A stretch of DNA of 64,000 bases, taken from the NCBI GenBank assembly GCA_963719505.1, contig CAVRCF010000001.1, forward strand, positions 1,184,001 to 1,248,000. The letters run 5' to 3'. The notes under the pieces are model-generated. The model did no database searches. It saw nothing but the letters and a program-made list of their open reading frames with translations, and was not told the origin of the DNA. Positions 1-64,000 of this stretch are shown here, one piece after another (position 1 is the stretch's first letter; each line of letters starts with the position of its first letter). This DNA comes from Halobacteriovoraceae bacterium. Its GTDB lineage: Bacteria; Bdellovibrionota; Bacteriovoracia; Bacteriovoracales; Bacteriovoracaceae. The position numbers and the translations under genes were made by a program.

Positions 1-1125
1 CATTATGATGTATAATTCGTCTCGATGCTGCTTTTTTACGATTATCGAATCATGTACAGTCAGACAAGCGATCTCTTTACTATTTAGCACCTTTATACAC
101 TCTATCATGATGCTAGAATCTTCTTTCTGTAGTCTAGTTCCTTCTTGTCTGTAGAAGAACTCAGAAATGGCTTTATGCTTATCTTCAATCGCTGCAACAA
201 GAGCTACAACCTTCTTTCTAACCCTCTTTAGGTTAAATTCATCAAATCCTTCTTGAAGCTTATTAAAAATCGAATTCACAGCAACCCCGTAAGATTTAGA
301 ATTTAACATTATTAAAAGGGCTATTTTGATATCATCTCTCGAGAATCCATGGATGTTATAAATATCTTCAGGTCTTTTAACATCCTTTGCTAGATACAGA
401 AGGGTTGGGTGCAGAGCTTTAAAATCGATTTCTACCGTTGCTTCGTTGTCAAATGTGATCGTTTCTCTTTCGGATTTTGATAAATTCGTGCAGCTATTAT
501 AGATTCGGCCGCCTAAATTCAAATCGGAAGAACTATAGACAATGCTGAGTTCCAGAGAACATAAAGGCCTGAAGGCTGTATCAATGATAGTGTTGTTTAG
601 AAGCTCTACGTGTTTGCTCATTATCGAGTCTCGGTACTGGATCTCAGTTTTTTTATCAGCATCTATTTGGACTTGGACCTTAGTCTTTATACCTTTTTTG
701 GATTTGTCTTTTTCCTGAGCCCGGGCTCCTCTCCAAATCACCGTCCTAACTAACACCTTATCTATCTCATCCTTATTTTCAGCAAATATCTTTTCGAGTT
801 TCTGGGTACGCTTTATTCTTGTTGGTATCTTTTGCTTCTCACTTACTGAATGCATCACTAGAGTCACATAGGCATTATTATGAAGCCACTCTATAATAGG
901 CGATACTGTATACTGATTAAAACTTAATGTCCTGAATTTAGACACTCCAACCAATTCATGCTCGAGATAAAGATTGATTAAAGTTAAGTGAAGGAAATCG
1001 CGGTGCTTATGCCCTCTAAGCTTTTTACCTAAAGATTTGATGTATTCATCGTAAATCAAATCTGTAACTATCCCTGAAAAAGGCTTGATATAATCTCTGA
1101 ATTTCTTGTAATCAACTTGATACAT
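1..1125 (-). CDS. Family A polymerase-like protein (TV-Pol-like palm domain), C-terminus runs off the window
   Basis: Hand-translated open frame from ATG 1125 (GGAG RBS 6 nt upstream; in-frame ATG also at 1170) to position 1 with no stop. Motifs in order: LGGRIY, EIDFKALHP (motif A), R..IK (motif B), RLQKEDS, LTVHDSII (motif C). Absent from the ORF track because the stop is outside the window. Confidence 0.75.
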   Translation of the reverse strand, partial: MYQVDYKKFRDYIKPFSGIVTDLIYDEYIKSLGKKLRGHKHRDFLHLTLINLYLEHELVGVSKFRTLSFNQYTVSPIIEWLHNNAYVTLVMHSVSEKQKIPTRIKRTQKLEKIFAENKDEIDKVLVRTVIWRGARAQEKDKSKKGIKTKVQVQIDADKKTEIQYRDSIMSKHVELLNNTIIDTAFRPLCSLELSIVYSSSDLNLGGRIYNSCTNLSKSERETITFDNEATVEIDFKALHPTLLYLAKDVKRPEDIYNIHGFSRDDIKIALLIMLNSKSYGVAVNSIFNKLQEGFDEFNLKRVRKKVVALVAAIEDKHKAISEFFYRQEGTRLQKEDSSIMIECIKVLNSKEIACLTVHDSIIVKKQHRDELYIIM

Positions 1126-1155
1126 TATTCTCTCCATTTGAAGTTTCAAAAAATG

Positions 1156-1184
1156 TTGAAACTTGGCCATAGCTCCATTATACC
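1156..1184 (-). repeat. Copy 3 of island motif (GGTATAATGGAGCTATGGCCAAGTTTCAA), overlapping a sigma70-like promoter of the polymerase gene
   Basis: 14/14 identity (GAGCTATGGCCAAG) to the copy at 6505-6537; TCGAGA-17-TATAAT on the minus strand; overlaps a 9-bp inverted repeat at 1141-1164. Confidence 0.65.
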
Positions 1185-1237
1185 TTCGAAGATTTTTTCT
1201 CTCGATGCCCCATAAACATTGGTCTTCAGAGTCTTTT

Positions 1238-1250
1238 TAAGTGATTGATT
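1238..1250 (-). promoter_or_regulatory. IHF-like binding site
   Basis: Minus strand AATCAATCACTTA matches WATCAANNNNTTR exactly; lies in a divergent intergenic region of the island. Confidence 0.4.
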
Positions 1251-1413
1251 TCCCTTCCTTAAATTACAAAGTGTCAAATAGCTGAACAGCTTCACCATTC
1301 AAAGTGTTTAGTTTGAATACAAAGCCTTGAGCTCTGAGTTTTTGATTATTTTCGTCTCGAACTAAAAAGGTATATTTACAGAAACAGAGAAGAAAGAAAC
1401 AAAAGGAGTTCAG

Positions 1414-1905
1414 ATGAGGTTGATATGTATGATAATTTTATTTTTTGCTAGTTTAGAGGTTTTTTGCCAAAGCCATATTGTGAGGCAAGGTGAGAAACTT
1501 GAAAACATTGTTTCTGAGAGATCCGGGCTTAGTGGATATGATCTGATTCTTGAGGTAGGTAGAATTTCTGCTCTCAATGAGCTTGGCAACCCTCATCATA
1601 TTGAACCTGGCCAGATTATCTCGTTCGATCCTGAAGAAAAATCAAAGAGAACTATTAAAACGATCGTTAAAAAAGTCTATATCGTCACCCCAGAAAAACT
1701 AAACACCCTTTCAACTTCATTCGGTCTATCTCGAACCCAAGCTAACTGGAGGGTCGATGCAAATCAAAGAGATGTGAATATAAGTTATGAGTGGGAAACA
1801 AATGTTCGTCTTAATTACATACGTCATTTTAAAAATTCTGACTTCAATGCTGGAGGTTATATCGGAAACTCTGAATTTGGAGCATCTATCGGTTGGGATT
1901 TCTAA
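1414..1905 (+). CDS. Secreted LysM-domain protein with beta-strand C-terminus
   Basis: Signal peptide; HIVRQGEKLENI...LNELGNPHHIEPGQII LysM pattern; ends in IGWDF; AGGAG RBS. Confidence 0.65.
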   Translation: MRLICMIILFFASLEVFCQSHIVRQGEKLENIVSERSGLSGYDLILEVGRISALNELGNPHHIEPGQIISFDPEEKSKRTIKTIVKKVYIVTPEKLNTLSTSFGLSRTQANWRVDANQRDVNISYEWETNVRLNYIRHFKNSDFNAGGYIGNSEFGASIGWDF

Positions 1906-1970
1906 TAAAGGTATATTTTACTTGTGAATAATACACGCACAATGCCTGAGTAGGCAAAGAGAGGTTTTTT

Positions 1971-2636
1971 ATGTTTAAGTTATTGAAAAAGGGAATCAAG
2001 ATTATTGTTCTAACTGTCATCGCACTGATTTTAGGTTTTAAAATGTGCTCCGGTCCAGACAAAGAAGTTATTAAAAAAACACCACAACCAGAAGAATCAT
2101 TGTCTTTTAAGATTCCCAAAAGCTTGGTTGGTAAGCAAATTTATACATGCGATATTCAATCTTTGTACAATGTAGAAGTGACTGCTGAATGTGCATGTAC
2201 TCAAAGCGAGTGCAATTTCAAAGTTAAGCCTATCGATTTGTTTTGGAGTGCTGATTTAAAATTAAATATTGGAGATGGAAATACAATCTATCGCTCTTAC
2301 AAAAGAGATAGGGATTATTCAGGAAGTTGTACTGGATCTAGTTTTAGCGGGTGCGATAATTGGGAAAAAAGAAAAGAAGAAGTTATAGATAGTAAAGAAA
2401 CTATTCATAAACTAAAAGTTAATAGATGGATTGAAAGATATGCACAGAGAGAAAAAGAGAAAACCTGTGAAATTTCTGAGCAAATCAACGCTGAAGTGAC
2501 TACTGAATGTGCATGTACCAAAACAGAGTGTCTTGTCGGGATCACTCCAACGTATGATAAATGGGATGTAGAGCTCAAAATCAGTACCAAAGATAAAAAG
2601 CCCAAGTTCTACCGATTACATTCAAAAAGAAAATAA
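1971..2636 (+). CDS. Membrane-anchored Cys-rich protein with internal duplication
   Basis: N-terminal TM helix; TC.I....N.EVT.ECACT..EC repeated twice; GAGG RBS. Confidence 0.7.
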   Translation: MFKLLKKGIKIIVLTVIALILGFKMCSGPDKEVIKKTPQPEESLSFKIPKSLVGKQIYTCDIQSLYNVEVTAECACTQSECNFKVKPIDLFWSADLKLNIGDGNTIYRSYKRDRDYSGSCTGSSFSGCDNWEKRKEEVIDSKETIHKLKVNRWIERYAQREKEKTCEISEQINAEVTTECACTKTECLVGITPTYDKWDVELKISTKDKKPKFYRLHSKRK

Positions 2637-2697
2637 AGAGCACGTCTTAAATAAATTGTATTAGGCCCTACGGGGCTTAATTCCTTAAGGAGGAAAG

Positions 2698-3951
2698 ATG
2701 AAAAAAATATTTTTTTTACTATTAACAATATCTAGTTTGATCTCGTGTAGCAAAAAGGAAGACACGAAATTAGTTGATGCATTCGACATTCCACCAGTTA
2801 AGCAAACTAATAATACGCCTGTGAGTTCTAATGATTCAGTTCTAACGAGGTTCAATAGAGTTTATAATGACTCTCTACAAGCTTCTGATAGCGATTCTGA
2901 CCCACTTGTGTATTCATTGGTGACTAATGCCTCAAATGGAGTTGTTGTAATTACAGATAGCTCTTCAGGCTCTTATACATATACTCCCAATACTGGTCAT
3001 GTAGGAGCTGATAGTTTTGAGTTTAAAGTAAACGATGGAACAGAAGACTCTAACACTTCTCTTGTGAACATTGACGTTAAAAACCCCGAAACAATCTATG
3101 TCGGCACTAGCAATGGACTATCAATTTCTACTGATGGCGGTTTAACTTTTGTAAATAGACTGGAGACTTTAGATGTTAAAGATATTCAAATAACGGAGTC
3201 GGGCGATATCTATGTCGGAACAAACTTCGACATTTATATTTCTACTGATGGAGGTTCAACCTTTACTTCAAGATACTATGGTAGTGATGATTTCGTTAGT
3301 ATGTATATTGACAGCTCAGGCGCTATCTTTGTTGCGACAGACTGGGAACTGCTAAAGTCTACAAATAACGGACTGTCATTCAATTCTTTACTCTCTTCTT
3401 CATTGTTACAATCGGTAGATGGCGATGATTCAGGAAATATTTATGTTAGTTATGAGCTCTTTGGTTTTTCTATCTCTACTGATGGAGGAAGCAACTTTAC
3501 TAATTATTCAACAGCAAATGGACTTGGAAGTGATGATTTGTTTTCTTCTTTTGTAGATACTAACGGAACAATCTATGCATCAACCTTTAACGGTTTATCA
3601 ATTTCGACTGATGGAGGAAGTAACTTTACTAACTATACAACTGTAAATGGACTTGGAAGTGATGATTTGTTTTCTTCTTTTGTAGATACTAACGGAACAA
3701 TCTATGCATCAACCTTTAACGGTTTATCAATTTCGACTGATGGAGGAAGTAACTTTACTAACTATACAACTGTAAATGGACTTGGATCTAATCAAATAAC
3801 TTCAGTTTTTGCTGATGGCTTTGGTGGTGTTTACGTAGGAACTGTTAATAGTTTCAATATATCATTCGATAGTGGAGAGACTTTCATTAATTTAACAACA
3901 GCTGCCGGTTTAGCCGGTAATGGCGTCAGTGAATTAGTAGTAATAGAGTAG
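2698..3951 (+). CDS. Lipoprotein with cadherin/Ig-like domain and BNR/Asp-box beta-propeller repeats
   Basis: Lipobox LISC; DSDSDPLVYSL...YTYTPN..HVGADSFEFKVNDG Ig-like motif; repeated ISTDGG.xF Asp-boxes. Confidence 0.8.
   Translation: MKKIFFLLLTISSLISCSKKEDTKLVDAFDIPPVKQTNNTPVSSNDSVLTRFNRVYNDSLQASDSDSDPLVYSLVTNASNGVVVITDSSSGSYTYTPNTGHVGADSFEFKVNDGTEDSNTSLVNIDVKNPETIYVGTSNGLSISTDGGLTFVNRLETLDVKDIQITESGDIYVGTNFDIYISTDGGSTFTSRYYGSDDFVSMYIDSSGAIFVATDWELLKSTNNGLSFNSLLSSSLLQSVDGDDSGNIYVSYELFGFSISTDGGSNFTNYSTANGLGSDDLFSSFVDTNGTIYASTFNGLSISTDGGSNFTNYTTVNGLGSDDLFSSFVDTNGTIYASTFNGLSISTDGGSNFTNYTTVNGLGSNQITSVFADGFGGVYVGTVNSFNISFDSGETFINLTTAAGLAGNGVSELVVIE
3516..3786 (+). repeat. Exact 129-bp (43-aa) in-frame tandem duplication, 2.1 copies
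   Basis: Unit starting AAATGGACTTGGA at 3516, 3645 and partially 3774; nucleotide-identical. Confidence 0.95.
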
Positions 3952-3974
3952 AAGTGTAAATTTCCAGATTTGAT

Positions 3975-4175
3975 CTATCTTATGACTTGAACTGGAACCG
4001 CATATCTCTCATTATTCGATATCTGGGATTCAACAGTCCCAGATATATTAACATGACTGTAATCAATTACTTTTTCTATTCTTGAATACATAATCACATT
4101 AATGATTAAAATAAATAAAAGTAGGACGTTTGATCGTTCTGTCCAGATTTGTTGTACAATTTTGTTATCTTTCAT
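3975..4175 (-). CDS. Small single-TM hypothetical protein
   Basis: 66 aa, hydrophobic VLLLFILIINVIMY, GGGAG RBS. Confidence 0.55.
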   Translation of the reverse strand: MKDNKIVQQIWTERSNVLLLFILIINVIMYSRIEKVIDYSHVNISGTVESQISNNERYAVPVQVIR

Positions 4176-4341
4176 TTTTAACTCCCATTACTCACTAATT
4201 TTAACATGAATTCTCTTATTCAGAGTGAGACTTTGTCTTAATTTATATTAAGCCTCAAGTCGTTAATCCAATATCTTCATATTAAGATGAAATTAATCCC
4301 GTTTTATTGTATAGTATCTATATCAAGTACTAAAGGAACTT

Positions 4342-5010
4342 ATGAAACTCGTTTTCATTTCGGACACTCATTCTAAACATCGTGAGCTAGGCAAGCTTGC
4401 TGGAGACATCCTTATTCACTCGGGTGACTTCACCACGAAGGGAGAACTAGAACAAGTTATAGACTTCGTTGATTATCTCTCCAGTTTAGAATTTAAAAAC
4501 ATCATAGTCATCTCCGGTAATCATGATTTCTGCATGGAATCAAATAGCGATATTAGAGAAGAGTGTGAAAAGATATTTAAAGATGCGGGAATAATATATC
4601 TCAATGATAGTGGAGTTACGATAGAAGGCCTTAAGTTTTTTGGATCTCCAGTATCTCCGCATTTTGCAGGATGGGGGTTCGAAAAGACTCGCGGTACTGA
4701 TATTAAGAAGCATTGGGATTTAATACCAGCTGATACTGATATTCTAATAACTCATGGTCCAGCGTTCGGTCTTTTAGACAGAACTCTCGACGGAACAAAC
4801 GTAGGCTGTGAGGACCTCAGAGAGCGTATTCACGAAATTAAGCCCTTAATCCATGGTTGCGGCCATATACATGAAGCATACGGCGAATTGGAGTCTGAGG
4901 GGACATTGTTTATAAACGCTTCTTCCTTAGATATTTTTTATCGCTGTATAAATGATCCAATCGTCGTTGATCTTAAAAAAGACAAGGACGGAAAATACTC
5001 ATACAGATAG
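4342..5010 (+). CDS. Calcineurin-like metallophosphoesterase (MPPED/239FB-like)
   Basis: ISDTH, HSGDFT, SGNHD, ITHGP, CGHIHE motifs. Confidence 0.9.
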   Translation: MKLVFISDTHSKHRELGKLAGDILIHSGDFTTKGELEQVIDFVDYLSSLEFKNIIVISGNHDFCMESNSDIREECEKIFKDAGIIYLNDSGVTIEGLKFFGSPVSPHFAGWGFEKTRGTDIKKHWDLIPADTDILITHGPAFGLLDRTLDGTNVGCEDLRERIHEIKPLIHGCGHIHEAYGELESEGTLFINASSLDIFYRCINDPIVVDLKKDKDGKYSYR

Positions 5011-5051
5011 TAACGACTAGCAAAGAAATAGATTTAACAACTCTGATAGGA

Positions 5052-5285
5052 ATGACTGTCACGGTGAGTGATGAACATGAAAAGTTAACCACTGACGAGA
5101 AAACTGAAATCGTAATACTTTTAAGGGAAATTGGTCATATGTATGACTTTGCTGAAGAGGGGACCGAAATAGTTACCAAGATCTATGAAGATATTTACTT
5201 CTCTTATATTAAAATATCTCAAAACTCTGATATTTCCAAAGGTGAACTAAATATGCTAATTTCTAAGCTTGCTTCAGTTAAGTAG
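5052..5285 (+). CDS. Hypothetical protein
   Basis: 77-aa ORF, co-oriented downstream of the phosphoesterase. Confidence 0.5.
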   Translation: MTVTVSDEHEKLTTDEKTEIVILLREIGHMYDFAEEGTEIVTKIYEDIYFSYIKISQNSDISKGELNMLISKLASVK

Positions 5286-5305
5286 TTCCACTAAACTTGA
5301 GCAAC

Positions 5306-5701
5306 CTATTTATCTTCACTAGATATAGTCTGAATCTTATCGATATTCATTAATAATATAAGCTCTATATTAAAGCTCTGATGTACAAGGCAACGGAACT
5401 CCTCAAATGAATCTGAGTGTTTGATGGCAAAATCAATAAGTGTCTGATTATCTGGTCTTTTGAGACATGTATTGATGGTTAATCCGTCAGACTTAATGAT
5501 ATGTAAAATCCCTCGCATAAATTTAGGGAAATAACCTTCTCCACAGTATTCCAATACAAGTTTGTATTCATCGGTATTCAGAACATCTGCAATCGCTTCC
5601 CTGGATAGGGAAGTGTAAAAATTCAAAATATTTGAGATGTCTAAAGCTTTATTGTAAGCCTGGTTATTGTAAAAAAGCTCACCTTGATCATATAGTTTCA
5701 T
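5306..5701 (-). CDS. Hypothetical protein, paralog of 5688-6086
   Basis: Start reassigned to ATG 5701 (GGAGG RBS); aligns by eye with its neighbour (LNFY, G...II..DG, SF..FR). Confidence 0.7.
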   Translation of the reverse strand: MKLYDQGELFYNNQAYNKALDISNILNFYTSLSREAIADVLNTDEYKLVLEYCGEGYFPKFMRGILHIIKSDGLTINTCLKRPDNQTLIDFAIKHSDSFEEFRCLVHQSFNIELILLMNIDKIQTISSEDK

Positions 5702-6086
5702 GACTCTTATCCTCCGAATTTTTTGTAATAAATGTTTTAAGTACATCTACAAAAGCAAAAGCTAACAGAACTCGGAATGATGCAAAGGACTTAGAATTTT
5801 TCGCACAGTAATCCACAATCATATCTTTTGTTTTGTTAGACAAAGTCGTTTCTGTCTTAGCTCCGTCATCTGTAATGATTGTTATTAGCCCTTTGTAGTG
5901 AATTATCTGGAAGTGACCATACATTTCAAGTAACTCCTCTCCAACTGATTTATTCAATTCATCTACTATTGTTTCGTTTGTTGTAGGGATTGGCATATAG
6001 AAATTGAGGACTATAACTTTATCTGCCGCAGCGGATATGTTTCCGTTGTCATAATCTTCCTTTGCTTGATTATACAATATTTGCAT
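5688..6086 (-). CDS. Hypothetical protein, paralog of 5306-5701
   Basis: Start reassigned to ATG 6086 (AAGGA RBS); overlaps next gene start, suggesting coupling. Confidence 0.7.
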   Translation of the reverse strand: MQILYNQAKEDYDNGNISAAADKVIVLNFYMPIPTTNETIVDELNKSVGEELLEMYGHFQIIHYKGLITIITDDGAKTETTLSNKTKDMIVDYCAKNSKSFASFRVLLAFAFVDVLKTFITKNSEDKSHETI

Positions 6087-6345
6087 CAGCTTTTTCCTTG
6101 TTATATTGTGTGCAAAATTCACTTTACAATATAGATTGTAACACACTGCGCTGGAGTTTGCAACGCTTCTTGTCAGATTTATAGTTTTCAACCTCCAAAA
6201 ATTCAAAAAACCTCATAAAATTACTAAATACCTAAATTTATCCTCATAAAACTCATCAAAATCTCTAAATACCCTAATAAAGATATTTCAAACTCTCTTG
6301 ATGCCTTGCTGTAGGAGCTCTCAGTCTATCTGGTTTTTTTCTGTG

Positions 6346-6537
6346 CGGTATAATTAGAGCTATGGGCAAGATTTGAAGAATTTCTTCAGAGTTCTGAAAG
6401 TCTGTATTGGATTACTAATGCTGATCTCAATCATTGGAAGAGATCAAAAGGCCAAGGATGGTCAATATCCAATCAAAAACTCAAAGCAAACTAGCAATTT
6501 AGTCCGGCATTGTTAGAGCTATGGCCAAGATTTGAAG
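6346..6537 (+). repeat. Two 33-bp direct repeats (6346-6378, 6505-6537; 29/33 identical, period 159)
   Basis: CGGTATAATTAGAGCTATGGGCAAGATTTGAAG versus CGGCATTGTTAGAGCTATGGCCAAGATTTGAAG. Confidence 0.9.
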
Positions 6538-6609
6538 GTTTTATAAGTCCCTAAAAACCCACTTTATTGACACTTTAATGAGTAAAATCTATTATTTAGG
6601 CAACTTTAG

Positions 6610-6634
6610 GGTTCGAATCCTGCTGGTTGCGCCA
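6610..6634 (+). other. Duplicated tRNA 3' end (attR-type site), probably tRNA-Arg
   Basis: GGTTCGAATCCTGCTGGTTGCGCCA = T-loop, 3' T-stem, acceptor strand, discriminator G, CCA; the upstream sequence does not form the 5' half of a tRNA. Confidence 0.85.
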
Positions 6635-6894
6635 TTTATCTTATAACTTCTCCAAAATGACCGATTTACCCATTATGACACGCTAAAGTTGTGTAGATAA
6701 AAACAATGTTCGTCGCGTTATATCCTACCAAATGTTAAATACTATAGTTTTAAATCTTGATAGGATACTCAATCGGTAAGGCATAAAAATTATCCTTGCT
6801 AGGTAAGTTTTGATACCCTTTAACGGTGTAGGACTAAAAATGATAAAATCTAACGAGTTAAGGACTTAATCATTTTTAGAAAAACAGGGACGTA

Positions 6895-9453
6895 ATGCAA
6901 AAAAGAATTTTAGCACTTCTTACATTCATAGCTGTCATGACCACTTCATGTGGAGATCTTTTCATGACGGACAAAAATAAAAGCTCACTTGGAAGTAATA
7001 TATTAGGAGCGAATTGTGCTTTTGATTCAAAGGCTTTCTCAAGAATTTTAGAAGAAAATATAAAAGGCGATATTCTTTGCCTTGAAGAAAAAATAGATAT
7101 GTTTATCAAGTTCGTTAGAACAGATAGGCCAGGCTTTGTTTCTAAGAAGACCTTATTAGAAGTTCTCGACACAGATATTGTTGATCTAGGGGATGAAGAT
7201 ATCACTCCTTTAATTGACTCAATTTTTGATTTAAGTTTTGTCATTTTTGGAGGTGACAATGGTTACATATCAGAAGGTGATGTCGATAAAATATTTGATC
7301 TCATGATCTACTTCAATGAAAAAATTTACCTTAATGTTTATAAGTACTTTGTAAATGAGGATCAAGTCAACTTCGAGAGACATGAGTATGCAAGAAACCA
7401 AGTCTATAATGGGATGGCCCTTATTTCTGATCGACTTAAGACACTGACTGACGGTGGCTCTTTGTCGAGGTTAGATACGATAAACTCTGAAGAATTTTTA
7501 CAGAACTTCTTTGGAGAAGATGAAGATCGTCTCTCTAAAGTTAAATCTTTTATGTTCTTAAAGAAAGTTTTTCTCGGTGGTGAAAAGTACTCACTAACAA
7601 ACAGAGAGATGCTCGACGCTATAGAGAAGCTTCCTGAGTTAACGCTTGTTGCGCTAGACTTGAGCCAAGCGACCAATTTCATTTTTAAAGATGATCTTCG
7701 TCAAATGCTTATGGTTTATAATAACGATGCAAAATTAGTTAGAAACAATCTTTTCTATGATCAAAATAGTACTCAGAAACTTTTTTCATTGTATGATCTT
7801 TTTGATTCTATAGAAAAAATTCTTCCTGAATTTGGTAACCCCGATGAGCAATTGCCAGATGTAGATTATGCCTTTCACTTGAGAAAGTATCCTCTAGAAA
7901 TTGTTGAAATAAAAAGAATACTCATGGGAAATACGACAGGGTCGGGGAACTTTAGTACTCAAGATATCTCAAAGCTTTTAACTCACGCTGAAAATGTTTT
8001 TGATGAGTCTGAATTCTTCTTCAAAATGTATGATTTTTATAAAGCTGACCTCAATTCATCAAGACCTGTATCAAGAGACTTTAGTGAATTCCCAACCAAT
8101 AGCGAAAGAGAGAGAGTCTATAGAGATCACTTTGCAAGCATCGCTTACAATTACAAATATTTTAAAGGAAATCGAAAAGCTCCCGTTTTTGGACACGAAT
8201 ATAAGAGAAATGCTTCAGGTCTTGTAGAGATTAGAGCGCTTGAATATCTTGTTACTGAAATTATGAAGACCTATGGTAAACAAGACGATGCTGCTCGTGG
8301 TGGCTATCATATGGAACTCATTCCGCATGTTAAGCCTCTAATTGATAATTTAAAACGACTGCTTCGCGACATTGGTCTGACTAAAGTTGGAAGAAGTTAC
8401 AAAAGAGATAGAGATGGAAATATTCTACCTTTCCCTGAAGGTGGCTTTGCACCAGAAGTAACAAGTACAGCTGAAAACCTTGTTCTAATGTCGACTTTGT
8501 TTCAAAACCAATCTGACGGATGTGACAGTAAGAATAATGGACCTTGTATGGAGGTTCCAGAAATAACAGAGTTTTTTGTAGGTGTGTTAACGGCCCTCAG
8601 TGTAAAAGAGTCTTTCAATAAGCTAATGCACGAAGAATGTGGCAACGATGTTGACGAATTTGGAAGATTTCATGTGAGATGTTTTAGAGAGAAATTTATT
8701 ACGGTTCTGAATAAACCTTACGATAATGAAGGAAATAAACTCTCTGATTCTATGCCTCTTTTATATTCATTTACTCAGGAGCTAACAGATAGTCTTCCAG
8801 ACGGTGCGAGTCCAACTGAGTCTACAAGTTACTTAAAGTTTATTAATGAAACAGATGCCTTCACACGGACTTGTAATTTTACTAAAGATGAAGATGGACA
8901 ACAGATCGATATTCCAATGACTGAAGATGATGCCTTTGGATTTTTTGCTGGCCTATTAAATGTTGAATCAACTCTTTTGAGATTCGATGTGAATGAGAAT
9001 AATAAAATGGATGATGGTTGTGATGATCGAATCTTAAGAAAATATAGAATCTGTAAGAAGACCTCATCAGAGGTGAATGAAGTTAATAATGCTTATTATG
9101 AAGTCTACGAAAGTGCGATTCAGGGCTTAGTTGCTCCAAATGGTGGATTCATGACAAAGCTGTCAAAATCAATTTTTCAATACCTTATAAAGTATGGAAA
9201 GGTTCCTGACACATCTAATTTTGGAAGTCTTTGGGCTTACGCTAAATTCCTTGTACGAATTAATAAGAAGGCTGATGCAAGTAGAACAACAATTGCAACC
9301 GTTTTGAAAACTCTTGGTGAAGAGTCCGCAAATGCGAAAGACTATCCTTTCAAGTGTGAAGAGTGCGTTGTTGGTGATCCATCTATCAAGTGTGAACCAG
9401 ATGATGGTGTTTCTTGGGATTATGACTGGAATAGCCAAGATATTTCTCTTTAA
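6895..9453 (+). CDS. Large hypothetical lipoprotein
   Basis: 852-aa ORF, lipobox-like TTSC. Confidence 0.8.
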   Translation: MQKRILALLTFIAVMTTSCGDLFMTDKNKSSLGSNILGANCAFDSKAFSRILEENIKGDILCLEEKIDMFIKFVRTDRPGFVSKKTLLEVLDTDIVDLGDEDITPLIDSIFDLSFVIFGGDNGYISEGDVDKIFDLMIYFNEKIYLNVYKYFVNEDQVNFERHEYARNQVYNGMALISDRLKTLTDGGSLSRLDTINSEEFLQNFFGEDEDRLSKVKSFMFLKKVFLGGEKYSLTNREMLDAIEKLPELTLVALDLSQATNFIFKDDLRQMLMVYNNDAKLVRNNLFYDQNSTQKLFSLYDLFDSIEKILPEFGNPDEQLPDVDYAFHLRKYPLEIVEIKRILMGNTTGSGNFSTQDISKLLTHAENVFDESEFFFKMYDFYKADLNSSRPVSRDFSEFPTNSERERVYRDHFASIAYNYKYFKGNRKAPVFGHEYKRNASGLVEIRALEYLVTEIMKTYGKQDDAARGGYHMELIPHVKPLIDNLKRLLRDIGLTKVGRSYKRDRDGNILPFPEGGFAPEVTSTAENLVLMSTLFQNQSDGCDSKNNGPCMEVPEITEFFVGVLTALSVKESFNKLMHEECGNDVDEFGRFHVRCFREKFITVLNKPYDNEGNKLSDSMPLLYSFTQELTDSLPDGASPTESTSYLKFINETDAFTRTCNFTKDEDGQQIDIPMTEDDAFGFFAGLLNVESTLLRFDVNENNKMDDGCDDRILRKYRICKKTSSEVNEVNNAYYEVYESAIQGLVAPNGGFMTKLSKSIFQYLIKYGKVPDTSNFGSLWAYAKFLVRINKKADASRTTIATVLKTLGEESANAKDYPFKCEECVVGDPSIKCEPDDGVSWDYDWNSQDISL

Positions 9454-9477
9454 ATTGAGTATAATATAAAAAATAAC

Positions 9478-9502
9478 AAGCCCCAGTCGATGGGGCTTTT
9501 TT
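9478..9502 (+). terminator. Intrinsic terminator
   Basis: AAGCCCCA-gtcga-TGGGGCTT followed by a T-run. Confidence 0.75.
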
Positions 9503-9515
9503 AATGAGGTAAGAG

Positions 9516-10112
9516 ATGAAAAATTTATTAGTATTAGGAGTTGTTGCTCTAGCGTTTTCTTGTTCTTCAAGAAAGCTTCAAAAAGACTATAAAGTAGTAG
9601 ATGCAAGTCAAATGGAGATTCCTGAGTGGATTTCAGAGTACGAAGAATACCTTGAGGATGTCGATACAAAAAAATTCAATTTTTATAAGTACGAGACAGA
9701 GCCTAAAAATAATAGAGAGATGGCTTGTAAAATTGCTAAGGCTGAAGCTTCAAGTCATGTTGCTGGAGAGCTTAAGACAAAGATCAAGGATGTTCTAACA
9801 AAGTCTACTGAAGGTGATGCTACGGAGCTAGGTGGGAAGTTAGACGAGTATGTTAGCAACACGATGGTTATGGATATTGAAAGTAGTTTGAGTGGTTTAA
9901 AGATTGCAAAGACATACTGGGAAAAAAGAGCATATTCAAAAGAGCTTGGGGCAACGAACGACTATAGAGCTTGGTCTTGTTCAGTGCTTTTAAAGATTTC
10001 TAAAAAAGACTTAAAAAACTCACTTGCTAAAGTTGAAGCAAAAGCTGTTGAGCTTGCACCAAATAAAGCCAAAGAGAATGTTAAAAATATGATCGATAAG
10101 ATTGTTGAATAA
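9516..10112 (+). CDS. Lipoprotein, LPP20-like
   Basis: Lipobox AFSC; PEW motif; A...A...A pattern and YWEK typical of LPP20-type proteins. Confidence 0.6.
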   Translation: MKNLLVLGVVALAFSCSSRKLQKDYKVVDASQMEIPEWISEYEEYLEDVDTKKFNFYKYETEPKNNREMACKIAKAEASSHVAGELKTKIKDVLTKSTEGDATELGGKLDEYVSNTMVMDIESSLSGLKIAKTYWEKRAYSKELGATNDYRAWSCSVLLKISKKDLKNSLAKVEAKAVELAPNKAKENVKNMIDKIVE

Positions 10113-10738
10113 TGAATGAGCTAAGTCGTGTTCCAACCTATAGTGAACTCAAAGAAGAGGGGATTAAGTCTCTTATTTTTGATATGGATGGAACGCTTCT
10201 AAACTCTGAGGTTCTTCATGAAAAAGCTCTTATTGAACTTTTAGGAAAGAAAAAAGAGCCAACGAGAGAGCTTCTAGATCTCTTTGTTGGAGTTGCAGAA
10301 CCTTACGTTCACAAAACTTTACTAACTAAAGAAATTATTGATCCCATCTCTTTTACCGACTTTGTAAAACTCAAAAATGAAAAGTTTGTTGAATTTTTAA
10401 AGGACAAAGAAGTCTTCGATCAAGTTCTTAATCCTAAGGTGGTTGAGCTCATTGACGAGGCAAGATCCGATGGGCTTAAAGTTGCACTTGTCACGGCCAG
10501 CGAAAAAAATACGACTGATATTTTTTTAGACTCGTTGAACTTGAAAGGTAAATTCGATTTGATCTTAACCAGAGAAGATACAGAAAAAACAAAACCCAAT
10601 CCAATGCCTTATCTTGAGGCATTCAAAAGACTTGGCTTCAATGCTTCTGAATGTATCATATTTGAAGATTCAATTATTGGCTTGCAGGCTGCAATGGAGT
10701 CTAAAGCTAATGTTTATAAAGTTTCTTGGTATTACTGA
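10112..10738 (+). CDS. HAD-superfamily phosphatase (beta-phosphoglucomutase-like)
   Basis: FDMDGTL, VTAS, KPNP, FEDS..G motifs. Confidence 0.9.
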   Translation: MNELSRVPTYSELKEEGIKSLIFDMDGTLLNSEVLHEKALIELLGKKKEPTRELLDLFVGVAEPYVHKTLLTKEIIDPISFTDFVKLKNEKFVEFLKDKEVFDQVLNPKVVELIDEARSDGLKVALVTASEKNTTDIFLDSLNLKGKFDLILTREDTEKTKPNPMPYLEAFKRLGFNASECIIFEDSIIGLQAAMESKANVYKVSWYY

Positions 10739-11010
10739 AGATTATTTTCGTGAAAGTCTTTTTCATTAATTTTCACTTTGGGAAGTTCTTCATTAAATGA
10801 ATCTTTAATACTTATCGGTATCTGAATCGCTTTATACTTTTTGCCATTACTAAGTCTGATCCAATAACCATCAATCACATCTCTTTCAACCGTTGTCATC
10901 TTTATAGGTTTAATACTTATAATATGATCCGTGTTGATAAGGATGCTGGTGACTTCTTCAACTCGTTGAGCTTCATTGTGATTAATAATTTTAAAACGTG
11001 CTAGCTTCAT
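10732..11010 (-). CDS. Hypothetical protein (weak FlbD/SwrD-like pattern)
   Basis: 92 aa, GGAG RBS; IN...I..I....I.L.NGKKY pattern. Confidence 0.55.
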   Translation of the reverse strand: MKLARFKIINHNEAQRVEEVTSILINTDHIISIKPIKMTTVERDVIDGYWIRLSNGKKYKAIQIPISIKDSFNEELPKVKINEKDFHENNLQ

Positions 11011-11112
11011 ACTTTTCTCCGATAACTCACTGTATCAAAGAAAAGCTAAGTTTTTGATAGTCTTGAAAAAGTTACACTACTGTCAGGCCAGAGGTGGCAG
11101 AATCAAGAGATA

Positions 11113-11133
11113 AAGCCCCAATAATTGGGGCTT
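11113..11133. terminator. Hairpin terminator downstream of the 11141-11809 gene
   Basis: AAGCCCCAA-taa-TTGGGGCTT. Confidence 0.65.
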
Positions 11134-11140
11134 AGAGGCA

Positions 11141-11809
11141 TTACTTATAGAATTGATCAGCGATATCTTTTACGATGTAACCAATGGCATAGGGGACGGT
11201 AAAAGGCCTGTCGTCATTATGATTGTAAGCGTGACCATAGCCCATCTTATGAACCCATTCATGGGCCATATTAGCTGCAACGTCTTTGGGCGTCCATGAG
11301 GACAGTCTAAAGAACTTGGTATTAATCCAAATTCTCATTGTATCAGGGAGAGTATAACCTTTAACTTTGGACCACGGGTTTTTGCTTTTGTAGAGAGTTA
11401 AGTCAAAATTCATCACTCCAGGGCTTCCTGGCATGAGAACTTCCGCCCCTGTCATGAGATGATCATAAATCTCTTGATTCGTTTTTCCATTGTTTTCATT
11501 GAATTGTTTTTGTCCTTTGAAAGTGAAGTTTAGGACTCTTTCTTTAAACTCTTGGGAGTTCATTATCTTTAGCAAAAGGGTATTAGCTTGTTCTATTTTT
11601 TCCTTGTCAGCATTTCTCGTGAAATTTCTAAGATAGATATCAGTGGTTAGAGTCCCTCTCGCTGAGAGATCGAACTTTTTTAAATGTTCAGTAGACATGT
11701 CACTTGGACTTGAAGTTGCATCTATTTCAATAAAGTCGGCATAGCCGCTTGAGTAGGCTCCTTGAGATATAAAAACACTTAAAAATATAGTGAGTAGTGA
11801 CTTTTTCAT
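11141..11809 (-). CDS. Secreted zinc metalloprotease-like protein
   Basis: Signal peptide; HEWVHKMGYGH = HExxHxxGxxH. Confidence 0.75.
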   Translation of the reverse strand: MKKSLLTIFLSVFISQGAYSSGYADFIEIDATSSPSDMSTEHLKKFDLSARGTLTTDIYLRNFTRNADKEKIEQANTLLLKIMNSQEFKERVLNFTFKGQKQFNENNGKTNQEIYDHLMTGAEVLMPGSPGVMNFDLTLYKSKNPWSKVKGYTLPDTMRIWINTKFFRLSSWTPKDVAANMAHEWVHKMGYGHAYNHNDDRPFTVPYAIGYIVKDIADQFYK

Positions 11810-11915
11810 TGTCTTTCCTTTTTGATCTGTGATTGTGTGTGTTTAATTTTCGGAATTTGATGGATTTGAAATTAAGCTTATTACCAAAGAGGAAATTTTT
11901 GCTTAGGAAGTTACA

Positions 11916-12512
11916 ATGAATTTAGACAGTGTGTTGGAGTCTACTTATCAAAACTTTGAGCTCGATGGGCCAAAGCTGAGAAGAGAGTCTCTCAATAAAA
12001 GAATGCAAGCACTAAATGAGCAGGGTAAAGACTGTTCTAATTGCTCGGGATTCTGCTGTACTTCTGCCCACAACTCAATGCTCATCACTCCGCTGGAGGC
12101 CCTTGAGCTTTACTCCTACCTAAACAGAAAAAACCGTGTCACCGAAGAATTAGTGGATCGTTTAAAGCAAAATATATCTGAGTTTAGGTTAGATAAAGAA
12201 TTACTTGTGGGCTCTGGTAGAGTCTTTCGCCGCAATTATACTTGTCCATTTTATAGGCATGAAGGTTTTGGTTGCTCTATTTCACCCAAGCACAAACCTT
12301 ATGGCTGTCTCAGCTTCAATTCGACTGCCAGTGGTGTCAACTCCTCTGGGCACTGTAAAGTTTATGGAGAGGTAATAGAGGAGAGAGAAGCCATTTATAA
12401 AAAGAAAGAAGATAGTGCCAATGAGTATTTAAAGACGAAATTGGGACTTTACTGGGACAAGAAAAATATAAGTTCAGCCCTTATCGAATTGATCAATTTA
12501 ATCAAGCAATAA
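11916..12512 (+). CDS. YkgJ-family cysteine cluster protein
   Basis: CSNCSGFCC, CPF, CSI...KPYGC. Confidence 0.75.
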   Translation: MNLDSVLESTYQNFELDGPKLRRESLNKRMQALNEQGKDCSNCSGFCCTSAHNSMLITPLEALELYSYLNRKNRVTEELVDRLKQNISEFRLDKELLVGSGRVFRRNYTCPFYRHEGFGCSISPKHKPYGCLSFNSTASGVNSSGHCKVYGEVIEEREAIYKKKEDSANEYLKTKLGLYWDKKNISSALIELINLIKQ

Positions 12513-12604
12513 AAATAAAAATTTGTCTTTTGTTAATTCTAATTTCCTCTATAATTGTAGTGATTTAACTATATATTTGTTTGCTTTTTTAAGAGGAGAA
12601 ATCA

Positions 12605-14809
12605 ATGACTAAGCAAGTTCGTTTTCAGGCTAAATTAAACGCCTATAAAACCCAAACAAGAAAGTTTAATGTTCCATCAGATGTGAATGGAAAACCTCTT
12701 AGAGTAAGTGACTATTACGGGGAAAATGTTTTTAACTACGAAAATTCAGATATCCTAACAAAAAATGATAAAAAAGATATTTCTGATATTATTGGAAAGC
12801 GTAGAGATTTTGATCGAGACATTGCTGAGAAAATGGCAAATGCAGTATTGAGCTGGGCTCTGAGTAAAGGTGCAACACACTTCACTCACTGGTTCCAACC
12901 CCTCACTGGATCAACAGCTGAAAAGCACGATGCATTTTTAACTATTGAAGGTGGAAAACCAATTGAAAAACTATCTGCTTCTCAACTTATTCAAGGTGAA
13001 CCGGATGCTTCTTCTTTTCCAAATGGTGGATCGAGATCAACATTTGAAGCTAGAGGGTATACGTCTTGGGACTTAACTTCTCCTATCTTTTTAAGAATTG
13101 CCGAAAACGGTAAAACACTTTGTATCCCAACAGCTTTTGTTTCTTACTTAGGTGACGCTCTAGATATTAAAACTCCACTTTTAAGATCGATCACTAAGCT
13201 TTCAAAGGCTGCTATTGAGTTTTGTAATTTAACGAATTCCTCTTCACGTGAGTCTGACAAAATCGATGCTATTGATATTACAATCGGCTGTGAGCAAGAA
13301 TATTTTTTAGTTGATAAATCTCTCTATTTTGAAAGACCTGACCTTGTTATGGGCGGGCGAACAGTTTTTGGTGCATCTACTTCTAGAAACCAGCAACTAG
13401 ATGATCACTACTTTGGTACGGTTCCTGATAGAATTTTGGCTTTTATGCAAGAGGTTGAGGTTGAGTTATATAGACTAGGGATTCCTGCTAAAACTAGGCA
13501 TAACGAAGTTGCTCCTGGGCAATTTGAACTTGCACCTATTTTTTCAAGCGCAAACGTAGCTGTCGATCAAAATCAAATTATTATGGCCATACTGCAATCA
13601 GTTGCACTAAAGCACGACTTTGTTTGTTTGCTTCACGAGAAACCTTTTCAAGGAATTAATGGTTCAGGGAAACACTTGAACTGGGCCATGGGTGGTAAAG
13701 GGGTTGGAAATCTTCTAGAACCAACAGAGACTCCTCATACGAACTATAGATTTTTGGCCATGATTGCGATCATTTGTGAAGCGGTTTATCGCCACGGCGG
13801 ACCTTTGAGAACAGCGATTGCAAGTCATTCAAATGATCACCGTCTCGGTGCCAATGAAGCACCTCCTAGTATTATTTCCGTTTTCTTGGGAGATACTTTA
13901 ACGGCAATTTTAGATGCTTACTCTTCTGGGGAAAAATATGACGATAAGAGTGAAACTTTCCTCGATCTAAAAGCTGAGCAACTGGCAAGACTTGTCAAAG
14001 ATAACACCGACAGGAACAGAACTTCGCCATTTGCCTTTACCGGAAATAAGTTTGAGTTTAGAGCCGTTGGATCTTCGCAGAATGTTGGTATTCCAGCGAC
14101 AGTTTTAAACGGAGCAGTTGCTTCTGTTTTAACTGAGATGAATGTTCGAATAAAAAAAGAAAAAGAAGAAGGAAAATCAATTGATGATGTTTTAATGGGT
14201 ATTACAAAAGACCTTTACAACAACTCAAAAAATGTTGTCTTCAACGGTGATGGATACTCTCAAGCTTGGCAAGATGAAGCGGCTAAAAGAGGACTTCCAA
14301 ACCTTAAGACATCACCAGATGCCCTAAGAGTTATGAAAGACGCAAAAGCTAATGAATTTCTTATAAACCAAGGAATCTATACAGCATCAGAAATTGAAAC
14401 AAGATACAATGTAAGAGTTGAGCGCTACTGTAAATGTAGAGAGATTGAATTTTCAACTCTTATTTCAATGATTCAAAAAGATGTATTGCCAGCGGCAATA
14501 AAATATAAAAATGAAATTGCCAGCTCTATTGTGAACCAAAAAGCTGCTGGGGTCGAAGCTAAAGCTGACCTGCAGATTCTAAAACTTATCAACACGCATG
14601 TTGAAGATCTTATGAACAATACTCAAAAGCTTCATAAAATGCTTGAAGAGAATGAAGGTCAAGATGATATCAACTATGCAGATAAGATAGCTAAAGAGAT
14701 GTTCCCATTATCTGAAAAGATTGGTCTCATTGTCTCTGAGCTCGAAGAAAACGTGTCAGAAGAGATTTGGCCACTACCAACATACTTTGATTTACTTTTT
14801 ATACGATAA
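12605..14809 (+). CDS. glnA: Glutamine synthetase type III
   Basis: 734 aa; THFTHWFQPLTG.TAEKHD, GEPDASSFP, HNEVAPGQFE, HEKPF.GINGSGKH, DRNRTSPFAFTGNKFEFR. Confidence 0.97.
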   Translation: MTKQVRFQAKLNAYKTQTRKFNVPSDVNGKPLRVSDYYGENVFNYENSDILTKNDKKDISDIIGKRRDFDRDIAEKMANAVLSWALSKGATHFTHWFQPLTGSTAEKHDAFLTIEGGKPIEKLSASQLIQGEPDASSFPNGGSRSTFEARGYTSWDLTSPIFLRIAENGKTLCIPTAFVSYLGDALDIKTPLLRSITKLSKAAIEFCNLTNSSSRESDKIDAIDITIGCEQEYFLVDKSLYFERPDLVMGGRTVFGASTSRNQQLDDHYFGTVPDRILAFMQEVEVELYRLGIPAKTRHNEVAPGQFELAPIFSSANVAVDQNQIIMAILQSVALKHDFVCLLHEKPFQGINGSGKHLNWAMGGKGVGNLLEPTETPHTNYRFLAMIAIICEAVYRHGGPLRTAIASHSNDHRLGANEAPPSIISVFLGDTLTAILDAYSSGEKYDDKSETFLDLKAEQLARLVKDNTDRNRTSPFAFTGNKFEFRAVGSSQNVGIPATVLNGAVASVLTEMNVRIKKEKEEGKSIDDVLMGITKDLYNNSKNVVFNGDGYSQAWQDEAAKRGLPNLKTSPDALRVMKDAKANEFLINQGIYTASEIETRYNVRVERYCKCREIEFSTLISMIQKDVLPAAIKYKNEIASSIVNQKAAGVEAKADLQILKLINTHVEDLMNNTQKLHKMLEENEGQDDINYADKIAKEMFPLSEKIGLIVSELEENVSEEIWPLPTYFDLLFIR

Positions 14810-14907
14810 TTGTGTTTTTTTGACCACAAACAGCATTGTGATTAAGTATTGATTTACATTCCCCTTTAGTTTTTCTATAAAAAGGAAAATTTAAAGGGGG
14901 AGTATTC

Positions 14908-15786
14908 ATGAGATCATTTTTGTCAGTCGCGTGTCTTTTGCTGTCATTCCAGGCAGTTGCAGGTCTAAAAGTTAAAATTATCGATATTATAGCTGAAGAA
15001 GAGTTTCTTTTATTAGCAGACAATGGTCTTGTTTACGAATTGACTAGTGATGACCCAGAAGTTCTCGACTTCGCTTTTTATGCAAAAGAGCATAATTTGG
15101 AAGTCGAAATTGTAAAGCCTCTCCTTAGCTTAGATGCTGTTTTTGATAATAGAGAGTCTGTAAGAACTCTTAAATTAGACTACACACCGAACTCTCAAAC
15201 TTCTCCAAAATTAAATGACAAGAATGTTTTAAATATCCCAACTCCACTTGATAATTATGAGGTGTCTAGCGTCTCAGAAGAAAAGGCAACAGAGCTATTT
15301 TCTTCAATGAGAACTGATACTAGAAGAAGGTCTCAGTGCTATAACCGAGCTCATGTTTGGACCTATGAACTAAGTAAAAAAGTTGTTAACGGTAAGAAGT
15401 TAGATCTTGGTAAAACTTGGCTATTTTTTACAAGAAAATACATTAGAGAATATAGATATAAGTGGTGGTTCCACATTGCTCCCTATATTAAGGCTGATTC
15501 ACAGGTAAGGGTTTTAGATAGAAAGTTTACAAAATCACCTCTTCCACTTCAAGAGTGGACGGACGAATTCATGCACAACAATGCAAAATGTAAGGTTATT
15601 GAATATTATAACGATTACAGAGAGAACCAAGAGGTAGAGTCATGCTTTATTATCAATTCTAGCATGTACTACTGGCAACCACTTCATATAGAGGGTTTAG
15701 CCGATGGTGATGCTGAACCGACAAGTTATAGTGAGTACTCTATTGAAAAAGCCTATAGAGATGCAATCAGAAGATGGAAAGAGTAG
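14908..15786 (+). CDS. Secreted protein-glutamine glutaminase family protein
   Basis: Signal peptide; Cys-His-Asp triad motifs QCYNRAH, WWFHIAP, VLD. Confidence 0.7.
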   Translation: MRSFLSVACLLLSFQAVAGLKVKIIDIIAEEEFLLLADNGLVYELTSDDPEVLDFAFYAKEHNLEVEIVKPLLSLDAVFDNRESVRTLKLDYTPNSQTSPKLNDKNVLNIPTPLDNYEVSSVSEEKATELFSSMRTDTRRRSQCYNRAHVWTYELSKKVVNGKKLDLGKTWLFFTRKYIREYRYKWWFHIAPYIKADSQVRVLDRKFTKSPLPLQEWTDEFMHNNAKCKVIEYYNDYRENQEVESCFIINSSMYYWQPLHIEGLADGDAEPTSYSEYSIEKAYRDAIRRWKE

Positions 15787-16400
15787 TGTTTAAAAAAAGC
15801 TTACTCTTTTTAGCCGTGAGCTTAGTTATATCTTGTGGAGGGCCTTCGGCCAGTGGAGAGCCAGATGGGGTCGATGCTGTTGACCACAGGCTCTTTGTCT
15901 CAAGTACGACAAATACTGGAAAATTTGAAGATGGATCCTTAGAGGGTTTAGCCGCAGCCGATAAGTTTTGTAATGATCTTGCTGAAGATGTGAATCTAAC
16001 GAGAGATTATAAAGCCGTAATGAGTGATAGCATCACTGACGCTAAGACAAGACTCTTTATAACAGGAGCAATCTATACAGTTGCAGGATCAGAAAAAACT
16101 TTAATTGCCGAGTCTGCAACTGATTTTTGGAACGCGAGTGCTACTGATTTAAAAAATAATATCTCAAGGGATGAAACAGGCGCCTTTTTGTCTGGAAACG
16201 ATCAAGTCTGGACTGGCTCAAGCTCAGCTGGAACGAAAAACACCACTCACTGTAGCGACTGGAAAGTCGAAGAAGCCGGTGTTAACGATCCAAATAAGGG
16301 TACGGTGGGAGAACTAAGCAGAATTGATGGCCTTTGGATTGATAATACAACTGAGGTTAATTGTAATCTCTCGCTGCGAGTCTATTGTATCTCCCAATAA
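15774..16400 (+). CDS. DUF1554 (endostatin/Len-like) lipoprotein
   Basis: Lipobox VISC; LFVSS...G.AAADKFC, YKAVMSD, VWTG, CSDW, C......YCISQ. Confidence 0.75.
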   Translation: MERVVFKKSLLFLAVSLVISCGGPSASGEPDGVDAVDHRLFVSSTTNTGKFEDGSLEGLAAADKFCNDLAEDVNLTRDYKAVMSDSITDAKTRLFITGAIYTVAGSEKTLIAESATDFWNASATDLKNNISRDETGAFLSGNDQVWTGSSSAGTKNTTHCSDWKVEEAGVNDPNKGTVGELSRIDGLWIDNTTEVNCNLSLRVYCISQ

Positions 16401-16594
16401 GGACTTGAAAATATTACATTTTTTTCTTTAATTTAAAAAAAAGATTTACAGATATAAAATCAAATTATAAAAGCTGAAAAAAATAATTAATTAACGATAA
16501 AAATGAGCTCATTTTTTGAAGGTTTTGAACTTAACTTGTATCTTATCAAGTTTAATAGAATCGGCCCTCGAGATGATGTCTCAAACGGTTTTGT

Positions 16595-16622
16595 AGGGCT
16601 CCTTAGGGAGCCCTTTTTTTTT
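16595..16622 (+). terminator. Intrinsic terminator
   Basis: AGGGCTCC-ttag-GGAGCCCT followed by a T-run. Confidence 0.8.
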
Positions 16623-16635
16623 GGAAAAGATCGCA

Positions 16636-17217
16636 ATGGAAACAATTATCAATGATGAAAGAGGATCACAGGTTCTCTTAGAGCAAAATTTCCTTTCAAA
16701 AGAAGTCTCCTCAAAGTTACTTGAAGAGATGGAAGGTCTGGAGTGGTCTAACCATTCCATTTTTATTTTTGGTAAGTGGGTTAAAGAGCCTCGCTCTGTG
16801 GCTTTTCTTGGTGATACTGGAGTAAGCTATACTTATTCCAAGCAAAACCTAGAGGCAAAAAATTGGACGCCACAGCTTTTAAGATTAAAAAATAAAATTA
16901 ATAAAGAATTTAACCTGGATGTTAACTCTGTCCTTATCAATAGCTATGAAAATGGCGAACAGTATATGGGCTGGCACTGTGACAATGAAAAAGAGCTCGG
17001 GAAAAGTCCAAGTATCTGTTCAATAAGTTTAGGTGCATCTCGAGACTTCCTCTTTCGAGATAAAAGTGACCACACTAAAAAAGTTAAAGTCGTTCTTGAA
17101 AATGGTGATCTACTTTTAATGGAAGGAAAAACTCAAGAGTTTTGGGACCACGCGCTTCCTAAAAGATTGAAAATTAAAAAGAGAAGAGTTAATCTGACTT
17201 TTCGACAGATTCTATAA
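16636..17217 (+). CDS. alkB: AlkB-family 2OG-Fe(II) dioxygenase (ALKBH2/3-like)
   Basis: EPR, YTYS, N.Y..G...MGWHCDNE, SISLG..RDF, W.HALPK, RVNLTFR. Confidence 0.9.
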   Translation: METIINDERGSQVLLEQNFLSKEVSSKLLEEMEGLEWSNHSIFIFGKWVKEPRSVAFLGDTGVSYTYSKQNLEAKNWTPQLLRLKNKINKEFNLDVNSVLINSYENGEQYMGWHCDNEKELGKSPSICSISLGASRDFLFRDKSDHTKKVKVVLENGDLLLMEGKTQEFWDHALPKRLKIKKRRVNLTFRQIL

Positions 17218-18187
17218 CTTTGCGTATATCGATTGTTTCAGAGCATTTAAAATGACCTAGAGGGCAGGCTTTTTTTCCGTGCAGACCACAGGGACGACAT
17301 TCAAGGTCTTCATCAGTATGAATCACGCAGCTATTATCACTTAGAGGGTAGTAGCCAAAGTCTTTAATTGTTGAACAAAAAATAGCCGTTGTACGAGCGT
17401 TGACTGAACTGGCAAGGTGCAGAGGAGCTGAATCGTTGACGATCACTCTTTTTGAATTTTGCATTAAGTAAGCTGACTCCGTTAGGGATAAGACGCCACA
17501 AAGATTTGTCCCAGTATCTTCTCTAATTGAATCAATATACTCTTTGTCATCAGGGCCACCAATAAAGTAGATATGATAAGTCTTTTCTAGCTCTTTAGTC
17601 AGCTGCATCCACTTGTGCTTTGACCACTGCTTTGTAAACCATACACTTGAAGGGGCCATAACGAGATAAGACTTTTTATCATTAGTAAGAGTGTCAACTT
17701 TGTTGATCTCTTCTTGAGAGAAGTAAAGCTTTGGTCTCACTGGAGAGTGGAGAGACTCATTGAGTAGAAGAGCATTTCTTTGAACTTCATGTTGAATGCG
17801 ACCATCTTTAAGAAAAGGAATTTGATGCTTTATTTTTTTTGTAAAAAAGAAAGACAGGGGGTTTTTATCAAAGCCCACTGTGACTTTCGCTCCGGCAATA
17901 AGACAAAAGATTCCAGAGCTGGTAAATCTTTGGATATTCAAGATGAGGTCATAATTTTCTTTTCTTGCGTTCAAAGCGAGCTTTATAAGAGAGGAATATT
18001 TATTTTTCTTCTTATTCCAGACAATGATATTCGTAATATGAGGATTGTGCATTAAGAGCGATTGATTTCCTTGGCGTAGCAAAAAATCAATACTTGAGTT
18101 TGGATACATCGCCTTTGTTTGCTCGACAAGGGATGTCGCAAGGACAACATCTCCAATAAAAGCTGTTTGCATGATGAGTATTTTCAT
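17189..18187 (-). CDS. Glycosyltransferase family 9 (LPS heptosyltransferase-like)
   Basis: QTAFIGDVVL, TKQW, NDSAPLHLA. Confidence 0.9.
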   Translation of the reverse strand: MKILIMQTAFIGDVVLATSLVEQTKAMYPNSSIDFLLRQGNQSLLMHNPHITNIIVWNKKKNKYSSLIKLALNARKENYDLILNIQRFTSSGIFCLIAGAKVTVGFDKNPLSFFFTKKIKHQIPFLKDGRIQHEVQRNALLLNESLHSPVRPKLYFSQEEINKVDTLTNDKKSYLVMAPSSVWFTKQWSKHKWMQLTKELEKTYHIYFIGGPDDKEYIDSIREDTGTNLCGVLSLTESAYLMQNSKRVIVNDSAPLHLASSVNARTTAIFCSTIKDFGYYPLSDNSCVIHTDEDLECRPCGLHGKKACPLGHFKCSETIDIRKVIESVEKSD

Positions 18188-19236
18188 GAGACGAGCTCTA
18201 TTAACTGCTGTGTTGTTTTATTGCGATCAAAAGTCTTCTTTAATTTCTCCAAACCATTTTGTTGAATTTTTTCTATCTCTTTTGAATCTTTTGCCACTTC
18301 TACTATTTTTCTTGCCATGCTATCAATCTCATTAACGTTGAAAAGAAAGCCACTAGAAGAGTGATCAATGACCTCTCTATTGCTTGAAACATCGTATGCA
18401 AAAATACATTTTCTATTGAGTAAAGCCTCTAGTAGGGCATTTGATAAACCCTCAAATCGAGAGGGAAAAATAAAGAAATCGATACGCTTAAAAAATAAAT
18501 GAGAGTCTGTGTGGCCAATAAGCTTCACCTCATTTTCTAAACCACGAGACTTAATATCGGCATCAAGAACCTCTTGAAGAGGACCTGTTCCGGCGATTAA
18601 GATCTCAAAGTTAAAGTCCTGTTCTTTTAAAACCACAGCAAGCTCTATTAGATCTGTTTGGCCTTTTTGTTCAACGAGTCTCCCGAGGTTTCCAAGCACC
18701 AATTTGTCGTTTCTTTTCTTTGGAGGTGGTACTTCAAGAAGAGAGACACTGTTGTAGATGACGTGGATCCTATCTTCCAGCTCCGGAAAATTCTTTGTAA
18801 TTGAACTTGCAACGTTTTTAGAGTTCGCTATGAAATGAGTGAGACAGTTTATATAAATATTTTTATTAATCCAATTTCTTTTAATAGGGTGGTCCATTCC
18901 TCGGCGGTAAATAATTTTTGAAATCCCAAGTTTTTTAGCAATTGGAGCCACAAGTTTAACATCTTGAGGGAGATTGAGAATAACTGTTTTGGGCTGGGCT
19001 TGATAAAGAAATGATTTAACTTTTGCTTTTTTTCGAGGATTAAGAAAACTAAGCTTTCCTGATTTTATGGTAAAGATTGTATAGGGTTTATTTTTTATCT
19101 TTTTGTAAAGTTCACTATTCTCATCGCAAATAAAACTTATCATAAAACCAGCAGTGTAGAGAAGGGCTGCTTGTTCATAGTGCCATTTTTCACCGCCGCC
19201 CCATGCTTTATTGGTGTTAGCGAAGCATACTTTCAT
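18184..19236 (-). CDS. Glycosyltransferase family 4
   Basis: WGGGE, GRL.EQKG, PSRFEGLSNALLEA. Confidence 0.9.
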   Translation of the reverse strand: MKVCFANTNKAWGGGEKWHYEQAALLYTAGFMISFICDENSELYKKIKNKPYTIFTIKSGKLSFLNPRKKAKVKSFLYQAQPKTVILNLPQDVKLVAPIAKKLGISKIIYRRGMDHPIKRNWINKNIYINCLTHFIANSKNVASSITKNFPELEDRIHVIYNSVSLLEVPPPKKRNDKLVLGNLGRLVEQKGQTDLIELAVVLKEQDFNFEILIAGTGPLQEVLDADIKSRGLENEVKLIGHTDSHLFFKRIDFFIFPSRFEGLSNALLEALLNRKCIFAYDVSSNREVIDHSSSGFLFNVNEIDSMARKIVEVAKDSKEIEKIQQNGLEKLKKTFDRNKTTQQLIELVS

Positions 19237-20012
19237 TTTCTTTCGAACTTTTCACCGTTATGCATACGCCAAACTTTCACGTTTCTTATGAAAACATTCC
19301 AAGCTCCCATGCTAGAGATAATAAGCCCGGCTTTTCCGTCTAATATTCCTCTTTCCATAATAAAGCGCTTAAAAAAAGCAAACATTGGTTTTACTACCAG
19401 ATGATAACTGGTTACTTTTTTGATTTTATCAACCCGATCTAGCGCGGCCCAAGTCGTGTAGCGATCACCTTTTTGTAAGTGAGCCGTTAGACCTTTGCCA
19501 GAATAGGTATCGTGTTTCAATTTACCTTTTAATCTTCCCACCGTACCTTCTGCTTCGATCTCTGCATGGACGTGCTTGTCCTGATAGCGACATTTACTTT
19601 TTCTAAAAAGCCTAATGACAGCATCTCCTGACCAGATATGGTTGAGTTTTTGATCCATAAAGTAATTATCTCTTCCAATCCAGTAAGCAACATGACTTGG
19701 GTTATTGATAGTCTCTTTAATTTCTTTCACTAATTGCTCGTTTGTTCTCTCATCAGCATCGAGAAGAAAGATCCAGTCGTTTTGAGCTTGGGGGATAGTC
19801 CAATTCTTCTGCGCCGCAGAGTGAACATATTCATGTTCTAAGAGTTTAATCTTGTCATGACTTTTCATCTGCTCTTTGACAATGGCAGTTGTATTGTCAG
19901 TACTAAAAGAGTCAACAACGATGACCTCATCAGCAAAAAGACAGGACTCAATGGCCCCAAGAATATTAAACTCTTCATTGAAGCTGGGAATGATTGCAGT
20001 TATTTTTTCCAT
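19233..20012 (-). CDS. Glycosyltransferase family 2 (LPS core, KdtX/WaaE-like)
   Basis: Start reassigned to ATG 20012; IIPSFNEE, VVDSFSTD, LDADE, VH. Confidence 0.9.
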   Translation of the reverse strand: MEKITAIIPSFNEEFNILGAIESCLFADEVIVVDSFSTDNTTAIVKEQMKSHDKIKLLEHEYVHSAAQKNWTIPQAQNDWIFLLDADERTNEQLVKEIKETINNPSHVAYWIGRDNYFMDQKLNHIWSGDAVIRLFRKSKCRYQDKHVHAEIEAEGTVGRLKGKLKHDTYSGKGLTAHLQKGDRYTTWAALDRVDKIKKVTSYHLVVKPMFAFFKRFIMERGILDGKAGLIISSMGAWNVFIRNVKVWRMHNGEKFERK

Positions 20013-20140
20013 AGTACCTTTATAAAACGAATAAAGCCTAAAGCCAATCTTTTTGATGCACAATGCAAAGTGTCTAATTTTTAAGGGGGATATACTTTTA
20101 TTATAGCATTTTAAGTGATTTAATAAGGGAGAAAAAATAT

Positions 20141-20227
20141 TGGTGCTCGAGGCGAGACTTGAACTCGCACAGCCATAAGGCCGAGGGATTTTAAATCCCT
20201 TGTGTCTACCGATTCCACCACTCAAGC
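20141..20227 (-). tRNA. tRNA-Leu(TAA)
   Basis: 87 nt GCTTGAG...CTCGAGCACCA; anticodon arm AGGGA-TTTAAAA-TCCCT; long variable arm; GTTCAAG T-loop; encoded CCA. Confidence 0.97.
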
Positions 20228-20276
20228 ATAGGATGAATTGGTATATTGAGATAATAACAAGGATTAGTCAATAAAA

Positions 20277-21800
20277 ATGAAACAATTATCTAAGAAATTC
20301 GCATTCGTAATTTTGGTTTCAAGCCTCTTGGGTGGCTGTGCTTTTTTCAAAAAGGAAAACTCACAAGTTGTTTTTGGCAATAAAGAATATGCCGATGCAT
20401 TTGTTTCTTCTATTGAACCAAAGTGGTTTAAAGGTGCTGAGAGATTCGCCATTATAGATCAGCAGAAGAAACCTGTCGTTCATCGATTTTTTGATGTTAA
20501 TCCCTTTAAAAATATAGAAAGTGGAAAAGTTAATGTTGTTATAACGACTCCAGCTGACTCAGAGTTTTTAAATCAAATTGATCTCACTTCAGGGCAGATT
20601 TTTATCGATGAAAAATTTTGTTCTCAAAAAGATGAATTTGCTCAGCTTGATGGTGATGTTGAAAATAATAAATTCTTTAGTCTGGGTGTCTTACCAAGAG
20701 TACTCGACCAATTAAATGACCCTCAAAAAGTGGTTGTTTTTGGTGGAGAAGAATACATTAAAAAACACTATAAAAGTCACAGCTTTGATGTACGGGTGAT
20801 CGGTGGTTTTGTCGAGCAAGTATGTCCATTTGGTGGATGTTTTAAGGCTGACCAGTGGCTTTCTCGAATTGTTTTAGTTGCGATTCAAAATGGCGATGAG
20901 AAATTAAAAGATGTTGTGGATATCGTTGATCTTCAAAACAAGGTCGATTGGAATTATTTCCGAGCCTTTATTCAAAATGGGCAGGGAAAAAATAAAATTT
21001 CAGGAAAATATTTTGCTCGAAATAGAATGGGAGCCATTGTTTCAGCTAAACAAGCTCTCTCATACATCAATAAAAACTCTACAATTTTCTCTATAGATAA
21101 ACTAAAGCAGATGCGTCTTTCTTGCTACAAGCTCTACGACTATCTGTGGAAAGATTTAAGCTATGAAAGCACCAGTTCTATGGAAGCAAAAAACCTGGCC
21201 CAAGTCAGAGAAAAAGCAATCTTACTAAATCAAAAAAGAAAAGAAGGAATGAAAGACGATCCTTTTTGGAGGCGATTTGCTAAGAATAATAAAAAATTTG
21301 GAAAGCAATATAATACCTGTGTCCAATATGTGAATCCTACTAATATAAATGATGATCCGAAAAGACACTGGTTCTTCTCTTATCTTACGGCTTTTCACAG
21401 CCTGCAAAATCTTGGCTACGCTTTTAACTGCAATCGAAAGGTATGGGAAGTTAACCCCGTAGTGATTGAAGGGAAGAGGGTTAAGTCATTACAGGAACAA
21501 TTTCGAAACTGTTCAGATAAGGACTTGGATAGAGCCTTTGAGTATGCGCCCAGTATGTTCGACACTTTGAGAAAAGGCAATAGAGTCTCTTATCGATATA
21601 TTGATTATGACAGTGGCTCAAAGGGGACTCACCACAAAATATATAATTGGGTAAAACTCTCTCCTGGTTCAATGTCTTGTCGTGAAGAAAGTGAGCGAAA
21701 TTTTTCTTTGGAGAGATCTATTTTTCCAAAAGATGTTGTTTGGGAAAAAAGAGGAAAGAGTAAAAAAATAAACTCCGCAGAAAGTGGAGTTATCTATTAA
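20277..21800 (+). CDS. Hypothetical lipoprotein, first gene of the Nuo-like operon
   Basis: Lipobox LGGC; TAATG overlap with the next gene. Confidence 0.8.
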   Translation: MKQLSKKFAFVILVSSLLGGCAFFKKENSQVVFGNKEYADAFVSSIEPKWFKGAERFAIIDQQKKPVVHRFFDVNPFKNIESGKVNVVITTPADSEFLNQIDLTSGQIFIDEKFCSQKDEFAQLDGDVENNKFFSLGVLPRVLDQLNDPQKVVVFGGEEYIKKHYKSHSFDVRVIGGFVEQVCPFGGCFKADQWLSRIVLVAIQNGDEKLKDVVDIVDLQNKVDWNYFRAFIQNGQGKNKISGKYFARNRMGAIVSAKQALSYINKNSTIFSIDKLKQMRLSCYKLYDYLWKDLSYESTSSMEAKNLAQVREKAILLNQKRKEGMKDDPFWRRFAKNNKKFGKQYNTCVQYVNPTNINDDPKRHWFFSYLTAFHSLQNLGYAFNCNRKVWEVNPVVIEGKRVKSLQEQFRNCSDKDLDRAFEYAPSMFDTLRKGNRVSYRYIDYDSGSKGTHHKIYNWVKLSPGSMSCREESERNFSLERSIFPKDVVWEKRGKSKKINSAESGVIY

Positions 21801-22225
21801 TGTTTACATCAATTAAAGAGGGCCTTTTATCTTGGGCCGAAAAAGATCTATATATCACAACAAGTTTCACTGGAACTGATATTGTGACGGACTTAATTTC
21901 ACACCTAAACTCTCAGATGGAAAAAGAAGACTTTATCATCAGCGACGGAGACAATAATGATATCGGAGCTAATCTCATTATTATCTGTGGGTTTATAAAT
22001 TTAAAAAATATTGAACTTCTCAAAATAAAGATGAAGTCACTCAGTGGACCAAAGTATGTCATTACAGCCGGACAGATGATCAATAACTCTTTAAAGTTTC
22101 CCGACTATAATTTTTCTTCTATCCGAGGAATCATAAAAGTTGATCAACATGTCTATGGACCTAAGCCTAGTCGCCGAGACATTGTGAATGCGATTTTGAG
22201 ATTGGGTGAGCGGGAACAGGTATGA
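21800..22225 (+). CDS. Degenerate NuoB-like protein lacking the Fe-S cysteines
   Basis: SWAEK, LIIICG, GPKYVITAG, VDQHVYGPKPS align with NuoB segments, but the CC, GxC and PGCPP cysteines are absent. Confidence 0.7.
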   Translation: MFTSIKEGLLSWAEKDLYITTSFTGTDIVTDLISHLNSQMEKEDFIISDGDNNDIGANLIIICGFINLKNIELLKIKMKSLSGPKYVITAGQMINNSLKFPDYNFSSIRGIIKVDQHVYGPKPSRRDIVNAILRLGEREQV

Positions 22226-23751
22226 ACTTAAATCAAATCCTTTCTGAGTTAGAGCCTCATCAACCACAAATTTCTCAAAAGACGATTATTATAAAATCCG
22301 AGAAATCAAATATTCTTGCTCTGGCTCTCTTGATAAAAGAGAATCTTGGATTTATCCACTTTCTAAACTTCCACGTGATTGAATGTGACGATGATAAATT
22401 TAACTTCCACTATACTGTCTACAATCAACAACTCGAATTATTTATCCGAGTTGACCTCCTAGACCAGGAGCCTGAGGATTGCCTCAGTATTAGTGGTATT
22501 TGGACCAATGCTCTTTATTTTGAGAATGAAACTCACGAACTTTTTGGGGTTGAATTTGATTCTCTTAATAGCCAAAGAAGGTTTTTATTTCCAGAGAACT
22601 TAGACGGGTTTCCTCTGCGTAAAAGCTTTAAATCCTTTACTGAGAAAAAAGTTATAAACAGTCCCAGAAGACTCAATGGAGTAGTTAAGACTCCCAGTGC
22701 AGAACAATCATCTGATGAGATCATCTTTGATCTCAGCTTGGATGAGAAAGTCGTCAGTCAGTTTGACTTTGAGATGGGCTTTCGTCATTTTGGTTTGGAA
22801 AAGGATGCAAGGGGAAAGGATATAGATCAAGTGCTTGGAAGGATTGGCTTTTTAAATGCACGGTCTTCTTCAAATTGGACTCTTCTACTGGCCGATGCCA
22901 TTGAGAAAGAATTTAAAATCGCTGTTCCCGAAAAGGGCCAGGCAATAAGAATGATCTTGATGGAACTCACAAGGATTAGAGAGCATCTTTACACCTTGCT
23001 AAAGTTGGCCAAGGTTGCTGGCTATACAGATTTTTATGTCAACCTCTCTCTTTGGTACCAGCAAACCTCCGATCAGATGCGAGAGCTGCTAGGTCATCGA
23101 AACCCTCTTTACATGAATTGTATTGGCGGAGTGACTCAGAATATACCCGGGGGCTGGACTACATCTTGTTTGAGCTATATTACGAAATTGGAAAAGGACT
23201 TGGCTTTTGAGTACAAAGCCATGGTCTCCTCTAAGCTTTGGACAGAAAAATTAAGTTGTGGAAAACTTGAACGAGAGGATATTCTTAGCTACAGCATTTC
23301 TGGACCTGTTATGAGAGCAGGCGGTTTGAATCATGACTTAAGGAAAAGTGGATCTATGTATTTTTATCCTGATGTTACTTTTGACGTTCCGCTTGGAATA
23401 AAAAGTAAGTCTTTCGATAGGTATTTGGTTCTCGTTGAAGAAATTTTTCAATCGGTTAAAATTCTTTTTCAAGTCTTAGATAATATCCCAGGCGGTGGAT
23501 TTAGAGCTGATGGACTGTCTAAAGACTCTCTTCTTGGAGAGCGCTTAATTCAAAATTCAATTGAGGGAGCAAATGGAATTATCAGTCTTAGCGCTTTAAT
23601 AAATGATGGAAAGATGAAGTCATTGAAGCTCAGTTCAAACTCACAAAATACACTTCAATCGATAAAAGAAGTTATGATCGGGAGTGACTATGATGACATT
23701 GATCTTATATGGCATTCACTTCAAATTAATATGAGTGAGGTAGAGAAGTGA
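22222..23751 (+). CDS. Degenerate fused NuoC/D-like protein
   Basis: NuoC: W.NA..FENE..ELFGV.F, GFPLRKSF; NuoD: G..H.GLEK, IRMILMELTRI..HL, SGP.MRA.G...DLRK, DRY....EEI.QS. Confidence 0.85.
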   Translation: MNLNQILSELEPHQPQISQKTIIIKSEKSNILALALLIKENLGFIHFLNFHVIECDDDKFNFHYTVYNQQLELFIRVDLLDQEPEDCLSISGIWTNALYFENETHELFGVEFDSLNSQRRFLFPENLDGFPLRKSFKSFTEKKVINSPRRLNGVVKTPSAEQSSDEIIFDLSLDEKVVSQFDFEMGFRHFGLEKDARGKDIDQVLGRIGFLNARSSSNWTLLLADAIEKEFKIAVPEKGQAIRMILMELTRIREHLYTLLKLAKVAGYTDFYVNLSLWYQQTSDQMRELLGHRNPLYMNCIGGVTQNIPGGWTTSCLSYITKLEKDLAFEYKAMVSSKLWTEKLSCGKLEREDILSYSISGPVMRAGGLNHDLRKSGSMYFYPDVTFDVPLGIKSKSFDRYLVLVEEIFQSVKILFQVLDNIPGGGFRADGLSKDSLLGERLIQNSIEGANGIISLSALINDGKMKSLKLSSNSQNTLQSIKEVMIGSDYDDIDLIWHSLQINMSEVEK

Positions 23752-24197
23752 TAATAAATCTAAAAAGATATAAAGAAAGTAGTATTAATAAAGGTCTTTT
23801 GGGAATTCTGAAAAAGATGTTTTTATCTTTAAATCAACCCCTCGTTTTAGATCTTTTCTCTACAATGAGAAAGACGCGGGCGTATCAAGGATATCCAAAG
23901 TATCTAGTTGACCCTTTAAGTGGAGTCGACCTGTGCACCACCTGTAGGATTTGTGAGTCAATATGTCCCTCAGGCTCAATAGAGATCACAAAGTCTAACG
24001 ATGGTTTTAACGGGCCCATAAACAAGGCACCAAAGGAATTTAAGCTAGATCTTTTGAGCTGCGTGAAGTGTGGGTTTTGTATCAGTGACTGTCCCGAAGG
24101 TGCATTGTCAGGTAATGGAGAGTTTGAGCAGAGTGATTTCGAGCAAAAAGTTATCGATTTAAAAAGAAAAGTTTCAGACACAGGTATAAGTACCTAA
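23748..24197 (+). CDS. NuoI-like 2[4Fe-4S] ferredoxin
   Basis: CTTCRICESICP and CVKCGFCISDCP; Y.GYP motif before the first cluster. Confidence 0.85.
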   Translation: MIINLKRYKESSINKGLLGILKKMFLSLNQPLVLDLFSTMRKTRAYQGYPKYLVDPLSGVDLCTTCRICESICPSGSIEITKSNDGFNGPINKAPKEFKLDLLSCVKCGFCISDCPEGALSGNGEFEQSDFEQKVIDLKRKVSDTGIST

Positions 24198-24287
24198 AAT
24201 CTCTTCTCATTAAGATTTTTTACAGTTGTTCCAGTTCTAGGATTAAGCTAAAATGAATGAGAGAGTAAATAGACACGAGGCAATAAA

Positions 24288-25376
24288 ATGATTAAATCAA
24301 TTCTAAAAACAGCAGGACCACTAGTTGGTATCTATGCTTTAGCACTATTCCTAATTTCAACCTTCATTGGCGATCAGGGATTTATAGGTGAGATATTTCA
24401 AGAGAATACAGCTCTTAAATTTATCGTCTATGCGATTTTTATCACTCATGTCACGATTAGTTCTATGAGTTTGTCTTTTCATCGTTTTCATACCCACAAA
24501 GGTGTGGTGATCAACAAGACCCTAGATATGATCATGCAAATCAATCTTTGGATGGTTGGTGGAATGTCAAAGTTGGATTGGGTATCAGTTCATATTTATC
24601 ATCATGCTCACTCAGATAAAGAAAAAGATCCCCATTCACCAGTTCAAAAAGGACTTTTTCATGTTCTTTTTTTAGGGATCTTTGATTATGCCAAAGCACG
24701 GGTAAGCGATCCAGTAGTTCGAATTAGAAAAACAATAAAAAGAAATAAGCTTGAGCAGTTTATGGCCGATCATACGTTGTTGGGTGCTATTATTCTTTCT
24801 GCCATAAATCTTATTTTACTTGGTCCAGTCTATGGAACAATTTTATCTCTGATAAACTTTTCTGTTTCACCTATTTTCGCAGTTGGTGGAGTCAATGGTT
24901 TTGCTCATTGGTGGGGCTATAAAAACCATAACTACCATGACAATAGTAGAAATTTAGGCTTTCTCTTCCCCCTTAACTTCTTGATCTGTGGAGAGCTCGA
25001 TCATAATAATCATCACGCTCATCCAAAGTCATGTTCTTTCAGACATCGATGGTTTGAATTTGATTGGGGATATTTCTACATCAATATTTTGGCGAAGCTT
25101 GAACTTGCGAAAGTTAAAAATGCTTATACGACTAAGAGTTTAAAAGAAGAGATGAGTAAGAATATTACTCATCTTCTTGAAAATGATTTTCGCTTTCAAA
25201 AACGTATGGAAGAAATAGCTAGAGACCTTAATACGACTTATTCTGAATTAATAAAAATGATTGATGACTATATAAAGGGTAAAAAAGTGAAGCTCAATTA
25301 TGAGATGAAAGAACTCATTTCAGAAGCAAAGAGAACTTTTTATGCTAATTATAGACTTGGCTTGAGATACAATTAA
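24288..25376 (+). CDS. Membrane acyl-CoA/acyl-lipid (delta-9-type) fatty acid desaturase
   Basis: His boxes HRFHTH, HIYHH, HNNHH; DPHSP; WFEFD. Confidence 0.92.
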   Translation: MIKSILKTAGPLVGIYALALFLISTFIGDQGFIGEIFQENTALKFIVYAIFITHVTISSMSLSFHRFHTHKGVVINKTLDMIMQINLWMVGGMSKLDWVSVHIYHHAHSDKEKDPHSPVQKGLFHVLFLGIFDYAKARVSDPVVRIRKTIKRNKLEQFMADHTLLGAIILSAINLILLGPVYGTILSLINFSVSPIFAVGGVNGFAHWWGYKNHNYHDNSRNLGFLFPLNFLICGELDHNNHHAHPKSCSFRHRWFEFDWGYFYINILAKLELAKVKNAYTTKSLKEEMSKNITHLLENDFRFQKRMEEIARDLNTTYSELIKMIDDYIKGKKVKLNYEMKELISEAKRTFYANYRLGLRYN

Positions 25377-26032
25377 TAAAATATAGAGTCGCGTGAAACT
25401 TCTTTATTTAGTGAATGGAGAAGTTTCATGTAGATCTTCCTGTCAACGAGTTCCCCCCCAAAAGATTCAACTATAGGTGTAACCATTTGAGTGTCAACAA
25501 AAGGTATTTTCGCCCTCTCAACGGCTTTTAATAGGTAGTAAAGAGCGACCTTCGATGCATTATCCTTTTTGTAAAACATTGATTCTCCGGATATGATTTC
25601 TCCAAAACAGGCTCCATATAATCCACCGACGAGGTGACCTTCGTGATAGACACTGACACAATAGGCTTTACCGACATCAAAAAGATTTGAGTAGCCTTCA
25701 ATAATATTTTCGTAGATCCATGTACCGTACTCGTGCTTTCTTTTGGTCATTGCACATTCGGTAATGACTCGTCTAAAGTCAGTGTTAAACTTAACTTCGT
25801 AATCCATCTTTTTTATGAATTTTAAAAGAGATTTAGAGAATTTACAGTTTTCAACTTTGATCATTCCTCGAGGGTCAGGGGCGAACCATGTAAGAGGATA
25901 TCCTTCTTCAACCGGCCAAGGAAAAATTCCTCTTGAGTAGGCGTCAGTTAATGTTTGAATATCAAGATGACCACCAACAGCTAATAAGCCGTCCTCTGAG
26001 GCCATCTCGACGTCGGGAAATATACTTTTCAT
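25373..26032 (-). CDS. aat: Leucyl/phenylalanyl-tRNA--protein transferase
   Basis: GLLAVGG, AY..GIFPW, W..PDPR, LVGGLYG, GESMF, ASKVAL. Confidence 0.95.
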   Translation of the reverse strand: MKSIFPDVEMASEDGLLAVGGHLDIQTLTDAYSRGIFPWPVEEGYPLTWFAPDPRGMIKVENCKFSKSLLKFIKKMDYEVKFNTDFRRVITECAMTKRKHEYGTWIYENIIEGYSNLFDVGKAYCVSVYHEGHLVGGLYGACFGEIISGESMFYKKDNASKVALYYLLKAVERAKIPFVDTQMVTPIVESFGGELVDRKIYMKLLHSLNKEVSRDSIFY

Positions 26033-27111
26033 TTACTCATAACTTCTAAAATTTTTCGGGCTATAAGACTCGCGCTTTCAACCGTTGTATCTGGCTCAGG
26101 AGCTAATTTACTCTTTAGAGCACTGTGGACAAATGGGGCAACTTCAACAACATCGCCACCTGTGACGTGACACACTTGTGAAATTCTCTCTATAAGTTCT
26201 ATACACCGGTGTGGCTCAAGACCATCGATTTCAGGAGTTCCTGTTGAACTGGCATATTGGGCATCGAGAGCATCAATATCAAAGCTTATATAAACCTCAT
26301 CTATTTTTTCATCTTTTAAATATTTAATCGTTTGATCTTCAACACTAGAGGTTCCAAACTCGGATGCCCAAAATTGCTGAACACCTAGCTTTGATTCCCA
26401 ATATTCTTTTGGTTGTCCACTCGAGCGAATTCCAAACTGAAGAAGGTGGGATGGTTTTTCTAAAAGTTCAATCATATGAAAAGCCCAAGAGGCAAAGCAG
26501 ATGTCAATCCCTAGTCTTTTGGGCATAAGATCGGTGTGGGCATCAAAGTGAATAACAGCAACTTTTTTACCGGCAGCTCTTCGTCCTTTAATCCAAGATT
26601 TTACAACGGGATAGCTTACTGAATGGTCTCCCCCGAGAGAAAAAACTTTTTTATTCTGACTGATAAGAATATCACTAACTTCCTCTGCGATGCTAAGACC
26701 ACTTACCTTGAGATCCTCACCATTGTAGAGTGCTTCTTGGCATGAGCGAATAGTAGCTTCATTGAGGTACTTGTCATGGAGAAGGTGAGGGATAACTCTT
26801 ACGTCTCCAATATCAAAGTAGTGGGGATGACCGATAGATTTTTGAATATGTTCTCTTATAAATAATGGACCCCAGTTCGCCCCTCTTTGAATTCCGCCAC
26901 CTGTGTCAATACACAAGCCCATCATGATAGGGAGCTGAGTCGATTTATAGTCGGCAAGGTTCTCTCTCCATTTGCTTTCGACCTCACTTGGCTCGGTCGT
27001 ACTAAATTGAATTCTATGGAGTGACTCTTTATTTTCTTTAGCCGTATGAACAGTGTAGACGCCATTTCCGGGAGGGCATAAGTAGTGTCCAAGTTTTTCT
27101 ATCTCTTTCAT
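26029..27111 (-). CDS. Arginase/agmatinase-family ureohydrolase
   Basis: GGDHS, HFDAHTD, SFDIDALD, TGTPE. Confidence 0.9.
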   Translation of the reverse strand: MKEIEKLGHYLCPPGNGVYTVHTAKENKESLHRIQFSTTEPSEVESKWRENLADYKSTQLPIMMGLCIDTGGGIQRGANWGPLFIREHIQKSIGHPHYFDIGDVRVIPHLLHDKYLNEATIRSCQEALYNGEDLKVSGLSIAEEVSDILISQNKKVFSLGGDHSVSYPVVKSWIKGRRAAGKKVAVIHFDAHTDLMPKRLGIDICFASWAFHMIELLEKPSHLLQFGIRSSGQPKEYWESKLGVQQFWASEFGTSSVEDQTIKYLKDEKIDEVYISFDIDALDAQYASSTGTPEIDGLEPHRCIELIERISQVCHVTGGDVVEVAPFVHSALKSKLAPEPDTTVESASLIARKILEVMSK

Positions 27112-28091
27112 AAAAGCATTCCTTCGTGAACTTTATTTTTTAAATTAAGTTGAGAGTAATCATCTATAAATTTATCAAACCTTTTCGATGCAAAAGCTTT
27201 TAAAGCTTCACTCACAAGATGGTATTCGTATTGGATGATATCATCGCCAAGCTTATTTGAGACTCCAGCGATATGTGATGTTTTATTTATATTTGAGACG
27301 CTATTGAGATCACTTGGAAGAAAAGGTTCTTTTTCAAAAACATCCAAATAAGCAAAAGCTTCATTATTATTGAGCAGAAATTCCTCTAAATCTTTTTGAA
27401 CGATAAGACCGCCTCGAGCAGCATTAATAATGAGGACTTTTTGGGAAAGACTATCTAGGAATTCCTTATCAATCATTCCAGCACTTTTTGGATTAAGGCT
27501 GCTGGCCAAGATAACGACATCAAACCTTGTCGATTCAATCTTTTTTATTTGCCTTTTGATTTTAATAAACTCTTCTTCATTATAAGGGTCGTAAAACTTA
27601 ATATTAGGGCAAAGAGCACAAAGGGTATTCATGAGAATTTTGCCGATCATTCCGGCGCCAATAATTAAAACTTTTTGATCTCTTAAGAGAGGCCTATTCC
27701 ACGAGCGATCTTCCTGCCAATGTCTCTGGTTTGGAACCTGACACAGATGACCAAGAAGACAGGAGAGTATATACTCAGCGACAGCGTGGGCGCGAATTGG
27801 ATTCCCTACTAAGATCGGAAATTTTGAATTTTCACAAAAATCGACTCCAAAGTTATCATAACCAGAGTTTGGGTGAATCATGAGAATGGTTTTATCTATA
27901 ATTTCTTGGGGAATCTCTTCGGGAATAGTGTGAGTGTTTGAAATAAGGATAAAGGGAGAGTCCCTATCAATCTCAGAGACCGAGGTTAAGTAGACAACAT
28001 CAGGAATTCTCTCGAGCGCCTCTTTCTCCTTGGCAAAGAAGTTTGATTGCTGATAAGATGATGCGTTGAGTCTGTATATTTGCACGGTCAT
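27108..28091 (-). CDS. D-isomer-specific 2-hydroxyacid dehydrogenase family protein
   Basis: SGYDN, AVAEY, GAGMIG, INAARG, LDVFEKEP, TSHIAG. Confidence 0.88.
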   Translation of the reverse strand: MTVQIYRLNASSYQQSNFFAKEKEALERIPDVVYLTSVSEIDRDSPFILISNTHTIPEEIPQEIIDKTILMIHPNSGYDNFGVDFCENSKFPILVGNPIRAHAVAEYILSCLLGHLCQVPNQRHWQEDRSWNRPLLRDQKVLIIGAGMIGKILMNTLCALCPNIKFYDPYNEEEFIKIKRQIKKIESTRFDVVILASSLNPKSAGMIDKEFLDSLSQKVLIINAARGGLIVQKDLEEFLLNNNEAFAYLDVFEKEPFLPSDLNSVSNINKTSHIAGVSNKLGDDIIQYEYHLVSEALKAFASKRFDKFIDDYSQLNLKNKVHEGMLL

Positions 28092-28185
28092 GACTCATTT
28101 TAGTTGATTTGACCTAGTCAGACTAGGGAAAATCTGACTGGCGAAAAAGGGATTTCCCGTGTACTATGCGTGCAAAAGAGGTCAT

Positions 28186-28962
28186 ATGATATCAATAAAG
28201 TCGAACAGAGAAATAGAAATTATGAAAGAGTCTTGCCAGCTAGCCGCAAAAACTCTGAATTATATTGAAGATAAGTTAGAAATTGGGATGACAACAGAAG
28301 AAGTTAACGAGCTTTGTCATAATTTTATTATCGAACACGGTGCTTATCCATCACCTCTAAATTATAATGGTTTTCCAAAGTCAGTTTGTACCTCACTCAA
28401 CGAAGTAATTTGTCACGGAATTCCAAGCAAAAAAGACAAGCTAAAAGATGGAGATATTCTTAATATTGATGTCACAACATATTTTAAAAATTTTCATGGA
28501 GACACCAATAGAACGTATTATATTGGTAACGTTAAACCTGAAATCAAAGAACTCGTAAGAACAACTTATGAGTGTATGATGGAGGGAATAAAAATTTGTC
28601 GTCCAGGTGCACATCTTGGTGATGTTGGAGCGGTTATTCAACAGATCGCTGAGTCTAGAGGCTATAGCGTTGTGAGAGAGTATTGCGGTCACGGTATTGG
28701 AAGAGAGTTTCATGAAGAACCTCAGGTTCTTCATTATGGAAAGAAAGGGACAGGAGTTGAGCTTAAAGCTGGAATGACCTTTACCATCGAACCAATGATT
28801 AATCTTGGTTCTAGACATTGCAAACTTTTGAAAGATGACTGGACTGTTATTACTAAAGATAAAAAAGTGTCTGCTCAATTTGAGCATACTATATTGATAA
28901 CCGAATCTGGTTATGAAATTTTAACTCTGGATCCTGATGGAAAAACTGAACCTTCAATCTAG
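28186..28962 (+). CDS. map: Methionine aminopeptidase type I
   Basis: FPKSVCTS.NEVICHGIP, DVT, HGDT, GHGIG..FHEEP, EPMIN, SAQFEHT; start at ATG 28186 with GAGG RBS. Confidence 0.97.
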   Translation: MISIKSNREIEIMKESCQLAAKTLNYIEDKLEIGMTTEEVNELCHNFIIEHGAYPSPLNYNGFPKSVCTSLNEVICHGIPSKKDKLKDGDILNIDVTTYFKNFHGDTNRTYYIGNVKPEIKELVRTTYECMMEGIKICRPGAHLGDVGAVIQQIAESRGYSVVREYCGHGIGREFHEEPQVLHYGKKGTGVELKAGMTFTIEPMINLGSRHCKLLKDDWTVITKDKKVSAQFEHTILITESGYEILTLDPDGKTEPSI

Positions 28963-29632
28963 TGTTTCTCTAGATATAGATAATAAAGAAAATATTGTAA
29001 AAATTGGTTCCAACAATTTAGCGGAGCCTCTAAAAAGTCGAGTCCAAAATCTATTCGAAAAACACGGCTCTGATACAATTGAGAAATGGCTAAGTATAGA
29101 GTCCGATGGGCAGCTTTTAACTGATTTGGCGTTGTTAAAAATTAGATCGGCTATCTATGACTTTAGATCAAACTACTTCCACTTAAAGCTCTTAAATAAA
29201 GACGTTGTCGATCCTCTTTTATGTCGTTGTTTAGAAATTCGTGTCTCAAAAGTGAAAGAGCTTTATCATGAGCACAAAGGCGACCGTAAAAAGATTTTAG
29301 TCAACTCCCAAGTCAGCGGTATTTGCGGTGAATGTCAGATCGACTTCAATAATCTTTTTAGTTCATTTGAAATTGAAAAAGGTTATATTAACGGAATTGA
29401 TTCAAAGGTTTGGGTTAAAAAAGTTGATCGTCTCATTGGTGAATTTTATTATGTTTGCCCACCAGAGTACTCACAAATGAAATTTACCGTCATTAGTATG
29501 GACGCATTTAATTTAAAAATAAGGTGTGACAAAGGGGAGAGTTCTCTCAACCGAAAAGAGATTACAAGCACTCTCGCAAACTTTTTTAAAAGTGAAATGA
29601 AACTTGAAGTTAAACTAAGCGTCGTTCTTTAA
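28937..29632 (+). CDS. Protein with BFD-like [2Fe-2S] motif (degenerate NifU-like layout)
   Basis: LCRC...GICGEC central motif. Confidence 0.6.
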   Translation: MEKLNLQSSVSLDIDNKENIVKIGSNNLAEPLKSRVQNLFEKHGSDTIEKWLSIESDGQLLTDLALLKIRSAIYDFRSNYFHLKLLNKDVVDPLLCRCLEIRVSKVKELYHEHKGDRKKILVNSQVSGICGECQIDFNNLFSSFEIEKGYINGIDSKVWVKKVDRLIGEFYYVCPPEYSQMKFTVISMDAFNLKIRCDKGESSLNRKEITSTLANFFKSEMKLEVKLSVVL

Positions 29633-29640
29633 ATCTCTAT

Positions 29641-30210
29641 CTAAAAACAATCTGGGCCAGCAGGAAGATTTTTTAATTTCTTGAAAAAATTCTTTGAGTT
29701 TCTAATCGTGTCGAGCGTCCCTTCAATACCAACTTCAATGAGAAGATGTTGAGCGTTTTCATAAAAAGAAAGTATCTCTGGGACTCTTTTCTTTAAACAA
29801 TTAGGATCTTTGTAATTGCTTTGAAGGCGAGTGAGATAATTAATAAAAACCTTAAAGCTTCTGGCTTTTAATTCTTCTATCGATAGCTTATCCATACTTC
29901 TCAATTGGACATTACTTTTTGCAGCACTCGATACAAAAAGTAATCCGCTTTTTGCTAATATCGTTTCTAAAATCGCTAATGAAGTCATTTTTTCTGCACA
30001 AACTCTTTTCAAAATTTCAGGCTTCATATCGATCGATTCGTTTAACTGTAAAAGGTTGGAGATCATCTCTTGGTTGAGTTTATAGTATGCACCTGTTACT
30101 TTTTCTTTGTGAATCCTTGCCTCTTCTTGGCCTAGACATATCAGGTATGGTCTTGACGCAGCAAGCAGGTTTAGACTTATAAGAAAAAAAATATATGTAA
30201 AATGTCTCAT
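29641..30210 (-). CDS. Secreted hypothetical protein
   Basis: Signal peptide, 189 aa. Confidence 0.7.
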   Translation of the reverse strand: MRHFTYIFFLISLNLLAASRPYLICLGQEEARIHKEKVTGAYYKLNQEMISNLLQLNESIDMKPEILKRVCAEKMTSLAILETILAKSGLLFVSSAAKSNVQLRSMDKLSIEELKARSFKVFINYLTRLQSNYKDPNCLKKRVPEILSFYENAQHLLIEVGIEGTLDTIRNSKNFFKKLKNLPAGPDCF

Positions 30211-30258
30211 TCTTTTATTATAGTCTAAAGATCAAGAAAATAAAATACGGAGTCTTTT

Positions 30259-31041
30259 TTGAAAGATATGAGCTTAACCGACCATTTAGAAGAATTGAGA
30301 ACAAGAGTCATTCGCGTGGCTATTATTTTAATCGTCTCATTTATGGCCTGTTATGGATTTGGTGAGCAACTCCAAGAAATTTTATTATCACCTTTAAGGT
30401 CAGCACTTGGTGTAGAGGGAAAAGTTGTTTTCTTGGGACTGCTTGATAAAGTTTTAACCCAGTTTCAACTCGCTTTTTGGAGCTCCGTCATTGTGTCTTC
30501 TCCCCTTTGGTTTAGAGAGGCATGGTTATTTATTAGGCCTGGACTCTATGATAAAGAGGCAAAGCTTATCAGACCCTTCGTCTTTGTAGGCTTTATACTC
30601 TTCTGCTCTGGTATTGCTTTTGGATACTTTGTTGTTTTTCCAAATACTTTTGGCATCATTATGCAGTTTGGGGTGGGAAATGTAGAGGCAACGATTAGTC
30701 TTAGGGAATATATTGTTCTAGCGCTTAAAGTCCTCGTCTTTTTAGGTGTTCTTTTTCAACTTCCAAATCTCATGCTTATTTTAGGTTTTATGGGACTAGT
30801 CGATAAAAAGTCTCTTTCAGAATACAGAAGATATGTGATCGCGGTGTTTGCTGTTTTGTCAGCAATCCTAACACCTCCAGATGTTATTACTCAATTGGCC
30901 CTTTTGATTCCTTTAACTTTGCTCTACGAGATTGGCCTTTGGTCAGTGGCCCTTATTGTCGAGCCTTTTAAAAAGAAAAGGGACGAGGATTTTGAGGAAG
31001 AATTTGATCATGATGATAAAAATGACCAGCTAAACCCTTAG
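30259..31041 (+). CDS. tatC: Twin-arginine translocase subunit TatC
   Basis: MSL.DHLEELR.R, FIRPGLY..E, FQLP, LTPPD, LYE. Confidence 0.96.
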   Translation: MKDMSLTDHLEELRTRVIRVAIILIVSFMACYGFGEQLQEILLSPLRSALGVEGKVVFLGLLDKVLTQFQLAFWSSVIVSSPLWFREAWLFIRPGLYDKEAKLIRPFVFVGFILFCSGIAFGYFVVFPNTFGIIMQFGVGNVEATISLREYIVLALKVLVFLGVLFQLPNLMLILGFMGLVDKKSLSEYRRYVIAVFAVLSAILTPPDVITQLALLIPLTLLYEIGLWSVALIVEPFKKKRDEDFEEEFDHDDKNDQLNP

Positions 31042-31073
31042 AATTTAAGGCAAACTCTCTTAAAATGTTCATT

Positions 31074-31100
31074 TCAGTTTTCTTTTCATCTCACCGATAA
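31074..31100 (+). promoter_or_regulatory. Sigma28 (FliA)-like promoter
   Basis: TCAG-N15-ACCGATAA, 16 nt before the ATG at 31117. Confidence 0.6.
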
Positions 31101-31116
31101 GGAGTTGAGGTGAATT

Positions 31117-31800
31117 ATGATTATTGAACTCATTGATGTCGACTACAAAATACCAAACGGTGATACAGTTTATGAAGGGTTAAACTTCAAGCTAGAGCTG
31201 GGTGAATTTTATGGTGTTCTAGGAAAAAACGGAGCTGGTAAGACAACTCTAATAGATCTTCTTATGGGGTATCGACCTATAACGAGTGGTTCAATAAAAG
31301 TTTTAGGCGAAGACCCTATGGGACTTACGCGAAGAAAAAAGAAAAATATCTTTGTTTTATCACACGATATTCAAATCCAAAGCTCTCACAGTATTGATAA
31401 CTACCTCGAGTTTACTCGATTTTTTTATGAGAACTACGATCGGGTGAAAGAGAAAGAGCTTCTTAAGTACTTTGGCCTGGATCCAAATTCAAAGATGGGA
31501 TCACTATCAACGGGACAAAAAGTAAAAGCTCAAATCGTTGCCGCTATTTCAGCAAGACCAAAACTTTTTCTTATGGATGAAGTCACTGCGGTTTTAGATC
31601 CGGAATCAAGAAAACAGTTTTTTAGTCTCTTGAAAGAGCTTCACGCAGAAAAAAGCTGCAGCCTTATCATGGCAACAAATATTGCAGAAGACTTAAACGG
31701 CGTAGTTAATAAGGTGCTATTCATCGATCATAAGCATGCAGATGTTCATGATGTTAGTGAGATAGAGCATCTCTTTAATCTCGATAGGGAGGCTGCTTAA
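31117..31800 (+). CDS. ABC transporter ATP-binding protein
   Basis: GKNGAGKT, LSTGQ, FLMDE. Confidence 0.92.
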   Translation: MIIELIDVDYKIPNGDTVYEGLNFKLELGEFYGVLGKNGAGKTTLIDLLMGYRPITSGSIKVLGEDPMGLTRRKKKNIFVLSHDIQIQSSHSIDNYLEFTRFFYENYDRVKEKELLKYFGLDPNSKMGSLSTGQKVKAQIVAAISARPKLFLMDEVTAVLDPESRKQFFSLLKELHAEKSCSLIMATNIAEDLNGVVNKVLFIDHKHADVHDVSEIEHLFNLDREAA

Positions 31801-33174
31801 ATGAAAGTCTTTCTTCATTTATTCCTTTCAAACTTAAAATATAACAAACTCGAGTTGGGAATCTCATACTTTATTACTGCGGTTGTTATTGTTTTTGTTC
31901 ATATTTTTAGAGATACAAAAAGCACTGATGCAGACTTCCTTTTTTCAATTGCATTCTATGCGATGCTCTACGCCTTTTATACAAATAGAAGAAAATTCAA
32001 TCTAAAATATCTTTTGAGCCTTCCACTTTCAAAATCACAACTCATTATGGCCAAGACAAGTTCAGATTTCGTCTATTTTGTTCCTGCTGTTATTTGTGCA
32101 TTTACAGGTGTTATGTATTCTCCGATTGAGTTTTCTGCATTTCCTTTGTTGATAATACTTTTTCAAGTCGTTATGTTCGTGGCTTTTATCATTTTTGATA
32201 GTGATATCGAACAACCAAGGCTAGAGAACGCAAAGTCTAGCTTTCTCAATCGCTTAATTTATATGAGAAAGGGAATGGACTTCATTTTCTTTGGTGTTTT
32301 CGTCATCTATCTAGCTCTTGCTATCCATGTGACGCCACTTGAGATGTTTGTAAAACAATACCTCATTATTATTGTTTTAAGTCTCTCGCTTGGGTACAAA
32401 TTTCAAAGGACTTTAAATTTATTAAAAGATGAATCTTACTCTTATTTTATGCCAAGAAGAGATCTCTTCTCGATAGGAAAGAAGATATCACTTTTTGGAA
32501 TCATCGGTGTGCTTTTTATGATCTCGGGTTTGAGTATGCCGTCGAAGTATGGAGAGGAGAAGTTTTATTCTGCGATTCAAAGTAAAGACAAAAAAAATCT
32601 TGAAAAAAAGTTATCTCATATTAAAAAGATAAAGGTATCTAAGTCTGGCTACACTCCAATTACTGCCGCGATAAGTGAAGGAAATGTAGAAGCTCTGCGT
32701 ATCCTAGATAGTTTAGGATTTCCTGTTCATTTAGATGATAAACTAAAGACTGAGGAAGAAACATATCTCCCAATTCACTTAGCCATTAACTCTGGAAATG
32801 TTGAGATGATTGATTATATTGTAAGAAAATTACCTGAATCAATGGAGGCGAAAACGGAGAAAAACCAATTCTCAGGACTTCATTTGGCTTCGATTAATTG
32901 TAAGCCAGAGGCGATAGACTATTTGACATCAAAGAAAATAAATCTCAATGCAAAAGATCCTAAAGGGAATACAGCACTCATCTACTCAGCGAAAGCCAAT
33001 TGCATACCGGCGATGGCCATTCTCTTAGAGGCAGGTGCAAACCCTCTTTTCAAAAATCTGCAAGAAAAAACGGCTTCGAATTATCTCAGAAACAAAAAAG
33101 ATAAGTATCTTTTAAAGCGCAAAGAGCTGCAAATTGAATCGAGATTAAATCGCGAATTGGCTTCTGAAAAATAA
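31801..33174 (+). CDS. ABC-2-type membrane protein fused to C-terminal ankyrin repeats
   Basis: Several TM helices with LLSLPLSK; GYTPITAA, PIHLA, GLHLA, GNTALIY..LLEAGAN. Confidence 0.8.
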   Translation: MKVFLHLFLSNLKYNKLELGISYFITAVVIVFVHIFRDTKSTDADFLFSIAFYAMLYAFYTNRRKFNLKYLLSLPLSKSQLIMAKTSSDFVYFVPAVICAFTGVMYSPIEFSAFPLLIILFQVVMFVAFIIFDSDIEQPRLENAKSSFLNRLIYMRKGMDFIFFGVFVIYLALAIHVTPLEMFVKQYLIIIVLSLSLGYKFQRTLNLLKDESYSYFMPRRDLFSIGKKISLFGIIGVLFMISGLSMPSKYGEEKFYSAIQSKDKKNLEKKLSHIKKIKVSKSGYTPITAAISEGNVEALRILDSLGFPVHLDDKLKTEEETYLPIHLAINSGNVEMIDYIVRKLPESMEAKTEKNQFSGLHLASINCKPEAIDYLTSKKINLNAKDPKGNTALIYSAKANCIPAMAILLEAGANPLFKNLQEKTASNYLRNKKDKYLLKRKELQIESRLNRELASEK

Positions 33175-33176
33175 AT

Positions 33177-34064
33177 CTATTTTTGAAGACCGAGTAAAAC
33201 TTCTCTTACAACTTTTGAAGCGAATGCACTTGAGTTTCCTGTTGAGTCAATCAACGGTGCTAGCTCAACGACGTCCGCTCCAACTAAATTTTTCTCTTTG
33301 AGAACTTTCATTATCTTTATAAAACTATGGAAGGATTCTCCGCCAGCTTCAGGTGTTCCGGTTCCAGGAAGAAAAGCTGGATCAAAATAATCGAGATCAA
33401 GTGTTAGATAGACAGGTCTGTCACTTGGGATCTCTTCAATTCTTTGAACGCACTCCTCAAGGCTTTTGGCTTGAGTATTATGTTTTTTCATAAACTCAAA
33501 TTCGTCTTTTGGACCAGATCTAATGCCGTATTGAATGAGAGTGTTTTTCTCAGTGAAGTGATCGTAAACTCGCCTTATAATCGCAGCGTGAGAGAACTTC
33601 TCTTCTAGGTAGCCATCTCTTAGATCAGTATGGGCATCTAAGTGAATGAGGCAGAGGTCCTCATAGTTATCAAGGGCCAAACGAATAGGACCGTAAGAAA
33701 TAGAGTGTTCACCACCTAAAACTAAAAATTTTATCCTGTCTTTTTTAAGATCTAGATCTTTAGTGATTCCATGAAAGTAGTCGTTGGTCATTTTCCATTT
33801 ACTAGGATAAATAGGAAGGTTGCCACAATCATTAATAGAGTAGTTTTCAATATCGTCATCAAGGTATGGTGAGTAGGTCTCTAAACCAAAAGAGGCATCT
33901 CTTATAGCATCTGGGCCAAAGCGAGCTCCTGGTCTAAATGAAGTCGTACCATCAAAACAAAACCCCATAATATGAGTGGCATTTTTGTAAATGGCTTCTG
34001 AGTAGTTGGTTCCAATAAAGGCTTTACTCATCTCCATTTGATCAAGGTCTTTTATTTTTTTCAT
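33177..34064 (-). CDS. speB: Agmatinase
   Basis: FDGTTSFRPGARFGP, GGEHS, LDAHTDLR, LDLDYFDP, PGTGTPE; directly downstream of speE. Confidence 0.9.
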   Translation of the reverse strand: MKKIKDLDQMEMSKAFIGTNYSEAIYKNATHIMGFCFDGTTSFRPGARFGPDAIRDASFGLETYSPYLDDDIENYSINDCGNLPIYPSKWKMTNDYFHGITKDLDLKKDRIKFLVLGGEHSISYGPIRLALDNYEDLCLIHLDAHTDLRDGYLEEKFSHAAIIRRVYDHFTEKNTLIQYGIRSGPKDEFEFMKKHNTQAKSLEECVQRIEEIPSDRPVYLTLDLDYFDPAFLPGTGTPEAGGESFHSFIKIMKVLKEKNLVGADVVELAPLIDSTGNSSAFASKVVREVLLGLQK

Positions 34065-34065
34065 C

Positions 34066-34938
34066 TTATAAGCCTATTTTTTTCTTATGAAAGTTGCTAA
34101 GTGCAAACGCACCTCTGTGCCAGTCCATATTATACCATTTAAGAGATCTCTCTAGTCCTTGCATCTTCTGAACTTTTTCTGGATTTATATTTGTGCCGTT
34201 ATGTTTCTTTGAGGAAAAACCAAAAGTCCAAAAGACTCCAGGGTAGATACTCATAGGAGCTGTAAATGACTGAACGAAAGGAAATGACTTTCTCATATTT
34301 TGATAGATTTTTTTGACATCCTATTGATCGAGAAAAGGATTCTCGGTTTGATTCATCATGATGCCTTCATCTGTTAAGGCTTCGTATACGTCTGTATAAA
34401 ACTCATCCGTAAAGAGTCCTGATGCAAAATCTTCAGGATCGGTGGAGTCAATAATAATAACATCGTATTCATTCTTCTTTTGTTTGATAAAAGCAAAGCC
34501 ATCTCGTGGAAGGATATTCACTCTTTTATCATCTAAAGCACTTGTGCATTCTGGGAAAAACTCACGTCTTACTTCTATTACTCTTTCATCAATTTCAACG
34601 AGATCAATCTGTTCTATACTTTCATGTTTCGCAAACTCTCTAACAACTCCACCGTCACCACCACCGATGATGAGAACCTTTTTACAATTTCTTGAAACCA
34701 TAAAAGGAATATGGGCCATAACTTCATGATAAACAAATTCGTCAAGATTACTAACCATCGTTTTTCCATCGAGAAGGAGTAATTTTCCTACTGCATGTGT
34801 ATCTACGACATCAATCTTTTGAAACTCAGACTGCTCAGAGTGGAGAACCTTTTTAACTTTCCATCCCATCGAAAAAGTATTGTGAAATGACCTCTCGTAA
34901 AACCAACCATCTTTAAGCATTTGTGCGCCCTTTGTCAT
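34066..34938 (-). pseudogene. speE: Polyamine aminopropyltransferase (spermidine synthase) interrupted by one in-frame TAG at 34321-34323
   Basis: SEFQKI, LLLDG, DEFVYHE, IGGGDGG, VEID, IIDSTDP; the same frame continues past the TAG (DVKKIYQNMRKSFP...YPG..W.F) to TAA at 34066. Confidence 0.85.
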
Positions 34939-35039
34939 AAGTTTAATAATTGAGCCAATATTACAGACAAATAGGGTGTTTTTAAAGCCTTAATTCCATG
35001 ATAAATTACTGAAAACGTTTAAAAACAAGAGGAAAAGAT

Positions 35040-36038
35040 ATGATAATTGTCACAGGTGCCGCAGGTTTTATTGGAAGTTGTATCGTCAAGCATCTCAATG
35101 ATCAGGGAATTACAGATATTCTTTGTGTCGACAGATTTGAAGATGACGATAAATGGTTAAATTTGAGAGGCCTCTATTATAGTGAATATATTCACGCCGA
35201 TGAGTTTATTCAAAGTGATGTTCTCTATTCAGTTTTTGACGAGACAGAGATAAAAGCAGTCTATCATATGGGGGCATGCTCATCGACGACGGAAAGAGAT
35301 GTTGATTATCTAATGTATAATAATGTGGATTACTCCAAAATTCTTTTCTCTGTTTGCACGGAGTTTAATGTGCCTTTGGTTTACGCTTCAAGTGCCGCGA
35401 CTTATGGAGCTGGTGAGAATGGTTACAGCGATACTCACGATACTGTTGAGAAGCTTATGCCATTAAACGCTTATGGCTATTCTAAGCAGCTTGTGGATGA
35501 ATGGGCGCTCCGTCAGTCTGATACGCCACCAAAATGGTTTGGTGTGAAGTTCTTTAATGTTTATGGACCTAATGAGTATCATAAGGGAAATATGAAATCT
35601 GTTGTCGCTCAAGCTTACAAGCAAATAGGGGATACTGGTTCAATGAAGCTCTTTAAGTCTTACGATGATAAGTACGAGGACGGCGGGCAGTTAAGAGACT
35701 TCGTTTATGTTAAGGATTGTGTCAATGCTATGGTGAGGCTCATGAGCGAGGATCATGGTGGTAAAAATGGTATTCTGAATCTTGGAACTGGAAAAGCGAG
35801 AAGCTTTAAAGATCTTGTTTCCGCGACATTTAAGGCCATGAATAAGGAAGAGATTATCGAGTACATAGATATGCCTGATTCTCTAAAAGACCAATACCAA
35901 TATTTCACAGAAGCAAAAATGGATAAAATTAACGCTATCTTCTCTGACTTTAAGTTTCACTCTCTGGAAGAGGGAATTGAAGATTACGTAAAAAATCATT
36001 TGAGCCAAAAAGATCAACGATTAAACTCTAGGAGATAG
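35040..36038 (+). CDS. hldD: ADP-L-glycero-D-manno-heptose 6-epimerase
   Basis: IIVTGAAGFIGS, GACSSTT, YASSAATYG, PLNAYGYSK, FNVYGP.E.HKG.M, RDFVYV. Confidence 0.96.
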   Translation: MIIVTGAAGFIGSCIVKHLNDQGITDILCVDRFEDDDKWLNLRGLYYSEYIHADEFIQSDVLYSVFDETEIKAVYHMGACSSTTERDVDYLMYNNVDYSKILFSVCTEFNVPLVYASSAATYGAGENGYSDTHDTVEKLMPLNAYGYSKQLVDEWALRQSDTPPKWFGVKFFNVYGPNEYHKGNMKSVVAQAYKQIGDTGSMKLFKSYDDKYEDGGQLRDFVYVKDCVNAMVRLMSEDHGGKNGILNLGTGKARSFKDLVSATFKAMNKEEIIEYIDMPDSLKDQYQYFTEAKMDKINAIFSDFKFHSLEEGIEDYVKNHLSQKDQRLNSRR

Positions 36039-36039
36039 T

Positions 36040-36462
36040 ATGTTTAAAGGTGGAATGGACGAGGCGATTGCCATGCTTAAAATATTGAGCGCATCTGAGT
36101 CTAAAAAACTTCTTGAAACTATCCGTCAAAAAGATCCCTTTATGGCTTCAGAGCTTGAAAAGGGAATGGTCAAAATTGAAGATCTGAAATATTGTTCAGC
36201 CGCTCAAATGGTCGGACTCCTCAGAGATATTGACTTAGAAGTCTTTGGTCTTGCCTTAAGAAGCGTGGATGCTGAGATTGTTGATCATATTATGGGGATC
36301 GTCTCAACAGGTATAAAGCTTGATATTGAAGATGGACTCAAAGGTCCTCCTACGGCCATCTCTAAAGTAGAAGAAGCCCAGGACAAGGTTCTCAAGATTA
36401 TGCAAAAGAAAATTGATTCCGGAGAACTTGTTCTAGATTCAGATAAAGATATTTTGGTTTAA
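36040..36462 (+). CDS. FliG C-terminal domain-containing protein
   Basis: GG..A..ML, EDL, LLR.ID....LAL, GP.....VEEAQ..V. Confidence 0.8.
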   Translation: MFKGGMDEAIAMLKILSASESKKLLETIRQKDPFMASELEKGMVKIEDLKYCSAAQMVGLLRDIDLEVFGLALRSVDAEIVDHIMGIVSTGIKLDIEDGLKGPPTAISKVEEAQDKVLKIMQKKIDSGELVLDSDKDILV

Positions 36463-36472
36463 AGTAAACCGC

Positions 36473-37402
36473 CTATTGTTTTGAAATAATCTTAAGCATT
36501 GGCTCCCAGTTATCTCTGCCATTTAGGAAACGTAATTTTAGGTTGATTGAACTACCAGTTAATGATGAGAGCCCAATATTTTGTCCAACAGATGAGTCAG
36601 AAGAATCTATCGCTCTTATTCTATACCATCCATCATATGTATTATAATTTCTTCCAGCTACAACAGAGTAAACAGATGTCTTATCGAATGTGATACTTCC
36701 AATTTTCCCTAGCTTTTGATCTAGTTTGGTTGGCTTATAATTTGTAGCTCCTTGCATCGGTTGATCTGGTGTAATACTCATTTGCCTGTCCATATCCATG
36801 ATTACGCTTTCAACTCCAGCACTTGCTCCAAAGTTTGTGGCAATTCCAATGCTCGGACCTATATACTTTCGTTTACGACCATCAGTTCCTCTGCAGATAA
36901 CAGCTCCAACTCCGGCCTTTACACCAATTAAAAATGCAGCTTGAGCGTATACTCGTTTTACGATGCATTTATTTTTAACAAAGATAAAGTTTGAAATGAT
37001 TGTTGATACTCTTTCGTCTTGAATAGACTCAAGCATTTCTCTTTTTCCCTGGTCTTCAAGTTCAATTGATCTACTTCTCCTAAGTAAAGACTTACTTTCT
37101 TTACATGTTTTATTTAGCCGTTCAAGATCACTTTCAGTATTCGTCATTATAAGAGTTGAGATAAGTTCTTCAGAGGCATCGACTCTCTCTTTAGAAACCT
37201 TTGAGTTTTGTAGTATTGTTCTTACACATTTAAGGACTTTCACTTGTTTCTTTTCTAGGGAGTTTAGTTTTCGATTTTTCTTAATTGGGTTTAATCTACT
37301 AAACTCTTCCCTCTCATGTTTTGCAGTGAGAATAAATCCTGAATCCTGTGCAAGAGTTTGGAAGCTAATGACTGTCAATAATCCTATAACGAGTTTATTC
37401 AT
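36473..37402 (-). CDS. Secreted hypothetical protein
   Basis: Signal peptide from ATG 37402 (AGGA RBS). Confidence 0.7.
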   Translation of the reverse strand: MNKLVIGLLTVISFQTLAQDSGFILTAKHEREEFSRLNPIKKNRKLNSLEKKQVKVLKCVRTILQNSKVSKERVDASEELISTLIMTNTESDLERLNKTCKESKSLLRRSRSIELEDQGKREMLESIQDERVSTIISNFIFVKNKCIVKRVYAQAAFLIGVKAGVGAVICRGTDGRKRKYIGPSIGIATNFGASAGVESVIMDMDRQMSITPDQPMQGATNYKPTKLDQKLGKIGSITFDKTSVYSVVAGRNYNTYDGWYRIRAIDSSDSSVGQNIGLSSLTGSSINLKLRFLNGRDNWEPMLKIISKQ

Positions 37403-37523
37403 CTCTATTGTCCTAGTTTTATTACTCTTCGCAAAGAGCACTTCATTTATATGTATGTCTATTGTTAACCACTTTAGGTTTTGATTCCTTAGAGGAAGAA
37501 AGATTTATAGAGGGTGTTAAGTT

Positions 37524-39273
37524 GTAACTGCTCAATATTGTGTTTAAATTTATAGGATTTAAATAGCTTGAACTAGCTTGCCCAGGTATGGAATTTCTTC
37601 TCGTTGGGAGATTCGATCTTCTAAATATCGCCAAAAACTCAAATTTATTTTTCTACAAGTTGAGGCCAGTGAAAGCATCAAGTCCCAAGACTTCATTCCT
37701 TTCAATGAGCGGTTTTGAAGTGAGATTTTTCTTTTTATCACTCGTTCTCGAAGGTCTCTTTCGCAAAGGTTATTATCCAGAGGAAGTTGTGGGTATTTCA
37801 AAAATAGTAAAAGTTTATCTCTATTCTTTCTTGTTCTTCCAAGCTGTGCATCCAGTGGTTTAACTAATGTTTTTAAAGACGTGATCCTCTCAAATTCTGA
37901 TCGAATCTGTATTCTCTTAACGGTGTCAGGATTATTCCTGTACCTCTTCATGAGCTTATAAAAAGCTCTCCACTGACGAACCAATTTCTCAAGGGTTTCA
38001 CTCTCTATTCTTTTGAAAACCTCACATAGCTTATATTTACGAATCTCATGCACCCAACAAAGCTGATGGTTCCTATGAAGCCCATTAAAATTTGTCCCTT
38101 CATCTGAGATTAAAAATCTTATTGGTGGTCCATTCGCTCTAGAGTTCGCATAACTAAGTGCACCAGCAGTTCTAACGATATCTTTTTGTTTTTTAGTTAC
38201 ATCTGAGAAAGTCGAATCTTCAAAAAAGACCTCTAATTCTTCTCGACTAAAACTTATCTTCTTTTCTAGAAGGTTAAAAAATACTGTAACCTTGGGACGT
38301 TTTAGTTTCTTACCAATAAAATCAATTGCAGCTCTATCGAAAATAAACCTTTGCTCACCTCCAAAGAGTGCTCCCACCGATGCCCAACGATTCTTTTCAA
38401 AACTCGTAGTGAAGCTAGTAAAGTACTTATGGCTTACTCCAAATGTGTAAGCTTTTACTCCATTAACTTTCGCCCCAGTATCATCGATATGAACTTTCGA
38501 ATCTCTTTTTAGTCCTGCATGTCTTGCGGATTCCAGATCAACCTGAAAGTCATCAGTCAGGTTATTTAGAATTGAATTTATAGTTCCAGCACTAATATCA
38601 ATTTTTAGCTCAGAGAGCATTTCTCTAATCTTTTCGTGGGGAACTCTTAATTTGTAATTCAAATAAAGAATGTGGGCCCAAAGTTTAGGACCAAACTGAT
38701 GGCCCTTGAAACCTGAAGGTATCTCACCTTCGATAACTCTACTAAGACTTTCAGAGTAATATCTCTTAATAGAGAATTTTATATTTCTGCGATTAAATAC
38801 TATTTCTTGGACCACAACATCTCTAGAACCGATGAATTTAGCGTCTTTAGGGAGTTCATTTTTATCTGGAGAAATTTCAATCTCTTCATCAACTTCGATA
38901 TCTTTCTTTTTAGACTTTTTCTTATGTTCTTTCTTCGGAGGTGGATTTAGGTCACTAGTATTTGTTGGCTTTATTTTAGGTTTTTCTTTTTCACCTTTGA
39001 GACGACGAACTTCATCTATGAGTTCACTATTCTTTTTTTCCAACTCTGAATTTTCTATAGTAAGGTCTACAGCACGCTGAGCAGTCTCTTTTAACTTTCT
39101 TTTGAGTTTGCCTTTATTCCAAGTATTTACCCATCCCATTGCCATGTTTTTTAATTCATCAAATGCCATGGAGATATATTTACAAAAAAGAGATGGATGG
39201 CCAAACAATTTCTGATGTTTAGTTCAAAATAAATATTTTTAAAGATTTGAAGAACACTTTATTGAGCAGTTAC
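37524..39273 (-). mobile_element. IS66-family insertion sequence (single-ORF, ISBst12-type), 1750 bp
   Basis: Terminal inverted repeats GTAACTGCTCAATA (14 bp perfect, extending imperfectly); 8-bp direct repeat GTTAAGTT at 37516-37523 and 39274-39281. Confidence 0.95.
37559..39169 (-). CDS. tnpC: IS66-family DDE transposase
   Basis: HIDDTG, ISD, QLCWVHEIRK, DNNLCERDLR...KRKIS; N-terminal coiled coil; exact start uncertain (39208/39169). Confidence 0.93.
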   Translation of the reverse strand: MAFDELKNMAMGWVNTWNKGKLKRKLKETAQRAVDLTIENSELEKKNSELIDEVRRLKGEKEKPKIKPTNTSDLNPPPKKEHKKKSKKKDIEVDEEIEISPDKNELPKDAKFIGSRDVVVQEIVFNRRNIKFSIKRYYSESLSRVIEGEIPSGFKGHQFGPKLWAHILYLNYKLRVPHEKIREMLSELKIDISAGTINSILNNLTDDFQVDLESARHAGLKRDSKVHIDDTGAKVNGVKAYTFGVSHKYFTSFTTSFEKNRWASVGALFGGEQRFIFDRAAIDFIGKKLKRPKVTVFFNLLEKKISFSREELEVFFEDSTFSDVTKKQKDIVRTAGALSYANSRANGPPIRFLISDEGTNFNGLHRNHQLCWVHEIRKYKLCEVFKRIESETLEKLVRQWRAFYKLMKRYRNNPDTVKRIQIRSEFERITSLKTLVKPLDAQLGRTRKNRDKLLLFLKYPQLPLDNNLCERDLRERVIKRKISLQNRSLKGMKSWDLMLSLASTCRKINLSFWRYLEDRISQREEIPYLGKLVQAI

Positions 39274-39415
39274 GTTAAGTTTTTAGACGTTTCACTGCTC
39301 AAAAACATAGAAAAAGCCAGTTTGTCCCCGGACATTTTGGCCACTCGTCAAAATGCACCCTGCGTTAAAACCTTCTTTTTTACTGTAAGTGCTCAAAAAT
39401 ACATTCAATGTAAGT

Positions 39416-39431
39416 TGGCACAGACCTTGCT
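39416..39431 (+). promoter_or_regulatory. Sigma54 -24/-12 promoter
   Basis: TGGCAC-AGACC-TTGCT perfect consensus; inverted repeat CATTTTG-N9-CAAAATG at 39333-39355 at enhancer distance. Confidence 0.85.
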
Positions 39432-39443
39432 CTATATAAAAGT

Positions 39444-39613
39444 GTAAGCGACAAGGAATGTTACTTACTGGGAATACGGCAAGAAGCCAAAGTTTGAGCG
39501 GAAGAAAGGGTTTCGAAAAAGGATTTTTCGAAATGGAATTAAGGATGATTCGTAAAAAAGACTTTCAACAAATGAGAAAAAAAGTTCACGGTTAAAACAG
39601 CAAGGAGTTTAGG
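39444..39613 (+). promoter_or_regulatory. Structured 5' leader with three GGA-loop hairpins (candidate CsrA/RsmA-binding RNA)
   Basis: Hairpins at 39444-39468, 39511-39533 and 39536-39551 each expose GGA; further GGAs include the RBS CAAGGAG. Confidence 0.6.
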
Positions 39614-40105
39614 ATGAACAAATTAAACACGCAGAAATTCATGAATCTTTTTAACGAAATTCTTACCGACAAAAATGGAAGCGCGCCATCAGCGAAGAAA
39701 TTGGAAACGATTTTTGCTCCAACTAACGGACCCATCAAAGGAGATGAAGTCGATATCGTTACGGCGCAAAAAGAAACTCAATTAAGTGAAAGATTAGATC
39801 AAAGAAATGTACTTTTTTTAAAGAAAGTAGAAGCTGCTAAGCAAAAGATTTTAGCGGGTGAATATGGTTTGTGTGAAGACTGTGGAGTGGAGATTTCACA
39901 GAAAAGACTAATGGCGAGACCTACTGCTTGTTTATGTATTGGCTGCCAAGAAGAAAAAGAGAGAGAGCAGTTTGGAAGTATCAAGCACAGAAGAGATTTA
40001 AGTGCTATGACACAAGAAGAGTATTCTGAAGATGGGCATATCGACAGAAAAACGAAGTTTTCTAATATGAAAACAATTGGTTTTGAAAGTGTTGTTGATC
40101 TTTAG
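39614..40105 (+). CDS. DksA/TraR-family C4 zinc-finger protein
   Basis: GDEVD coiled-coil tip; YGLCEDCG.EI..KRL.ARP...LCIGC. Confidence 0.92.
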   Translation: MNKLNTQKFMNLFNEILTDKNGSAPSAKKLETIFAPTNGPIKGDEVDIVTAQKETQLSERLDQRNVLFLKKVEAAKQKILAGEYGLCEDCGVEISQKRLMARPTACLCIGCQEEKEREQFGSIKHRRDLSAMTQEEYSEDGHIDRKTKFSNMKTIGFESVVDL

Positions 40106-40128
40106 AACTAACCCAAAATGAATGAATT

Positions 40129-40156
40129 AAAAAGCCATCGAATGATGGCTTTTTTT
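40129..40156. terminator. Bidirectional intrinsic terminator
   Basis: AAAAAGCCATC-gaat-GATGGCTTTTTTT between convergent genes. Confidence 0.85.
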
Positions 40157-40162
40157 ATGTTC

Positions 40163-40459
40163 TTAATTTCTTGTTCTTCTTTCCAATTCTTGAATCAAAC
40201 TAGAGGTGTCTATTTTGTTTAAGAGATCCTCCTCGTTTTCAGTCAAGACTTGTTCACTTCTTTTAATTCCCGCCAAATACATCATGGCCATATGCTGTTT
40301 TCGAGAAAGCATATAGCCCCCAAGCTTAGAGTCCATGGCCTCATGAGTGAGCTGAAGTTTTGTTAAAAACTCATTTGGGTTGACCCCAGCCCGACTTGCA
40401 TACATGAAGAAAATCGGTTGGGGGACCATATAGTACTGCTCAATCTTTGGCTGTTCCAC
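40163..40459 (-). CDS. Hypothetical protein coupled to htpG
   Basis: GTG start overlaps the htpG stop. Confidence 0.6.
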   Translation of the reverse strand: MEQPKIEQYYMVPQPIFFMYASRAGVNPNEFLTKLQLTHEAMDSKLGGYMLSRKQHMAMMYLAGIKRSEQVLTENEEDLLNKIDTSSLIQELERRTRN

Positions 40460-42384
40460 TAAAGAGCTAAGTTAGAAAGTTCAGAAACAAGATCTTGAGA
40501 ACGGTTCACAAAAACCTCTCTTTCTTTGTCATCTAAACCTTCACCTGAAATTGAGGCAAGATCTTGAATATGATGACAAATCTTTGTCGCTAGATCTTTG
40601 TTCTCACCTTTATTCCAAATCTTAAACGCATTTTTCACAAGGTTATTCTCTGTGTTTAAAACAAGAGTCCTTTTAAGTGGCATTGAAAAACTACTTTGAC
40701 CCATTTGAGCCGTCATCTTTTGGAAACGCTTCATTTGTTCGTCTACTTTAAAGTAAGCGGCACTGGTAGCATTCTTAAAGTTTCGGACTTCAATTTCCAT
40801 CTGTGCTGGATCGTCTTCTTTTTTCTCACCAACGAGGATTGATCTAAAGGCATCTTGAATTTTAATATCATCTTCAGTTGCGTTTTGAGTCTCTAAGATT
40901 TCTTCGATAGCATTGTCGATAACAGTAAATTTGAACTCATTGTCACCTTTTTTCTGCATCTCTACGTGTTGCATGAAGTGAGAGTCAATATAGTTATCTG
41001 TTGTTATCGCTTGAATCCCTTCTGACTTTAACTGCTCTCTTAAGGCGACATTTGAGGCACCATCTTCAAAGTAGATAACTTTGTCGCCAACTTTTTCTTT
41101 ATAGTCCGCTGGAACAGCTTCTTTATATTCATTAAGAGTGACGTATTTACTATCAGAGTTTTTAAAGAGAACTCTCTCTCTCATTTGGTCATCAAATTTT
41201 GTATCAGAGATAACACCGTATTTAATGAAAAGACCAATGTCTTCCCAAGACTTCTCGTATTTTTCTCTCTCATTTTTATGAAGCTTCTTTAAACTCTCAC
41301 CAACTTTCTTAATGATATAGTTTGAGATCTTCTTAATATTTGGATCTCCCTGAAGAGCAGATCTTGAAACGTTTAATGGGATATCAACTGAGTCAATAGC
41401 TCCTTTTAAAAGGCCTAAGAATTCAGGGATGACATCTTTAACATTATCAGAGACGAAAACTTGTTTCGAATAAAGTTTGATATTGTTCTCATTCATTGGT
41501 TTATTAGGATTTAACTTTGGAAAGTATAAAATCCCTTGCAATGTAAACGGGTGATCAACATTGAGGTGAAGCCAAAAAAGTGGCTCTTGATCCATTGGAT
41601 ATAGTTTTCGATAAAATCCTTTATAGTCTTCATCGGTAAGCGTCGTTGGATCTTTTTTCCAAAGAGGAGTCGTCTCATTTATAATATCAGCGTTAATTGG
41701 CTTTTTATCTTCTTCCTTTTCAGCTTTTGCATTTTCAGCAGCGATTCTATCGTTTTCATTTAAATCTTTAAGCTCAATTTGATAGGGCATAAAGTCACAG
41801 TAACGAGTCAGTGTTTCGCGCGTTTTATAAGTATTTAAAAAGTCTTCACTCTCTTTATTGATGTGAAGAATGATTTCTGTTCCAACTTCAGTTCTATCTG
41901 AATCAGAGAATTCGTAATCTGTATCTCCGTCACAAACCCATTTCGTTGGCTTTGAATCTTTGTTCATTGAAAGAGAGTTGATCACAACTTTATCAGCAAC
42001 CATGAAAGATGAATAAAAACCGAGTCCGAATCGACCGATAATTTCATCTTTTGTTGTCTCGTTTTCCTTCATATTCTTAACAAATTCTTCAGCGCCTGAG
42101 AAAGCCAGCTGAGCAATATATTTTTCAACTTCAGCCTCTGTCATCCCAAGACCATTATCAGTAATTGTGATGGTCTTTGCTTTTTTATCGATGGCGACTT
42201 CAACTTTTCCAGTTGGCATTTGTTCTCCAGCTGTTCTCGCTAGAGAAGTTCTCTTTGTTATTGCATCGCATGCATTTGAGACAAGCTCTCTGATAAAAAT
42301 ATCGTGCTCTGAATAAAGCCATTTTTTAATAATGGGAAGGATGTCAGTTGTGTTAACCGAGATGGTTCCTTTCTTTGTCGTCAT
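40459..42384 (-). CDS. htpG: Chaperone HtpG (Hsp90)
   Basis: LYS...FIRELVSNA.DA, DNGLGM, IGRFGLGFYSSFMVA, IPLNVSR. Confidence 0.97.
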   Translation of the reverse strand: MTTKKGTISVNTTDILPIIKKWLYSEHDIFIRELVSNACDAITKRTSLARTAGEQMPTGKVEVAIDKKAKTITITDNGLGMTEAEVEKYIAQLAFSGAEEFVKNMKENETTKDEIIGRFGLGFYSSFMVADKVVINSLSMNKDSKPTKWVCDGDTDYEFSDSDRTEVGTEIILHINKESEDFLNTYKTRETLTRYCDFMPYQIELKDLNENDRIAAENAKAEKEEDKKPINADIINETTPLWKKDPTTLTDEDYKGFYRKLYPMDQEPLFWLHLNVDHPFTLQGILYFPKLNPNKPMNENNIKLYSKQVFVSDNVKDVIPEFLGLLKGAIDSVDIPLNVSRSALQGDPNIKKISNYIIKKVGESLKKLHKNEREKYEKSWEDIGLFIKYGVISDTKFDDQMRERVLFKNSDSKYVTLNEYKEAVPADYKEKVGDKVIYFEDGASNVALREQLKSEGIQAITTDNYIDSHFMQHVEMQKKGDNEFKFTVIDNAIEEILETQNATEDDIKIQDAFRSILVGEKKEDDPAQMEIEVRNFKNATSAAYFKVDEQMKRFQKMTAQMGQSSFSMPLKRTLVLNTENNLVKNAFKIWNKGENKDLATKICHHIQDLASISGEGLDDKEREVFVNRSQDLVSELSNLAL

Positions 42385-42496
42385 GAATTAACTCCTTGTA
42401 ATATTTACGGTTTTAATTAATTGGTCTATGATTCTTTTACAAACGCTTCTAAGATGGGAGCAACTTCATACAAGTCAAGGGTAGGGTGGATAAAAA

Positions 42497-43015
42497 ATGT
42501 CTAATCCAATGCGAAAAATTACTATTCTCACCACAGGTGGAACAATCGAGAAAACATATGATGAGACATCAGGCTCATTAAAAAATCGTGAGACCGTGAT
42601 CAGAAATCGAATTCAAGAAAACTTGAGACTGCCTTATGTGAAAATCGAAGTAAAGTCTCTTATGAATAAAGACTCACTGGATATGGATGAACAAGATCGA
42701 GGAATCATTCTCAAAGCTATCGAGCGCTTTATGGGGTATGGAAATCCCATCGTGGTTTTGCACGGAACAGATACCATGCAACAAACGGCTGAAGTCGTTC
42801 AGGCCAATATCGTTGCGCCTTCGGTTCCAATCATTTTTACAGGAGCAATGAAGCCTTTAGGATTTATTGACTCGGATGCTATTCAGAATGTCACCGAAGC
42901 CATGTTTGCTACGGGAATTGTGCGCCCAGGCGTTTATATCTCTTTTCACAATAGACTCTTTGCAGTCCCAGGTGTTCGTAAAAGCTTAGAACAAAGAACA
43001 TTTGAGCGCTTCTAG
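42497..43015 (+). CDS. Short single-domain L-asparaginase
   Basis: TGGTI, HGTDTM, TGAM.P, SDA..N; only 172 aa. Confidence 0.88.
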   Translation: MSNPMRKITILTTGGTIEKTYDETSGSLKNRETVIRNRIQENLRLPYVKIEVKSLMNKDSLDMDEQDRGIILKAIERFMGYGNPIVVLHGTDTMQQTAEVVQANIVAPSVPIIFTGAMKPLGFIDSDAIQNVTEAMFATGIVRPGVYISFHNRLFAVPGVRKSLEQRTFERF

Positions 43016-43142
43016 TACCTTTAAGTGATTGAAAAAAAGAATCTCGCTCTTTGAATAGTATGTAAGCTTTTCATTTGTCATGAATTTCAAAGCTAAAACT
43101 GAGAAGCTCCAAAGAAATTTAAATCAATTCACAAGGAATATA

Positions 43143-43499
43143 ATGAGAAACCTTCTTTTATTAGTTGTTGTTTTAACAAGTCAATTTGCTCTCGCCTCAG
43201 ATGCGATGTGGTCATGTGTTGATAATGGAATTAGATATGAAATTGATTGGAATGAAGCTGAATTAAACTTTCATGATATCGCCTATGTTTATACAGATAG
43301 TAAAAAAATAAAAGCAAAGGTGATTGGCATGTCTATGTGGTCTCCTGACGTTGTCTTTTTCGATTCTAATAGAAATATTGAGGTTGTTCTCCTTCTAGAT
43401 ACTTCTGGGCGAAATGGATTTTATAAAATGTATGAATATAGTAATAGCTCACAAGGTAGCCTAGTATCTGATAGAGTAAAATGTGAGTTTAATTACTAG
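43143..43499 (+). CDS. Secreted hypothetical protein
   Basis: Signal peptide from ATG 43143 (AAGGA RBS). Confidence 0.7.
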   Translation: MRNLLLLVVVLTSQFALASDAMWSCVDNGIRYEIDWNEAELNFHDIAYVYTDSKKIKAKVIGMSMWSPDVVFFDSNRNIEVVLLLDTSGRNGFYKMYEYSNSSQGSLVSDRVKCEFNY

Positions 43500-43649
43500 T
43501 AGCTTGTATAGGCCTACTAATCCTCAGGCTTGAGTATCTTCAGTGCAAATATTCTGTGCCTACACCCAGTAGGCCACACTAAGAGCTTTAACGAAATATC
43601 AGCAACTTAGCTCTCTTTCGGCAATTTTCTCCCTTATCTCTGTTACTCT

Positions 43650-43676
43650 TAATAAACGGCAACTAGCCTCCGATAA
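43650..43676 (+). promoter_or_regulatory. Sigma28-like promoter
   Basis: TAAT-N15-TCCGATAA immediately before the 43681 ORF. Confidence 0.55.
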
Positions 43677-43680
43677 GAGA

Positions 43681-45570
43681 GTGATGATGAAATTTAAAAC
43701 GATATCTATTTTCTTATGCTTAACAATCTTTCTAACCAGCTGTATGCAGGCAGCAGACTCGGCGAGAAGGGGAGTTTCTTCTGACTCTAATTCAGTATTA
43801 GGGCCAGGAACGAATGGTGGAAATGGAGCCGTGGGCGGTGGTAATGATGCTATCGATAATGCGGAAGTCATTGAACAAGCTGTCGTTGAAATTAGACACC
43901 TTATTGAACCCAAAATAGATGATTCAAGTGATGGTGGAACCTATCTTAAAAAACTTACCATTCCAAAAAACTATAACGGACTTCTTTATATCGCGGGTCT
44001 GAATATCTCAACTCTGGTTAACGATGTGATTAAAGTTAGGTTTCGATTCGGAACAACCAATAGTCCAATCGATATTGATGCAACAGTAAGCACCGGCGCT
44101 GGATTAACTCCTCAGACAAACGTTCAAGTTTTAATCCTCGATTTAAAGTCTAAACCTTTTCAAAACGTGAGACTAGAGTACGACCTCTACGATTATAATA
44201 CATATGATTACTCTGGAGATGGATCGGTTGTTCCCAATGAACCCGTTCTTGTTAATAGGGATAAAAATCTTTTTTGTCGAGGACTAAACTTAGAAGATGA
44301 TCCTACATTTGAAGGAAGTTTATCTTCGGGTTGTAGTAGTGCAAACTCAGTTTGTAAGTACTCATTTGCAAAGGTTGTCGATCAAGGGTTAGTGAGAAAT
44401 GATGGAGGTGTTTTAACTCCTATTACTCCTACAGAGCTTCAGGCTCAGTCTGGTGATACGACTTACTACGAAGATGCAGACTCAATAAAGTTAAGTCGCT
44501 GTTTAAATGATAATCCAACTCTGTATTCAAATACTTTTTTCTATGGAGCAGGAACAGAATTTTTATCTAACTTTTTAACAACTCATACTATTAACGGTGC
44601 GTCCTATCAGTATAGAGGCCCTTACAGAAAAGTAAATGAAAGCATTTGGCAAATTAAAGCCGCTGCTCAAACGAGCTTCTTTGGTCTCTTTGAAGGGCAG
44701 ACTTTACTTGGTCATCCGTATGGATCCAAGTTATTTCCACTGGCAACAAAATTTAATCTTTTAAAAGATACTGAATTTTTAGGTTCACCAACACCGGATG
44801 GTGCTAAAGGCTTAAGCTTTATGGCTTCAAACGGTGAAACAACTTGGATGGACGGCTGTAATGAGAGAGCCGTAAGTGCGGCGAATGATTACAACGGTGA
44901 AAGTATCGGCTCATGTAATGTAACATCTAAAATTCAAATTATAAGAACTGACGATGAAGGGAACGAAGAAATTATCGCTTCTCAGGACGTAAAACTTCAA
45001 ATCGTCAAAGGTGCAACTCTAAACACTAGTGGAGAGAATGTTCTTCTTTCAAGTTTTCAAGCTTGTTCTTCATCTAATCAATGTGGATCAGGAGAGTGTT
45101 GTATCAATAAGAGATGTTGGGATAAATCAATCGTCTCTCAATGTGTCGAAGACGAACCAAGTTACGGTTTAGCAGAACCGGGGACAAGTTGTTCAAGTGA
45201 TTACGAGTGTTCTTCTTTATGTTGTTCTCAGACAACAGGAAGATGTGCTGTTCACGATACTTTGCAAGATCCACCAGCTCTTTGTTCAAAACCCACAGGT
45301 CAAAAATGTATTGCTAAAGAGTATTGTGCGAAAGTTCCTGTTACGAGATGTTTCATAATTAATACAGGTCTTGATAACCAAGGGGGAGACACTTGTGCTC
45401 TTCGTTGCTATACTTTCGAGGAGTTTGGGGACTGTGAGAATGGAACGTGTAAACCACCTATTCAGCCACAACTTCCTCAGTTCGATGAAAACGATCCTAA
45501 TCGATGTGATGAGGCTTGTGATCCACCGGATTTCTCCAATGGATACTTCGACTTTACTTGTGGTAGTTAA
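43681..45570 (+). CDS. Lipoprotein with Cys-rich C-terminal domain
   Basis: Lipobox LTSC; repeated C-x5-C-x3/4-CC modules. Confidence 0.8.
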   Translation: MMMKFKTISIFLCLTIFLTSCMQAADSARRGVSSDSNSVLGPGTNGGNGAVGGGNDAIDNAEVIEQAVVEIRHLIEPKIDDSSDGGTYLKKLTIPKNYNGLLYIAGLNISTLVNDVIKVRFRFGTTNSPIDIDATVSTGAGLTPQTNVQVLILDLKSKPFQNVRLEYDLYDYNTYDYSGDGSVVPNEPVLVNRDKNLFCRGLNLEDDPTFEGSLSSGCSSANSVCKYSFAKVVDQGLVRNDGGVLTPITPTELQAQSGDTTYYEDADSIKLSRCLNDNPTLYSNTFFYGAGTEFLSNFLTTHTINGASYQYRGPYRKVNESIWQIKAAAQTSFFGLFEGQTLLGHPYGSKLFPLATKFNLLKDTEFLGSPTPDGAKGLSFMASNGETTWMDGCNERAVSAANDYNGESIGSCNVTSKIQIIRTDDEGNEEIIASQDVKLQIVKGATLNTSGENVLLSSFQACSSSNQCGSGECCINKRCWDKSIVSQCVEDEPSYGLAEPGTSCSSDYECSSLCCSQTTGRCAVHDTLQDPPALCSKPTGQKCIAKEYCAKVPVTRCFIINTGLDNQGGDTCALRCYTFEEFGDCENGTCKPPIQPQLPQFDENDPNRCDEACDPPDFSNGYFDFTCGS

Positions 45571-45592
45571 TTAAAATCAAAAGGACTATTAT

Positions 45593-46012
45593 ATGCTTCC
45601 AGAGCTAGAAGACTGCTTTCTTGACCACGTTGCGATTGCAACAAGTGACCTTGAAAAAAGTGTAAAAATATTTACTGATTTGGGACTTGTTTTCCAAGAT
45701 AAAAGAGAAATTGTTGAAGAACAAAAAGTTAAGACTGCCTTTGCTCATATCGACACTAACGCTCATATAGAGCTTCTAGAGCCAACAAGCCCAGAGAGCA
45801 CTATTGCCAAGTTTATCTCAAAGAATGGTCCAGGAATTCATCATATGTGTTTTCGAGTAAAGGATGTCCAAGCAAAACAAAAAGAACTTATTGATAAGGG
45901 ATTCAAGATGATTTATCCTCAACCAGTTGTTGGTGCAGGGAATTGTTTAGTTAACTTTATCCATCCTAAATCGACAGGTGGCATTCTTTTAGAAATTTCA
46001 GAAAAAAAATAA
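45593..46012 (+). CDS. mce: Methylmalonyl-CoA epimerase
   Basis: DHVAIA, IELLEP, GPGIHH.CF.V, FIHPKSTGGILLE. Confidence 0.92.
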   Translation: MLPELEDCFLDHVAIATSDLEKSVKIFTDLGLVFQDKREIVEEQKVKTAFAHIDTNAHIELLEPTSPESTIAKFISKNGPGIHHMCFRVKDVQAKQKELIDKGFKMIYPQPVVGAGNCLVNFIHPKSTGGILLEISEKK

Positions 46013-46023
46013 AGGCAAGTTCA

Positions 46024-46731
46024 ATGCAAGCAAGTTTTCAAGCTCCTCCGCTGACAAAATATAATAAAATTTTAATCATCACAATCGTGGCCGTATTTAT
46101 TTTAAGTGCCCTGACAAAAGGCGTGCTTGGAAGTTATCTCTCGCTGACGTTCCCTGGCTTTACCTCTGGTATGATTTATCAAATTTTAACCTATCCCTTT
46201 ATTGAGGCAAGCTTTATGGGGCTGATTTTTGAAGGCCTCCTTCTGTGGTTCATTGGAAGTGAGTTAGAGAGTCGATGGGGATCAAAGTTTTATTTAAAGT
46301 TCTTTCTCGTGTCCGTATTATCTGTTGCTGGGGTCTACCTTTTATTGAGCTCGGTTACTTCAGTTGTGACCCCTCTGATGGGAGTGACGGGCTTTAACTA
46401 CGCACTACTGATGGCCTATGCTATTATCTTCTCTGAAAGACAGCTCATGTTTATGATGATCTTTCCTATGAAGGCGAAATACTTTTGTATGCTTCTTGCG
46501 GCGATTCAACTTTATACAGGGTTTACTGCAACTTCAGGGGCGGTGAGTTTTTCTCATCTTGCAGCGATGCTCTTTGCTTTTGTCTTTTTAAAATATAAAA
46601 GTCTTCAAGCTAAAGGGGCCAACCTTCAAAAAGAAATCCACAAAAAAAGAATGAAGTCTAAACTTCATATTGTTAAAGATGAGAAACCAAAAGATCATCA
46701 CGACCCAAAAGATCCGAAATACTGGCAATAA
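46024..46731 (+). CDS. Rhomboid-like membrane protein
   Basis: YQILTYPF, LWFIG.ELE..WG...F..F, GVTG in place of GxSG, SHL. Confidence 0.75.
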   Translation: MQASFQAPPLTKYNKILIITIVAVFILSALTKGVLGSYLSLTFPGFTSGMIYQILTYPFIEASFMGLIFEGLLLWFIGSELESRWGSKFYLKFFLVSVLSVAGVYLLLSSVTSVVTPLMGVTGFNYALLMAYAIIFSERQLMFMMIFPMKAKYFCMLLAAIQLYTGFTATSGAVSFSHLAAMLFAFVFLKYKSLQAKGANLQKEIHKKRMKSKLHIVKDEKPKDHHDPKDPKYWQ

Positions 46732-46832
46732 GTTGAATGATTGCACATTATCTAAGGCATAGCTGTCAACTATAAGTCATTGAAACTCTTTATAACTTAA
46801 TGAATAGTCTGTGTAAGTGTTATAGTTTATAA

Positions 46833-47399
46833 ATGAAAACGATAATTCTATTAAGCCTTTTTTCCCTATGTGCACATTCTATGGATAACCATAAAAAATT
46901 CTGCCGTTCGGGAGTCCTGTCACTTTACCTTCCCATGTACGCCTCTAAAATAGTCGATTGGTCTAGGCATCTTGTCGAGGAATTCTCGCAAGCAGACCCC
47001 ATTTCCAATTCTGAGAAAGTGGCTTTAATAAAGCGAGCTGAAAGGTTCGAATACGTCGAAGCTTGTGAGAATAAGGAAGGCACAAATGATATATTTGAGG
47101 ACATAAGTATTCATAAAGATTCAATTAGTCATTTGGAAGGGGTTCGTGGAGTAGGCAGCAATCCTGCTCTTAAGTGCCATGAGATAGAAAAGCCAGATGA
47201 ACAGTGGATGCAGTGGCGTCAAGTGGAGACGAGGAAGTTTTGTGAGGAAGTTCAAGGAAGTTATAAATGCTTAAAAGGGGATGATGGTCTTGTGAACTTT
47301 AAGTACATTCACGAAATAGGGCAAGAGAAGGATCCCAGAGCTCAATGTTTGCTTTTATTAAAGCAACTTAGACTGGCAATTGTTAAAAAGGGCCCTTAA
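46833..47399 (+). CDS. Secreted hypothetical protein
   Basis: Signal peptide, several Cys. Confidence 0.65.
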   Translation: MKTIILLSLFSLCAHSMDNHKKFCRSGVLSLYLPMYASKIVDWSRHLVEEFSQADPISNSEKVALIKRAERFEYVEACENKEGTNDIFEDISIHKDSISHLEGVRGVGSNPALKCHEIEKPDEQWMQWRQVETRKFCEEVQGSYKCLKGDDGLVNFKYIHEIGQEKDPRAQCLLLLKQLRLAIVKKGP

Positions 47400-47463
47400 T
47401 AAGCTTTACATCTTTTTCCCTTCTGTGTTAAAAATCAAGGTTCAATAATATAAGGAATTTTAT

Positions 47464-47643
47464 ATGAAACTTCGCATGGCATTAGACGACAAAATGTTGG
47501 ACCTTAGACTGAGAGACAGACTTGTTTCTGAGGGAAAAGTTACAAAAGCTCAAGTAGATGAATTCTTAACTGGTTTATCTGATGAAGAAGGTAACTATAT
47601 TCATGTTGATGAAAAAAAAGAATCTAAGTCTACTGAACAATAA
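47464..47643 (+). CDS. Small protein (59 aa) missing from the ORF track
   Basis: MKLRMALDDKMLDLRLRDRLVSEGKVTKAQVDEFLTGLSDEEGNYIHVDEKKESKSTEQ; AAGGA RBS; fills the intergenic gap. Confidence 0.75.
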   Translation: MKLRMALDDKMLDLRLRDRLVSEGKVTKAQVDEFLTGLSDEEGNYIHVDEKKESKSTEQ

Positions 47644-48100
47644 ATTTTGAGAAGTATATCTTCTTGATTACTTTTTTACCTAAAGCTCTATTGACCTGAT
47701 TTTTAATTCTGGACTCAAGCAGGATTCTTCCTGTAACAGAATTGACGTCTTGGGGCTTCATATTCCCTGTAATATCTATTAACCGATCATTGATAAATGG
47801 CTTATAGGTTTTAATAATTTCTTCTTGTTCAGCTTCATACACCTCAATATTCATAGTGAGATTTAAAAAGCGTAAACGCTTTTGGCGAGAGTAAAGATTA
47901 ACAACGATTTCTTTGAAGACTATAGGGCTTCTGTTGAAGTCACTCAAACTTCCGCTGACCATATCAGTAAACTGACCTTGAGAGTCTGTAACAGGTGGCT
48001 TTATGATATTGTGGGAATACCAGATTGTTCCAACCGCACCTAAAACAATAAGTGCATTGATTGCGAGAATAATTTTGTCGAGTGATCTGTTCCCTGTCAT
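47630..48100 (-). CDS. fliL: Flagellar basal body-associated FliL-family protein
   Basis: N-terminal TM; IVVNL, RFL, P.I.D, G...L...I...VN, IYFSKFIVQ. Confidence 0.85.
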   Translation of the reverse strand: MTGNRSLDKIILAINALIVLGAVGTIWYSHNIIKPPVTDSQGQFTDMVSGSLSDFNRSPIVFKEIVVNLYSRQKRLRFLNLTMNIEVYEAEQEEIIKTYKPFINDRLIDITGNMKPQDVNSVTGRILLESRIKNQVNRALGKKVIKKIYFSKFIVQ

Positions 48101-48145
48101 ATCAATATCTTAACACAACAGGGAAAAATCAAAAAAGGTTATTTT

Positions 48146-49264
48146 TTAGAGATATTTTTGCGGGTCAAGCGGAGTGTATGGAAGCTCTAGGTCAATTGCA
48201 ACCTGCTCATAACATAATCCACCTTTTAAAATATTAACACCAAGAGCAAATGCAGGATCTTTAGCTGCCGCTTTCTCAACACCAATAGCAGCGATCATTC
48301 TTGCGTACTTCAGGGTTACATTTGTTAGAGCGTAGGTAGAAGTTCTTGCTACCGCGCCTGGCATATTTGCAACACAATAATGCACAACACCGTCAACTTC
48401 AAATGTTGGGTTTTGGTGAGTAGTAGGAGTACAAGTTTCAATACATCCACCCTGATCGACAGCGATATCGACCACAACACTTCCTTTTTCCATTTTTGAG
48501 ATCATGTCGCGAGTAACAAGTTTAGGGGCTTTAGCTCCTGGAACGAGAACAGCACCAATGACGAGGTCTGAGGCTATTACTGATTCTTCAATATTTTGGA
48601 TATTTGAATAAAGAGTTGTAATTCTATTGTCAAAAAGGTCATCCATTTCAGCTAGGCGTTTCGTTGATAGATCAATACAAGTGACATCAGCTCCTAGTCC
48701 CATGGCCATCTTTGTCGCATTTGTTCCGGCGATTCCACAGCCGATAACCGTTACTTTTGCCCGTCTTACCCCTGGAACACCTCCAAGAAGAACGCCTTTA
48801 CCACCTTTGTCTTTCTGTAAAAATGTGGCACCGACTTGAGTGGCCATTCTTCCAGCAACTTCACTCATTGGAACAAGAAGAGGAAGAGATCCGTCTGGGT
48901 TTTGGATCGTCTCATAAGCTACACATGTTGATCCTGAGTTCATGAGTCCTTCGGTAAGGTTCTTATCAGCAGCAAGGTGTAAATAGGTATAGAGTATATG
49001 GTGAGGTCTCAAAAGGGCTATTTCTTCAGGTTGTGGCTCTTTAACCTTGATGATCATCTCTCCAGCTGCAAAGGCATCTTCAAGGGTATCAACCATTGTC
49101 GCACCAGCGGTGATAAACTCTTCATCCTCAATGCCAATACCGTGTCCAGCTGTCTTTTGAACAAAAAGTTCATGACCATCATCAACGAGTTGACGAACTC
49201 CTGAGGGAACTAGTCCAACTCGGTTTTCGTTGTTTTTAATTTCTTTAGGTACAGCAATTTTCAT
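48146..49264 (-). CDS. ald: Alanine dehydrogenase
   Basis: VPKEIKNNENRV, KVKEP, TYLHLA, PMSEVAGR, VDQGGC, HYCVANMPGAV. Confidence 0.98.
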   Translation of the reverse strand: MKIAVPKEIKNNENRVGLVPSGVRQLVDDGHELFVQKTAGHGIGIEDEEFITAGATMVDTLEDAFAAGEMIIKVKEPQPEEIALLRPHHILYTYLHLAADKNLTEGLMNSGSTCVAYETIQNPDGSLPLLVPMSEVAGRMATQVGATFLQKDKGGKGVLLGGVPGVRRAKVTVIGCGIAGTNATKMAMGLGADVTCIDLSTKRLAEMDDLFDNRITTLYSNIQNIEESVIASDLVIGAVLVPGAKAPKLVTRDMISKMEKGSVVVDIAVDQGGCIETCTPTTHQNPTFEVDGVVHYCVANMPGAVARTSTYALTNVTLKYARMIAAIGVEKAAAKDPAFALGVNILKGGLCYEQVAIDLELPYTPLDPQKYL

Positions 49265-49464
49265 CTGAGATCCTTTTGGGAGTATTAATAATATTATGTT
49301 GTGTAATATAGGGTCTTTTATTTATTTTTCCTAGCAAAAAAAAGAAAGAGACAATCGCTCGGGATTAATCTTGAAAAAAATACATATTTGCTCTTAATTC
49401 CCCGTTGGTTGCTGGTGGCCTAGAAGGTATAATATGGCTTCAAATGATCTTAAAAGGAGATTCA

Positions 49465-50835
49465 ATGAAAGTCGTTTTTATGGGACTAGCGCTGACACTA
49501 ATCCTGAGCGGATGCTCTTCGTCAGAGAAAAAATCTGATTCTGGCTCTGGAGTTGATGCCTTAAACTTCAACGCACAGAAAAGAATATTCGATAATGGTT
49601 TGACTGCCATTGTTGTTGAAAATAAAAAACTGCCAATCTTTTCCTATTATACCTACTACAAAGTTGGGGGTAAACACGAAGAAGATGGGATTACGGGTGC
49701 CAGCCACTACCTTGAACACATGATGTTTAAAGGTGCAAAAAAGTATGGGTCTGGAATGTTTGACAAAATTGTTGAAGGTAATGGGGGCTCAAACAATGCC
49801 TATACGACAAATGATCTTACAGTTTACTATGAGAACCTTCCTAATCAGCACCTGAATAAAATTATCGATGTTGAAGCAGACAGAATGCAAAACTTAGCTT
49901 TGGAAAAAGAGTCTTTTGAAAAAGAAAGGAACGTCGTTTTAGAAGAGCGAAAAATGAGATATGAAAACTCTGACGGTGGGAAAATATACCTAACGATGAT
50001 GGAGAATATCTTTGAAGGGACCCCTTATGGCACAAGTGTTATAGGTAAGATCAAAGACATAAAAACTGTTACCAGAGACCAGATGTATCAATACTTTAAG
50101 ATGTTCTATGCTCCTAATAATGCCATTATTGTCATTGTCGGAGATGTTGATGCTGAAGATGTTTTTGATGAGTTAGAAGAGAGGTTTGGAAAAATAAAAG
50201 AAAATAAAAAGTTAGTCGATTATAAAAAGAAAGTAACATCTCCAAAAGACTTTGAGTTTAAAGGAAAATATGGGGGAAGAAAAATTTCTCTAAACGGAAC
50301 CAGTCCAAATCCAAGTTTTTTTCTCGCCTTCAAAGGTGTTAAAATTGGACCTCGCGATGCCTATGTTCTAGATATTTTATCCTCCCTCCTTGGTGACGGT
50401 GGAAGCTCTATTCTCAATCAAAAATATGTTCTTAATAAAAAACCAATCATGTCAAAGTCCCATGCTGGAAACTATACTTTGCAAGACTCTGGTGTGTTCT
50501 TTGTTGGAGGAGAGTTGAATAACGGATCACATTTGAAGTGGATTCAAAAAGACCTCTATAAAACGTTATCAAATGCCTGTAAAAGTAAGATTGATCAAAG
50601 GTCTGTTCAGAGAATCAAAAATCAGTACCTGGTGGATATGCTTTCAGGTCTAGAGACAAATTCTGGTGTTGCAGGTTTTCTAGGAAATAGAGAAGTCTAT
50701 TATGGAGACTATAATTTCTATAAAAAAGAGATTGATATCTATAACTCTGTCAGTGTTACGGAGCTTCAAGAGGCTTGTAAAAAGTACCTCAAAAAAGAAA
50801 ATTCGATCTTTCTATCAATTTGGAATAAAAACTAA
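49465..50835 (+). CDS. M16 zinc peptidase, catalytic subunit (lipoprotein)
   Basis: HYLEH (HxxEH), NAYT, EER; lipobox LSGC from ATG 49465. Confidence 0.92.
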   Translation: MKVVFMGLALTLILSGCSSSEKKSDSGSGVDALNFNAQKRIFDNGLTAIVVENKKLPIFSYYTYYKVGGKHEEDGITGASHYLEHMMFKGAKKYGSGMFDKIVEGNGGSNNAYTTNDLTVYYENLPNQHLNKIIDVEADRMQNLALEKESFEKERNVVLEERKMRYENSDGGKIYLTMMENIFEGTPYGTSVIGKIKDIKTVTRDQMYQYFKMFYAPNNAIIVIVGDVDAEDVFDELEERFGKIKENKKLVDYKKKVTSPKDFEFKGKYGGRKISLNGTSPNPSFFLAFKGVKIGPRDAYVLDILSSLLGDGGSSILNQKYVLNKKPIMSKSHAGNYTLQDSGVFFVGGELNNGSHLKWIQKDLYKTLSNACKSKIDQRSVQRIKNQYLVDMLSGLETNSGVAGFLGNREVYYGDYNFYKKEIDIYNSVSVTELQEACKKYLKKENSIFLSIWNKN

Positions 50836-50844
50836 GGAATCTTT

Positions 50845-52206
50845 ATGAAATATTTACTGCTTATATTTATTATTTGCTCAAATTTATTTGCGGCAAATTA
50901 TTTGGACGAAAATTTAAAGAAGTATAAATGGGATGACCTTGAGGTTGTTTGGTTAGAAGACTCTAGCTTTCCCACTTATGACATAACCTTCTACTTTCAC
51001 TCTGGAGCCCTTACAGAGAAAAAGCATGGAGTGACTCAGCTGATGTTTGATGAATTAACTTCTGGAACAACGAGATACTCCAGAAAAGAAATTTTAGATA
51101 TTCTTGAGTTCTACGGAGCAAGCTATGGAGCCAACGTCACTCACGAGTACGCAACTTTTTCTTTGAGTGGACTCGTTAAGGATGTCGAACCAAGTCTTAA
51201 GATGGTATGCCACCTTTTTAAAACAGCGACTTACCCAGTAAAAGAAGTGAATAAGACAAAGGCCAGAATGCGAACAGGTTTGAAAAATCTTGTGAACAAC
51301 CATGGAGCTCTTGCAAGTCGAATCTTTAGAGAAGTTTCTTTAAAAGAGACACCTTATTCTAGTCCGGTTGGTGGAAGTCTCTCCTCAATTAATAAAATTT
51401 CGGCAAGAGATTTACACACGAGACTTTTAGAGTTTAATCAAACAATTAAGAAAAAGATTTATATCAAGGCTCCAGCGGGAGTGAAAGGTATTCAAAATAT
51501 TATCGCTAAAGACTGCGGTTGGAGCGGAAATAAAGCGACGGCAACCGTCAAACTACCTGAGGTAAAAAAGAAAAGTGAGAAGAAAGATAAATTATACTTT
51601 GTCGCCGTCCCAAATGCGAATCAAGCTCAAATCAGAATAGGTACTTTCTTAAACTCAGAGCAAAGCTCTAAAGACTTTACTCTAAACGACTTGGCTTCTC
51701 GTTATATAGGAGGTGGATTTACTTCTGTATTAATGCAAGAGCTGAGAGTTAAAAGAGGTTTGACTTATACGGCTTCTGCTTATTCTTCTAGTCAAAGCTC
51801 TTACGGTAGAGTGGGGATTAATACTTTCACAAAAAATGAGACAATTGTTGATATATTAAAGGTCACCAAAGAAGTGATTGAGAAGCAAACTCAGTCTATT
51901 CCAACTCAAAGTTTTCAATATCTAAAAAATTATCTTAAAGGTACATATCTATTTGGACTTGAGTCATCAAGTGCCTTTATCAAAAACCTTCTATTCTTTG
52001 ATCATGTAGGAAGAGACTATGATGAAATCTATGCCTTTCCAAAAGAAGTTGACGACATCTCTATTGACCAAGCCAAATCTAAAATAGGTGAACTTTTTGA
52101 CTGGGATGTTCAAACAAAACTCATTCTAGGTGATAAAAAACTTATTAAGGTTTTGAGAAAAGCTGGATATAAGGTTGAAGTTTTAAAATATAATAAATAC
52201 TTGTAG
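50845..52206 (+). CDS. M16 peptidase, non-catalytic partner subunit
   Basis: No HxxEH; GGGFTS.LMQELRVKRGLTY. Confidence 0.88.
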   Translation: MKYLLLIFIICSNLFAANYLDENLKKYKWDDLEVVWLEDSSFPTYDITFYFHSGALTEKKHGVTQLMFDELTSGTTRYSRKEILDILEFYGASYGANVTHEYATFSLSGLVKDVEPSLKMVCHLFKTATYPVKEVNKTKARMRTGLKNLVNNHGALASRIFREVSLKETPYSSPVGGSLSSINKISARDLHTRLLEFNQTIKKKIYIKAPAGVKGIQNIIAKDCGWSGNKATATVKLPEVKKKSEKKDKLYFVAVPNANQAQIRIGTFLNSEQSSKDFTLNDLASRYIGGGFTSVLMQELRVKRGLTYTASAYSSSQSSYGRVGINTFTKNETIVDILKVTKEVIEKQTQSIPTQSFQYLKNYLKGTYLFGLESSSAFIKNLLFFDHVGRDYDEIYAFPKEVDDISIDQAKSKIGELFDWDVQTKLILGDKKLIKVLRKAGYKVEVLKYNKYL

Positions 52207-52207
52207 G

Positions 52208-52555
52208 TTATTGATTCTCAGCATGGGCTTCCATGTTGAGAATTGCCCCTGGATAGACTGAAAGCTGTTTTGCTTTAATAACGCCAGAGACTTCTGCAGA
52301 TGAGCGAATGGTTAGTTTTCCCTCGGAATAAATATTCCCATAAACTTTTCCAAAAATTTCTATATCAAAACAATAAATTGTTCCATCGATTGTAGATTTT
52401 CTCTCAATGATTAAACGACTTGTATCTTTCATCGTTATTGTTCCCTCTATATGAGAGTGGATGATAGTATCTCCTTGCATCTCAAGATCGCCTACGATCT
52501 TGTTATTGGCCCCAAGGACTGTATAGTTTAAATTTTTAAAATTTATTTCTTTCAT
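52208..52555 (-). CDS. Bactofilin (polymer-forming cytoskeletal protein)
   Basis: TVLG....I.GDL, IEGTI, I.GKV.GNI, V.G.I....L.V..GA. Confidence 0.88.
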   Translation of the reverse strand: MKEINFKNLNYTVLGANNKIVGDLEMQGDTIIHSHIEGTITMKDTSRLIIERKSTIDGTIYCFDIEIFGKVYGNIYSEGKLTIRSSAEVSGVIKAKQLSVYPGAILNMEAHAENQ

Positions 52556-52556
52556 T

Positions 52557-53294
52557 TTAATCCAGGGTAAAAGGTCCAGCTTTTTTAAACGCCATTAAGT
52601 TACCAGTTTGTGAGAAAATAAAAATTTTGTACCAAACAACAGAACCTTTGGGTTTTTTAAACTCAGCAATGACTGGTCTAAACCTTGAGACAACAAAGCT
52701 TTCTCCTTTGCTGAAGATAAGATTAGGGTTTTCTAAACTTAAGTCGTAGTTGGGGTAGAAGCTAAGTCCATCTTTGTGGTATTGAACAATTGAAATATAT
52801 CCAGCAAGTTTAGTATCGCCTTCTTGATTGTTTAAAATATCAAATTTAAAAAGCATTTTTTCTTTAAGGATATCATTGGTCATGTTTTCTAATTTGGCGT
52901 TCGCTTGCGCTCTGTTGTCTTCAAATCCTAAAGGCATAGAAAACAAGTTGAAGATATTTCCAATTTCGTCAGAGGCTGAAGCGGCAGAACCAGTTGAGAT
53001 TTTTTGAACAAGCTGGGAGTTTGTCGTTTTTAACGTGTTGAGTTCTGTCTCCTGTGACGAGACTTTTTCTCTTAAATTAAGAATAATTTCTGGTTCTTGA
53101 GATTTTGCTTTTTCGAGTTTTTGCTTCATATAGACTGATGTAAATAATGAGAAGGCAATGGACAAGATAATAACAACGGGAATGAGAAAGATCAGGGCCC
53201 TGACAATGACCTTATTAATTTTTAAATATTTAGGAGGCTTTGGTGCATCGTAGACGACAAGTGTTAATTCTTTAGATGGATCCTGAATCATCAC
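52557..53294 (-). CDS. Single-pass membrane protein with coiled coil
   Basis: TM helix followed by a heptad region; overlaps the upstream gene. Confidence 0.7.
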   Translation of the reverse strand: MMIQDPSKELTLVVYDAPKPPKYLKINKVIVRALIFLIPVVIILSIAFSLFTSVYMKQKLEKAKSQEPEIILNLREKVSSQETELNTLKTTNSQLVQKISTGSAASASDEIGNIFNLFSMPLGFEDNRAQANAKLENMTNDILKEKMLFKFDILNNQEGDTKLAGYISIVQYHKDGLSFYPNYDLSLENPNLIFSKGESFVVSRFRPVIAEFKKPKGSVVWYKIFIFSQTGNLMAFKKAGPFTLD

Positions 53295-54270
53295 TTACCT
53301 CTACTTTGAAATATCTCGCCATTGGGACAAAATCTTGGATTGAGTCATCAGTGCTTTCCCAGTCTTCGCTTATAATTTTCCAATCATATTCAGCATTTCT
53401 TTTTAAATATAGCGTCTTTTTACCAATGTCATTGATTGTATTTGATTTGTAATCTTGTAGGAGAGTTACAACGGCATAATCTTTAAAGTTTAAAATTGAA
53501 ATATTTCTAAAGTTAATTTCAGGCTTACCAGGTCTTTTGAAAACTCTTCTTTTATAATCTTTGTAAGAATAAAAGTTACCTTTTGTGTCACTATGAAAAT
53601 CAGAAACCGAGTACTGGTTGATATATGTGTCGAAATCATTTGATTTCCAGGCATTGGCCCATTCCACTATCGTTTCTGTTAGTTCTCGTTTGTTGGCATC
53701 CCAAGTTTCTTTTTTGAGAAAAGATATATTCTGAGTCACGATGATAGGAGTTTTATTAAGTTCGATATATTTTGCAATCTCTTTAATATCATCATCAGTT
53801 GCAACAACACATCCTTTAGAGTCTAGGCCTTTACTAATTCTTGTGTCGTCGTCTGTTGAATGAAGCCAAATTCCGCCCCCAGTCTTTCCATTTTTTTTAT
53901 CTACTAGGTTAGGGTAGTTCATTGTAAAAGCACCAGCACCGTAAATGAGGCCAACTTTTCCATAACTTGAGATGAGTTCACTTGCAGGTCTAAATTTTTC
54001 GAAGAAATAAATTCCCTCAGGTGTTTTTTTATCACCCTGAGCTCTTTTATTTCCCGTTCTTAGACCAGTGGCAATCTTGAAAGACTTGACCAAGCGAGGG
54101 AGATTATTATCATTCTTATAAAGGTAGAGTGTATGAGTCGACTTTTCCACAACAATAACATGGTGGGTATACTTTTGATCTAGCTGATAAATAGATTCTG
54201 GAAAGAATTCTTCAGCATAAACAGATGCTGAAACGAATAAAATACCTGATATAAATAGTCTTATGAGCAT
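53272..54270 (-). CDS. YkuD-type L,D-transpeptidase/carboxypeptidase with NTF2-like C-terminal domain (Csd6/Pgp2/Bd1075-like)
   Basis: GDKKTPEGIY, NYPN..D, GGGIWLH, SKGCV; W..AW...D...Y...Y ... K.LY......WKIISE. Confidence 0.85.
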   Translation of the reverse strand: MLIRLFISGILFVSASVYAEEFFPESIYQLDQKYTHHVIVVEKSTHTLYLYKNDNNLPRLVKSFKIATGLRTGNKRAQGDKKTPEGIYFFEKFRPASELISSYGKVGLIYGAGAFTMNYPNLVDKKNGKTGGGIWLHSTDDDTRISKGLDSKGCVVATDDDIKEIAKYIELNKTPIIVTQNISFLKKETWDANKRELTETIVEWANAWKSNDFDTYINQYSVSDFHSDTKGNFYSYKDYKRRVFKRPGKPEINFRNISILNFKDYAVVTLLQDYKSNTINDIGKKTLYLKRNAEYDWKIISEDWESTDDSIQDFVPMARYFKVEVSDDSGSI

Positions 54271-54425
54271 TTGACCCTCAGTGTTCACTCTTTACTTGAT
54301 TAATTCCATAATTGTAAACAATGGATATTCCTTAATCAACATAAATGATTGAAATCTTTTCCCTCATTGTGCTGCATCCTATGTCTTTGTTATTATTATA
54401 CTAATAGAATAGCAGAGGAGAGTTT

Positions 54426-57086
54426 TTGAGAATATTATATTGGAGCAGCGAGTCTGATCGTTTTGACAAGATACTGGATGACCTTGCCCTACATTTTGAA
54501 TTAATCGAATTCTCAGAAATCGCAAGTGTTTGCGACTTCATAAGCGATGAATCAGCTGATGCGATAATTTTTAATTATGACGAATCAACAAAAGAAATTG
54601 ATAAGGCGATTAAAAAAATAAAAAAAGATTTCGATCTTCCCATTTTTCTTCACTCGAATAATTTAAATTCAAAACAATTAGTAAAACATCAGAAGTCGAA
54701 AACCTCAGCAGACCTTTATTTGCGCTCACCAGTTTCAAAAGAATTGCTTTTGACAATGGTTGCTCCCTTTACTGATGAAGAGATCATTATTGAACAAGAG
54801 GATGAGGCAACAAACTCACTCATTACGAATGAGGATTCTACTGCAGAGATTGATATGAATGAATTCAATGGAAGCATTGCTAAAGGCCAGAATCAAAATG
54901 AAGAAGTTGACCTTGTTATTAACCAGCATCTCCCAGCAACCGGAGAGCTTTCCCCCGAAGTTAAAGAAATAAATACAAAACTAAACCAACAATTTTCAAC
55001 TGTTAAAGAAGTGGAAAGTGTTCCATCTGGCGACGAAGACTTGGCTTTAGATGATAATACAGAGAGCACAGAGGAGCTTATTGTGTCAGAAGATAATGAT
55101 GATGGGTTATTACTATTGGATGATGATGCAATCGAAGATGATGCTGAATTAATGACAGAAGAAAATGATGATTCAGATGATCTCTTAAGTCTTGACTCTG
55201 ATGACTCTGATGATCTTTTAAGTCTAGACTCCGATGACTCCGATGATCTTTTAAGTCTAGATGAAAGTGAAAGCTCTGATGGACTCTTGGAAGAGGAAGA
55301 AGATCTTCTGATGCTTGACGACGACCTTGAGGAAGAGGCACCTCCAAGCTTGGATACAGATGATAGTCTATCTCTCGCTGACGACTCAGAGGTGGACCTT
55401 TTGGAAATTGGAGACGATGAAGAACAAGCAGTTTTAGAAACTGGTGAAGATGGTATCGACCAAGAATCTTTAGATGATGACAGTATGAATCTTGATCTGT
55501 CAGAAAGTGACGAACTGACTTTGGGTGAAGATGAACCTATTGACTCCGCTCCTATGGATGAAGGTGGATTAGATTTAGATCTCTCCTCTTCAGATGATCT
55601 GTCTTTGGGTGATGACGAAGTTGTTCCGGTCGAGATGATCGATGAGGGAGGATTAGACTTAGATCTAGATGCCTCAGACGACCTTGTTCTTGGCGAAGAT
55701 GATGAAGTTGCTGCTGTGGCCACTGAGGAGGAAGAAGGTTTAGACCTTGATATGTCATCGAATGATGAACTCTCTTTAGGGGATGAAGATGTTGAAGTTG
55801 ACTCAGTCGATAGCTTAGATGATGGTTTAGATATGGATTTAGATGATGATACGGGCCTTGAATTAGGTGATGAATCAGTTGTTGAAAATATTGAAGAGAC
55901 TGAAGATGAGCTTTCTAGTGAAGGCGATATGGATCTTGATGATGACCTCGGTTTAAGTCTAGACTCCGAAGATCAATCAGATGACTCTTTAGAATTTGGC
56001 GATGAAGATGACTCAATGTCTTCAGATTCAATAGATGAACTTGATATGGACAGTGAAGAAGATCAAGTTGATGGTGAAGAAATCTCTTTTGGAAGTGAAG
56101 ATGAAGAGGATGACTTTGATTCACTTGATGAAGTTGAATCCGGTGATGTAGAAGAATCAACGATAGATGACGAAGAGCCCCAGCAGTTTGAGGATGAGGA
56201 CTTGTTTGGTACTCCGGCAGCTCAACAGACAGGAAGCCATAACATCTCTGAAAAAACGAGAGTTGACGACCAAAGCTTAGAGTTTTCCCTCAGCGATGCT
56301 AATGAAAGTTCACCTGACGATTTTTCAAGTGATGCTAAAATGAAACTGGCCGAGATCGATGGATTAATGGGAAATTCGGATTCAAGTTCAGTTGAAAGTG
56401 AAGAAGAGAGCGTTGAGGAAATAGAGCAAAGAAATAACTTTGTTGCTGAACATCAGGAACTAAAAGATCGAAATAATCAGCAACTTGAGGGACTTGGAAT
56501 TACCATAAAAGCTCTCCGAGATGATCGAGCTTTATTGATGGAGAAGATCGCAAAGCTTGAGAACCAGGAATCAGATAAAAAGGGGCATGAACTCAATCTG
56601 AAAGCTCAATTAGACGAGAAAAATATAGAGGTCAATGTTCTCAGAAGTCGTTATCAAAAAAGTTTAGAAAACTTAAAAGTTGAACTTGATATAAGTTTAG
56701 AGAAGAAAAACATTCTAGAAGAGAAGTCCAAATTTTATGAACAAAAGATTGAAGAGCTAAATAAAAAAGTTCGAATTGATGTTAATATGGTCAGGCAAAG
56801 AGAGAAAGAGCTTGAAAATAAACTAGAGATGCTTCGTTCTGATTCAGAAGCTCAAATTCGTAATAGAGATCTTAAAATCTTGGAGCTCAAAAGAAAAATT
56901 GATACATTGGAATTCGATCTTGAAAGTGTTCAATCTCAAGAAAAAAAAATCGTTCACAATAAGTATGAGCTTGAAGAGAAAATGGAAAAAGTTATTGATA
57001 CTCTTAGGGGGGCGATCGGTGAGTTGGAAGAAGATGGAAATTTTAGCAGAAAGATAAAAAATATTAAAAAGAATCTGGATGTTTAA
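54426..57086 (+). CDS. Receiver-like domain + very acidic repeat linker + C-terminal coiled coil
   Basis: N-terminal ~115 aa with DAIIFN, LPIFL, ADLYL.SP; ~500 aa D/E/S/L-rich; C-terminal heptads. Confidence 0.75.
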   Translation: MRILYWSSESDRFDKILDDLALHFELIEFSEIASVCDFISDESADAIIFNYDESTKEIDKAIKKIKKDFDLPIFLHSNNLNSKQLVKHQKSKTSADLYLRSPVSKELLLTMVAPFTDEEIIIEQEDEATNSLITNEDSTAEIDMNEFNGSIAKGQNQNEEVDLVINQHLPATGELSPEVKEINTKLNQQFSTVKEVESVPSGDEDLALDDNTESTEELIVSEDNDDGLLLLDDDAIEDDAELMTEENDDSDDLLSLDSDDSDDLLSLDSDDSDDLLSLDESESSDGLLEEEEDLLMLDDDLEEEAPPSLDTDDSLSLADDSEVDLLEIGDDEEQAVLETGEDGIDQESLDDDSMNLDLSESDELTLGEDEPIDSAPMDEGGLDLDLSSSDDLSLGDDEVVPVEMIDEGGLDLDLDASDDLVLGEDDEVAAVATEEEEGLDLDMSSNDELSLGDEDVEVDSVDSLDDGLDMDLDDDTGLELGDESVVENIEETEDELSSEGDMDLDDDLGLSLDSEDQSDDSLEFGDEDDSMSSDSIDELDMDSEEDQVDGEEISFGSEDEEDDFDSLDEVESGDVEESTIDDEEPQQFEDEDLFGTPAAQQTGSHNISEKTRVDDQSLEFSLSDANESSPDDFSSDAKMKLAEIDGLMGNSDSSSVESEEESVEEIEQRNNFVAEHQELKDRNNQQLEGLGITIKALRDDRALLMEKIAKLENQESDKKGHELNLKAQLDEKNIEVNVLRSRYQKSLENLKVELDISLEKKNILEEKSKFYEQKIEELNKKVRIDVNMVRQREKELENKLEMLRSDSEAQIRNRDLKILELKRKIDTLEFDLESVQSQEKKIVHNKYELEEKMEKVIDTLRGAIGELEEDGNFSRKIKNIKKNLDV
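55167..55265 (+). repeat. 33-bp in-frame tandem repeat x3 (DDSDDLLSLDS)
   Basis: Units at 55167, 55200 and 55233 with few, mostly synonymous, differences. Confidence 0.9.
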
Positions 57087-58021
57087 TGAAGAATAAAAAC
57101 ACGACTAAATCTACGATCAAAATAAAAGATACTGAACAGATGCATGAGTATCTCAACTCTGTTTTTAGTGAATCACTACTTAATTGCAAGTACGCCTATT
57201 TCATTCAAGAGGGCGATAGTGCTATCTTTTATGGCGGTGATCAGTCTCTAAATGTGAAAGAGCTTATAAAAAGCGCGAGAAAATTAATAAATAAAGATGT
57301 TGGAGATGTTTGTGAAATTGATGCAAACCATATTCTCGTTCCAATCTTTCAGTCTGACGAGAGTAAAGAGTTTCTCATTATTGAATCTCGGCAAGAGACA
57401 AAAGTCTTTTTAGAAGAGGAACTGTCTGACATTTTAAAAAACATTCACATCTATAGGCAATTGAAGCTTAGGTGTGAAAGATTGATGTTGCTCAGTCATA
57501 TTGATGAAGTCACAGGTTTGTATAACCAAAGAAAACTTGTGAAAGACCTAGAGGAGACGATAAAGTCTCATGAGGATGAAAATGAATCTTTCAGCCTCCT
57601 TTTTGTCGATATCGATCATTTTAAATCGGTAAATGATAATTTTGGACACCTTGTGGGGTCAGATATCCTCGCGGATTTGGGAGATCTTTTAAAATCCTTG
57701 GTCAGGGGAACCGATGATGTTTACCGTTTTGGCGGAGATGAATTTATCGTCATTCTTAGGGAAGTCGATATTGAGACTGTTCACAGAATTGGTGTCAGGC
57801 TCTTAAAGACAATAAAGAATCATCACTTTGAGCTTGAAAGCGGCGAGAGCTATAGTATGAGTGTCTCCATCGGAATAGCGGAGTTTCCAACAGATGCTAA
57901 AACATCTAAAGAAATGATTCAGCTTGCAGATGAAATGATGTATAAATCAAAAAAAACAGGACGTGGAAAAGTTATTCACCTAGGAAGGGAAGTTAAAAAT
58001 GTTAATGTTAATACTAAGTGA
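57086..58021 (+). CDS. Diguanylate cyclase (GGDEF)
   Basis: DEVTGLYN, DIDHFKSVND.FGH..G, RGTD I-site, RFGGDEF. Confidence 0.95.
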   Translation: MKNKNTTKSTIKIKDTEQMHEYLNSVFSESLLNCKYAYFIQEGDSAIFYGGDQSLNVKELIKSARKLINKDVGDVCEIDANHILVPIFQSDESKEFLIIESRQETKVFLEEELSDILKNIHIYRQLKLRCERLMLLSHIDEVTGLYNQRKLVKDLEETIKSHEDENESFSLLFVDIDHFKSVNDNFGHLVGSDILADLGDLLKSLVRGTDDVYRFGGDEFIVILREVDIETVHRIGVRLLKTIKNHHFELESGESYSMSVSIGIAEFPTDAKTSKEMIQLADEMMYKSKKTGRGKVIHLGREVKNVNVNTK

Positions 58022-59081
58022 TTTTCATCTAGGTAAGGGAAAGTTTTTAGAGGACGGTCAAATAAATGTTCTCGAAGACTTTGATGAAGATGAAAAGTTT
58101 ACAGAGCTTCTCGATCACTATTCGACAGGAACCTACTATTTTACTGACGTTCACCTTGTTCTCAACGGGGATATCTTAAATCTAATCCAAATGGATGTCG
58201 ATGGAATTTATACCCATCTCTTAACAGAAGATCACATATGTAAAATGGTTTCTCAGGTGGTTAAGGGACATCCTATTTTCTTTGAAAATTTGAGAAAGTT
58301 TTTATCTCGACCTAATAAAAAATTAACTTATGTCATAGGGAACCATGACTTTGGAATGGTTTTCGAAAAAGCTCAAAAGGTCTTTGCTGAAGCCTGTGGG
58401 GAAGAGGTAGAGTTTACAGAACAGCTTATTTCAAATGGTGTTCTTGTAGAGCATGGTCACAGATTTGAGCCCATTAATACAGTTCCAAAGGCAAAAACTT
58501 TTATCAAAGGTCCGGGGGGGCAACAGATACTAAATCTGCCGTGGGCTTCACTTTTTTGTATTAACCTTCTGCCAAAACTAAAGCTCTATAGACCATTTCT
58601 AGATAAAGTTAGGCCTGTTTCTCTGTACATTTGGTGGGCTTTAATTCATGATTTTAGATTTTTTATGTATATGAGTTGGACTGTTTGTTTGTATGTCATA
58701 AGAACTCAATTTCCTCCTTATGGGAAATATAATAAAAATTTTAAAATTGGACCAAGACAACTAACAAAAATTGTTATTCATCCTAACTTTGAAAAATATG
58801 CCAAGAGGGTTCTTGCAACTAGGCCTGAAGTGAAGATTGTTGTTATGGGGCATACTCATATCACGGAGTGGAGACGCTTTAAAGATGGTCGCCAATATTT
58901 CAATTGTGGGACATGGAACCCAGTTCCATCGATGGATAGAACTCTACATAAAAATATAACGGACCTTCACTACGTTTGCATTGATATCAATGAGAAAAAG
59001 GGCGTTATAAAGAATGCTTATCTCAATATTTGGCGAGGTAAATGGAGACCATTTAGCGAAGAGATTGTAACCTCTCCTTAG
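57999..59081 (+). CDS. Metallophosphoesterase
   Basis: SDFHLG, NGDI, GNHD, EHGH, MGHTH. Confidence 0.88.
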   Translation: MLMLILSDFHLGKGKFLEDGQINVLEDFDEDEKFTELLDHYSTGTYYFTDVHLVLNGDILNLIQMDVDGIYTHLLTEDHICKMVSQVVKGHPIFFENLRKFLSRPNKKLTYVIGNHDFGMVFEKAQKVFAEACGEEVEFTEQLISNGVLVEHGHRFEPINTVPKAKTFIKGPGGQQILNLPWASLFCINLLPKLKLYRPFLDKVRPVSLYIWWALIHDFRFFMYMSWTVCLYVIRTQFPPYGKYNKNFKIGPRQLTKIVIHPNFEKYAKRVLATRPEVKIVVMGHTHITEWRRFKDGRQYFNCGTWNPVPSMDRTLHKNITDLHYVCIDINEKKGVIKNAYLNIWRGKWRPFSEEIVTSP

Positions 59082-59087
59082 AGAACC

Positions 59088-62000
59088 TTAAAGATTAGTT
59101 TTTAACTCAGCCAACTTTGCCTCTAAACCTTTTAAGGTTATTTCGAGTACGGCAGATTTTTTTTCAAGTTTCATTTGTTCAGGGGTTGCTTTGCCTGGAG
59201 TCAACTCTGCCAAGGCTGTATCAGCACCAAGTTGAGGAAGAAGTAATGCATCGATTTCTTCTTTCGTTAGTGTGATATTTCTCTTGTCCAAGGCTTTTAA
59301 GACAGCTTCAGTATCTGTGAGTTCGATCTCTTCAACTTTTTTACCGTCTCTGTTGGTAAAAATTAGTTTTTTTACACCACCATTAGCACTGCTTCCTATT
59401 TCTACTTTCTCTCCGTTTGATTGAATAAAAGGCTCGTTTTTATTGAGAAATAAACCTGCAAACAGCTTTTGACCTTGAGGGTTTGTAATCGGTGCGACAA
59501 AATTTGCCTTACCTGATACTACTGCAGTCGGCTGGCGATATCCATTGGATCTTTTGTCTTCTATCGTTTCTCTCGCCGTTATCGGGGAGATACCGGTATT
59601 ATTGACAGCCACACGATTGAAGGAGTTTTTCTTTGTATCGGCAATGTTAGTCTCTTGAGATGATATTGGCATTTTTCTTTTTAATTCTTCGTTCTTCTTT
59701 AAAGAATCTTCATATTTATTTACCATATCAGTATATTTATTATTCATCTCTTCAAACTTTTGATCGGCTTTTTTCTTTTCTAATTCTGCCTTTTCGTCAG
59801 AGAGCTTTTTCAGTTCTTTCTCTTTTATCGCTAAAATTTCTTTTCGCTTTTCTTCAATAAGTTTTTCAACCTCAGAGATCTTTTCTGACTGTGGAGTCTC
59901 TTCAAGCTTTTTATCAATCATTTCTTGAAAACTATCGGTCATAGATGGATTTGATTGGATTTGTTGAACGTAGTTGTTAATCCTTGTCTCAGAGGCATCT
60001 TGATAGGTTTTCTTTGATGTTAAATAATTATAGTCCGCTTCTGTCTGTGGAGTAAAAGGGTTTATGTATTTAGAAGGTTGAAAAGCTATATCTGTTTTCA
60101 CTTCAGGCAATTGTTCAACCACTTTGGTTGTTGGCTCTGGTAAAATATTCTTTGATGAGTCAGGTTGTATTTCCTTTCCATCTAATGTCGTGCTGACTAA
60201 TTCACCTGCGACACTTGCTTCACTTATACCTGTCTTTCGATCAACTTTAAGCACGACTTCGTCGAGCATAATAGCTCCAGGGTAGCCCCAGTCATCATCC
60301 TTTAAATCATTATTTCTTCCTGGTAAAACATTCGGGCTTCCTATAGTAGGTTTTGATTGTAACTGAGTTAATCGAACTAAGTTTTTGGGAGCAGCAGGTA
60401 TACTAACAAGTTGAACTTCGTTTTGTTTATCCTGAGTATATTTTTCAATGAAGTTTGCTGTTTCTTGTCCACTTTTCACTATCTTTTCCTTTTCCTCAGC
60501 TATCTTCTTGGATGATTCTTCTTCAAGTCGCTTTTGAGACTCCTTTAATGCAATTTCTCTAACTTTAGATATTGAACTAAAGTCTTCCTCGCATTCAGAT
60601 TTATCAAATTGTCCTGTAATCTCACATCTGAACTGCTTTTCAGTTTGTGTAATCATTTCACAGGTATTAGTTTTTAAGAATTGGTCATAAGGAGAGTCTT
60701 TGCTCCTATGGCTATCTCCTCCGAAATTTTTTTCAATAACATCATGAAAACCAAAATTAGGAGACTTCTTAGGTGGTAATTTTACCGTACTTCGAGACTC
60801 TGTCTTTAGTTGGCACGACGCCGAAACTAGTGATAGGGCATCAATCCCCTCATCCTCTTGAGATTTATCGTTGAATTTTGTATCAATCAACTTAAGTGTT
60901 GCAATCTCTATTTCTTGTTTCGAGGAATTTACTAATATCGTTTCATCTTTAGAACATGCTATTTCCGACATCCTCTTTATGAACTCTTCACAAATTGGTT
61001 TTTGGTATTTAGCAAACTCTTCAATCTTTTGTTTTTCGTTGGTGTCGCGATTGTCTCTAAAGTATTTAGCCAAAGATGTTTTTTCTTGAAGAGCTTTAGT
61101 TAGTCCACCTTTTGTCATTAGCATTGATTGAATATTAGGATTGTATTTAGCTGCAGTTTTAAAAAAAGATTCAAGGTATTGTCTTAACATCTTCTCTTTG
61201 GCTAGATTTGAAAAAGACCGGTTCAAATATTTTGCGCTTTCATTCTTTACCAAAGGGTGACCTTTATTTATCCTTCTAATGTCTTGGAAGGTTTTGTCAT
61301 TAATTAGAGCTTCGAAAACTGGGCTAATCTCTATTTCTAGTTTATTTGACTGATCAGGAGCCTCTTTTCCAAATAAAAGGTGCAGTTGATTAATATTTCC
61401 AGAGTGAAACATGGTACCAGATGCTGCAATGAGGTTGTCGATAATAACTTCATATGGAAGCTTGTTTGAATCGTCACCCTCTTGAACTGCTGAGAGGGTA
61501 ATAAAGGTTTCAACCATTTCAGGGACAAGTTGTTTTGAGTGTAGAAGTGCCTGGGCCTTAGCGTAGTCTTGCCTATTCGAGTCAGGACATGTTCGTTCCT
61601 GTCTATCACTTCCATTTATTTTTGCACTGTAGTAGGCTTCTAAAGAACTTAGACTATTTATAGAGTTTGACCCTGTCATCTCTTGAATGTTTTTGAATAA
61701 GTCTTTCTTGGCATTTCTCCACCGATTTCCACATTTTTTTTGGAGACTAGACTTAAATCGGTTCCGATCAAAACATATAACAGATTCATTAAGTCTGGAA
61801 GTTCCCCACATACTAGTTCCAACCCAGCTTTTTGCGTTATAAAAAGATTCAGTCATACCAGCTATCTCGTGAAGGGCTTGCCTTATATGGTTTTGCCTTA
61901 TCTCTTTTGCGATATCTGCATTTGAATTTTCACGTCTTTTATTGATCGCCGGGGCAGATATTTCAAATTTTCTTTTTTCTGGATTTTTTATTTGTAAAGA

Positions 62001-63002
62001 AGTGGTTTGGATTTTTTTCTCTAGACAAGAAGAGCAGTAGCTGGAAACTCCTCGTCTCTTTACAAAGACCCTAAGACTTTCTTTTCCGTCTGGAATTGAT
62101 ATAGCGGAGAGAATTTCACCAAAATCTCGATCTATTTTTATTGGAGATTTTTCCAACTCGTTGCATGACTGGTAGGTTGGGTTCGATGCACTTATTAAAG
62201 TGGAGTCTCCACATTTTGAACCTTCTAGGTCTGTTTCTCCAAGCTCATCTGGCTCTTCAGAATTTTGTAGAAGAACACTCATCTCTTCTCCCGACAAAAA
62301 ACCTTGTATTTCATCAGCTATGCTCTTTGTACATTTTTCAGCTAAAACATCAGCTATTCTTCTCGCATCTTTCTTATTTTTAAAGTTTTCTAGGTGACCA
62401 ATGAGTAGTTGCAGCTTTATTAATTTCAACTGTGCTAAGGTTGTATTGGTCTTTCAACTGGTCTAAAATATCAAGGTTAAACCTTCTTTTACTTCTAGCT
62501 CTTCTGTCGCTTTGCTTGTAAATTAATTCATTGAATCAGTAGTGGATGGAATGTCTTCGTTAGATCACCTTTGATTAGCTGGTAAAAGCTAGGCTCTCCC
62601 TTTTGCAAGGTCCGGTTTGGAAATGATGCGAATGAGCTGTTCCGAGCCGGTAAAGTCAAGCTTGAAGGTTTAAGGTCAGTTTTTTTGGACAAGTGATATT
62701 TTTTTGAAATATCGCTAAGATTCGATTTTAAAATAAGTTCTTCTTCAAAGGCATTCACTTTTTCAAAAATATTCGATTGCCCATCCAAGACAAACTTCTC
62801 TCTAAAATTTGAGATCAACTGATCTTCAGAGAGGCCTAAAATAGAGTTTTTAAGAGCACTACAAAAGGATTTAGCATTTTCAGACTTTTTAGTCGCTAAT
62901 TCATCCATGCTTTGTGCATTAGATATTACTAGGGTAAAGCCCAACGATCAATATCAATGAGCGAACTTTAAATGGACTAACTCGACTTTGTTTTTTCATC
63001 AT
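59088..63002 (-). pseudogene. Large secreted coiled-coil protein; 5' ~600 bp broken by several frameshifts/stops, 3' 1113 codons open
   Basis: ATG 63002/62999 plus a signal peptide joins ORF 62528-62944 if one C is removed from CCC at 62940-62942; further frame changes between about 62580 and 62400 before the long ORF. Confidence 0.6.
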
Positions 63003-63007
63003 TCCCT

Positions 63008-63034
63008 TTTTCGGTTGATTACTAGATAAGTTTA
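63008..63034 (-). promoter_or_regulatory. Sigma28-like promoter
   Basis: TAAA-N15-ACCGAAAA just upstream of ATG 63002. Confidence 0.55.
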
Positions 63035-63110
63035 GTTGAGATTGTGGAATTTTTGATTTTAAAAAGGGCTTGAATTATGGGGGATGATTGAATGTTCGAA
63101 ATTTCAAGGG

Positions 63111-63145
63111 GTTAGTGCGAGAAAAATGATCTCGCACTAACAAAA
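63111..63145 (-). terminator. Hairpin terminator after the Lys-rich gene
   Basis: GTTAGTGCGAGA-N7-TCTCGCACTAAC 12-bp stem. Confidence 0.7.
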
Positions 63146-63148
63146 GGC

Positions 63149-63667
63149 TTATTTTTTACTGGCAGATTTTTTTGTCGCTTTCTTTGCTTTTTTGGCAACT
63201 TTCTTCGTCGATTTTTTGGCTACTTTTTTCGCTTTTTTTACCTGATCCTTTTTAATAACTTTGTTCGAAAGTTTTTTGGCGGTCTTTTTTGCCGTTTTTT
63301 TAGAAGTCTTCTTTTTAGTCGACTTTTTCTTAGTCGACTTCTTCTTGTCGTCTTTTAAAACCATTGATTCTAACTTTGATTGAATTTTTGCGAGCTCTTT
63401 CTTTTGCTCATCAATAAATTTTTGAGCTTTTTTTATTTCTGAATTAATTAGTTTCTCAAGCATTTTTTCAATTTGCGTCGTCTCTGATTTGATTTTTGAT
63501 TTAACTTTAGCAATATCACCTTCAACAGTTGATGTGATTTCTTTTTGTGCTTTTTGGACTCTTTGCTTTACTGATTTTTGAAGCTCATCGATATTGTTAT
63601 CTTTAACAAAAGAATCAATTTGCGATTTTACTTTTTTCCATGAATCTAATAGTGACTTTTTACTCAT
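63149..63667 (-). CDS. Coiled-coil protein with histone H1-like Lys/Ala-rich tail
   Basis: KKSTKKK/KKTAKK/KKVAKK repeats; AAGGAG RBS overlapping the nadE stop. Confidence 0.8.
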   Translation of the reverse strand: MSKKSLLDSWKKVKSQIDSFVKDNNIDELQKSVKQRVQKAQKEITSTVEGDIAKVKSKIKSETTQIEKMLEKLINSEIKKAQKFIDEQKKELAKIQSKLESMVLKDDKKKSTKKKSTKKKTSKKTAKKTAKKLSNKVIKKDQVKKAKKVAKKSTKKVAKKAKKATKKSASKK

Positions 63668-63677
63668 TTGATACTCC

Positions 63678-64000
63678 TTAGGTGATATTATAAAAGTTAG
63701 CTACTTTGTTTATCGGTACTCTATATCCAAAACCGAAGCTCTTCGATGCAATTTTTAGAATAGGGCAAAATTGATACCGTTTATACTCGGAACGCTTATA
63801 TAAGGAAAGAACTTTTTCCACGTCTTCTTTGGGAAAACCGGCTGCACAAAGGTCATTCGAAGAGTAGCGGTAGCTTAAAATACCATCTAAGATAGCATCT
63901 AGGACATCGTACGAAGGAAGAGAATCGCTATCTTTTTGGTCTGGCCTCAGTTCTGCGGTGGGCGGTCTTTTTATAATCTCTTCGGGGATAAGGTTCGGTT
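63678..64000 (-). CDS. nadE: NAD+ synthetase, C-terminal part (N-terminus outside the window)
   Basis: Hand translation: IPEEII.RPPTAELRPDQKDSDSLPSY.VLD.IL...SEYKRYQ..P.LK....FG..YRVPI. Confidence 0.92.
   Translation of the reverse strand, partial: PNLIPEEIIKRPPTAELRPDQKDSDSLPSYDVLDAILDGILSYRYSSNDLCAAGFPKEDVEKVLSLYKRSEYKRYQFCPILKIASKSFGFGYRVPINKVANFYNIT

Follow-up and report, generated by a model that had tools for sequence, protein, structure and literature searches.

The minus-strand gene at the left edge of the window (the whole 64,000-nucleotide stretch analysed, contig positions 1184001-1248000) was found to encode a complete two-domain protein of 408 amino acids with an intact two-Asp site. 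It fits the TV-Pol family, which was predicted computationally by Iyer, Abhiman and Aravind (2008, PMC2579912). The protein is genuinely related to DNA polymerase I, pared down to a minimal form, and is fused to a domain that probably binds DNA. Its gene lies in a mobile island at tRNA-Arg(TCT), for whose replication the protein likely serves as a primase-polymerase. The protein belongs to a kind that is already known and poorly annotated, and for this window the outcome is a sound annotation and no new principle.

The polymerase gene and its island

The gene and the borders of the island are given below; coordinates without a prefix are window positions, and L002 is the extended genome stretch reaching leftward past the window edge.

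1..1170, minus strand: TV-Pol-type gene, 390 of 408 codons (ORF list, translation)
L002:17944-17997, minus-strand gene: last 18 codons and stop, just left of the window (extended genome sequence)
L002:1835-1911: tRNA-Arg(TCT), one island boundary
L002:2010-3251: tyrosine integrase beside tRNA-Arg(TCT)
1171..6609: right arm, with two predicted secreted proteins, a Big_9 / propeller-repeat protein and a metallophosphoesterase (ORF list, Pfam)
6610..6637, plus strand: attR, 28 nt identical to the tRNA-Arg(TCT) 3' end, right island end (pattern match)

The part of the open reading frame inside the window comprised 390 amino acids, began with ATG and was open at the edge. In the extended genome sequence the frame closed 18 codons further on, giving the complete product of 408 amino acids. 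When the protein was searched against Pfam at E≤10, no family was returned, DNA_pol_A (PF00476) and the exonuclease models included, and Pfam polymerase and exonuclease models were likewise absent from 76/76 relatives scanned. No NCBIfam model matched the protein or the nine relatives scanned, and homologues bearing source names were labelled 'hypothetical protein'. The protein matched PHROG 4756, a family of unknown function, at E 3.3e-43. The polymerase gene was present in a single copy in the host genome, which encodes its own canonical PolA of 878-891 amino acids (found by PF00476 at E 1e-157), indicating that the island gene is not the housekeeping enzyme. Rfam at E≤0.1 gave nothing in L002:15800-19450, and promoter and terminator counts around the gene were not above those of shuffled sequence.

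The gene sits inside a 22.75-kb island at tRNA-Arg(TCT). The original prediction of a tRNA-integrated element was borne out by this tRNA, the adjoining tyrosine integrase and the 28-nt tRNA copy at 6610-6637. A 25-nt tRNA pattern gave one exact match in the window and one in L002, with 0 expected by chance, and identity at attR was seen to extend to 28 nt when the sequences were compared by reading. Extension of the sequence to the left had been expected to supply the C-terminus, the integrase, the tRNA and any helicase partner; the first three were recovered, the C-terminus amounting to 18 residues, and no helicase partner was found to the left. The recombinases of the island were tyrosine-type according to Pfam, and the right-arm genes are probable cargo. 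The gene after the polymerase gene encodes a sigma-70-like factor, and a repeat-rich gap of 485 bp directly after the polymerase gene, at L002:17460-17943, holds only ORFs of 33, 34 and 49 amino acids. Also found in the island were an AbiEi-like gene that falls short of the Pfam cut-off, a nuclease domain of the Mrr type and a gene resembling T5 A1. In the same-genus genome G002, the right-flank gene has an orthologue approximately 1.3 kb from tRNA-Arg(TCT), with the relative orientation of the two reversed, and the left-flank gene was absent there; this is not a clean empty site, and it is not a contradiction either.

The description of the element as satellite-like found no backing, as neither a capsid or terminase gene nor a sign of helper dependence was seen among 10 island proteins. 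The prophage or satellite reading was rejected, there being no capsid, portal or tail match among these 10 proteins in PHROGs, a scan of that size which does not show such genes to be absent from the island. The sole head-and-packaging match was a weak terminase (E 1e-4) on the P-loop of an FtsK-like island protein.

Conserved motifs and departures from DNA polymerase I

505..513, minus strand: GGR of the beta-hairpin before the palm, G220-G221-R222, then I-Y (translation, alignment)
406..432, minus strand: motif A EIDFKALHP, catalytic D249 (translation, alignment)
301..339, minus strand: motif B / O-helix equivalent RDDIKIALLIMLN, R278-x3-K282-x7-N290 (translation, alignment)
115..132, minus strand: LQKEDS (translation)
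46..57, minus strand: motif C VHDS, catalytic D374 (translation, alignment)

All five motifs named in the original prediction were present, in the order it gave, in the minus-strand translation of positions 1-1170. When 142 family members were aligned, sharing only approximately 20-33% identity with the 408-amino-acid protein, G221, R222, R235, D249, K282 and D374 were invariant in 142/142. R278, H373, N290 and E247 were each conserved in 141/142 members, and S375 (giving HDS), D269 and H254 in 138/142, 136/142 and 127/142, respectively. D269 together with R278xxxK282 formed the fingers signature in this alignment. The named motifs exceed chance, given this conservation across 142 sequences. 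Variation of the two Asp residues among homologues had been named as a possible refutation, and both D249 and D374 were retained in every one of the 142.

The metal-binding Asp pair, the RxxxK and the hairpin Arg were invariant or nearly so at this low identity, which is the pattern expected from selection on catalysis. It is extremely unlikely on this evidence that the polymerase fold has lost catalysis and that the protein acts solely as a DNA-binding regulator or initiator, even though some Pol components of PolA-SSB pairs have been described as possibly vestigial (PMC7581432; PMC10061031).

Comparison with the host PolA by hhalign gave a motif order collinear with PolA (TGR/GGR, motif A, motif B, the QG..D segment and motif C) at a marginal sequence-level score (E 0.039, probability 1.3%). 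GGR was aligned to TGR in the 'TGRLSS..PNLQNIP' segment, VHDS of motif C to VHDE, and the motif A columns, at this score of only E 0.039, to DYSQVELR. In the relaxed alignment R278 and K282 coincided with the R and K in motif B of PolA, and N290 with the O-helix Tyr. H254 aligned with the steric-gate Glu of Pol I (a mapping at the same E 0.039). At the aligned columns the steric-gate Glu of Pol I is thus replaced by His, the O-helix Tyr by Asn and HDE by HDS. T7-type RNA polymerases carry HDS in motif C, and the O-helix Tyr is common to Pol I and T7 RNAP. Three active-site neighbours differ from Pol I, and substrate and primer dependence are not readable from sequence.

Predicted structure

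1..729, minus strand: polymerase domain (thumb, palm, fingers), residues 148-390 in the window and to 408 in full (AlphaFold model, VIA-align)
733..1116, minus strand: N-terminal domain, residues 19-146, winged-helix-like (structure model)

The AlphaFold model of the whole protein had a pLDDT of 85.2 and a pTM of 0.76. In VIA-align, residues ~148-408 matched family A DNA polymerases and T7-type RNA polymerases at Z 12-13.4, and ranks 1-15 among 48,161 PDB chains were all members of one or the other class (Z 9.2-13.4). All 50 Foldseek PDB matches listed were family A DNA polymerases or mitochondrial single-subunit RNA polymerases. The model has a PolA-type palm, whose lack was to count against the original prediction, together with fingers and thumb. 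The beta-hairpin strands 209-212 and 220-224 were visible, and the thumb was reduced. The earlier observation that a 3'-5' exonuclease domain is missing also held, as none was found by Pfam (E≤10) or in the model, where the preceding ~146 residues form a small helix-plus-hairpin domain.

The two highest Z scores, both 13.4, were obtained for T7 RNAP (3e2e_A) and yeast mtRNAP (6ymv_A), with 333-339 residues aligned. When these are taken together with HDS instead of the Pol I HDE in motif C and the replacement of the steric-gate Glu by His, the protein could be read as a small single-subunit DNA-dependent RNA polymerase, serving either the transcription of island genes or the synthesis of RNA primers, its winged helix binding a promoter. 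The sole PDB sequence match of a 6-sequence profile was also the HD of motif C in human mitochondrial RNA polymerase (E 2.7, not significant), and a 142-sequence profile gave nothing at E≤10 against the same sequences. This reading is nevertheless quite improbable. The rmsd of the two RNA polymerase alignments was 6.1-7.7 Å, compared to 3.6 Å for apPol (9qsc_A, Z 13.3, 222 aligned) and 3.3 Å for Klenow (1d9d_A, Z 12.7, 215 aligned), and the Tyr that Pol I and T7 RNAP share in the O-helix is Asn here. The sigma-70-like gene next to the polymerase gene suggests that the island directs host RNA polymerase, and CcPol, the tested TV-Pol-listed enzyme, is reported to prefer dNTPs (PMC7581432; PMC10061031).

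The N-terminal domain was alignable across 31 full-length homologues. In the whole-protein model its residues 22-143 resembled MarR-type winged helices, HsmR (8za5_A) being best at Z 8.3 with 102 aligned residues and an rmsd of 3.4 Å. When the domain was folded alone (31 sequences), the pLDDT was 81.5 and the best match reached Z 6.9; the structural matches listed were almost all winged-helix proteins. Foldseek gave nothing for the domain at E≤0.001 (best E 0.055). The model thus suggests a winged-helix-like domain that is probably DNA-binding, an assignment kept tentative because Z 6.9-8.3 is under the aligner's own trust level.

Relatives and their genomic neighbourhoods

An exhaustive HMMER search at E≤1e-3 returned 10,158 cluster representatives. 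As the family is this large and no Pfam or NCBIfam model matched the protein or the relatives scanned, islands and many phages carry a replication-type enzyme that is invisible to automatic annotation. Homologues were found in 3/201 sampled genomes of the phylum, and this patchy occurrence, with a single copy, fits a mobile gene. No close relative was found in metagenome contigs.

Homologue loci, gathered by a search with a 3-sequence alignment, were rich in recombinases. Neighbour clusters of recombinases covered 27/36 genomic loci (tyrosine integrases in 11, 9 and 4 loci, serine recombinases in 10), and in a blastp recount a recombinase lay ≤8 kb away in 24/37. Among 148 nearest-neighbour ORFs from 47 loci, there were 11 Phage_integrase, 2 Resolvase, 5 HTH_3 and 4 HTH_17 matches. 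On L069, a probably circular contig of 13.2 kb with a 99-nt terminal repeat, a RepA gene (PF10134, E 3e-55) precedes the homologue, which starts ~650 bp further downstream; ParA and a serine recombinase are encoded close by. As L069 has a separate RepA, a TV-Pol is not necessarily the origin binder.

The family occurred in 235/50,697 phage records, sometimes at two places per genome, among unnamed early-type genes. In the two phage neighbourhoods inspected nearly all genes were unnamed, and the few named ones did not adjoin the homologue. A role in conflict, as a phage-interference or anti-defence enzyme that for example makes aberrant DNA on an invading phage genome, would explain why the family occurs in large lytic phages as well as in islands, and would agree with its place among unnamed early-type phage genes and with the AbiEi-like gene, Mrr-type nuclease domain and T5 A1-like gene of the island. 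We consider it very improbable, since the steady companions of the family are recombinases and small HTH proteins and not known defence effectors, and since the homologue on L069 lies inside a RepA-ParA replicon module.

Proposed role in island replication

The reading as a primase-polymerase that we prefer would work as follows. The integrase would excise the island, and the N-terminal domain of the polymerase protein would bind island DNA. The protein may then make primers and/or short DNA stretches at the island origin, and the circular island would be copied using host helicase and replisome. The polymerase protein would in this way fill the slot of the pri/rep gene in other integrative islands. 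The fold, the conserved residues, the agreement with the TV-Pol description, the recombinases near relatives, the patchy occurrence, the distant link to MAP_030 and the precedent of CcPol speak for this reading. Several observations count against it, among them the separate RepA on L069, the iteron array confined to one locus, the marginal sequence-level link to Pol I, the winged-helix scores under the trust level and the three altered active-site neighbours. Pfam found no helicase family among 20 island ORFs scanned, and no helicase or SSB partner was found in the island, whereas D5-linked TV-Pols and CcPol-MP-Cch2 possess such partners (PMC2579912; PMC7581432; PMC10061031). Plasmids were nearly devoid of the family (2 and 3 of 72,556 records in two scans), an odd scarcity for a self-sufficient replication starter.

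The protein might instead be a primer-dependent DNA polymerase only, which extends DnaG primers or nick 3' ends and copies or repairs island DNA with no priming of its own. CcPol alone merely extended primers and required its partner MP for priming (PMC7581432; PMC10061031), and no MP-like gene was seen beside the polymerase gene. The separate RepA initiator adjoining the homologue on L069 and the match of the fold to primer-dependent family A polymerases (Z 12-13) point the same way. This alternative is still unlikely, because the domain falls far short of processive family A enzymes in size, with a reduced thumb in the model, because the fused N-terminal domain could provide template binding as MP does for CcPol, and because TV-Pols take the place of primase domains before D5 helicases in other elements (PMC2579912).

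A stronger form of the primase-polymerase proposal is that one protein acts as an origin-specific initiator-primase, its winged helix binding island repeats (the TGGTCGCTTTT array or the 485-bp gap) and its Pol I-type domain starting DNA chains de novo with dNTPs. We regard this as a tentative and rather doubtful extension. The only clear iteron array, seven copies of TGGTCGCTTTT at L002:16009-16300, lay 1.65 kb from the polymerase gene, behind two other genes. An array of this kind (exact 10-mers, ≥4 copies within 400 bp) was present near the polymerase gene in 1/37 loci, namely the one described here, and iterons as a conserved partner of the family were rejected on this count. Since the array occurs in one locus only and is distant there, a link between protein and repeat is unsupported. 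Genome-wide, at ≤1 mismatch, the iteron motif was not over-represented (7 matches vs 10 for the reversed control); its clustering stood out, with 6/7 matches within 186 bp. Low-threshold TRF repeats occurred ≤~500 bp downstream in ~10/36 loci against a background of several per locus, and were not counted as evidence. If the initiator-primase proposal were true, a single protein would stand in for Rep, for DnaG and for the SSB-like partner of CcPol, and the family-wide His and Asn would be adaptations by which a Pol I-type site holds the initiating nucleotide. The family, with its more than 10,000 clusters and no model in the databases, would then be a third major class of bacterial primase, one that has so far escaped annotation.

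Comparison with known systems

The likeness to TV-Pols that had been noticed from the motifs was sustained feature by feature against the description in PMC2579912, as far as the sections used of that study go. TV-Pols are described there as a minimal family A core of 400-600 residues with no nuclease domain, with a beta-hairpin bearing an absolutely conserved Arg ahead of an RRM-like palm with two highly conserved Asp; the 408-amino-acid protein has such a core, lacks a nuclease and carries R222 in the hairpin and D249 and D374 in the palm. The fingers, inserted after the first palm strand, are described with a conserved Asp and RxxxK, which correspond to D269 and R278xxxK282. A subset of TV-Pols has an extra N-terminal domain and a neighbourhood of lambda-type integrase, resolvase or transposase (PMC2579912), and the present protein likewise has an N-terminal domain and an integrase nearby. 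Its family shares the patchy spread over bacteria and phages reported for TV-Pols (PMC2579912), in elements with a lambda-type integrase or resolvase. A difference lies in the N-terminal domain, which PMC2579912 describes as all-helical and uncharacterised, whereas that of the present protein is modelled as winged-helix-like. The protein fits the TV-Pol assemblage, in the subset whose N-terminal domain travels with integrases or resolvases.

A direct sequence link was sought in phage Ma-LMM01. HMMER gave no match to the family profile over the whole record, and hmmsearch with filters off on its first 50 kb reached at best E 1.8. By hhalign, the family matched the single protein MAP_030 of this phage at E 0.023 and a 5-member MAP_030 family at E 3.9e-4 (probability 35%); in the latter alignment 157 columns were collinear and took in GGR, D, H, K, N, LQ and HD. 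From its size and the adjacent transposases, our guess is that MAP_030 is the TV-Pol meant for Ma-LMM01 in PMC2579912.

Since the prediction of TV-Pol-type enzymes in 2008, one distant and differently built relative, CcPol-MP, has been tested. In the sections used of the two reports, CcPol is the only TV-Pol-listed enzyme tested biochemically, a dNTP-using primase-polymerase with a DNA-binding partner (Bebel 2020, PMC7581432; Rice 2023, PMC10061031). CcPol-MP of SCCmec and the PolA-SSB pairs of Bacillota resemble the present case in having an exonuclease-poor family A domain on an integrative element. CcPol differs in having MP, a small OB-fold protein, as a separate partner and no TV-Pol N-terminal domain, whereas the 408-amino-acid protein has its N-terminal domain fused. 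The CcPol operon includes a helicase and large serine recombinases, whereas the host island has a tyrosine integrase and no helicase was found in it. In comparison with PolA-SSB, no SSB-like ORF was seen beside the polymerase gene, where the 485-bp gap holds only the short ORFs given above.

Family A DNA polymerases (Klenow, Taq, Bst, apicoplast Pol and T7 DNA polymerase) share the palm-fingers-thumb fold at Z 12-13.3 and rmsd 3.3-4.8 Å over 215-241 residues. The present protein differs from them in having no DNA_pol_A match, no exonuclease domain and far smaller fingers, and in the replacement of the steric-gate Glu, O-helix Tyr and HDE in 127/142, 141/142 and 138/142 sequences, respectively, in a weak alignment (E 0.039). 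T7-type RNA polymerases (T7, mitochondrial and N4 RNAPII) belong to the same fold superfamily, with Z 8.1 to N4 RNAPII, and share the motif C context of HD followed by a small residue. The 408-amino-acid protein is less than half as large as they are, neither a promoter-specificity loop nor an N-terminal RNAP domain was identified in it, and the structural alignments have the high rmsd given above.

The protein would share its genomic role, that of an element's replication starter near an integrase and small HTH regulators, with the pri-rep modules of phage-inducible chromosomal islands and SaPIs and with the AEP prim-pols and piPolB of other mobile elements, but their catalytic folds (AEP, DnaG, family B) are unrelated. 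These modules usually include or adjoin a helicase. Iteron-plasmid initiators (RepA / Rep_3 / RPA) bind iterons through winged-helix domains; the protein has no Pfam Rep match in common with them, and its winged-helix-like fold (Z 6.9-8.3) is the point of comparison.

The polymerase gene and its family

When the window (G000:C1:1184001-1248000) was translated, the minus-strand frame at positions 1-1170 was found to start with ATG and to run for 390 aa, open at the left edge. In the 18 kb of genome left of the window (L002) it ended 18 codons past that edge, giving a complete protein, P0001, of 408 aa and confirming the original observation of an open frame of at least 375 aa. All of the palm motifs named there were found at the expected positions by translation:

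Window 505-513, minus strand: GGR
Window 406-432, minus strand: EIDFKALHP
Window 301-339, minus strand: RDDIK...N
Window 115-132, minus strand: LQKEDS
Window 46-57, minus strand: VHDS

P0001 had no Pfam match at E≤10. NCBIfam gave no match for P0001 or for 7 of 8 relatives, and the other two proteins had only chance-level rows to unrelated families. The protein fell into PHROGs family 4756, to which no function is assigned there (E 3.3e-43); a language-model look-up returned unnamed clusters only, and the source-named homologues were all labelled 'hypothetical protein'. No polymerase or nuclease Pfam family was found in any of the 76 family members scanned. Only 7 relatives came from a word-indexed protein search. 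When a profile of 6 sequences was run exhaustively with HMMER, the cluster representatives numbered 10,158 at E≤1e-3, 7,380 at 1e-10 and 2,946 at 1e-30.

The family alignment comprised P0001 and 141 relatives, drawn from the top 150 rows and the hits of the first search. Thirteen sequences were left out, either as fragments (P0002, P0008) or for two matched stretches or deviant length (P0038, P0060, P0078, P0097, P0106, P0107, P0116, P0138, P0146, P0149, P0150). Conservation in this alignment was as follows:

G221, R222, R235, D249, K282, D374: 142 of 142 sequences
R278, N290, H373, E247: 141 of 142
Y271: 139 of 142
S375: 138 of 142
D269: 136 of 142
H254: 127 of 142

The host genome also has a canonical PolA (Pfam DNA_pol_A, E 1e-157; open frame of 878 aa). 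Compared with 14 PolA C-terminal regions, the family profile reached an hhalign E of only 0.039, with the alignment as expected; at a relaxed threshold the motif order was collinear:

GGR: TGR(LSS) of PolA
Q.IP: QNIP of PolA
D249: Asp of DYSQVELR of PolA
R278/K282: R/K of PolA motif B
LQ..DS: IQGTAAD of PolA
VHDS: VHDE of PolA

In Pol I a Glu serves as the steric gate and a Tyr lies in the O-helix. By this weak mapping H254 stands at the steric-gate Glu position and N290 at the O-helix Tyr position; because the alignment is weak, a choice between dNTP and NTP is not readable from it.

Predicted fold

The AlphaFold model of P0001, built on the 142-sequence alignment, had a pLDDT of 85.2 and a pTM of 0.76, with residues ~148-408 forming the polymerase part. 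Every one of the 50 PDB rows listed by Foldseek was either a family A DNA polymerase or a single-subunit RNA polymerase of mitochondria, and the top row, the apicoplast Pol 9qsc_A (E 3.3e-4), was the sole listed row at E≤0.001. When 48,161 chains were scanned independently of Foldseek, ranks 1-15 were filled by the same superfamily of family A and single-subunit RNA polymerases, bearing out the family-A part of the original reading as a family-A/TV-Pol-like (Transposon-Virus polymerase) enzyme. Yeast mtRNAP and T7 RNAP gave a Z of 13.4 (333-339 residues aligned, rmsd 6.1-7.7 Å), apPol 13.3 (222 aligned, 3.6 Å) and Klenow 12.7 (215 aligned, 3.3 Å). In a library of viral models, eleven phage proteins of 400-450 aa were matched from end to end, with TM 0.53-0.72 and E 3e-19 to 8e-15; the depositors of one of them labelled it 'DNA polymerase'.

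Residues 22-143 of the whole-protein model matched MarR-type winged helices with Z up to 8.3. When the N-terminal domain was modelled alone from 31 homologous N-terminal segments (pLDDT 81.5), the matches listed were again winged-helix proteins, but with Z ≤6.9 and Foldseek E ≥0.055. Because these lone-domain scores are low, the domain is called winged-helix-like with moderate confidence.

The host island

The gene lies about 17 kb into an island of about 22.75 kb with the following features:

L002:1835-1911: tRNA-Arg(TCT)
L002:2010-3251: tyrosine integrase, following the tRNA
L002:8594-9781, minus strand: 395-aa metallophosphatase-like homologue of the phage T5 A1-type 'DNA transfer protein' (phrog_1745, E 1.8e-50)
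L002:9791-10321, minus strand: HNH_3 endonuclease, adjoining the T5 A1-type gene
L002:11811-14465, plus strand: 884-aa protein with FtsK/SpoIIIE ATPase, Mrr-type endonuclease (Mrr_cat) and C-terminal HTH
L002:16905-17459, minus strand: 184-aa sigma-70-like protein, the next gene downstream of the polymerase gene
Window 2698-3951, plus strand: secreted 417-aa Big_9/propeller-repeat protein (Pfam), island cargo
Window 6610-6637: exact repeat of the final 28 nt of the tRNA region
Within the island: a short second integrase-family gene, an AbiEi-like gene (below the Pfam cut-off) and an M48-like peptidase fragment

The tRNA, the adjoining integrase and the exact 28-nt repeat establish the tRNA-integrated element that had been claimed. 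Leftward extension, which was to yield the C-terminus, tRNA, integrase and any helicase partner, recovered the first three; no helicase was found in the 20 island ORFs scanned, which include all those of 140 aa or more. The 884-aa protein, of uncommon architecture, looks membrane-anchored from an N-terminal hydrophobic stretch judged by eye, and may be the DNA translocase of the island. The 184-aa protein matched small phage-type sigma-70 factors below cut-offs (NCBIfam E 0.002-0.025), and its language-model neighbours (0.96) mostly carry Sigma70_r2; an island-encoded sigma factor, if true, would imply a separate transcription programme for the island. Genes of the right arm are cargo-like, and two near-identical repeats of ~43 aa each are visible in the translated Big_9 protein. 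In a genome of the same genus (G002:C105:36000-44053), the right-flank gene of the island has its orthologue ~1.3 kb from tRNA-Arg(TCT), in the opposite relative orientation, and the left-flank gene is absent; the two genomes differ by a rearrangement here.

Two repeat regions were found near the gene. In one, at L002:16009-16300 (G000:C1:1182009-1182300 of the host genome), TGGTCGCTTTT recurs in seven direct copies, ~1.7 kb outside the window on its left side and between two genes for predicted secreted proteins or lipoproteins; five copies are exact GGTGGTCGCTTTT and three are spaced 29 bp. When the 13-mer was searched genome-wide with up to 1 mismatch, six of seven matches fell inside this iteron-like array, which may be an origin or operator. 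An alternative origin candidate is the 485-bp non-coding gap directly 3' of the polymerase stop (L002:17460-17943), which has many short direct and inverted repeats, including a 24-bp repeat present twice, 63 nt past the stop, TTCAGAGGCT twice and one CTCTGAAAG/CTTTCAGAG pair, and no Rfam match.

Context and spread of relatives

For 36 genomic loci from Pseudomonadota, Desulfobacterota, Bdellovibrionales, Chlamydiae, Spirochaetes and others, the neighbours were clustered and one representative per cluster was scanned. Tyrosine integrases formed three clusters, at 11, 9 and 4 loci, and serine recombinases one, at 10 loci; 27 of the 36 loci had at least one of these. In a blastp recount with the representatives, 24 of 37 loci had a recombinase no more than 8 kb away; our own locus, whose integrase is ~15 kb off, is not among the 24. 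The nearest two ORFs on each side of 47 loci (148 ORFs) included Phage_integrase (11), Resolvase (2), HTH_3 (5) and HTH_17 (4), and no helicase, primase or SSB family was among the 25 listed of their 61 Pfam families. That no helicase or SSB partner was found in the island speaks against P0001 being a self-sufficient initiator of replication, as does the scarcity of the family on plasmids (only 2-3 of 72,556 records).

Of 201 genomes sampled from the phylum, 3 have a member of the family; one copy (G104:C53:87149-91297) has two in-frame stops, TAG and TAA, inside the match and is probably decaying. Among 50,697 phage records, 235 carried the family (114 Rheinheimera, 97 Vibrio), as proteins of ~550 aa that at times occupy two sites per genome (e.g. 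OR472329.1 and OZ196882.1); those listed or inspected were all labelled hypothetical. Twelve contigs of viral collections carried a homologue. One of these, an IMG/VR contig of 13,249 nt (L069) with a 99-nt terminal repeat, is probably a small circular replicon and carries in a row ParA, a serine recombinase, RepA (PF10134, E 3e-55) and the TV-Pol homologue, RepA lying ~650 bp upstream of the latter. A separate RepA on the sole circular element found again argues against self-sufficient initiation, and L069 would be a good model for asking if a TV-Pol acts together with an initiator encoded apart from it.

P0001 is a TV-Pol-type minimal family-A polymerase on a tRNA-Arg island, and the original reading as a replication- or transcription-type enzyme holds in this form. 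Its fused N-terminal domain, as modelled, is probably DNA-binding. From fold, conservation and context, the best-supported role would be to prime and/or copy the island once excised.

Comparison with known TV-Pol enzymes

In Iyer et al. (2008; PMC2579912), TV-Pol is defined by a minimal family-A core that lacks a nuclease and carries two Asp, an Arg in the hairpin, and an Asp plus RxxxK in the fingers, accompanied by a D5 helicase partner or by an N-terminal domain and integrase, resolvase or transposase neighbours. P0001 has all of these defining features. No direct sequence link to a TV-Pol named in that paper was obtained. Phage Ma-LMM01 gave no HMMER match to the family profile; its 506-aa protein adjoining transposases, taken as the likely TV-Pol of that phage, aligned to the family by hhalign at E 0.023. 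For a 5-member family of that protein the alignment had an E of 3.9e-4 and 157 collinear columns, the family-specific His and Asn among them. A search of full texts for further work on winged-helix enzymes of this kind brought up no papers other than Iyer et al. (2008) and those on CcPol, the SCCmec polymerase. The kind of enzyme is already known, but unannotated and nearly untested, and P0001 is a further member. CcPol is the only enzyme listed as a TV-Pol that is known to have been tested. According to the papers on it (Bebel 2020, PMC7581432; Rice 2023, PMC10061031), it is accompanied by a helicase and can extend primers on its own, but priming, with dNTPs, requires its small SSB-like partner MP.

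Follow-up and report, generated by a model that had tools for sequence, protein, structure and literature searches.

Organization of the island and its right end

The 64-kb stretch of DNA analyzed here (the window) contains the right end of an integrated island. The intact tRNA-Arg(tct) gene is at its attL, 22.7 kb upstream of attR, and the placement of attR at the right end in a preliminary description of this DNA is correct, the repeat there being exact. The island encodes two recombinases, a 413-aa integrase (Int) and a 204-aa Phage_integrase-family protein, and a 90-aa ORF is coupled to int. It also encodes a probable sigma factor, and an iteron array (AAAAGCGACCACC in seven copies, an array being at least three tandem direct repeats) is located downstream of the polymerase gene cluster. 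Among the island ORFs scanned, neither a repressor gene nor a D5/Cch-type helicase or small OB-fold partner was recognized, and no Cox-like protein was recognized in the island. The features of the region are as follows.

1-1170, minus strand: gene for a TV-Pol-like family-A polymerase, running 57 nt beyond the left edge of the window; candidate starts ATG 1170 and ATG 1125
1141-1164, minus strand: inverted repeat AAGTTTCAA-N6-TTGAAACTT with a 9-bp stem, overlapping the 3′ end of copy A
1155-1184, minus strand: motif copy A, GGTATAAT-g-GAGCTATGGCCAAG-TTTCAAC, made up of GG (1184-1183), TATAAT (1182-1177), the discriminator GGAGCT (1176-1171) and ATG (1170-1168), then GCC AAG TTT CAA C
1200-1205, minus strand: -35-like hexamer TCGAGA, 17 nt upstream of the copy A TATAAT (10/12 matches)
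1366-1376, plus strand: island-type promoter AAAGGTATATT before a 163-aa gene, without the 22-bp part of the motif
1907-1917, plus strand: island-type promoter AAAGGTATATT before a 221-aa gene, without the 22-bp part of the motif
6346-6378, plus strand: motif copy B, cGGTATAAT-ta-GAGCTATGGGCAAGATTTGAAG, with GGTATAAT at 6347-6354 and an ATG at 6362 that meets a stop after 4 codons
6374-6388, plus strand: palindrome TGAAGAA-T-TTCTTCA with a 7-bp stem, beginning in the final bases of copy B
6505-6537, plus strand: motif copy C, cGGCATTGT-ta-GAGCTATGGCCAAGATTTGAAG, with a degenerate -10 (GGCATTGT) followed by TTAGAGCTATGGCCAAGATTTGAAG
6567-6595, plus strand: outward sigma-70-like promoter match TTGACA-17-TATTAT (11/12 matches, the best in the region)
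6610-6637, plus strand: attR, where 28 bp repeat the tRNA-Arg(tct) 3′ end exactly and in direct orientation

A repeated motif confined to the island

Across the 3.69-Mb genome, the sequence GAGCTATGGSCAAG(A)TTTSAA is present in three copies, every one of them inside the one 22.7-kb tRNA-Arg island. Copy C is located 159 bp past copy B in the same orientation, and copy A is inverted relative to both. The letters and positions of the three copies are as given in the preliminary description, and so is their arrangement: they face outward, they bracket the cargo (eight ORFs lie between), and the two right-hand copies, being on the plus strand, point at attR. Each is either non-coding or at a gene start. 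The block is 33 bp long with sharp edges, and the flanks of copies B and C have no leftover similarity; the motif itself is not palindromic, without dyad symmetry, and no target duplication was found flanking the copies.

Scanning of the window with up to three mismatches allowed gave three matches against 0.02 expected, a number reached in none of 100 shuffles. Genome-wide, the 14-mer core has two exact occurrences and six with at most one mismatch; those that match in the flanks as well number three, all in the island. Likewise, with an HMM built from copies B and C only, the best other site in the genome is copy A, at rank three (E 1.2, 11.8 bits). The confinement to the island that was expected of a genome scan is thus borne out across 3.69 Mb by both the pattern counts and the HMM. 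The motif was not found in related elements in any sequence collection searched, and the eight TV-Pol loci retrieved were too distant for a test of co-variation.

Over TTAGAGCTATGGSCAAGATTTGAAG, copy B matches copy C at 24/25 positions, while the flanks of the two are unrelated (25 bp, 96% identity, E 6e-5 in the island self-comparison). The statistical support for copy A taken alone is moderate. Its shared 14-mer has an E of 2.6 in the island self-comparison, where by our count seven further exact 14-mers are repeated at an equal E, and an exact word just as long turned up 15 times when the upstream 200 nt were shuffled 200 times; its HMM score corresponds by our arithmetic to about 0.007 expected per 22.7 kb, and it has GGTATAAT in common with copy B at a matching offset, within 1 nt. 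Because copy A differs from copies B and C in its last third (a 1-nt deletion and a G to C change), the three copies share only 14-20 bp. The changes in copy C are unevenly distributed, with 3 of 8 positions altered in the -10 part and 1 of 25 in the remainder (one-sided hypergeometric p ~0.04, post hoc and by our own arithmetic), and the downstream part therefore appears to have been kept independently of promoter function.

The palindromes reported at 1141-1164 and 6374-6388 are present, and copy C also has an inverted repeat, with a 6-bp stem. The stems begin at differing registers of the motif in copies A, B and C, and at the background rate 1.8% of 12-nt windows would hold the beginning of a 7-bp inverted repeat and 5.6% that of a 6-bp one. 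The predicted RNA folds at copies A, B and C are no better than those of shuffles (z of -1.26, -0.61 and +1.36, respectively).

The polymerase gene

The gene adjoining copy A was described as encoding a polymerase, and comparison of its structure model agrees. The palm aligns with those of Pol I and T7 RNAP in a family-A fold (VIA Z 12-14), with T7 RNAP equal to Pol I (Z 13.2, rmsd 3.1, 235 residues), and the top Foldseek matches are all Pol I-type enzymes. The fold matches cover polymerase domains only, with no nuclease domains, in a product of 393-408 aa. The closest sequence model is phrog_4756, of unknown function (E 4.5e-44), and no Pfam or NCBIfam model matches. Across 50 sequences there is no variation at G206 or R207, and the structure model has strands at 194-197 and 205-209. 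Of the two catalytic aspartates of the RRM-like palm, D234 never varies and D359 is kept in at least 90% of the sequences; in the fingers, D254 and R263 reach the same 90% level, and K267 is invariant (the RxxxK motif). By its fold and these conserved residues the protein is a minimal family-A (TV-Pol-like) polymerase. Residues 2-135 are helical and winged-helix-like, with MarR-like winged-helix similarity over about 100 residues (VIA Z 5.5-6.6, below the Z of 8 that the tool takes to indicate a possible common arrangement) and weak profile matches to MarR and RPC6.

There are two candidate starts. ATG 1170 would be leaderless and gives a product of 408 aa; ATG 1125 has GGAGA upstream and gives 393 aa. 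With ATG 1170 the N-terminal length matches that of the closest full-length relative (residue 55 versus 52).

Promoter class and start geometry

The 33-bp motif is a composite of a promoter-class head and a separate 22-bp part. The head, GGTATAAT in copies A and B, belongs to an island promoter class, AAAGGTATAWT, with the consensus AAAGGTATATT, and seven other island sites of this class lack the 22-bp part. The sequence A[AG]GGTATA[AT]T occurs at 50 sites in the genome, seven of them in the island against 0.3 expected, and there are eight occurrences of AAGGTATA against 0.9 expected. An ORF of at least 60 codons starts 24-53 nt downstream of all seven island class sites, compared with 15 of 43 outside. 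The -35-like TCGAGA at copy A is a mere consensus match, since a scan for sigma-70-like promoters found 22 sites overall against 25.4 expected in shuffles; copy B has TATAAT without a -35, and the corresponding hexamer of copy C is CATTGT. The promoter match at 6567-6595 begins 30 bp past copy C, faces attR, and stops 14 nt short of it.

The position of copy A relative to the polymerase gene follows a pattern seen elsewhere in the genome. When 3197 ORFs of 120 codons or more were read from their first ATG, 92 had a -10-like hexamer starting at -12, versus 14-46 at each other offset, an excess of about 60 host genes with the geometry TATAAT-6 nt-ATG. The polymerase ORF is one of the 92: the copy A ATG (1170) is 6 nt after TATAAT and in frame with the polymerase, and copy A therefore has the geometry of a leaderless-mRNA start, in which the -10 hexamer ends 6 nt before the start codon. 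The corresponding spacing in copies B and C is 7 nt, and the ORF is 4 codons long. Because the 22-bp part begins 1-2 nt past the -10 box, the motif spans the expected transcription start, which is where repressor operators typically sit. Promoter activity and the transcription start itself we infer.

A possible role in coupled regulation

We tentatively propose that the motif is a promoter/start module carrying an operator, and that it couples expression of the polymerase to outward transcription toward attR, and into int after excision; we consider this quite possible, if somewhat short of probable. Copy A would be the core promoter and 5′-end module of the polymerase gene, consisting of the -10 (AAGGTATAAT), a 6-nt discriminator, and the ATG with the first codons. 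Copies B and C would repeat the module near attR, in non-coding DNA and both facing the same way; the -10 is intact in B and decayed in C. We take the 22-bp part, at roughly -5 to +17, as a putative operator for an island-encoded DNA-binding protein, which when bound would occupy the transcription start and so jointly set polymerase expression (copy A) and outward transcription at the right end (copy B); copy C, 30 bp upstream of the strong predicted outward promoter, would join in right-end control. In the integrated state the outward transcripts would enter the flanking chromosome, and after excision they would cross attP into the integrase gene. The first candidate for the binding protein is the winged-helix-like N-terminal domain of the polymerase itself, in an autoregulatory arrangement such as that of plasmid Rep proteins, and the second is the product of the 90-aa ORF coupled to int.

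The preliminary description offered three options for the motif, a promoter or priming site read by the polymerase, an operator for an element regulator, and a recombination arm site. The operator fits best, because the 22-bp part spans the expected start and persists in copy C despite decay of the -10; the polymerase, the confinement to the island and the attR-pointing copies of that interpretation also stand, and the site read by the polymerase is not supported. Most dimeric operators are palindromic, unlike this motif, and the three copies could alternatively have come from plain duplication of a promoter fragment.

That the motif is a promoter or priming site of the element's polymerase had been the leading idea. 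The TV-Pol-like enzyme would dock its winged helix on the motif and start a primer or transcript there, leftwards from copy A and rightwards from copies B and C. The locations are suggestive, copy A adjoining the enzyme's own gene and copies B and C lying near the element end, and the family-A/T7-RNAP-like fold, with T7 RNAP scoring on a par with Pol I, is accompanied by a DNA-binding-like N-terminal domain; the motif, at about 33 bp and asymmetric, also resembles the promoters of single-subunit RNA polymerases, which are asymmetric. However, its head is a sigma-70-type -10 common to island promoters without the 22-bp part, the TATAAT-6-ATG geometry of copy A is that of host leaderless genes, and whereas T7-like promoters place the same ~18-23 bp block before each transcription unit, only one of the three copies precedes a gene. 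Although TV-Pols are predicted to be primase-polymerases (PMC2579912), the only characterized relative, CCPol-MP, according to the available text of PMC7581432 primes with dNTPs, requires a single-stranded DNA template, and initiates at origin iterons located downstream of its operon; intervals of 5.2 kb and 159 bp separate the motif copies, which form no tandem array, and the separate seven-copy iteron array downstream of the polymerase cluster is more likely to be the cognate site of the enzyme than is the 33-bp motif. On these grounds, including what the available text says of CCPol-MP, the idea is unsupported, and we regard it as improbable. Its strongest form makes the enzyme a promoter-specific family-A primase/transcriptase that recognizes the 33-bp module through its winged-helix head and starts synthesis there on double-stranded DNA. 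Such an enzyme, with cis sites of its own both beside its gene and near the element end, would be a living intermediate between DNA polymerases of the Pol I type and RNA polymerases of the T7 type, and this we think very improbable. A motif read by the polymerase would bear on the origin of promoter-specific RNA polymerases from DNA polymerases, but the present evidence leans against it.

Site-specific recombination is unlikely to account for the motif, either with copies B and C as attP-arm sites for the integrase or an excision factor and copy A letting the same protein regulate the polymerase promoter, or with the copies as crossover sites at which the 204-aa tyrosine recombinase would invert the 5.2-kb cargo segment. 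The att core follows copy B after 253 bp and copy C after 94 bp, and these two copies have one orientation in the right arm and are separated by about 15 helical turns; copy A is inverted relative to them, so that the cargo is flanked by inverted copies, and the island encodes both recombinases. The motif has neither dyad symmetry nor a flanking target duplication, although the crossover sites of shufflons are asymmetric too. Against the arm-site version, integrase arm sites would occupy both attP arms, yet the 97 bp that separate the core from int hold no copy, and neither does the rest of the left end, and the conserved block exceeds the usual ~10 bp of arm-type sites; against inversion, the small recombinase gene is about 11 kb distant. 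It is similarly doubtful that copies B and C are just decaying duplicates of a polymerase promoter fragment, with function at copy A only and the similarity historical. The lost -10 of copy C, the lack of a gene opened by B or C, the seven other 14-mers repeated at the same E, and the absence of conservation beyond this island would all agree with such a history; the sharp edges of the block and near-identity of B and C between flanks without residual similarity would not, nor would the uneven decay of copy C or the non-random placement of B and C, both non-coding, att-proximal and outward in the same orientation. A function in RNA is very unlikely. Transcripts from copies A and B would begin alike (AUGGSCAAG...), a factor or the ribosome would bind this common 5′ end, and the B-derived RNA, with its 4-codon ORF, would mimic the leaderless polymerase mRNA or serve as its decoy. 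Although the orientation relative to the -10 box is identical in all copies, the ATG is kept in all three (in leaderless position in A), and an inverted repeat of some kind comes after each, the predicted folds do not surpass those of shuffles, the hairpins are at differing registers, and Rfam gave no family at E up to 1 within 1-7000; copy C, moreover, may not be transcribed from its own start because it lacks a good -10.

Relation to known systems

The TV-Pol family comprises minimal superfamily-A polymerases (Iyer, Abhiman and Aravind 2008, PMC2579912), of which CCPol-MP of SCCmec is one characterized member in the available text of PMC7581432. The island polymerase shares with them, as far as that text describes CCPol-MP, a minimal polymerase domain without nucleases and an N-terminal helical domain, the latter a trait of the integrase-linked subset of TV-Pols, together with the β-hairpin arginine, two catalytic aspartates and RxxxK in the fingers of TV-Pols; its carrier too is an integrating element whose integrase is of the lambda type, and, as in the available account of SCCmec, an iteron array lies downstream of the gene cluster. 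Unlike the systems described there, the island has no recognizable D5/Cch-type helicase or small OB-fold partner. A promoter-linked repeated motif is not described in the available text of PMC2579912 or PMC7581432.

The motif is reminiscent of T7-type promoters in being an asymmetric block of ~20-30 bp over the start, adjoining the gene of a polymerase that belongs to the same fold superfamily, but the other island units carry only the 11-bp sigma-type block, a single copy precedes a gene, and the enzyme (393-408 aa) lacks the extra domains of T7 RNAP. The lambda PRM promoter of cI is leaderless and self-regulated, with operators over the promoter. Copy A similarly has its TATAAT placed for a start at the A of the ATG and a conserved site over the start, with extra copies elsewhere in the element; its operator is putative, however, the site is non-palindromic, and the product is a polymerase rather than a repressor. 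In P2 and 186, Cox and Apl are dual excisionase-regulators with sites in attP and at the early promoter, and the island likewise has the same sequence in the attP arm and at the promoter of an early/replication gene, but as single 22-25-bp sites and not as arrays of short direct repeats.

Should the operator reading hold, a replication enzyme would be coupled to outward transcription that reaches the integrase gene only after excision, a simple circuit for the decision between staying integrated and replicating in a class of TV-Pol elements, the control of which is unstudied. With its promoter class, probable sigma factor, leaderless polymerase start and iterons, this small island could be a workable model for expression and replication of TV-Pol elements. 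Pcirc of ICEclc and the junction promoters of IS circles are outward promoters that drive the integrase only in the circular form. The promoter-like sites predicted at copy B and 6567-6595 are likewise opposite int and point across att; unlike those promoters, the outward module of the island copies the promoter of a replication gene.

A repeated motif at the polymerase gene and the right end of the island

The 22.7-kb tRNA-Arg island contains three copies of a motif of about 33 bp, one at the promoter of the polymerase gene (copy A) and two (copies B and C) in the 440-bp non-coding right end near attR. All three had been observed in the preliminary description, and our scans confirm them. The motif begins with a head containing a -10 sequence, which is followed by a downstream part of 22–25 bp.

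Copies of the motif, from the sequence letters
1184-1155, minus strand: copy A, GGTATAAT-g-GAGCTATGGCCAAG-TTTCAAC
6346-6378, plus strand: copy B, cGGTATAAT-ta-GAGCTATGGGCAAGATTTGAAG
6505-6537, plus strand: copy C, cGGCATTGT-ta-GAGCTATGGCCAAGATTTGAAG

A degenerate pattern allowing up to three mismatches has exactly three matches in the 64-kb window, which are copies A, B and C; 0.02 are expected, and none of 100 shuffles reached three. The window corresponds to G000:C1:1184001-1248000. The whole assembly (3.69 Mb in 5 contigs, 83.5% complete) has two exact copies of the 14-mer core and six with at most one mismatch, and the flanks are common to copies A, B and C only. The likeness of B and C is clearly beyond chance (a 25-bp match, 96% identical, with E 6e-5 when the island is compared with itself), and their own flanks have nothing in common. 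The exact 14-mer of copy A has an E-value of 2.6 in the same comparison, level with several other 14-mers, and when the 200 nt in front of the polymerase gene were shuffled, 15 of 200 permutations contained an equally long word. Genome-wide, an HMM built from B and C alone nevertheless ranks copy A next after those two (E 1.2, 11.8 bits), ahead of C1:280485 (E 2); scaled to the 22.7-kb island this corresponds, by our arithmetic, to about 0.007 chance matches. The sequence GGTATAAT is common to copies A and B, its offset being equal within one base, and on these sequence grounds we take the three-way kinship as real.

Copy B has a perfect TATAAT without a -35, and copy C has CATTGT in its place. 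The two are identical at 24 of the 25 bp that follow the head, with three of the eight head positions changed, an uneven decay for which we calculate a post hoc p of about 0.04. From this, the sharp edges and the shared outward orientation we argue that the downstream 22–25 bp were probably retained for their own sake; this part would act as DNA, since copy C might not initiate a transcript itself. The palindromes into which copies had been described as running are real and commoner than background, but they start at different positions on the motif in A, B and C and therefore define no common structure. Judged by eye, the sequence letters fit neither a sigma-54 reading of the motif nor one with dyad symmetry, and both were rejected.

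Start of the polymerase gene

The genome under study (G000) has 3197 ORFs with 120 codons or more, each taken from its first ATG; in 92 of them a -10-like hexamer starts at position -12, against 14–46 for any other offset between -50 and -6. The genome thus has a class of leaderless genes in which TATAAT ends 6 nt before the ATG. These 92 include the polymerase ORF when read from ATG 1170, a start in frame with the remainder of the gene, and the resulting N-terminal length agrees with that of the nearest homologue of full length (alignment of residue 55 to residue 52). An alternative start at ATG 1125 has a well-placed GGAGA, and both may be used, giving products of 408 and 393 aa respectively. 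At B and C the spacing is 7 nt and the frame is closed after four codons (ATG GSC AAG ATT TGA).

The shared -10 head and the ATG at the leaderless position argue that copy A is the start module of the polymerase gene, predicted to comprise the -10 box, discriminator, start site and first codons, and that B and C are putative replicas of this module in the non-coding right end. The regulatory link proposed in the preliminary description, between the motif and the polymerase promoter, is supported to this extent.

A class of island promoters and a sigma-like protein

The head GGTATAAT is not private to the motif and is common to a class of island promoters. GGTATA[AT] occurs 13 times in the island, and nine of these occurrences form a family with the consensus AAAGGTATATT.

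Sites of the island promoter class (negative positions lie left of the window start)
-9455, -7625, -7477, -7144, -494, 1178, 1369, 1910 and 6347: AAAGGTATAWT

Seven of the nine match A[AG]GGTATA[AT]T and precede the genes for the 228-aa, HNH, 164-aa, sigma-like, polymerase (copy A), 163-aa and 221-aa proteins; the remaining two are -7477, which is followed by small ORFs (read by eye), and copy B. There are 50 matches to A[AG]GGTATA[AT]T in the genome, and seven in the island, which makes up 0.6% of it (0.3 expected). An ORF of at least 60 codons starts 24–53 nt downstream of all seven island sites, compared with 15 of the 43 outside. No conserved -35 was found in the class.

The sigma-like gene lies downstream of the polymerase gene, 484 bp away (16405-16959, minus strand, of L005, a locus reaching left of the window), and encodes a 184-aa protein that is probably a small sigma-70-family factor. 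Its matches to Sigma70_r2 (E 0.021) and to the NCBIfam sigma-70 profile (E 0.0024) are both below cut-off; of the 30 Atlas clusters nearest to it, 20 belong to the Sigma70_r2 set (score 0.96), and by our reading the C-terminus is region-4-like. Its sole relative among 5.8 billion proteins is a 99% identical copy, a single-sequence fold was uninformative (pLDDT 36.5), and searches of PDB sequences with this protein and with a 90-aa island ORF returned nothing meaningful. The gene itself has an island-type promoter upstream, and we infer that its product could read the AAAGGTATAWT class.

Distribution of the motif outside the island

Matches to the motif number 15 in viral contigs (IMG/VR), 10 in JGI metagenome contigs, and at least 120 in at least 119 loci of a collection with one genome per GTDB species. 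TATAAT lies within 3 nt upstream of none of the 15 IMG/VR matches, none of the 120 GTDB matches listed and none of the 10 metagenome matches. Many of these matches are ordinary ATG-GCC-AAG gene starts and are treated as chance. A family-level pattern, GGTATAAT-N1-2-GAGCTATGG with up to two mismatches, matched in 100 of 201 genomes including G000, with unsummed reversed-pattern control columns that are similar by eye; matches with zero mismatches are found in G000 only. The remainder of the motif was absent at the nine two-mismatch and eight one-mismatch places inspected. A reading of the motif as a class-II tRNA 5′ fragment was dropped, as these places lack the rest of the motif and the nine loci inspected for a tRNA hold none.

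The motif with its TATAAT context was thus not found in IMG/VR, the GTDB species representatives (among the matches listed), the JGI metagenomes or the 200 other genomes of the family, and with only three flank-matching copies in the assembly it is confined to the island, as had been anticipated. A near-identical contig of 22,652 bp exists, with proteins at 97–99% identity. The literature searched, which included the TV-Pol papers PMC2579912 and PMC7581432, yielded no promoter-linked motif of TV-Pol elements.

The polymerase

The gene beside copy A had been called a polymerase, and rightly so, as its product has all four defining features of the TV-Pol family of Iyer, Abhiman and Aravind, including those of the subset with an N-terminal helical domain that occurs beside lambda-type integrases (PMC2579912). 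It has no match in Pfam, NCBIfam or PDB sequences, and its sole profile match is phrog_4756, of unknown function. The family is very large and unannotated (4656 representatives at E ≤0.001); in an alignment of 50 members G206, R207, R220, E232, D234, Y256, K267 and H358 are invariant, and D254, R263, D359 and S360 nearly so. The AlphaFold model (mean pLDDT 83.9) has only family-A DNA polymerases as top Foldseek matches (E about 1e-4), and an exhaustive VIA search returned Pol I enzymes, Pol nu, T7 DNA and RNA polymerases and mitochondrial RNA polymerases (Z 12.4–14.2 over 212–235 residues). Residues 2–135 have a modest similarity to MarR-type winged-helix proteins (VIA Z 5.5–6.6).

Within the order, 3 of 201 genomes carry a homologue, and within the phylum 10 of 401 (G000 counted in both), relatives in the phylum having at most about 31% identity (tblastn), and no close relatives were found in the metagenome or viral contigs. 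Homologues of the catalytic half are present in 110 phage records, among them 89 of Vibrio, 9 of Aeromonas and 5 of Shewanella; all 15 listed (H2-H16) are annotated as hypothetical, and several records have two places.

Possible roles of the motif

Our preferred explanation, which we put forward tentatively, is that the motif is a promoter/start module with a putative operator, coupling expression of the polymerase to outward, excision-dependent transcription. The downstream 22–25 bp start 1–2 nt after the -10 box and so span about -5 to +17, where repressors act. The best sigma-70-like match of the region, TTGACA-17-TATTAT (6567-6595), ends 14 nt before attR, and copy C lies 30 bp upstream of its -35. 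In the integrated state, outward transcription from the right end would enter the chromosome; once the element is excised, such transcription would pass through attP into int, the integrase gene, whose own upstream region contains, by our reading, only poor promoter-like sequence. The winged-helix head of the polymerase would be the first candidate to bind the operator, and the 90-aa ORF, which overlaps the int stop codon, another. Against an operator, no repressor-like gene was recognised among the island ORFs, the motif lacks dyad symmetry, and copy A differs from B and C in its last third.

The preliminary description had raised the possibility that the motif is read by the element's own polymerase. 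This is weakened by the sigma-type head, which is common to island promoters without the rest of the motif, and by the host-type leaderless geometry at copy A. The properties of CCPol-MP of SCCmec also speak against it: this only characterised TV-Pol member is a primase-polymerase that uses dNTPs and needs single-stranded DNA, and its preferred starting points are iterons in an origin located downstream of its operon (PMC7581432). The island moreover has a separate candidate origin, an intergenic array of seven direct copies of AAAAGCGACCACC (L005 15514-15790, or window -1986 to -1710; G000:C1:1182014-1182290) downstream of the polymerase/sigma-like/174-aa gene cluster. The first three copies have a 29-bp period (TRF score 151), there is one inverted GGTGGTC, and the array is a candidate for a replication origin or for a transfer locus of the FtsK-like protein. 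Its words ACCACC(A/T)(A/T)TAAAT are loosely like the SCCmec origin repeat, given as TACCACTTAAT in PMC7581432, a likeness we treat as a lead only. DnaA boxes in the island are limited to three scattered matches.

The copies may, alternatively, be recombination sites: B and C lie 159 bp apart in one attP arm, copy A is inverted relative to them across 5.2 kb of cargo, and the island encodes a small recombinase (204 aa) of FimB/E size. The int-side arm, however, is without any copy of the motif. A role at the RNA level is not supported, either by RNA folding or by Rfam, which has no match at E ≤1 in window 1-7000.

Eight other TV-Pol loci were compared. The island-type promoter class is absent from all eight, comparable iteron arrays were not found in them, and in at least four of the eight the gene lies, by our reading, directly behind coding sequence. 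No upstream word beat shuffles in any of the eight loci by best 20-mer window, a test without power, since the island too stayed below its own shuffles (17/20, with a highest shuffle value of 18). By longest exact word, seven of the eight were not above shuffles; at the eighth, locus L159, the upstream 15-mer was reached by 4 of 200 shuffles.

Island layout and neighbouring features

The 28 bp at 6610-6637 are an exact repeat of the 3′ end of a tRNA-Arg(tct) gene that lies intact 22.7 kb upstream, and the gene for the 413-aa tyrosine integrase begins 97 nt past attL. The left flank contains rsgA and the right flank a gene for an 852-aa protein without known family. In one of the three same-genus genomes that have an orthologue of the latter, a tRNA lies directly upstream, and it is a different one: tRNA-Val, not tRNA-Arg, precedes the orthologue at 1113-1188 of L172, the locus from genome G500. 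This fits a tRNA hot spot, an empty site not being demonstrated. A few bases past the 3′ end of this tRNA-Val are similar to those past attR.

Other island products include the 204-aa protein, a second member of the Phage_integrase family, an HNH protein, a small M48/M78-like peptidase, an 884-aa FtsK/SpoIIIE-Mrr-HTH protein and a phosphoesterase like a phage "DNA transfer protein". Between copies A and B lie genes for surface or secreted proteins and for a metallophosphoesterase.

Several further repeats are present. A 27-bp inverted repeat (window 2377-2403 and L005 7863-7889, G000:C1:1174363-1174389; 26 of 27 identical, E 4e-6 in the island self-comparison) lies within the coding regions of the 221-aa and 228-aa proteins, both of which have the peptide EVIDSK. 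At window 3478-3780 there is a near-perfect 129-bp tandem duplication within the gene for a 417-aa cadherin/BNR-repeat protein. AT-rich stretches with repeated CCTCAT(A/C/T) and CTAAAT words are located at the right end (window 6190-6290) and downstream of the polymerase gene (L005 17334-17400), where TRF reports two copies of a 24-bp period at 17334-17381. A 211-aa AbiEi-like protein with a weak Pfam match is encoded at L005 4602-5237 (minus strand), and two shorter ORFs on the opposite strand (5494-5802 and 5899-6192, plus) look, from their translations, like pieces of a related gene.
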